Both the position numbers and the translations under genes were made by a program. DNA of 15,728 nucleotides, from the IMG/VR virus record IMGVR_UViG_3300045988_122962, positions 1 through 15,728 of that record, one strand, 5' to 3'. The notes under the pieces are model-generated. The model worked only from the letters and a program-made list of their open reading frames with translations. It made no database searches and was not told the origin of the DNA. The DNA comes from a virus. Below, in pieces: positions 1 to 15,728 of this stretch; position 1 is the stretch's first letter, and each line of letters opens with the position of its first letter.

Positions 1-55
1 CGATCGCCATTCCTCGCAGAGACGTATCCAGGAGGTTGATGCGCGTGCGCTCGAT
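1..55. repeat. Terminal direct repeat, copy 1 (circular-closure overlap)
   Basis: Bases 1-55 (cgatcgccattcctcgcagagacgtatccaggaggttgatgcgcgtgcgctcgat) are identical to 15674-15728. A minus-strand reading frame continues across the junction. Confidence 0.95.
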
Positions 56-547
56 GGCCTGTCGGGAGAGCTCGGTGTAGCCACCGAACGTCTTGATTGG
101 CGTCGAGCGCTTCTTGGTGGTGACCTTACCGAGCACGAGATCACTGCCTTCGGTGGCCTGCTCGTTCACGGCCAGCGTGTTCGTCGCGAGCTCGGTGAAA
201 TCGAGCTCCATTCCCTCGGAGGGCAGGGGACCGGTCGAGAACAGCCCTGCGAGGATGTTGGGCTTGTCGACAATGCGAGTCAGGTCCTTCACCCATTCGG
301 GGTAGACAATCGTAGCATCTGCGCCCGTCGTCGCGCCGTTGAAGGCTCGCGTCTGGAGGCGAGAGATTTCCTCTCGGTAGGCTTCGTCGGTCAGGAGGGC
401 CTTCAAGGCCGCGCCGGGGCTTCGGGTGTCGGCGCGAGTCTCGGCGGGAGTCATATCGGCGAGAGCGGCGCGCTGTTCGATTGCGGTCAGGTCGGCGCGC
501 AGGTCGGCGAGGTCGGAGGCGAGCGCGTAGGCGGGCGTTTCAGTCAT
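1..547 (-). CDS. Major capsid protein, N-terminal part, with candidate independent start ATG at 547-545
   Basis: I checked every in-frame triplet from 547 to 2 by hand and found no stop. The sequence starts MTETPAYALASDLADLRADLTAIEQRAALADMTPAETRAD... (coiled-coil, delta-domain-like) and continues ...TFGGYTELSRQAIERTRINLLDTSLRGMAIAAGQ into 15683. A capsid-only product would be 547+542 = 1089 nt, or 362 aa. Confidence 0.85.
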   Translation of the reverse strand, partial: MTETPAYALASDLADLRADLTAIEQRAALADMTPAETRADTRSPGAALKALLTDEAYREEISRLQTRAFNGATTGADATIVYPEWVKDLTRIVDKPNILAGLFSTGPLPSEGMELDFTELATNTLAVNEQATEGSDLVLGKVTTKKRSTPIKTFGGYTELSRQAIERTRINLLDTSLRGMAI

Positions 548-1045
548 GATTTTCCTTTCGGTTTGGGTTTGTTCGTTGCGGACTTCGGTAATCGCCGCGT
601 TGTGATACGCGGGCCAGGGGACAAGCGAGACTTCACGGAGGGCGAGCGTCTTGATTGTCGTGTGGGTGCCCTTGTCGTCTTCGCGCGCCTCGGTTTCGAG
701 GGGCATGAATCCAATGGACAGACGGTCAATTACGCCGTCTCGCACGAGCTCGTATGCGTCTCGCGCGGTTTGGGTATCGGAGAATCGCGCGGCGACCTCG
801 ATGCCTGCCTCTGTTTCGAGTACATCCGTGATGAGGCCTATCGGCTCGTCGTGCCTGTACACGAGCTTCAGGCTGGTGTCTGATTCGTCGCGTGGCGCGA
901 GGGCACCCGGCGCGATCGTCTCGAAATACCCGTCAAATAGCTCGATTTCGACGCCGTAGGGGACGGCGAGGCCGCGCACGGTGCGCGGTTCGTCGGTTTC
1001 GCGCCCGGCGGCTACCTGAAATTCGCGTGTCTGGAGATCATTCAT
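548..1045 (-). CDS. Prohead (capsid maturation) protease domain, HK97/S78-type, in frame with and uninterrupted from the capsid gene
   Basis: ATG at 1045-1043 overlaps the portal stop (ATGAATGA). My translation is MNDLQTREFQVAAGRETDEPRTVRGLAVPYGVEIELFDGYFETIAPGAL...LVYRHDEPIGLITD...DGVIDRLSIGFMPLE...LREVSLVPWPAYHNAAITEV. The RHDxPIG, LSIGF and EVSLVxxPAY motifs are typical of HK97 gp4-family proteases. There is no stop codon between 1045 and 547 (checked triplet by triplet). Confidence 0.8.
551..559 (-). promoter_or_regulatory. Internal Shine-Dalgarno-like site (GAAAGGAAA) upstream of the capsid ATG at 547
   Basis: The minus strand reads GAAAGGAAAATCATG. The AAGGA core lies 5 nt before the ATG. 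The same motif precedes independent genes here (GAAAGGACCTACAGATG at 6803, TGAAAGGAACAGGAACAATG at 8873, AAGGAAGGACTAGTCACATG at 9220). Confidence 0.55.
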
Positions 1046-2174
1046 TGGACGTGTCCTTGATGGGGTCGGCGGCTGGGTCGTTGATGCCTTCGATGAGGCG
1101 CGCGTAGGCGGGCGAGTAGATTCCCGCCTCGATAGCTGTCTTGTGAGTGGCCATGCGCGCGGATGGATTAGCGCGCAGGAGCGCGTCCAGGTTAAATCGA
1201 ACGATCGTTCCACGTGGCAGGATAGCGGTGAGCGTATCCTCAATCTCACGCAGGTAGGCCATGAGCGTCCACCGGATGAAATCGGTCGCTGCATCGTTCA
1301 CGTTTTGGTAGGTGAGGCTGGAGCCGTTGACGGCTGCGAGGAGCATGTGCGCCGGTATGCCGAACATACGCCCGACAGAGAGAACGTCGAACGCGCGGGA
1401 TTCGAGGAATTGGACTTCGCTCGGTGTGAGGTGAAGGGGCGAGTACTTGAGGCCAGCGCCGATGACGGCGACGCCGCCGTCATGGCTGTTCGACTCGTTC
1501 CACGCGCGTTTAGCCTCTTTGGCTTGGGCGGCTGTGATCGGCTGCTCTGTCGACAGGACGCCGGTCGGGACGCCGCCGCCGCTCGTCCACTGGGAGGCAT
1601 ATGCAGCCATGTCGCGCGCACCCTGGAGCGATCGCGCGCACGCCTGGATTGGCCCGAGGCCTTCGGCCTGGCCTGGCACATAGGTCAATCGCAGGTGACG
1701 CAGGTCGTTGGGTTGCCACGTGCGCGATCGCCATTGGACCGTGCGCTCACCCGTTTCACGGTTCAGGTTCGGGACACACTCGGTGGGGTCGAGCACACGC
1801 AGTGAGTTGACACGTCCGTCGCGGTTCCGCCCCACGAGCCAGTATGCGTTTCCACGTAGGGCGAGACTGGCGATAGTCTCGGCGATGAGCGACGTTACGG
1901 TCAGACCGGGTCCCGGCGTCGAGATGATTGTCGGGATGTCTGCGCCTTCGAGCTGGATGCCGTCGCGCCACGCATCGAGGCTGATTTGCTTCCCCGCCGA
2001 CTGGAGGACAGTCACGGCGCGGTAGACAGAATCGATTGCGAGCGCGCCACGCTCGTCGATCGCGCTTGCGGCGCGGCGCGGCGGCGGCGTGATGCCCGGG
2101 AGCACGGGCGCGCCCCCGTCGTCGCGGCGAAAGCCCATGAGTGATGCGATTGAGGCCATAGGCTGATTATGCAT
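1038..2174 (-). CDS. Portal protein (HK97-family type)
   Basis: The long ORF is 1038..2195. The motifs ...LRGNAYWLVGRNRDGRV...GGVPTGVLSTEQPITAAQAKEAKRAW...FLESRAFDVLSVGRMFGIPAHML...YQNVNDAATDFIRWTL... resemble HK97-type portals, and the gene sits between terminase and protease. I prefer ATG 2174 (AGGGAGGG, then an 8-nt spacer) over the TTG at 2195. Confidence 0.85.
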   Translation of the reverse strand: MHNQPMASIASLMGFRRDDGGAPVLPGITPPPRRAASAIDERGALAIDSVYRAVTVLQSAGKQISLDAWRDGIQLEGADIPTIISTPGPGLTVTSLIAETIASLALRGNAYWLVGRNRDGRVNSLRVLDPTECVPNLNRETGERTVQWRSRTWQPNDLRHLRLTYVPGQAEGLGPIQACARSLQGARDMAAYASQWTSGGGVPTGVLSTEQPITAAQAKEAKRAWNESNSHDGGVAVIGAGLKYSPLHLTPSEVQFLESRAFDVLSVGRMFGIPAHMLLAAVNGSSLTYQNVNDAATDFIRWTLMAYLREIEDTLTAILPRGTIVRFNLDALLRANPSARMATHKTAIEAGIYSPAYARLIEGINDPAADPIKDTSNE

Positions 2175-2212
2175 GACTGTTGCCCTCCCTGCCAATTAGG
2201 TGCGACACGTCA

Positions 2213-3619
2213 CTAGTAGATTTGTATCCCCGCGCGCGGCTGGCACGCTGCCCACACGGCGGCGGCGGCGGCTCGGAGTGAGTCGATAGGTCGAGGTGAT
2301 TTCGCGGCGTCGAACGCCTGCACGCCGGATAGCTGTCTGAGCACGACGGCTCCAAGGGCATCATACAGCTCTTGATTTGGGTGATGGACGATGCGCCGCG
2401 CTCGGATGCGGTCGAGCATGAGTTGACATGCCGTCGCGTAATCGCGAGTCGACAGAGTCACGATAGGCTGCCCGGCGGCTTCGAGGTCGGCGGCCAGAGT
2501 TCTCGTCGGCCCCGCCGCGTCGCACCCAATCCACTGATAGCCCACATCCTGCATCTCGGAGATAGCGGACTGCACCCAATCTGTTCCGGGGCCGGACGCG
2601 ATAACGGCAAGGCACACGTCGCCGTCGCCGTCGAGCCAGGCGGCGACGATGGACGCGCCGCTTCTGTCGCTTGCCAGATCAACGCCAACGCAGACGCGCG
2701 ACGGGTCAGGGACCGTCGCAAGTAGCTCGGAGTCCTGGAGAGACGCCCAGACGGTCATGTCAACAACGGCCTCGTCAGTTACCGTTTCGAGGTTGAGAAT
2801 CGAGCGTCTCCAGGCGGCGAGGCTATCACCTTTGAGCGCTCGGATTTTATCGGCGGTCTGGGTATGTCCAAGTGCCGGGTGGAATGAAAGCGTCTCGTCA
2901 CTGTAGGGGTCGGCCTCGGCGGCGGCCTCGTCTGCGCTCCACTCGAAATAGCACATGCGAGAGTTCGGATTGCTAACTGATTCCCGACCCTGTCGAATCA
3001 GCTCATTCAGATACGCGGATTTGTCCGTGCCTTTTGTTGAGACAATCCAGAGTTGCGAGTCTTTAATCGTGAGCTGAGTCGGGTTGATAGCTGTTTCGAG
3101 TGCAAGGCCAGAATCGGCGTCGAAAGCCCACGCCTCGTCTACTGTCACGAGGTGGAGTGAATCGCCGTGAATTGACTTGGGGGTAGGTGCGAATGGCGAA
3201 ATGAATGAGCCACGCTTCAAGTACTCGGTTCTCTCTGCCCCCTGGGAGGCATAGACCCTGAAATAGCCGGGTTTTTTTTCAGCTCCCAATGCGGTATTGA
3301 TTTGCTTCCATCGTTTCCGGGCGTCTTTCCCGGTTTGAGCTGTCATTAGAATTTCATGACGATTGTACGCCATCATACGATCAACCATAATGGCACGCAA
3401 TAGGAATGACTTCCCGGCTTGGCGCGGTACGGTGACGACAACGACGGGATACCTCCAGGCCCCCGGGTCGTTCGGGTCGAGTTCGAGGGCAACGTCGGCA
3501 ACCTGTCGCTGCCAAGGCATGAGCGAGCCGCCCAGGAAAGCGGCGGTTGCGGCGATGCGGGCACCGAACGTTGGGTTGTCCGTGTTGCGCCGCGTTGCAT
3601 ACTTCGGTTCGGCGCTCAT
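2213..3619 (-). CDS. terL: Terminase large subunit
   Basis: 468 aa. It has a Walker A-like VTVPRQAGKSFLLRA, a Walker B-like LHLVTVDEAW, and a C-terminal nuclease-like region (VCVGVDLASDRS...). It lies upstream of the portal and its start overlaps the upstream gene's stop (ATGA at 3619-3616). Confidence 0.9.
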   Translation of the reverse strand: MSAEPKYATRRNTDNPTFGARIAATAAFLGGSLMPWQRQVADVALELDPNDPGAWRYPVVVVTVPRQAGKSFLLRAIMVDRMMAYNRHEILMTAQTGKDARKRWKQINTALGAEKKPGYFRVYASQGAERTEYLKRGSFISPFAPTPKSIHGDSLHLVTVDEAWAFDADSGLALETAINPTQLTIKDSQLWIVSTKGTDKSAYLNELIRQGRESVSNPNSRMCYFEWSADEAAAEADPYSDETLSFHPALGHTQTADKIRALKGDSLAAWRRSILNLETVTDEAVVDMTVWASLQDSELLATVPDPSRVCVGVDLASDRSGASIVAAWLDGDGDVCLAVIASGPGTDWVQSAISEMQDVGYQWIGCDAAGPTRTLAADLEAAGQPIVTLSTRDYATACQLMLDRIRARRIVHHPNQELYDALGAVVLRQLSGVQAFDAAKSPRPIDSLRAAAAAVWAACQPRAGIQIY

Positions 3620-3948
3620 GATGCGGTGAGGGCGTCGCGGGTCAGCTCGGCGAGAGCGGCGTCGAACGCATCGAGCTCGCGGTCGGTCCCCTCGGCGGGG
3701 CGAGGCAGGCTATCGAGTGATTCAAGGACATTCTTCAGGACGTTCGAGGTCGCGACGCTTGGCGCGCCGCCGTTGAGGCTTCGGTCGAGCGCGGCGGCGG
3801 CCTTGATGAGCGCGGCGCGCTTCGCACGCTCGATCGGTCCCAGGACGCCCTTGGCGTCGAGGTCGTCGAACGCCTCGCGGACCGCGGCTTCAATGTCCCC
3901 CGTAGGCGGCGGCGCGACGGGGAACAGTTCGTTAGTCATTTCGTGCAT
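3616..3948 (-). CDS. Putative terminase small subunit (assigned by position)
   Basis: A 110-aa helical, acidic protein immediately upstream of and translationally coupled to terL, and the first gene after the largest non-coding gap. No motif was recognised unambiguously. An alternative start is ATG at 3939. Confidence 0.45.
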   Translation of the reverse strand: MHEMTNELFPVAPPPTGDIEAAVREAFDDLDAKGVLGPIERAKRAALIKAAAALDRSLNGGAPSVATSNVLKNVLESLDSLPRPAEGTDRELDAFDAALAELTRDALTAS

Positions 3949-4060
3949 GTCGGGGTCTTTCGTGGTTGGTGCGACTGGTTTTGGGCCAGTTTATATCCGA
4001 GCCGGGGGGAATAGGAAGATGGGGGCGGGGACTTCCCGGCGCCGATTCTAAAAAATTTTT
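3949..4060. other. Largest non-coding region; candidate cos/packaging site and late-operon control region
   Basis: A 112-bp gap lies between the HNH endonuclease stop and the putative small terminase start. It contains G/C runs (G6 at 4004-4009, gggggcgggg at 4021-4030), an AT-rich patch (tttatat around 3990-3997) and the left half of a palindrome. Confidence 0.4.
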
Positions 4061-4072
4061 TCAAATCGGCGC
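4039..4072. repeat. 34-bp near-perfect palindrome with an A6T6 core
   Basis: gcgccgatt-ct-aaaaaatttttt-ca-aatcggcgc. The 9-bp GC-rich arms (4039-4047 and 4064-72) and the A6/T6 core (4050-4061) are self-complementary, with two central mismatched pairs. It overlaps the HNH stop codon (4063-4061). Confidence 0.8.
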
Positions 4073-4360
4073 GGACAGGCCGGGCCATTGGCCAGAGCCG
4101 GACCAGGCGCGGCGAGGTCGCAACGCGGCGGCGGGTTTGTCCTGTCTTTTGCAATTGCATTGGAGATGGGCTGGACGGAGGTTGTCGATGTCGTCGCTGC
4201 CTCCCTTGGACCGGGGGATGACGTGGTCAATGCTGAGTCCGAGCGGCGCGCGTCTGGAGGCTTGCATATCGATCGGCTGTCCGCACAGCCAACACACTGT
4301 GCCGTAACGTCCGATCACCTGGTTAGCGAGGCGGCGAATCTTGGAGCCAGCCCAGGTCAT
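4061..4360 (-). CDS. HNH endonuclease
   Basis: The internal ATG at 4360 (ATGA overlap with the upstream gene's stop) gives 99 aa: ...GTVCWLCGQPID...LSIDHVIPRSKGGSDDIDNLRPAHLQCNCKR. This is a classic Cys-pair plus H-N-H motif. The longer 4061..4477 ORF overlaps the previous gene and was trimmed. Confidence 0.9.
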   Translation of the reverse strand: MTWAGSKIRRLANQVIGRYGTVCWLCGQPIDMQASRRAPLGLSIDHVIPRSKGGSDDIDNLRPAHLQCNCKRQDKPAAALRPRRAWSGSGQWPGLSAPI

Positions 4361-4599
4361 TGCTCGTGCTTCCTCGGGGCGGGGGCGGTGGGGTAGGTCG
4401 AGGCTATTTCGTCGCGCATGGCCCTGGCCAGGGTGGCGATCTGGAGTGCCATCCCGGCGAGCTTGAATTGCGGGCAAGACATGCTGTAGGGCGTGCGTCC
4501 GTTTAGCTGCTCATGTGCGCGCATGGCGGCGGCCTCGATGTCAACTGCTATGTCTGCGACGACGGCGCGAGGGTCTTGGGAGATGGGCGAGTTAGGCAT
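4357..4599 (-). CDS. Hypothetical protein (80 aa)
   Basis: The ORF fills the gap exactly. It overlaps the upstream gene by 8 nt and the HNH gene by ATGA. No family was recognised. Confidence 0.6.
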   Translation of the reverse strand: MPNSPISQDPRAVVADIAVDIEAAAMRAHEQLNGRTPYSMSCPQFKLAGMALQIATLARAMRDEIASTYPTAPAPRKHEQ

Positions 4600-5605
4600 T
4601 GAGCATGAGTTCCTTTGCCTTCGGGTCAGACAGATTCAGGCGCGCCCACGAGCGATAGTGTGCGTCTGGGTACGTCGCGTGCATGTATTCGACGTAGGCG
4701 GGCGGGAAGACAGATTCGGGATTATCGCTGTGTCTGCTTTCCTCTTCCTCTTTGCGCCGCCGCTCGGCGGCGGTTCTCTCTGCATCTGCTACATGCTGCT
4801 GGCGCATGATGGCCTGGTATTTGCACTGATTACAGCGGTCGGGGCTAACAGTGCCATGAGTGCATGTCGTGGCGAGGTAGGTCATGTACGACGGACGGTA
4901 CTTCACTTCGGTAATCTTTCGGCTCGAAATTTTCTGTTCACAGGATGGATGAGGGGCGGCCTTGGCAGCCCCCTCTTCCTGTAGGGAGGGAAGGGGCGTA
5001 CTCATGTCCACATGAGTCGCAATCGGCTTTGGCCGGGCCGCGTTTCGTCGAAGTCGGTAAAGCTGGATGCGGGCGCGCGTCGCGGCGTTGCGCGCGCGGT
5101 CTTCGGCGTCGGAGGCGCGGCGGAAAGCCAGCGTCCAGTCAACAAGGACGCGCTTAACCACTTTGATGACGCCAACCGTCGGCACGCCCATTCGGATGCC
5201 TCCCCGGTGCCATTCGATCACGCCAGCGTCTTCGAGCCACTGGAGGCAGCGCGAGGTGTGACGGAGCGAGTAGCCCGATCGCTTTGCGAGCTGACGTGCG
5301 GTGGTTTGGACGACGGCTGCGAGGTCGCTGCGGGTGTCGTGCGCGAGGATGGCGAGGGTGTCGAGGATTGCGCGCGAGGCTGCGAATTCGCGTCCCCTGA
5401 GCGGTCCCCACCCGATTCGAGACAGGGCGGCCAGGATGGACGTGAAGCTCATGCCAGCGTTGAGGACGCCGCCGCGCGCTTTGGGCGCTGGCACATGCGC
5501 CGGGTTGGCGGCGGCGTCCCCGGTTCGGGGGCCTCGGATAGCGTCGCGCGCGGCGGCGATAAAGTCGGCGCGTTCCTGCTCGGTCCAAGCGGCGACGGCG
5601 CTCAT
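4592..5605 (-). CDS. Winged-helix DNA-binding protein with a Cys cluster; candidate replication initiator
   Basis: 337 aa. The central segment TTARQLAKRSGYSLRHTSRCLQWLEDAGVIEWHRGG looks like a winged-helix domain. Downstream is TTCTHGTVSPDRCNQCKY (possible zinc ribbon) and a basic/acidic tail. It is the only large early protein, and the function is inferred. Confidence 0.8.
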   Translation of the reverse strand: MSAVAAWTEQERADFIAAARDAIRGPRTGDAAANPAHVPAPKARGGVLNAGMSFTSILAALSRIGWGPLRGREFAASRAILDTLAILAHDTRSDLAAVVQTTARQLAKRSGYSLRHTSRCLQWLEDAGVIEWHRGGIRMGVPTVGVIKVVKRVLVDWTLAFRRASDAEDRARNAATRARIQLYRLRRNAARPKPIATHVDMSTPLPSLQEEGAAKAAPHPSCEQKISSRKITEVKYRPSYMTYLATTCTHGTVSPDRCNQCKYQAIMRQQHVADAERTAAERRRKEEEESRHSDNPESVFPPAYVEYMHATYPDAHYRSWARLNLSDPKAKELMLNA

Positions 5606-5805
5606 GAGTGCGTTTCCACCATATAGCGGATTGCAACTGTCACATAGCAGTGCAGTAGCTTGATCTTTTGAGCGCGGTCTTTCGGGCGCATACGCTTAGC
5701 GCCGGTTACTCCCATGTTGGCGGCGTCCTCGGCGAGCTGGAGGCTCACGGCCTGTGCTTTGCGCAGTAGCGAACGGACGATAGCTGCATCTGAATTCGAG
5801 ATCAT
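5602..5805 (-). CDS. Hypothetical protein (67 aa)
   Basis: The internal ATG at 5805 forms ATGA overlaps at both ends (5805-5802 and 5605-5602). The sequence is MISNSDAAIVRSLLRKAQAVSLQLAEDAANMG... The 134-aa extension (to 6006) overlaps two better genes. Confidence 0.55.
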   Translation of the reverse strand: MISNSDAAIVRSLLRKAQAVSLQLAEDAANMGVTGAKRMRPKDRAQKIKLLHCYVTVAIRYMVETHS

Positions 5806-5999
5806 GAATCTTGCTCCTCGTGCTTGTTGGCCTCGTACCGATGTTGCCAGACGCACGAGGCGATGGCTGCGACAGTCAGTGTCGGGACGGTGACTGGCCA
5901 CGGCAGGTACATTGTCACACATGCGATAAGCGCGGCGGTGAAGGCCGCGATTGTTATGAGCGCGGCGGCGAATTGAATCCAGTCGATGCGGTATTTCAT
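5802..5999 (-). CDS. Small membrane protein (65 aa, two predicted TM helices)
   Basis: Two hydrophobic spans are present: WIQFAAALITIAAFTAALIACVTMY and VPTLTVAAIASCVW. ATGA overlaps occur at both ends. Confidence 0.65.
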   Translation of the reverse strand: MKYRIDWIQFAAALITIAAFTAALIACVTMYLPWPVTVPTLTVAAIASCVWQHRYEANKHEEQDS

Positions 6000-6412
6000 T
6001 CTTCATCCTCCAGATTGAAGGCGGATTCCAGGTTGGCTGTCATGCGCTCCAAGTTTCCGTGCATGACGGATAGCTCATAGCCGACAACCTCGAAGGTTGA
6101 GCTATTCAACTGGTCAATGATTTCGTTGAGCGATTCCTTTAGCTTGCGCAGCTCGTCGGCGGTCTGCTTTGCTGATGCGCTCATGAGCGTGGTCTCATCG
6201 CGTGTCTCAACTGTCAGACGAATGGGAACACCGGCGGCGGCGAGCTGTTCGAGGTCTGCGAGCGCCCACCGTGTTTGTCCCGTCATGCATCGGCTTAGCT
6301 TATTAGGCGAGAAGCCAGCGCGCACGGCGAACGTTGTCTGACTGACGCCTGAACGCTTGATATGCGCTCGGACCGCATCTGTGATCTTGGTCTGGTATCC
6401 CATGCGTGACAT
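5996..6412 (-). CDS. Helix-turn-helix DNA-binding protein with a C-terminal coiled coil
   Basis: VSQTTFAVRAGFSPNKLSRCMTGQTRWALADLEQLA resembles an XRE/Cro-type HTH. The C-terminal half is heptad-like (ELRKLKESLNEIIDQLN). Confidence 0.75.
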   Translation of the reverse strand: MSRMGYQTKITDAVRAHIKRSGVSQTTFAVRAGFSPNKLSRCMTGQTRWALADLEQLAAAGVPIRLTVETRDETTLMSASAKQTADELRKLKESLNEIIDQLNSSTFEVVGYELSVMHGNLERMTANLESAFNLEDEE

Positions 6413-6422
6413 GATAGGTCAT

Positions 6423-6803
6423 TTAATTGGTGTAGGCAAGTTCTGGCTTGGTCCCCGTCATGCGCTCGATCTCGGTGCGCGCGCGTGCGACGGCGGCGAG
6501 GTGTGCGCTCCACGGGAGCGCGGCGGCCATGTCGGGGCGGCGTCGGCGATACGCGCTCTCGGAGGGCTCAACGCGGATGACATCGCCCGTTAGGATGTGC
6601 GCTTCAATGCACTCGCGTTCGACGGCTTTAGCTGTCGATTCGAGCCGGTCGAGTAGGGCGAGGATTTCGTCTGGGTTCCCGGGCGCGCGCGCGGCGCGCT
6701 CGTAATTGGAGATAGAACGTTGAGTCACGTTGATGAGGCGCGCTAGGTCGGCTTGTGAGATTCCTAGCGCGCATCGGCGGGTGAGCAATTCGGCGGCGAA
6801 CAT
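6423..6803 (-). CDS. XRE-family helix-turn-helix transcriptional regulator
   Basis: LLTRRCALGISQADLARLINVTQRSISNYERAARAP is a textbook HTH_3 pattern. The RBS GAAAGGA lies 8 nt upstream of ATG 6803. Confidence 0.85.
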   Translation of the reverse strand: MFAAELLTRRCALGISQADLARLINVTQRSISNYERAARAPGNPDEILALLDRLESTAKAVERECIEAHILTGDVIRVEPSESAYRRRRPDMAAALPWSAHLAAVARARTEIERMTGTKPELAYTN

Positions 6804-6825
6804 CTGTAGGTCCTTTCTTCGATTA

Positions 6826-6860
6826 GAACGGCCCCGCCCAGGTGAGAGGCGGGGCCGTTC
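6826..6860 (-). terminator. GC-rich hairpin (13-bp perfect stem, 9-nt loop), terminator/attenuator-like, no U-tract
   Basis: gaacggccccgcc (6826-6838) pairs perfectly with ggcggggccgttc (6848-6860). It sits between the stop at 6871 and the start at 6803. On the minus strand it is flanked by a TCTAATC direct repeat. Confidence 0.6.
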
Positions 6861-6870
6861 TCGGATTAGA

Positions 6871-7284
6871 TCAGTCGTTGAAGTACTTCGCCGCGCGGTC
6901 GGGGTCGATCGCGTCGAGGACCGTAACGATTGCGTCGAGGGAGGCGTCGCCGGGCGTGAGGCTGACGGCCTCGCAATCTGCGTAGATGCGGTTGGCCATA
7001 CGGTCGGCGGCCAGCGCGTCGGTCACGCCGTTGATAATCGTCGCGCTTTCGGCGCGGAATCCGTTCGCGGCGAGGTAAAGCCCGGCTTCACCGCTGGAGT
7101 GGTAACGGGCGGCGGCCTCGTACAGGGACTCGCGCAGTTCGATCGCTTCGGCGTCGTCGCCGGGAATCGCCTTCGCAAAGTATTCGGCGATGTCTTCGCC
7201 GTCACTGGCCTTGTCGAGGATGAGCGCAGGCGCGTAGCCCTTGTTGCTGTTCTCGTCGGTGATCCAGGTGATTGTGTTGGACAT
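6871..7284 (-). CDS. Acidic hypothetical protein (137 aa)
   Basis: The reading frame is clean, with RBS GCGAAAGGCAAGACAATG. By my count it has 25 Asp+Glu and 10 Lys+Arg. No family was recognised. Confidence 0.75.
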   Translation of the reverse strand: MSNTITWITDENSNKGYAPALILDKASDGEDIAEYFAKAIPGDDAEAIELRESLYEAAARYHSSGEAGLYLAANGFRAESATIINGVTDALAADRMANRIYADCEAVSLTPGDASLDAIVTVLDAIDPDRAAKYFND

Positions 7285-7316
7285 TGTCTTGCCTTTCGCT
7301 TGTCCGGTGGGCTGTT

Positions 7317-7352
7317 CCCTCCCGGTGTTCTAAGTATAGAACACCGGGAGGG
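7317..7352 (-). terminator. Perfect 16-bp-arm inverted repeat (4-nt loop) after the lysis cassette; terminator and/or operator
   Basis: ccctcccggtgttcta (7317-7332), agta, tagaacaccgggaggg (7337-7352). It starts 12 nt downstream of the stop at 7364. No U-tract follows on either strand. Confidence 0.65.
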
Positions 7353-7362
7353 GGTGAGGCAA
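7333..7362 (-). promoter_or_regulatory. Candidate sigma70-like promoter embedded in the palindrome
   Basis: The minus strand reads TTGCCT (7362-7357), an 18-nt spacer, then TATACT (7338-7333). The -10 hexamer occupies the hairpin loop and apex, upstream of the acidic gene and the early genes. Confidence 0.3.
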
Positions 7363-7363
7363 G

Positions 7364-7816
7364 TCAGAATGATTCCAACTTTCTGAGACGTGCATCATAA
7401 TCGGCATGTTCCCGGTCTCGCGTCGACCGTAGATCGCCGATCTCGTGCCCAATGCCTTTGAATTCTCTCGCGAGGCTTTCCACGCTGTGACGGGCAATGA
7501 GTACGTCGGCGGCGCTCTTGACCTGCTCTGCCTCGATGCGACGCACGCTCTCGCCACTGGCTTCAAGGGCCTTTTCAATACGGGTGATTGTATCCCCGTG
7601 CGCGGAAAGCGTATCTTCCATGCGCGCGATGCGGTCGGCGGCCTCGGCGGTCTTCGCGTCCGTCCGAGTGACGGCGGCGGCGAGGCTGGAGCCCTGATCG
7701 GGACTGACCTGCTCGCGGATGCGTCTTGCTTGTATGAGTGTCGCAATTGATGCGACGACGGCGGATAGACCGGACAGGCCGCCGAGGGCTGTGATAACCT
7801 CGGCGGCCTGTCCCAT
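7364..7816 (-). CDS. Membrane-anchored coiled-coil protein (150 aa), lysis-cassette accessory candidate
   Basis: The internal ATG at 7816 overlaps the holin stop (TAATG), with AAGGGGG upstream. An N-terminal TM span (VITALGGLSGLSAVVASIATLI) is followed by a long charged helical region. The 208-aa extension overlaps the holin. Confidence 0.7.
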   Translation of the reverse strand: MGQAAEVITALGGLSGLSAVVASIATLIQARRIREQVSPDQGSSLAAAVTRTDAKTAEAADRIARMEDTLSAHGDTITRIEKALEASGESVRRIEAEQVKSAADVLIARHSVESLAREFKGIGHEIGDLRSTRDREHADYDARLRKLESF

Positions 7817-8040
7817 TATTGGCCCCCTTGGGGGACGTGCGCGATCGCCGTGACATTGCCCAGGACGGCGGCGGCGAGAGCGACCCAGAGCGGCGCGACC
7901 TGCGCCTCGATTCGCCCATATGCGACGAGGAGCGCAACGGCGGCGAGAATCACACCATACGCCCAGCGTCGCACAGTGGGCGTGAGCCATGAGATCGGCT
8001 GCGGAGTCGCGTTTGCGGCGTGCTTCGGCGTGTCACTCAT
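7816..8040 (-). CDS. Holin (74 aa, two TM helices)
   Basis: ATG at 8040 lies 2 nt after the endolysin stop. The sequence is MSDTPKHAANATPQPISWLTPTVRRWAYGVILAAVALLVAYGRIEAQVAPLWVALAAAVLGNVTAIAHV. Size, topology and position are typical of actinophage holins. Confidence 0.75.
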   Translation of the reverse strand: MSDTPKHAANATPQPISWLTPTVRRWAYGVILAAVALLVAYGRIEAQVAPLWVALAAAVLGNVTAIAHVPQGGQ

Positions 8041-8042
8041 GG

Positions 8043-8873
8043 TCAGAACGCCTCTCGGTTGAGCGCGGCCTGGAGCTTGGAGACGGTCTCCATGCCAACG
8101 TATCCGTCGACCGTCGCGCCAACGCGAGCCTGGAGCGCACACGCGGTGTCATAGCCCGCGTATCCGTCGACCGTCGCGCCAACGCGAGCCTGGAGCGCGC
8201 GAATGAGCTGCGAGCCGCCGCCGTCGCCCACCCACTCCCAAGACGCCTCGGACGCAGCGGGATAGAGCACGCGGTTGTGGGCGAGCTGTTCGGACACAAT
8301 GCCGTCCATCGGCGTACCAAGATATGCCTGGAGAGCACAGGTTGTGAGCGGTCCCCATACGCCGTCTTCGGCGACGCCGGGAGCGGGCGGCGTCGGCCAC
8401 GCCGGGGGCACGTCGACGCCGGCATTGATCTCGTTTGCTCGGTTGGAGACCCAGTCGAGGGAGTTTGTGTAGCGACCGGGGCAGGCCGTGGCGAACCAAG
8501 TGGAGTGTCCTGATAGGGAGAGCCCGCCCCATTCGGCGCGGATTGCGGCGACGAGCTGAGCCACGGTCTCGTAATCCTCGTCCGAGGCCTCGGGACGACA
8601 CTCAATGCCGATCGTTCGCATGTTATTCCCGGCACAGTGCCAGGCGCGATCGTAATCATGCACGAGCTGGGTCACGCGCTCGGCGCTTGCCACGTAATGC
8701 GCCGAGGTCGACGCCGCGCCTCGGTTCTGCGACAGGTAATTGACGACGCCGTCGTGAGACTGACCGTCGACGCCCCAATGATGCAGGACGATTCCGATAG
8801 GATCGCCGCCGGGGCGTCCCTCGTCGAAATTAGGTGACCAATTGGTGTCGGTCACTGCGCTATTGACTGTCAT
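8043..8873 (-). CDS. Endolysin: N-acetylmuramoyl-L-alanine amidase (Amidase_2/PGRP type) with C-terminal repeated wall-binding-like motifs
   Basis: Amidase_2-like motifs are present: IVLHHWG, SAHYVAS, AWHCAGNNMRTIGIEC, GHSTWFATACPG. The C-terminus has three xxVDGxxGxxTxxALQ-like units (EDGVWGPLTTCALQAYLG; ALQARVGATVDGYAGYDTAC; ALQARVGATVDGYVGMETVSKLQ). Confidence 0.9.
   Translation of the reverse strand: MTVNSAVTDTNWSPNFDEGRPGGDPIGIVLHHWGVDGQSHDGVVNYLSQNRGAASTSAHYVASAERVTQLVHDYDRAWHCAGNNMRTIGIECRPEASDEDYETVAQLVAAIRAEWGGLSLSGHSTWFATACPGRYTNSLDWVSNRANEINAGVDVPPAWPTPPAPGVAEDGVWGPLTTCALQAYLGTPMDGIVSEQLAHNRVLYPAASEASWEWVGDGGGSQLIRALQARVGATVDGYAGYDTACALQARVGATVDGYVGMETVSKLQAALNREAF
8099..8198. repeat. 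Tandem 60-bp duplication inside the endolysin gene
   Basis: cgtatccgtcgaccgtcgcgccaacgcgagcctggagcgc at 8099-8138 recurs exactly at 8159-8198 (40/40 identity, 60-bp period). It encodes ALQARVGATVDGY twice. Confidence 0.9.
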
Positions 8874-8887
8874 TGTTCCTGTTCCTT

Positions 8888-9220
8888 TCAGTCTGCGAGA
8901 GCAATCCAGTCGAAGTTTGCCGACTGACTCAATCCGCTCGTGTCATTCCATCCGTAGTACTTGAAACCGCGCGGCGTGATGTCGTAGATCGCGATGCGCA
9001 CACGCTGGTTACCGCACGAGACGGCGACGTGAGGCGTCGAGTCGAACGGGCGCGGGAACGTGACGGATGCCTCGTAGCTCTCGTTTGGCTGGTACTGTCC
9101 GAGATGGACCGTGCCGTGCTGTCGACCGTTCACGAGGCGGTCAACAGCCTCCTTCAACTCTGCGAAGTTTGCGTTGACATCGTCGGCGCGGGCGATTTCG
9201 CCCGGTACGAAAACCTTCAT
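8888..9220 (-). CDS. Tail tip / receptor-binding candidate with an H-type-lectin-like domain (110 aa)
   Basis: The internal ATG at 9220 is preceded by AAGGAAGGA. ASVTFPRPFDSTPHVAVSCGNQRVRIAIYDITPRGFKYYGWNDTSGLSQSANFDWIALA parallels the Helix pomatia agglutinin pattern (ITFxxPYxxPPVV...LRVxARLYSVSPTGFK...WISI). The N-terminal IARADDVNANFAEL is fibre-like. Confidence 0.65.
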   Translation of the reverse strand: MKVFVPGEIARADDVNANFAELKEAVDRLVNGRQHGTVHLGQYQPNESYEASVTFPRPFDSTPHVAVSCGNQRVRIAIYDITPRGFKYYGWNDTSGLSQSANFDWIALAD

Positions 9221-9224
9221 GTGA

Positions 9225-10871
9225 CTAGTCCTTCCTTGTCGGGTTTGGAGTGAGTGCGAGCTGAGTCGTCCAGCTCGTCGGTGTGATCGTGTGGGACACT
9301 TGAGAGATGAGGGCGGCGACCCGCTCTCCACGATACTCGACGGCGACCGCACTTACTGGGTCTATGGTTGACGCGAGCGCCATATAGGGGCCCCGCTTGT
9401 CGGGACCCGTCTCGTGCGCCGGGCGCAAAGTCACGCTACTCGGCGTCGGGTCGCTTGCCGTCGCGGTGATGTAACGCCGCGCGGTTTCTTCCAGCTTCGC
9501 GGCGGGTAGGGTCACGTCGAGCTGGACGCTGGTACCACCCCAGACGGCGGCGGCTGTCGGCTCGTCTACCGTGGTGTCTGTGTCGTCGGCCTCCCACTCG
9601 CTGCGCTCGGCGTCCCATCGCGCGGCGTGATTGTGCAGCGTGACATGAGCGATGGCGTCGGACGCCGCCCACGAGACGCCAACGCCGGTGTAGGACAGGA
9701 CCCGGCGGACTGGGTCGCTCGGCGCTGCGTCGGTGAGCCGTAGGACGGGCGTTGTTGGACGCTCGGTCCTGACGAGAACCCAGCCGTTGCGTGCGACAGA
9801 CCATGAGCCGAGGACCGACGCTGTGAGGGCGTCGAGATGCTTGGCCAGGCTTGTTTCCCAGACGGTCGGCGGGACAGTTACGCCAGTCAGCATACTGTCA
9901 AGGGAGTAGGTGAGGTCTCGGCAGGACTTGATGATTCTGTCAAGGCGCAGGAACCAGTTTTCGCTCCCGTCGCCGGTGTCTGACTTCGCGCCGTATCGAG
10001 TGGTTGCAGCCAACCGAGCGACGCTATCAGACGCGGTCAGAGTGACTTCGTAGCTGATGCGCCCGCCTGGCTTCCTCGGTGTGATCTGTAGATCGGTCAG
10101 ATAACCCGAATAGACGAGCTCGCGCGTCGGCCAGTGGATGAGTCGAACTGGCGTGCCGTGGCTCATACCCGTTGTGCGCGGCGCAAGAGCGTTGATCGCG
10201 CGCGCCGTGAGAGTGCCAACCGTCCCCGTGAGGGCGGGCCCTGTCGCGTCGACGCCGCGTGTGACGGCGATTTCCGTGCATGGACCCGTGATGTCCTGCC
10301 AGGCCTCGGACGCGCCGTTTCCGCTGCCAAGCCACGCGCGGGTATCCCATGCGCCCCGGTCCCATTGGAGATAGGTCATGTTTTCCGCGCCGCGCGTCCA
10401 GGCTTCTCGATTCCACCGTGATTGATTCCACCGTAGCCCATCGAGGCCTTGCAGCGGGTAATAGGCTTGGAGACTGAGTACGTCGCAGGGCCTCGGATTT
10501 TCAGGCATGAGCGTATTGTCTGTGATTTCCAGGCGCTCGACGATGCCCGATTCGAGGCCGGTGATCTCGATTTCCATGCGTGCGCCGAATCGATCGGATG
10601 ACGCTGTGCGCTCATAGATCGGGCCTCTGCCTGCACGCGCGGCGGAATGGCCAATGCGGATGACTGCGATTTTGCCGGGAGCGGCGGTGCGGATGCGGAT
10701 GCTGACGGTGATCTTGTGGCCGGGCGTGAGGCGGTCGCAGGCGATCACGAGCGATCGCGCGCCTGGGTTGAGCGAGTACTGGTAGCGTCCGCCGCCGAGG
10801 TTTTGGACGCGAGCGCCGGACCAGTCGCCGAGTATCGGAGGGGGCAGGAGAGTCGGCATGAGGGGGGTCAC
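9225..10871 (-). CDS. Minor tail protein (548 aa); distal-tail (Dit)-like region with N- and C-terminal extensions
   Basis: It lies directly after the tape measure (GTGA overlap; alternative ATG at 10859). It contains a Trp-rich WNQSRWNREAWTRG...WDRGAWDTRAW segment. IAVTRGVDATGP...GTLTARAINALAP...GTPVRLIHW...LVYSGYLTDLQI...EVTLTASDSVARL resembles phage distal tail proteins. Confidence 0.75.
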   Translation of the reverse strand: MTPLMPTLLPPPILGDWSGARVQNLGGGRYQYSLNPGARSLVIACDRLTPGHKITVSIRIRTAAPGKIAVIRIGHSAARAGRGPIYERTASSDRFGARMEIEITGLESGIVERLEITDNTLMPENPRPCDVLSLQAYYPLQGLDGLRWNQSRWNREAWTRGAENMTYLQWDRGAWDTRAWLGSGNGASEAWQDITGPCTEIAVTRGVDATGPALTGTVGTLTARAINALAPRTTGMSHGTPVRLIHWPTRELVYSGYLTDLQITPRKPGGRISYEVTLTASDSVARLAATTRYGAKSDTGDGSENWFLRLDRIIKSCRDLTYSLDSMLTGVTVPPTVWETSLAKHLDALTASVLGSWSVARNGWVLVRTERPTTPVLRLTDAAPSDPVRRVLSYTGVGVSWAASDAIAHVTLHNHAARWDAERSEWEADDTDTTVDEPTAAAVWGGTSVQLDVTLPAAKLEETARRYITATASDPTPSSVTLRPAHETGPDKRGPYMALASTIDPVSAVAVEYRGERVAALISQVSHTITPTSWTTQLALTPNPTRKD

Positions 10872-13150
10872 CTTCCTGCGCCGTTGAGGCGCGTATATTG
10901 CGAGACTGATTGAGCGATCGCGCGCCCGGCGTCCACGCTCGGCGTGAGCATGGGCGCGTTAACGGTGATGCTGACGGCGGCGTGCGGGCGTCGCAGGGCG
11001 GCGAGGCCGCTCACGCCGGGGATGGACAGACTGCCCGGGTCTGTGTCAGCAATCATGCCGGTGAGAGTGCCGAGGCTGTTCCTCACGGCCCCATACCGTG
11101 ATTCAAGGCCCCTAATGAATCCCTCGATTACCAGGACGCCCGCGGGCGTGAGTAGGCGCGCATCGTAGTCCTCTGGCCCCTTCCAGGACGTGAGCGAGCT
11201 GGTTAGGCTGCCAAGCTTGGACTGGACCGAGCCGAACATTGAGCTAATGCCGTTGATGAATCCCTGGATGAGGTTTTTACCTGCGTTGACGAGGGTAGAG
11301 CCGATGGACCCGAGCGCCGAGACCGCGCGAGACGGGAGAGTGCTGATCGTGCTGACCGCCGAGCTGACGCCGCTTGAAATAGATGACTTGATGCCCTCCC
11401 AGGCGCTCGACAGCGTCGAGCCGACGGAGGACCAGATGCCCGACCAAATCCCCTGGATAACGCCGAGCGCGCCCGTGATGTAGCCCTGGACGATTGAGAG
11501 CGCGCCGGAAATGACGCCCTGGATTCCTGCCCAGATGGACGAGACAATTTGCTTGATGCCCTCCCAGACGCCGGACCAGTCACCCTGGAGCGCGCTGGTC
11601 CATACCTGGATGATTCCAGAGATGACGCCAATCACCGTGGAGATGACGCTGGAGATTACCTGCCAGACGCCCGAAACAACGGTAGAGATGCCCTGCCAGA
11701 TGGTGTCCCAGTTAGCTGCGACGCCCTGGAAGACACTGACGATGAGGTCTGCGATCGGCTGCCCGTAGGTCGCCCAAGCGGCCTGTAGCTGCGGCCAGAC
11801 GGCGTCCCAGGCGGCCTGGATTTGCGCCCAAGCGGCCTGTAGGGCGGGCGCAACGTTCGTTTGGAACCACTCGACAACGACCGAGACCGCTGCCTTGATC
11901 TGTGCCCACGCGGCGTCTACCGCCGCCCTGAACGCTTCGTTGTTCTGGTAAAGCGCGACGAAGATTGCGACGAGGGCGGCAATTGCGGCGATGACAAGGA
12001 AGATTGGGTTAGCTGCCATCGTCGCATTGAGCGCCGCCCACGCTGTTTTAGCGGCCCCAATGATTGTCTTTACCTGATTGAAGGTTTTGAAGCCTGCGAC
12101 GAAGGTACCGATGACGCCCGCCGCCGCCGCGATCGCTGGTCCGAATCGCTCGAAAAACCCAATGACGGCCTGGATGGCGGGCGGCGCTGTCGTCGTGAGC
12201 CAGTCAAGGAAAGCCTGGAGCCTTGGCATAACTTCGGTCTGGAAGACGGCGGCGGCGGCCTGTACCTTCGGCACAACGTTGGCCTGGAATTGCGCGGCGA
12301 ACTGCTGGAGGGCAGGCACGGCGACATCTCGCGCCCACGTGGTAAGCCGTTCGAGTGCAGGGATGAGATAGGTGATAGCGCCTTGGGCGAGGGCCGTCAC
12401 GGCGGGTAGGACGAGCGTGCCGACCTTGGCGGCGAAATCGCCCATGTGCGCCTTGATGACCTGGATTTGGTGAGAGAGCGTGTCTCCCTCGCGCGCGAAA
12501 GCGCCGTGCGCGTCGGCGGTCTGCTCCATGATGAGCGCGAGCGTCGCCGCCTGCTGTGCCTCGTTGTCAAACGATCCGCCGACCTTCTGGAAGCCGAGTT
12601 CGGCGGCCTTGGCGTCGATGGATGCCTGTTTCAGGCTCACGCCGTAACGCTCGATCGGGTCGCGTTCGCCCTTTAGCGCGGACGATAGGGCGGCGACGGC
12701 GTCGGAGGTCGAGCCGCCGAACTGTGCCGACAAGTCGGCGGCGACGCCAATCAGCTCGTTGGTTTTGCCTGCGAGCTGGTCGATGCTTGTACCGCCGTTT
12801 TTCAGCTGCGCACCCAATAAGGTACCAAGCTCTTGGTACTCGTTCTTGGTCAGTCCAACGGTCGAGGCCGCCGTATCCGCGTAGGCCTTCATCTGGTCTG
12901 CACCTGACTTGAAGACCGCTTCGATTGCGCCCGTCGATTGTTCGAGGTCGGCGGCGGCGCTCACGGCCTTCGCACCTGCGACGCCGATTGCGGCGGCCCC
13001 GGCGGCGGCGACGGTGGCGAGTGTCGTGACGGCCTTTTTCCCGGCGTCGGCCAGGCCAGAGATGCCGGTTTCTTTGGCGAGCCCCTTGAAAGCGCGGCTG
13101 AAATTCTTGGTGTCGGCGACTACTGACACCTTGACGACGTGGCCTGCCAC
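10868..13150 (-). CDS. Tape measure protein (760 aa)
   Basis: This is the longest ORF and follows the chaperone genes. It is Ala/Gly/Ser-rich and helical, with a hydrophobic segment (PIFLVIAAIAALVAIFVALY) and a long Trp-periodic repeat region. The start is GTG at 13150, preceded by GAAGGGA. Confidence 0.9.
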   Translation of the reverse strand: MAGHVVKVSVVADTKNFSRAFKGLAKETGISGLADAGKKAVTTLATVAAAGAAAIGVAGAKAVSAAADLEQSTGAIEAVFKSGADQMKAYADTAASTVGLTKNEYQELGTLLGAQLKNGGTSIDQLAGKTNELIGVAADLSAQFGGSTSDAVAALSSALKGERDPIERYGVSLKQASIDAKAAELGFQKVGGSFDNEAQQAATLALIMEQTADAHGAFAREGDTLSHQIQVIKAHMGDFAAKVGTLVLPAVTALAQGAITYLIPALERLTTWARDVAVPALQQFAAQFQANVVPKVQAAAAVFQTEVMPRLQAFLDWLTTTAPPAIQAVIGFFERFGPAIAAAAGVIGTFVAGFKTFNQVKTIIGAAKTAWAALNATMAANPIFLVIAAIAALVAIFVALYQNNEAFRAAVDAAWAQIKAAVSVVVEWFQTNVAPALQAAWAQIQAAWDAVWPQLQAAWATYGQPIADLIVSVFQGVAANWDTIWQGISTVVSGVWQVISSVISTVIGVISGIIQVWTSALQGDWSGVWEGIKQIVSSIWAGIQGVISGALSIVQGYITGALGVIQGIWSGIWSSVGSTLSSAWEGIKSSISSGVSSAVSTISTLPSRAVSALGSIGSTLVNAGKNLIQGFINGISSMFGSVQSKLGSLTSSLTSWKGPEDYDARLLTPAGVLVIEGFIRGLESRYGAVRNSLGTLTGMIADTDPGSLSIPGVSGLAALRRPHAAVSITVNAPMLTPSVDAGRAIAQSVSQYTRLNGAGR

Positions 13151-13153
13151 GGT

Positions 13154-13306
13154 TCATCCCTTCTGCGCCTCGGCGCGGTCCTGGAGTAGGTCGAGGATGG
13201 CGTGTGCATCCTCGACGGTGAGCTTTTCGCGCGCCTCCCACGGCGGAATACCAGCGTCCACGGCTAGAATCGCCAGGACTGGAGCGAGGGAGGACGCGCC
13301 GCTCAT
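13154..13306 (-). CDS. Tail assembly chaperone, downstream (T-like) segment; either a separate 50-aa ORF or a -1 frameshift extension
   Basis: The ORF is MSGASSLAPVLAILAVDAGIPPWEAREKLTVEDAHAILDLLQDRAEAQKG. Its ATG (13306-13304) overlaps the upstream TGA. It is in the -1 frame relative to 13303..13548, and a GGGGGAA run lies at 13312-13306. It is below the ORF-track size cutoff. Confidence 0.5.
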   Translation of the reverse strand: MSGASSLAPVLAILAVDAGIPPWEAREKLTVEDAHAILDLLQDRAEAQKG

Positions 13307-13548
13307 TCCCCCGCCGGATTGGCTTCGCTCACGAGTGCGGTAGCCTCGTCCATCGTGAGGTCAACTGCGGCGGCGTAGGCGTCGTCGCGAGTTGCATGGC
13401 CGCCGCGTCGGTAAAGCATGATGGCACACATCGCGATCATAGGACCGGCGAGCATCCCACCCGCTTCGGGGTCGAATGCGGTGATGGGCTGACCGGTCTT
13501 GCGCTCGTAGTAGTCGAGGTCGCCGAGAGTCATTGCTTGCAGGTTCAT
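13303..13548 (-). CDS. Tail assembly chaperone (G-like, 81 aa)
   Basis: It occupies the chaperone position upstream of the tape measure (the 13154..13306 T-like ORF lies between them). MTLGDLDYYERKTGQPITAFDPEAG...MIAMCAIMLYRRGG resembles actinophage tail assembly chaperones. The RBS is AAGGAATGAAATG. Confidence 0.7.
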   Translation of the reverse strand: MNLQAMTLGDLDYYERKTGQPITAFDPEAGGMLAGPMIAMCAIMLYRRGGHATRDDAYAAAVDLTMDEATALVSEANPAGE

Positions 13549-13556
13549 TTCATTCC

Positions 13557-13973
13557 TTACCAGTCGTGTTTGTCAAGTAGTTCCTTGATGCCCTCGCCAA
13601 ACCCAGCGAAGGTCCTGGGTCGCAGTGATTCTTCTGCTTGGGAGAGCCAGCGGGGACCGGACCTGGAGTCAGGTCCCCAATGTCTGACCGCCGCGTAGGG
13701 CAGGCGACCTTTGGAGCCGACACGCACCATGACTTTTCGCTTGGAGCGGGAAGGCTTGATGCCCGCCTGTAGGCGTCCGGTCTTGTGTGGCGCGAGGGTC
13801 TTTGCCAGCGCGGCGATCGGCGTGGCCAGGCGGTAGGTGAGGTCTTTGAGGTCAGTGACGGCCACGCCAACCGCTTCCGCGTCGGCCAACAGCTTCTTGA
13901 TGCCCTGTATTTCCACTGAGCCGCCGTCGAGGTGGACGCGACCGTCACTGATGCCAGTCATTCTATCAGGCAT
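13557..13973 (-). CDS. HK97 gp10-like neck/tail component (about 139 aa)
   Basis: The internal ATG is at 13973 (alternative 13961), and the 227-aa extension overlaps the major tail gene. PHKTGRLQAGIKPSRSKRKVMVRVGSKGRLPYAAVRHWGP...PRWLSQAEES fits the gp10-family pattern (TGxLxxsI...v.VG...PYAxxxHxG). Confidence 0.65.
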   Translation of the reverse strand: MPDRMTGISDGRVHLDGGSVEIQGIKKLLADAEAVGVAVTDLKDLTYRLATPIAALAKTLAPHKTGRLQAGIKPSRSKRKVMVRVGSKGRLPYAAVRHWGPDSRSGPRWLSQAEESLRPRTFAGFGEGIKELLDKHDW

Positions 13974-14424
13974 CCTCCATGTTGCCCGTGCCCAGCGTCG
14001 ACGTTGCCGTGAGCTTTTCAGGCTCACCCTCGCACGCCCACTCAAATTCGAAGGTGGCGCCCTTCTCGTCGCCCGCCTCGGAGCTAAGCGACGGCTTGAC
14101 ACCCACCTTGGCGCGCACCTTGAAATGCGGCTGCTTGGGCGTCGCGGTCTTGTTGCCGAACGGCGCAACAAGGACATCGAGGGTCTTGCCTGCCTGCTGC
14201 CAGAGCATGTCCCAGAACGAGCCGGGGTCGAACGAGACAATGGCCTTGCCTTTGAGCTTCCAGGATGCGGACGAGCCGCCCAGCGCGTCGGCGAAGGTTA
14301 CAACGTCCTTGTCACTGGTCTCGGGTGAGAGCTCGTAGGACGAGATGTCGGACCAGTAGTCCTTGCCTGCAATAGAGAAACCGAGCTTGTTGCCCAGGAT
14401 GCGAGTGTTTCGGGTGACGGTCAT
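13966..14424 (-). CDS. Major tail protein (152 aa)
   Basis: It lies between the terminator-like and chaperone genes. It is beta-rich, with ...FSIAGKDYWSDISSYELSPETSDKDVVTFADALGG...WKLKGKAIVSFDPGSFWDMLWQQAG..., which is typical of small siphovirus tail tube proteins. Confidence 0.7.
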   Translation of the reverse strand: MTVTRNTRILGNKLGFSIAGKDYWSDISSYELSPETSDKDVVTFADALGGSSASWKLKGKAIVSFDPGSFWDMLWQQAGKTLDVLVAPFGNKTATPKQPHFKVRAKVGVKPSLSSEAGDEKGATFEFEWACEGEPEKLTATSTLGTGNMEDA

Positions 14425-14819
14425 TGGTTTGTCCTTCCAATTGAGTAGGTGAGAGCGGTCGAGATGGGGGCTGCCAGGTAGGTTTGTCCGTCTGCGCTTG
14501 TGATGCCAGTGTAGGCGTCGACGGCGGCGAAAGTTCCAGATCGGACGAGTGCAATAACGATCTCGTCGACGGCGGTGTCAAGTCGCTCGACGGCGAGTGC
14601 GTTTGTTGTCGGCGCGACAGTCACCGTGAGGTTGAGTCGCACGGTGACGGCCCCGTATGTCGCGTCGTCCGTCGTGACCATCTGCGCCGCTTCTGTGATG
14701 ACGATGCACGGCGGTTGTAGGCGTTCGGGGACGTTGGCGATGACGGGGAGGTCTGTCGCCGCTTGGAGGATGGCGGTCAGGTCGGCGCGCGCCGCCGCGA
14801 TGGGCCCTGGGTCAGTCAT
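14421..14819 (-). CDS. Tail terminator-like neck protein (132 aa)
   Basis: It sits immediately upstream of the major tail gene, with ATGA overlaps on both sides. The pattern (...LPVIANVPERLQPPCIVITEA...VRLNLTVTV...AVDEIVIAL...YLAAPISTALTY) resembles gpU/DUF3168-type terminators. The assignment is tentative. Confidence 0.5.
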   Translation of the reverse strand: MTDPGPIAAARADLTAILQAATDLPVIANVPERLQPPCIVITEAAQMVTTDDATYGAVTVRLNLTVTVAPTTNALAVERLDTAVDEIVIALVRSGTFAAVDAYTGITSADGQTYLAAPISTALTYSIGRTNQ

Positions 14820-15130
14820 GAGATTGCGAGTCCTAGATAGGGGGCGAGTAGGGGACGTGCGGCGACGAGCGGGTCACGCGCGACGCGGATAACGGACGCG
14901 CCGTCGAATCCGTCGGCGAAAGACTTGACGCCGTTCGGTGCGCTGCGACGGTGATACAGCTCGGCGGCGACCTCGATAACGGCGCGGTCGCGCACGTCGC
15001 TTGGTACGGGTGCGCCGCCGACCTGACTTTCGACGAGCGCCCGCGCTTCGGTGAGACAGAGTGTCAGGAATTCGTCAGGGTACACGTCGCCGACGTAGGC
15101 GGCGAGTCTGGTAGTCAGGTCGGCGGCCAT
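14816..15130 (-). CDS. Head-tail adaptor/connector protein (104 aa)
   Basis: It is the first gene after the capsid gene (1-nt gap). ...DEFLTLCLTEARALVESQVGG...RDRAVIEVAAELYHRR... is typical of gp6-like head-tail connector proteins. Confidence 0.65.
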   Translation of the reverse strand: MAADLTTRLAAYVGDVYPDEFLTLCLTEARALVESQVGGAPVPSDVRDRAVIEVAAELYHRRSAPNGVKSFADGFDGASVIRVARDPLVAARPLLAPYLGLAIS

Positions 15131-15131
15131 G

Positions 15132-15728
15132 TCACGCGCCGATCTTCAGGGGCACGAGGCCGGACGGGATTTCGACGGCCACGGCCCCGTAGCGGTAGAC
15201 GGAGAACTGCTTACTGAGGTTGATGATGTTCTCGTCCTGGAGCTGGACGACGGGCGTCTCGTAGCTTCGCACGGCCTCGCGGTTGTAGAACGCGCCGACG
15301 ATGCCTGCGCCCATCTGCCCGGGCGTCGCGCGCAGGTTGCAGGTGACGGGCACGTCGAGGATGACACCGGAAAGTCCCTTCGCGTCCGTCGTGCCGATGG
15401 TGTTGGCCGGGTTTTCGGCGGCGCGCATGAGGGGCCGTCCGTCGGTGCCGGTGAGGCCGGTGAGCGCCTTGAAGGTGGCGAGGTCGACAACGAGGCCGTC
15501 GAGGGTGAGGCCCTGGTCGGCGAACTTGGCGGCGGCGTCGATGAACAGGCTGGAGATGTCTGCCCAGTTGAGCGCGGTCGCTGCCTTGGAGGAGGCGAGC
15601 TTGTTGGTGTCCTGTCCCTTGACACCCTCGGCGAATTGCGCTGCGAAATAGGCGGCGCTGCGCTGCCCGGCGGCGATCGCCATTCCTCGCAGAGACGTAT
15701 CCAGGAGGTTGATGCGCGTGCGCTCGAT
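15132..15728 (-). CDS. Major capsid protein (HK97 fold), C-terminal part; the ORF enters from position 1 by circular wrap
   Basis: The translation (...LVVDLATFKALTGLTGTDGRPLM...AFYNREAVRSYETPVVQLQDENIINLSKQFSVYRYGAVAVEIP...) looks like an HK97-type capsid C-terminus. The stop is TGA at 15134-15132. The frame has no stop up to the window end and matches the frame at positions 1-547 (15673 mod 3 = 1; triplet phases agree). Confidence 0.85.
   Translation of the reverse strand: MERTRINLLDTSLRGMAIAAGQRSAAYFAAQFAEGVKGQDTNKLASSKAATALNWADISSLFIDAAAKFADQGLTLDGLVVDLATFKALTGLTGTDGRPLMRAAENPANTIGTTDAKGLSGVILDVPVTCNLRATPGQMGAGIVGAFYNREAVRSYETPVVQLQDENIINLSKQFSVYRYGAVAVEIPSGLVPLKIGA
15674..15728. repeat. 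Terminal direct repeat, copy 2 (circular-closure overlap)
   Basis: Exact 55-bp copy of positions 1-55. This implies a unit length of 15,673 bp. Confidence 0.95.

Follow-up and report, generated by a model that had tools for sequence, protein, structure and literature searches.

A conserved in-frame start predicted inside the protease-capsid fusion gene of a small circular phage

Nested and fused head genes

Nested in-frame protease/scaffold genes are established in phage lambda (C/Nu3) and HSV-1 (UL26/UL26.5). In these genes, and in gp17/gp17.5 of the archaeal virus HFTV1, a long ORF begins with a protease and contains an internal in-frame start from which an N-terminally truncated assembly protein is made. 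The protease of such systems co-assembles into the procapsid at low copy because both products share their C-terminal part. The HFTV1 pair was shown by Ribo-seq and MS (bioRxiv 10.64898/2026.09.13.751334).

Protease-scaffold-capsid fusions have been described as a "particularly unusual" shared trait of the smallest siphoviruses (PMC7302621), and in print this gene class is described as giving a single fusion product (PMC7302621, PMC5513430). A tblastn search returned 140 phage records with at least 80% query coverage and ~40% identity that are annotated "major capsid and protease fusion protein", which is the annotation class named in an earlier note on this DNA. The protease-capsid fusion itself is already known. 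A full-text literature search, from which the subscription literature may differ, found no description of internal or dual initiation in such fusions, in agreement with the earlier claim that this arrangement is uncharacterised; the published fusion descriptions that were found do not discuss the number of protease copies per head.

The gene described here lies in a window of 15,728 nt (the whole stretch of DNA analysed, IMG/VR record IMGVR_UViG_3300045988_122962). Its protein is ~40% identical over 98–99% of its length to the fusions of cluster EE/Orlajensenviridae phages (MrGreen gp5 and Efeko gp6), Curtobacterium phage Barebow and Exiguobacterium phage phiExGM16. Like the cluster EE-type fusions, it has the order S78 protease-linker-HK97 capsid and is encoded just after the portal with a start/stop overlap, and the genome shares their 15–18 kb siphovirus plan without a scaffold gene (PMC7302621). 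The cluster EE phages infect Microbacterium, whereas Actinomyces is the probable host of the window phage, and published accounts of them do not include the internal start, although it was found in them here.

The earlier note had likened the gene to nested lambda C/Nu3, an apt analogy as a precedent for nested in-frame protease and scaffold coding. An internal in-frame start with its own signals is present downstream of the protease at the level of sequence, whereas the products of the known nested systems have been demonstrated. In lambda, HSV and HFTV1 a free scaffolding protein arises as the nested product and the capsid protein has a gene of its own; here the nested frame runs through the HK97-fold capsid to the stop at 15132 and would give a capsid protein with a scaffold-like N-terminus. 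Since the nested frame includes the capsid, the gene is a variant of the nested scheme and not a member of the lambda, HSV or HFTV1 families. The proteases also belong to different families (ClpP/S49-like in lambda C, assemblin in HSV and S78 in the window), and the HSV nested product has a separate promoter whereas the window has an internal Shine-Dalgarno sequence (SD).

HK97 gp4 and gp5 share with this gene the S78 family, the HK97 fold, the portal-protease-capsid order and a scaffold function within the capsid N-terminus (the delta domain), but a stop codon separates the HK97 protease and capsid genes. The HK97 protease reportedly goes to the prohead via its own C-terminal tail; the fusion has a covalent link in place of a targeting tail, and its S78 domain ends 1–5 codons before the SD. 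Retroviral Gag/Gag-Pro(-Pol) is alike in logic, with minority structural subunits that carry a covalent protease extension at a ratio fixed at translation. However, the retroviral extension is C-terminal and arises by frameshifting or readthrough, whereas that of the window is N-terminal and would arise by alternative initiation, and the two are not homologous. P2 gpO likewise combines a protease and an assembly domain in one polypeptide, but only its full-length product is reportedly made and it is not joined to the capsid protein.

The fusion gene and its predicted start sites in the window

The window is a circular phage contig of 15,673 bp with a 55-nt terminal repeat (1–55 = 15674–15728), and the fusion ORF crosses the window ends because of this 55-nt overlap of the circular assembly. 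On the minus strand, 348 codons with zero stops extend from ATG 1045 to base 2, and the whole fusion has 528 aa, comprising 166 aa that precede the internal Met and 362 aa that begin with it (Table 1). Translation and circular reconstruction bear out the stop-free track from 1045 to 2, and on to 15132, that had been read from the sequence before. The genome plan according to PHROG is HNH-TerS-TerL-portal-fusion-...-major tail-TMP-...-endolysin-...-HTH regulators, where the ellipses stand for ORFs with absent or weak PHROG matches. Scans of 20 other ORFs against PHROG matched no separate scaffold gene, as the earlier note had claimed. By the same annotation, the genome has the 15–18 kb size of compact siphoviruses, carries the fusion downstream of the portal and has neither a separate protease gene nor a separate scaffold gene.

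PHROG 2263 matches the fusion end to end. The protease half, which had been assigned to residues 1–166 as an S78-type domain, was recovered as Peptidase_S78 at aa 17–161 (82.1 bits against the Pfam cut-off of 21, profile positions 10–161 of 165). His65 and Ser110 are its putative catalytic pair, as we assume by analogy with His65/Ser114 of HK97 gp4. Queried by sequence against solved structures, the protease domain returned chance matches only. Structure prediction, a step suggested earlier, gave a beta-rich protease domain (aa 22–141) and an HK97-fold capsid in the AF2 model, whose mean pLDDT is only 62.7. The capsid part matched Phage_capsid_4 at aa 295–522 (Pfam, E 5e-9), contains an HK97-type long helix at 338–368, and retrieved HK97 (1ohg), GTA (6tb9) and actinophage capsids in Foldseek with a probability of 1.00 and E ~1e-11. 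The linker varies in both length and sequence among homologues, and the internal SD and start sit within it. The helical region that follows (aa 178–235) is a candidate delta/scaffolding domain from the model. The capsid N-terminus had been described as a coiled-coil delta domain; helices are indeed predicted, but their pLDDT of ~40–63 lends the coiled-coil delta assignment little weight.

Table 1 Features of the fusion gene and its surroundings in the window.
Feature	Position	Strand	Remarks
Portal gene	1038..2174	-	PHROG 12 portal, E 1e-56; directly upstream of fusion, overlaps fusion start
Fusion initiation region	1038..1058	-	AAGGA 1054-1058, 8-nt spacer, ATG 1043-1045
Fusion ORF, 5' part	1..1045	-	Codons 1-348 in full, codon 349 up to its first base; start ATG 1043-1045
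Prohead serine protease domain, Peptidase_S78, aa 17-161	563..997	-	Pfam E 6e-23; PHROG head maturation protease families
Presumed catalytic His65 and Ser110	851-853; 716-718	-	Both invariant in 30 homologues
Disordered linker, Pro/Thr/Glu-rich, aa 144-177	515..616	-	AF2 pLDDT 31-45; alignments
Internal Shine-Dalgarno GAAAGGA	553..559	-	Codons 162-165 GAA AGG AAA; complementary to 16S rRNA 3' end
Internal in-frame ATG, Met167	545..547	-	Predicted N-terminus of 362-aa scaffold-capsid product; Met167 invariant in alignment A1
Helical N-terminal region of predicted nested product, aa 178-235	341..514	-	AF2 helices 178-196, 210-219, 221-235, pLDDT ~40-63
HK97-fold capsid body, from ~aa 236	1..340, then 15135-15673	-	Pfam Phage_capsid_4; Foldseek
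Fusion ORF, 3' part	15132..15673	-	In-frame continuation over circular junction; stop codon 15132-15134
Terminal repeat copy	15674-15728		Duplicates 1-55, no extra sequence

At the junction, the sequence GAAAGGAAAATCATG was confirmed, with GAAAGGA at 559→553 and ATG at 547→545 and a spacer of 5 nt. GAAAGGA is present in three copies in the 15.7-kb genome (both strands), each 5–9 nt before an ATG, and all four copies of GAAAGG are likewise upstream of ATG. The earlier note had stated that the junction has the same SD motif and spacing as free-standing genes; the motif is the same but the spacing is not, since the two free-standing genes with this heptamer, which begin at 6803 and 8873, have spacers of 7 and 9 nt. 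The duplex energy of the internal SD is -8.7 kcal/mol compared with an ORF background of -2.6, and the SD makes use of the rare codon AGG, which accounts for 6% of Arg codons. The ATG of the fusion overlaps the portal stop TGA (1038–1040) as ATGAATGA. That the upstream start at 1045 is devoid of an SD was ruled out by AAGGA 8 nt upstream, although its duplex energy is -4.9 kcal/mol as against -8.7 at the internal start.

Because the upstream start carries AAGGA, the contrast in start strength is real in the window's clade and modest across the family. Specifically, the SD energies in the clade are -4.9 to -6.5 kcal/mol at the upstream start and -8.4 to -8.7 kcal/mol at the junction, whereas the family mean of the upstream SD is moderate (roughly -7 kcal/mol, our own average of per-lineage values), which leaves the direction and size of the product ratio uncertain. 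The junction SD equals or beats the upstream SD in most lineages, and the opposite is seen in Barebow (-9.5 upstream versus -5.7 at the junction). The spacer of the window's clade is short (5 nt after GAAAGGA is equivalent to ~3 nt after a full GGAGG core) and may lower the efficiency of internal initiation. In nearly all lineages the fusion start overlaps the stop of a long preceding ORF (350 codons or more in the loci, the portal in the window).

Conservation of the junction start

Homologous phages were aligned, as the earlier note had proposed, in a set of 31 non-redundant lineages with aa identities from 98% down to 33%. The frame was open, and an SD (≤ -6 kcal/mol) with ATG or GTG was kept at the junction in 28 of the 31 lineages. 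When every alignment column was scanned, the next best column had such a combination in 9 lineages and the remaining columns in 6 or fewer. ATG or GTG alone was present at the junction column in all 31. The mean anti-SD duplex energy was -8.0 kcal/mol at the junction and -2.8 kcal/mol at other in-frame positions (median percentile 2%, 31 lineages). L049 and L051 have only weak SDs (2 of 31 lineages), and no aligned start was found in the locus L057. A junction SD and start were also seen in four cultured phages (MrGreen, Efeko, Barebow and phiExGM16) and at nine loci of bacterial genomes and MAGs.

The SD core is in codon phase 0, 1 and 2 in 8, 6 and 15 lineages, respectively, and the encoded peptides differ among lineages (ER, KG, EG, KE, RED and others). 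The distance from SD to start ranges from 4 to 11 nt, shifted by in-frame indels, and the start is GTG in some lineages. An SD found in all three phases, with changing peptides and a variable spacer, points to selection on the RNA and not on the protein. A similar signal was obtained from 129 sequences (128 family representatives at ≤50% identity and the window protein): an SD-compatible dipeptide followed by 1–4 aa and Met was found in the linker of 90 sequences compared with 15.9 ± 3.5 in shuffles, and in 115 compared with 44.9 ± 4.9 when Met or Val was allowed. Judged from these alignments, conservation of the junction SD and start is far greater than descent or protein constraint would give. 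In each of the 31 lineages, the accessibility of the G-poor junction RNA lies far above the median of the ORF (median percentile 8%); its accessible C/A-rich composition could partly be due to the Pro/Thr-rich linker.

Comparable sites were observed in fusions with little or no detectable sequence similarity. The best in-frame internal SD and ATG is directly after the C-terminal motif of the protease in RRH1 (residue 274), McGonagall (residue 276) and Adaia (residue 162), and in Decurro the second-best is right behind this motif (residue 160). BlueFeather has only a moderate TAAGGAAA with ATG, ~60 aa past the protease. Gordonia phage Emperor was rejected as a further case, as its strongest internal SD and ATG (residue 121) lies ahead of the protease and no SD accompanies its junction Met, and the "coat protein" of Moraxella phage Mcat22, considered as another fusion, turned out to be a separate protease gene. 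We lean, with some reserve, towards an internal start at the protease/capsid boundary being a general feature of protease-capsid fusions in small-genome Actinomycetota phages, kept across deep divergence and perhaps repeatedly evolved. Such a general reading would include the cluster EE relatives, Arthrobacter phages of the AN type, Gordonia CW and Rhodococcus RRH1.

Predicted products, alternatives and significance

We consider it likely that translation of the gene begins at either of two in-frame starts and gives nested products. The central prediction of the earlier note, a functional internal start with a nested capsid product beside the fusion, passed all of the comparative tests that were run. 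In the proposed mechanism, initiation at ATG 1045, with its modest AAGGA and overlap with the portal stop, would give the 528-aa protease-linker-scaffold-capsid polypeptide, while binding of ribosomes to GAAAGGA at 553–559, which is strong and exposed, would lead to initiation at ATG 547 and to a protease-free scaffold-capsid protein of 362 aa. Both products would co-assemble into the procapsid because their capsid body is identical, with the N-terminal extensions facing inward as the HK97 delta domain does. Minority full-length subunits would thereby bring the S78 protease inside without a separate targeting tail, and after assembly the protease would cut off the N-terminal parts of all subunits as well as itself. 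We infer that the two proteins are both produced, with the nested one the more abundant, and that their ratio sets the copy number of the protease.

Alternatively, only the 528-aa fusion is made and each capsid subunit carries its own protease, with the junction SD and Met left unused as a relic of once-separate genes or as an SD-like pause for protease folding. This would accord with the descriptions that treat the gene as one product (PMC7302621, PMC5513430), and the second product is so far a predicted one. By our own rough volume estimate, ~235 protease+delta moieties would take up some 40% of the space in a procapsid of T=4 size; a procapsid built of fusion subunits only would be crowded, though feasible, and hence the second product is not physically obligatory. 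A relic, however, would not outlast divergence to 33% identity in a linker that is otherwise free in length and sequence, and a pause needs no start codon, yet ATG or GTG stands 4–11 nt from the SD in every lineage. The SD changes its codon phase and peptide but stays complementary to 16S rRNA, and the arrangement recurs in unrelated-looking fusions. On balance, production of the fusion alone appears unlikely. Use of both starts with a nested product that is not the bulk subunit seems rather improbable: the fusion would serve as the main building block beside a minor or conditional internal product, or the fusion would cleave itself at the linker and free the protease before assembly. An SD is present at the upstream start as well, which is coupled to the portal gene, its SD is the stronger one in isolates such as Barebow, and the short spacer of the window's clade may weaken the internal start. 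Against this, the junction SD matches or exceeds the upstream SD in most lineages and lies in much more accessible RNA, portal-coupled starts would be expected to be of low output, and the shorter product is in excess in all known nested systems.

The junction also resembles an intergenic junction minus the stop, and the ORF runs over the window ends, as might be seen if adjacent protease and capsid genes had been joined by a sequencing or assembly error through a lost stop or shifted frame. The crossing of the ends is accounted for by the circular overlap. Moreover, an assembly error is ruled out as the origin of the open frame by the same unbroken ORF in over 60 independent metagenome contigs, cultured phages including Sanger/Illumina-finished isolates and bacterial genome contigs, and 128 of 150 family representatives have the fused length. 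Capsid-only proteins of 343–377 aa were considered as unfused relatives, and the three that were checked (P0087, P0137 and P0127) proved to be from cut contigs, which end 24–31 nt upstream of the internal ATG with the upstream frame open and GAAAGGA present. As the cuts fall inside the protease part, these entries represent truncated genes and do not speak for separate ones. An artefactual fusion is accordingly hardly credible, and reading from two starts is the interpretation that we prefer.

The conserved internal start would offer a simple, directly testable explanation of how the protease stays a minority component in these phages. It would tie the small actinophages, in mechanism, to nested protease/scaffold genes like those found in lambda, herpesviruses and archaeal tailed viruses, and would let a minimal genome hold three head-assembly functions in one ORF while keeping two expression levels. 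A suggested design rule for recombinant expression of these capsids is to retain the internal ribosome-binding site. If internal initiation is general, the "fusions" would be nested gene pairs and thus a third class among nested morphogenetic genes, with the major capsid protein as the nested product. The protease copies per procapsid would then be set by the portal-coupled upstream start versus the strong internal start, and the start of the capsid gene would be unannotated in hundreds of deposited phage genomes (several hundred actinophages are suggested).

The fusion gene and its genome

The 55 nt at either end of the window are identical and thereby mark the assembly as circular, with a k-mer overlap; the unique genome comprises 15,673 bp with 63% G+C. 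If the window is treated as linear, the capsid gene is split in any feature count. The contig carries the full gene set of a minimal siphovirus, all on the strand of the fusion, with genes for HNH endonuclease, TerS, TerL, portal, fusion, major tail protein, tape measure protein, endolysin and two HTH regulators; PHROG scans of other window ORFs detected no gene for a scaffold. The remaining ORFs are listed in the table. Since the 548-aa ORF follows the tape measure gene, it probably encodes a minor tail protein or a receptor-binding protein. The 174-aa ORF is probably spurious because of its overlap with the endolysin gene and its lack of matches. The stretch downstream of the endolysin gene, where a holin is expected, is without annotation. 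Two short ORFs, of 81 and 50 aa, occupy the place between the major tail gene region and the tape measure gene where phages usually encode tail assembly chaperones by a programmed frameshift.

Coordinates of features in the window and of fusion ORFs with an additional N-terminal segment in other phages
Feature	Positions	Strand	Remark
Identical ends	1-55 and 15674-15728
Fusion ORF	ATG 1045 to stop 15132-15134	minus	Crosses circular join
Junction GAAAGGA	559-553	minus
Junction ATG	547-545	minus	Met167
337-aa ORF	4592-5605	minus	No PHROG match at E <= 0.001
134-aa ORF	5602-6006	minus	No PHROG match at E <= 0.001
137-aa ORF	6871-7284	minus	No PHROG match at E <= 0.001
208-aa ORF	7364-7990	minus	Marginal tape-measure PHROG match only
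174-aa ORF	7989-8513	plus	No matches; mostly overlaps endolysin gene on opposite strand
Region of the 208-aa and 174-aa ORFs	7364-8043 and 7989-8513		
548-aa ORF	9225-10871	minus	No PHROG match at E <= 0.001
50-aa ORF	13154-13306		Between major tail gene region and tape measure gene
81-aa ORF	13303-13548		Between major tail gene region and tape measure gene
RRH1 (L073) fusion ORF	4439-6424
McGonagall (L076) fusion ORF	1471-3444
Emperor (L077) fusion ORF	2051-3910

As the earlier note had claimed, no stop interrupts the frame from the fusion ATG down to base 2, and the frame continues across the circular join to give 528 codons. Pfam assigned a Peptidase_S78 prohead protease to aa 17-161 (E 6e-23) and Phage_capsid_4 to aa 295-522, while PHROG 2263 matched the protein end to end. 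The AlphaFold2 model, built with 30 homologues as input (mean pLDDT 62.7), folds aa 22-141 into a beta-rich domain, leaves aa 144-177 disordered and has helices at aa 178-196 and 210-235. Its C-terminal body best matches HK97-fold capsid proteins in the PDB (E about 1e-11), among them those of HK97 and the GTA. His65 and Ser110 do not vary within the family, nor does the D206/R208/G211 cluster; speculatively, a maturation cleavage site may lie near this cluster.

Relatives of the fusion and their hosts

The same unbroken ORF is present in 64 IMG/VR loci (98% to 33% identity) and in 140 deposited phage genomes (~40% identity). The latter carry the annotation "major capsid and protease fusion protein", a class that the earlier note had named correctly. 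Bacterial sequences that contain the ORF are MAG contigs of Actinomyces and several chromosomes of Micrococcales and Actinomycetaceae. An assembly artefact as the origin of the fusion is excluded by these many independent sequences; the fusion is real, and its architecture by itself was already known. Protease-scaffold-capsid fusions are common among siphoviruses with very small genomes, namely clusters EE, AN, AX, FE, CW and DM together with RRH1 (Jacobs-Sera et al., PMC7302621; see also PMC5513430).

Among the bacterial loci (L083-L093), close relatives (75% identity) lie on contigs of roughly 15-16 kb binned with Actinomyces MAGs, and Actinomyces is the probable host of the window phage. 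Those at greater distance sit within large chromosomal contigs, from Micrococcales KH10 (1.39 Mb), Pseudolysinimonas, Populibacterium and an Actinomycetaceae MAG, and one Luteimicrobium contig has two copies 17 kb apart. Although cluster EE phages have been described as lytic, integrated elements may exist among the relatives. In metagenome contigs cut within the protease part (L074, 1-24; L081, 1-32; L082, 1-25), automatic gene callers take the junction ATG as the start. Public protein collections consequently contain "capsid-only" entries of 343-377 aa, which were rejected as unfused genes because they are truncation products.

A predicted internal start at the protease-capsid junction

At the junction, GAAAGGA, which is complementary to the 3' end of 16S rRNA, is followed after five bases by the ATG of Met167. 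This Shine-Dalgarno (SD) motif and start are located 1-5 codons past the end of the S78 match, within the disordered linker. The heptamer occurs only three times on both strands of the genome, the other copies being 9 nt before the endolysin start and 7 nt before an HTH regulator start; the motif is thus shared with free-standing genes as the earlier note had stated, but the spacing is not. All four copies of the hexamer GAAAGG lie 6-10 nt upstream of an ATG. The junction SD uses an AGG codon, which accounts for 6% of Arg codons in the genome and 2 of 34 in the fusion ORF. The predicted anti-SD duplex energy is -8.7 kcal/mol, whereas other in-frame positions average -2.6, and the 20-nt stretch around the start has an unpaired probability of 0.025 (ORF median 1e-5).

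In the homologue alignment the junction column holds Met, sometimes Val, while the flanking linker is free in length and sequence. At the nucleotide level, GAAAGGA, AAGGAG, GAGGGAG or AGGAGG precedes ATG/GTG by 4-11 nt in almost every locus. Among 31 non-redundant lineages the mean junction duplex energy is -8.0 kcal/mol (background -2.8; median percentile 2%). When each alignment column of the whole gene was examined for an ATG/GTG preceded by an SD no weaker than -6 kcal/mol, the junction stood alone with 28 of 31 lineages, the next column having 9 and all others 6 or fewer; the conservation that the earlier note had proposed to check is therefore present. The SD and start are likewise present in four cultured phages (MrGreen, Efeko, Barebow and phiExGM16) and at nine bacterial-genome loci (e.g. 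Pseudolysinimonas, ctcGAAAGGAGcacccccgcaGTG). In the clade of at least 70% identity, the core AAGGA and ATG are kept in 23 of 23 distinct sequences, and GAAAGGA in all except L027; the spacer shifts among 5, 8, 10 and 11 nt through in-frame indels. The SD core falls in each of the three codon phases (15, 8 and 6 lineages) and is translated as ER, KG, EG, KE, RED, QED and other peptides. That rRNA complementarity and the start codon are kept while phase, peptide and spacing drift is the outcome expected of selection on a translation initiation region; it would not arise from selection on a protein motif. A protein-level search of 1.84 billion representatives gave 128 fused-length clusters at <=50% identity, or 129 with the window protein; an SD-compatible dipeptide followed after 1-4 residues by Met was found in the linker of 90 (15.9 ± 3.5 in shuffles), and by Met or Val in 115 (44.9 ± 4.9). 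At the sequence level, this conservation is the decisive evidence for the predicted internal start.

The comparison was extended to fusion genes with weak or no BLAST link to that of the window. In RRH1 Orf7 (residue 274), McGonagall gp7 (276) and Adaia gp5 (162), the strongest in-frame internal SD and ATG directly follows the protease C-terminal PAY/PAF...A.V motif. The corresponding site of Decurro gp7 (residue 160) ranks second, BlueFeather has a weaker candidate, and Emperor is an exception. In RRH1 and the Gordonia CW and DM phages, the fusion has an additional hydrophobic, transmembrane-like N-terminal segment before the protease. The strongest site of Emperor (caccGAAAGGAccccaccATG, residue 121) lies between this segment and the protease, a hint that the nested product differs there or that there is a further one.

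Two proposed nested products and alternative readings

The fusion ATG overlaps the portal stop (ATGAATGA), and AAGGA, for which the duplex energy is -4.9 kcal/mol, is located 8 nt before it. In nearly all lineages the fusion start likewise overlaps the stop codon of a long ORF upstream. We propose that two nested products with a common capsid body would co-assemble, the nested product making up the bulk of the shell. Full-length subunits would bring the protease to the shell interior because the capsid N-terminus faces inward, as established for the HK97 delta domain. That both proteins are produced, in what ratio, and where maturation cleavage occurs are inferences. Within the clade of the window, the junction SD exceeds the upstream SD in strength by 2-4 kcal/mol; in the family as a whole this gap is smaller, and a few phages show the reverse. 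The product ratio may also be reversed or conditional. A single product, with the junction SD and ATG as a relic or pause site, is hard to reconcile with a start codon conserved at the junction and an SD independent of codon phase.

The proposed scheme is the same as that of lambda C/Nu3, HSV UL26/UL26.5 and HFTV1 gp17/gp17.5, and merges it with the habit of HK97, in which the scaffold is fused to the capsid protein. The earlier note had considered dual initiation uncharacterised; likewise, the full-text literature searched, which covered few subscription journals, yielded no account of protease-capsid fusions with internal initiation. The kind of gene itself is known, and strong comparative evidence from sequences suggests that the nested-capsid arrangement would be a new variation on the nested protease/scaffold scheme.
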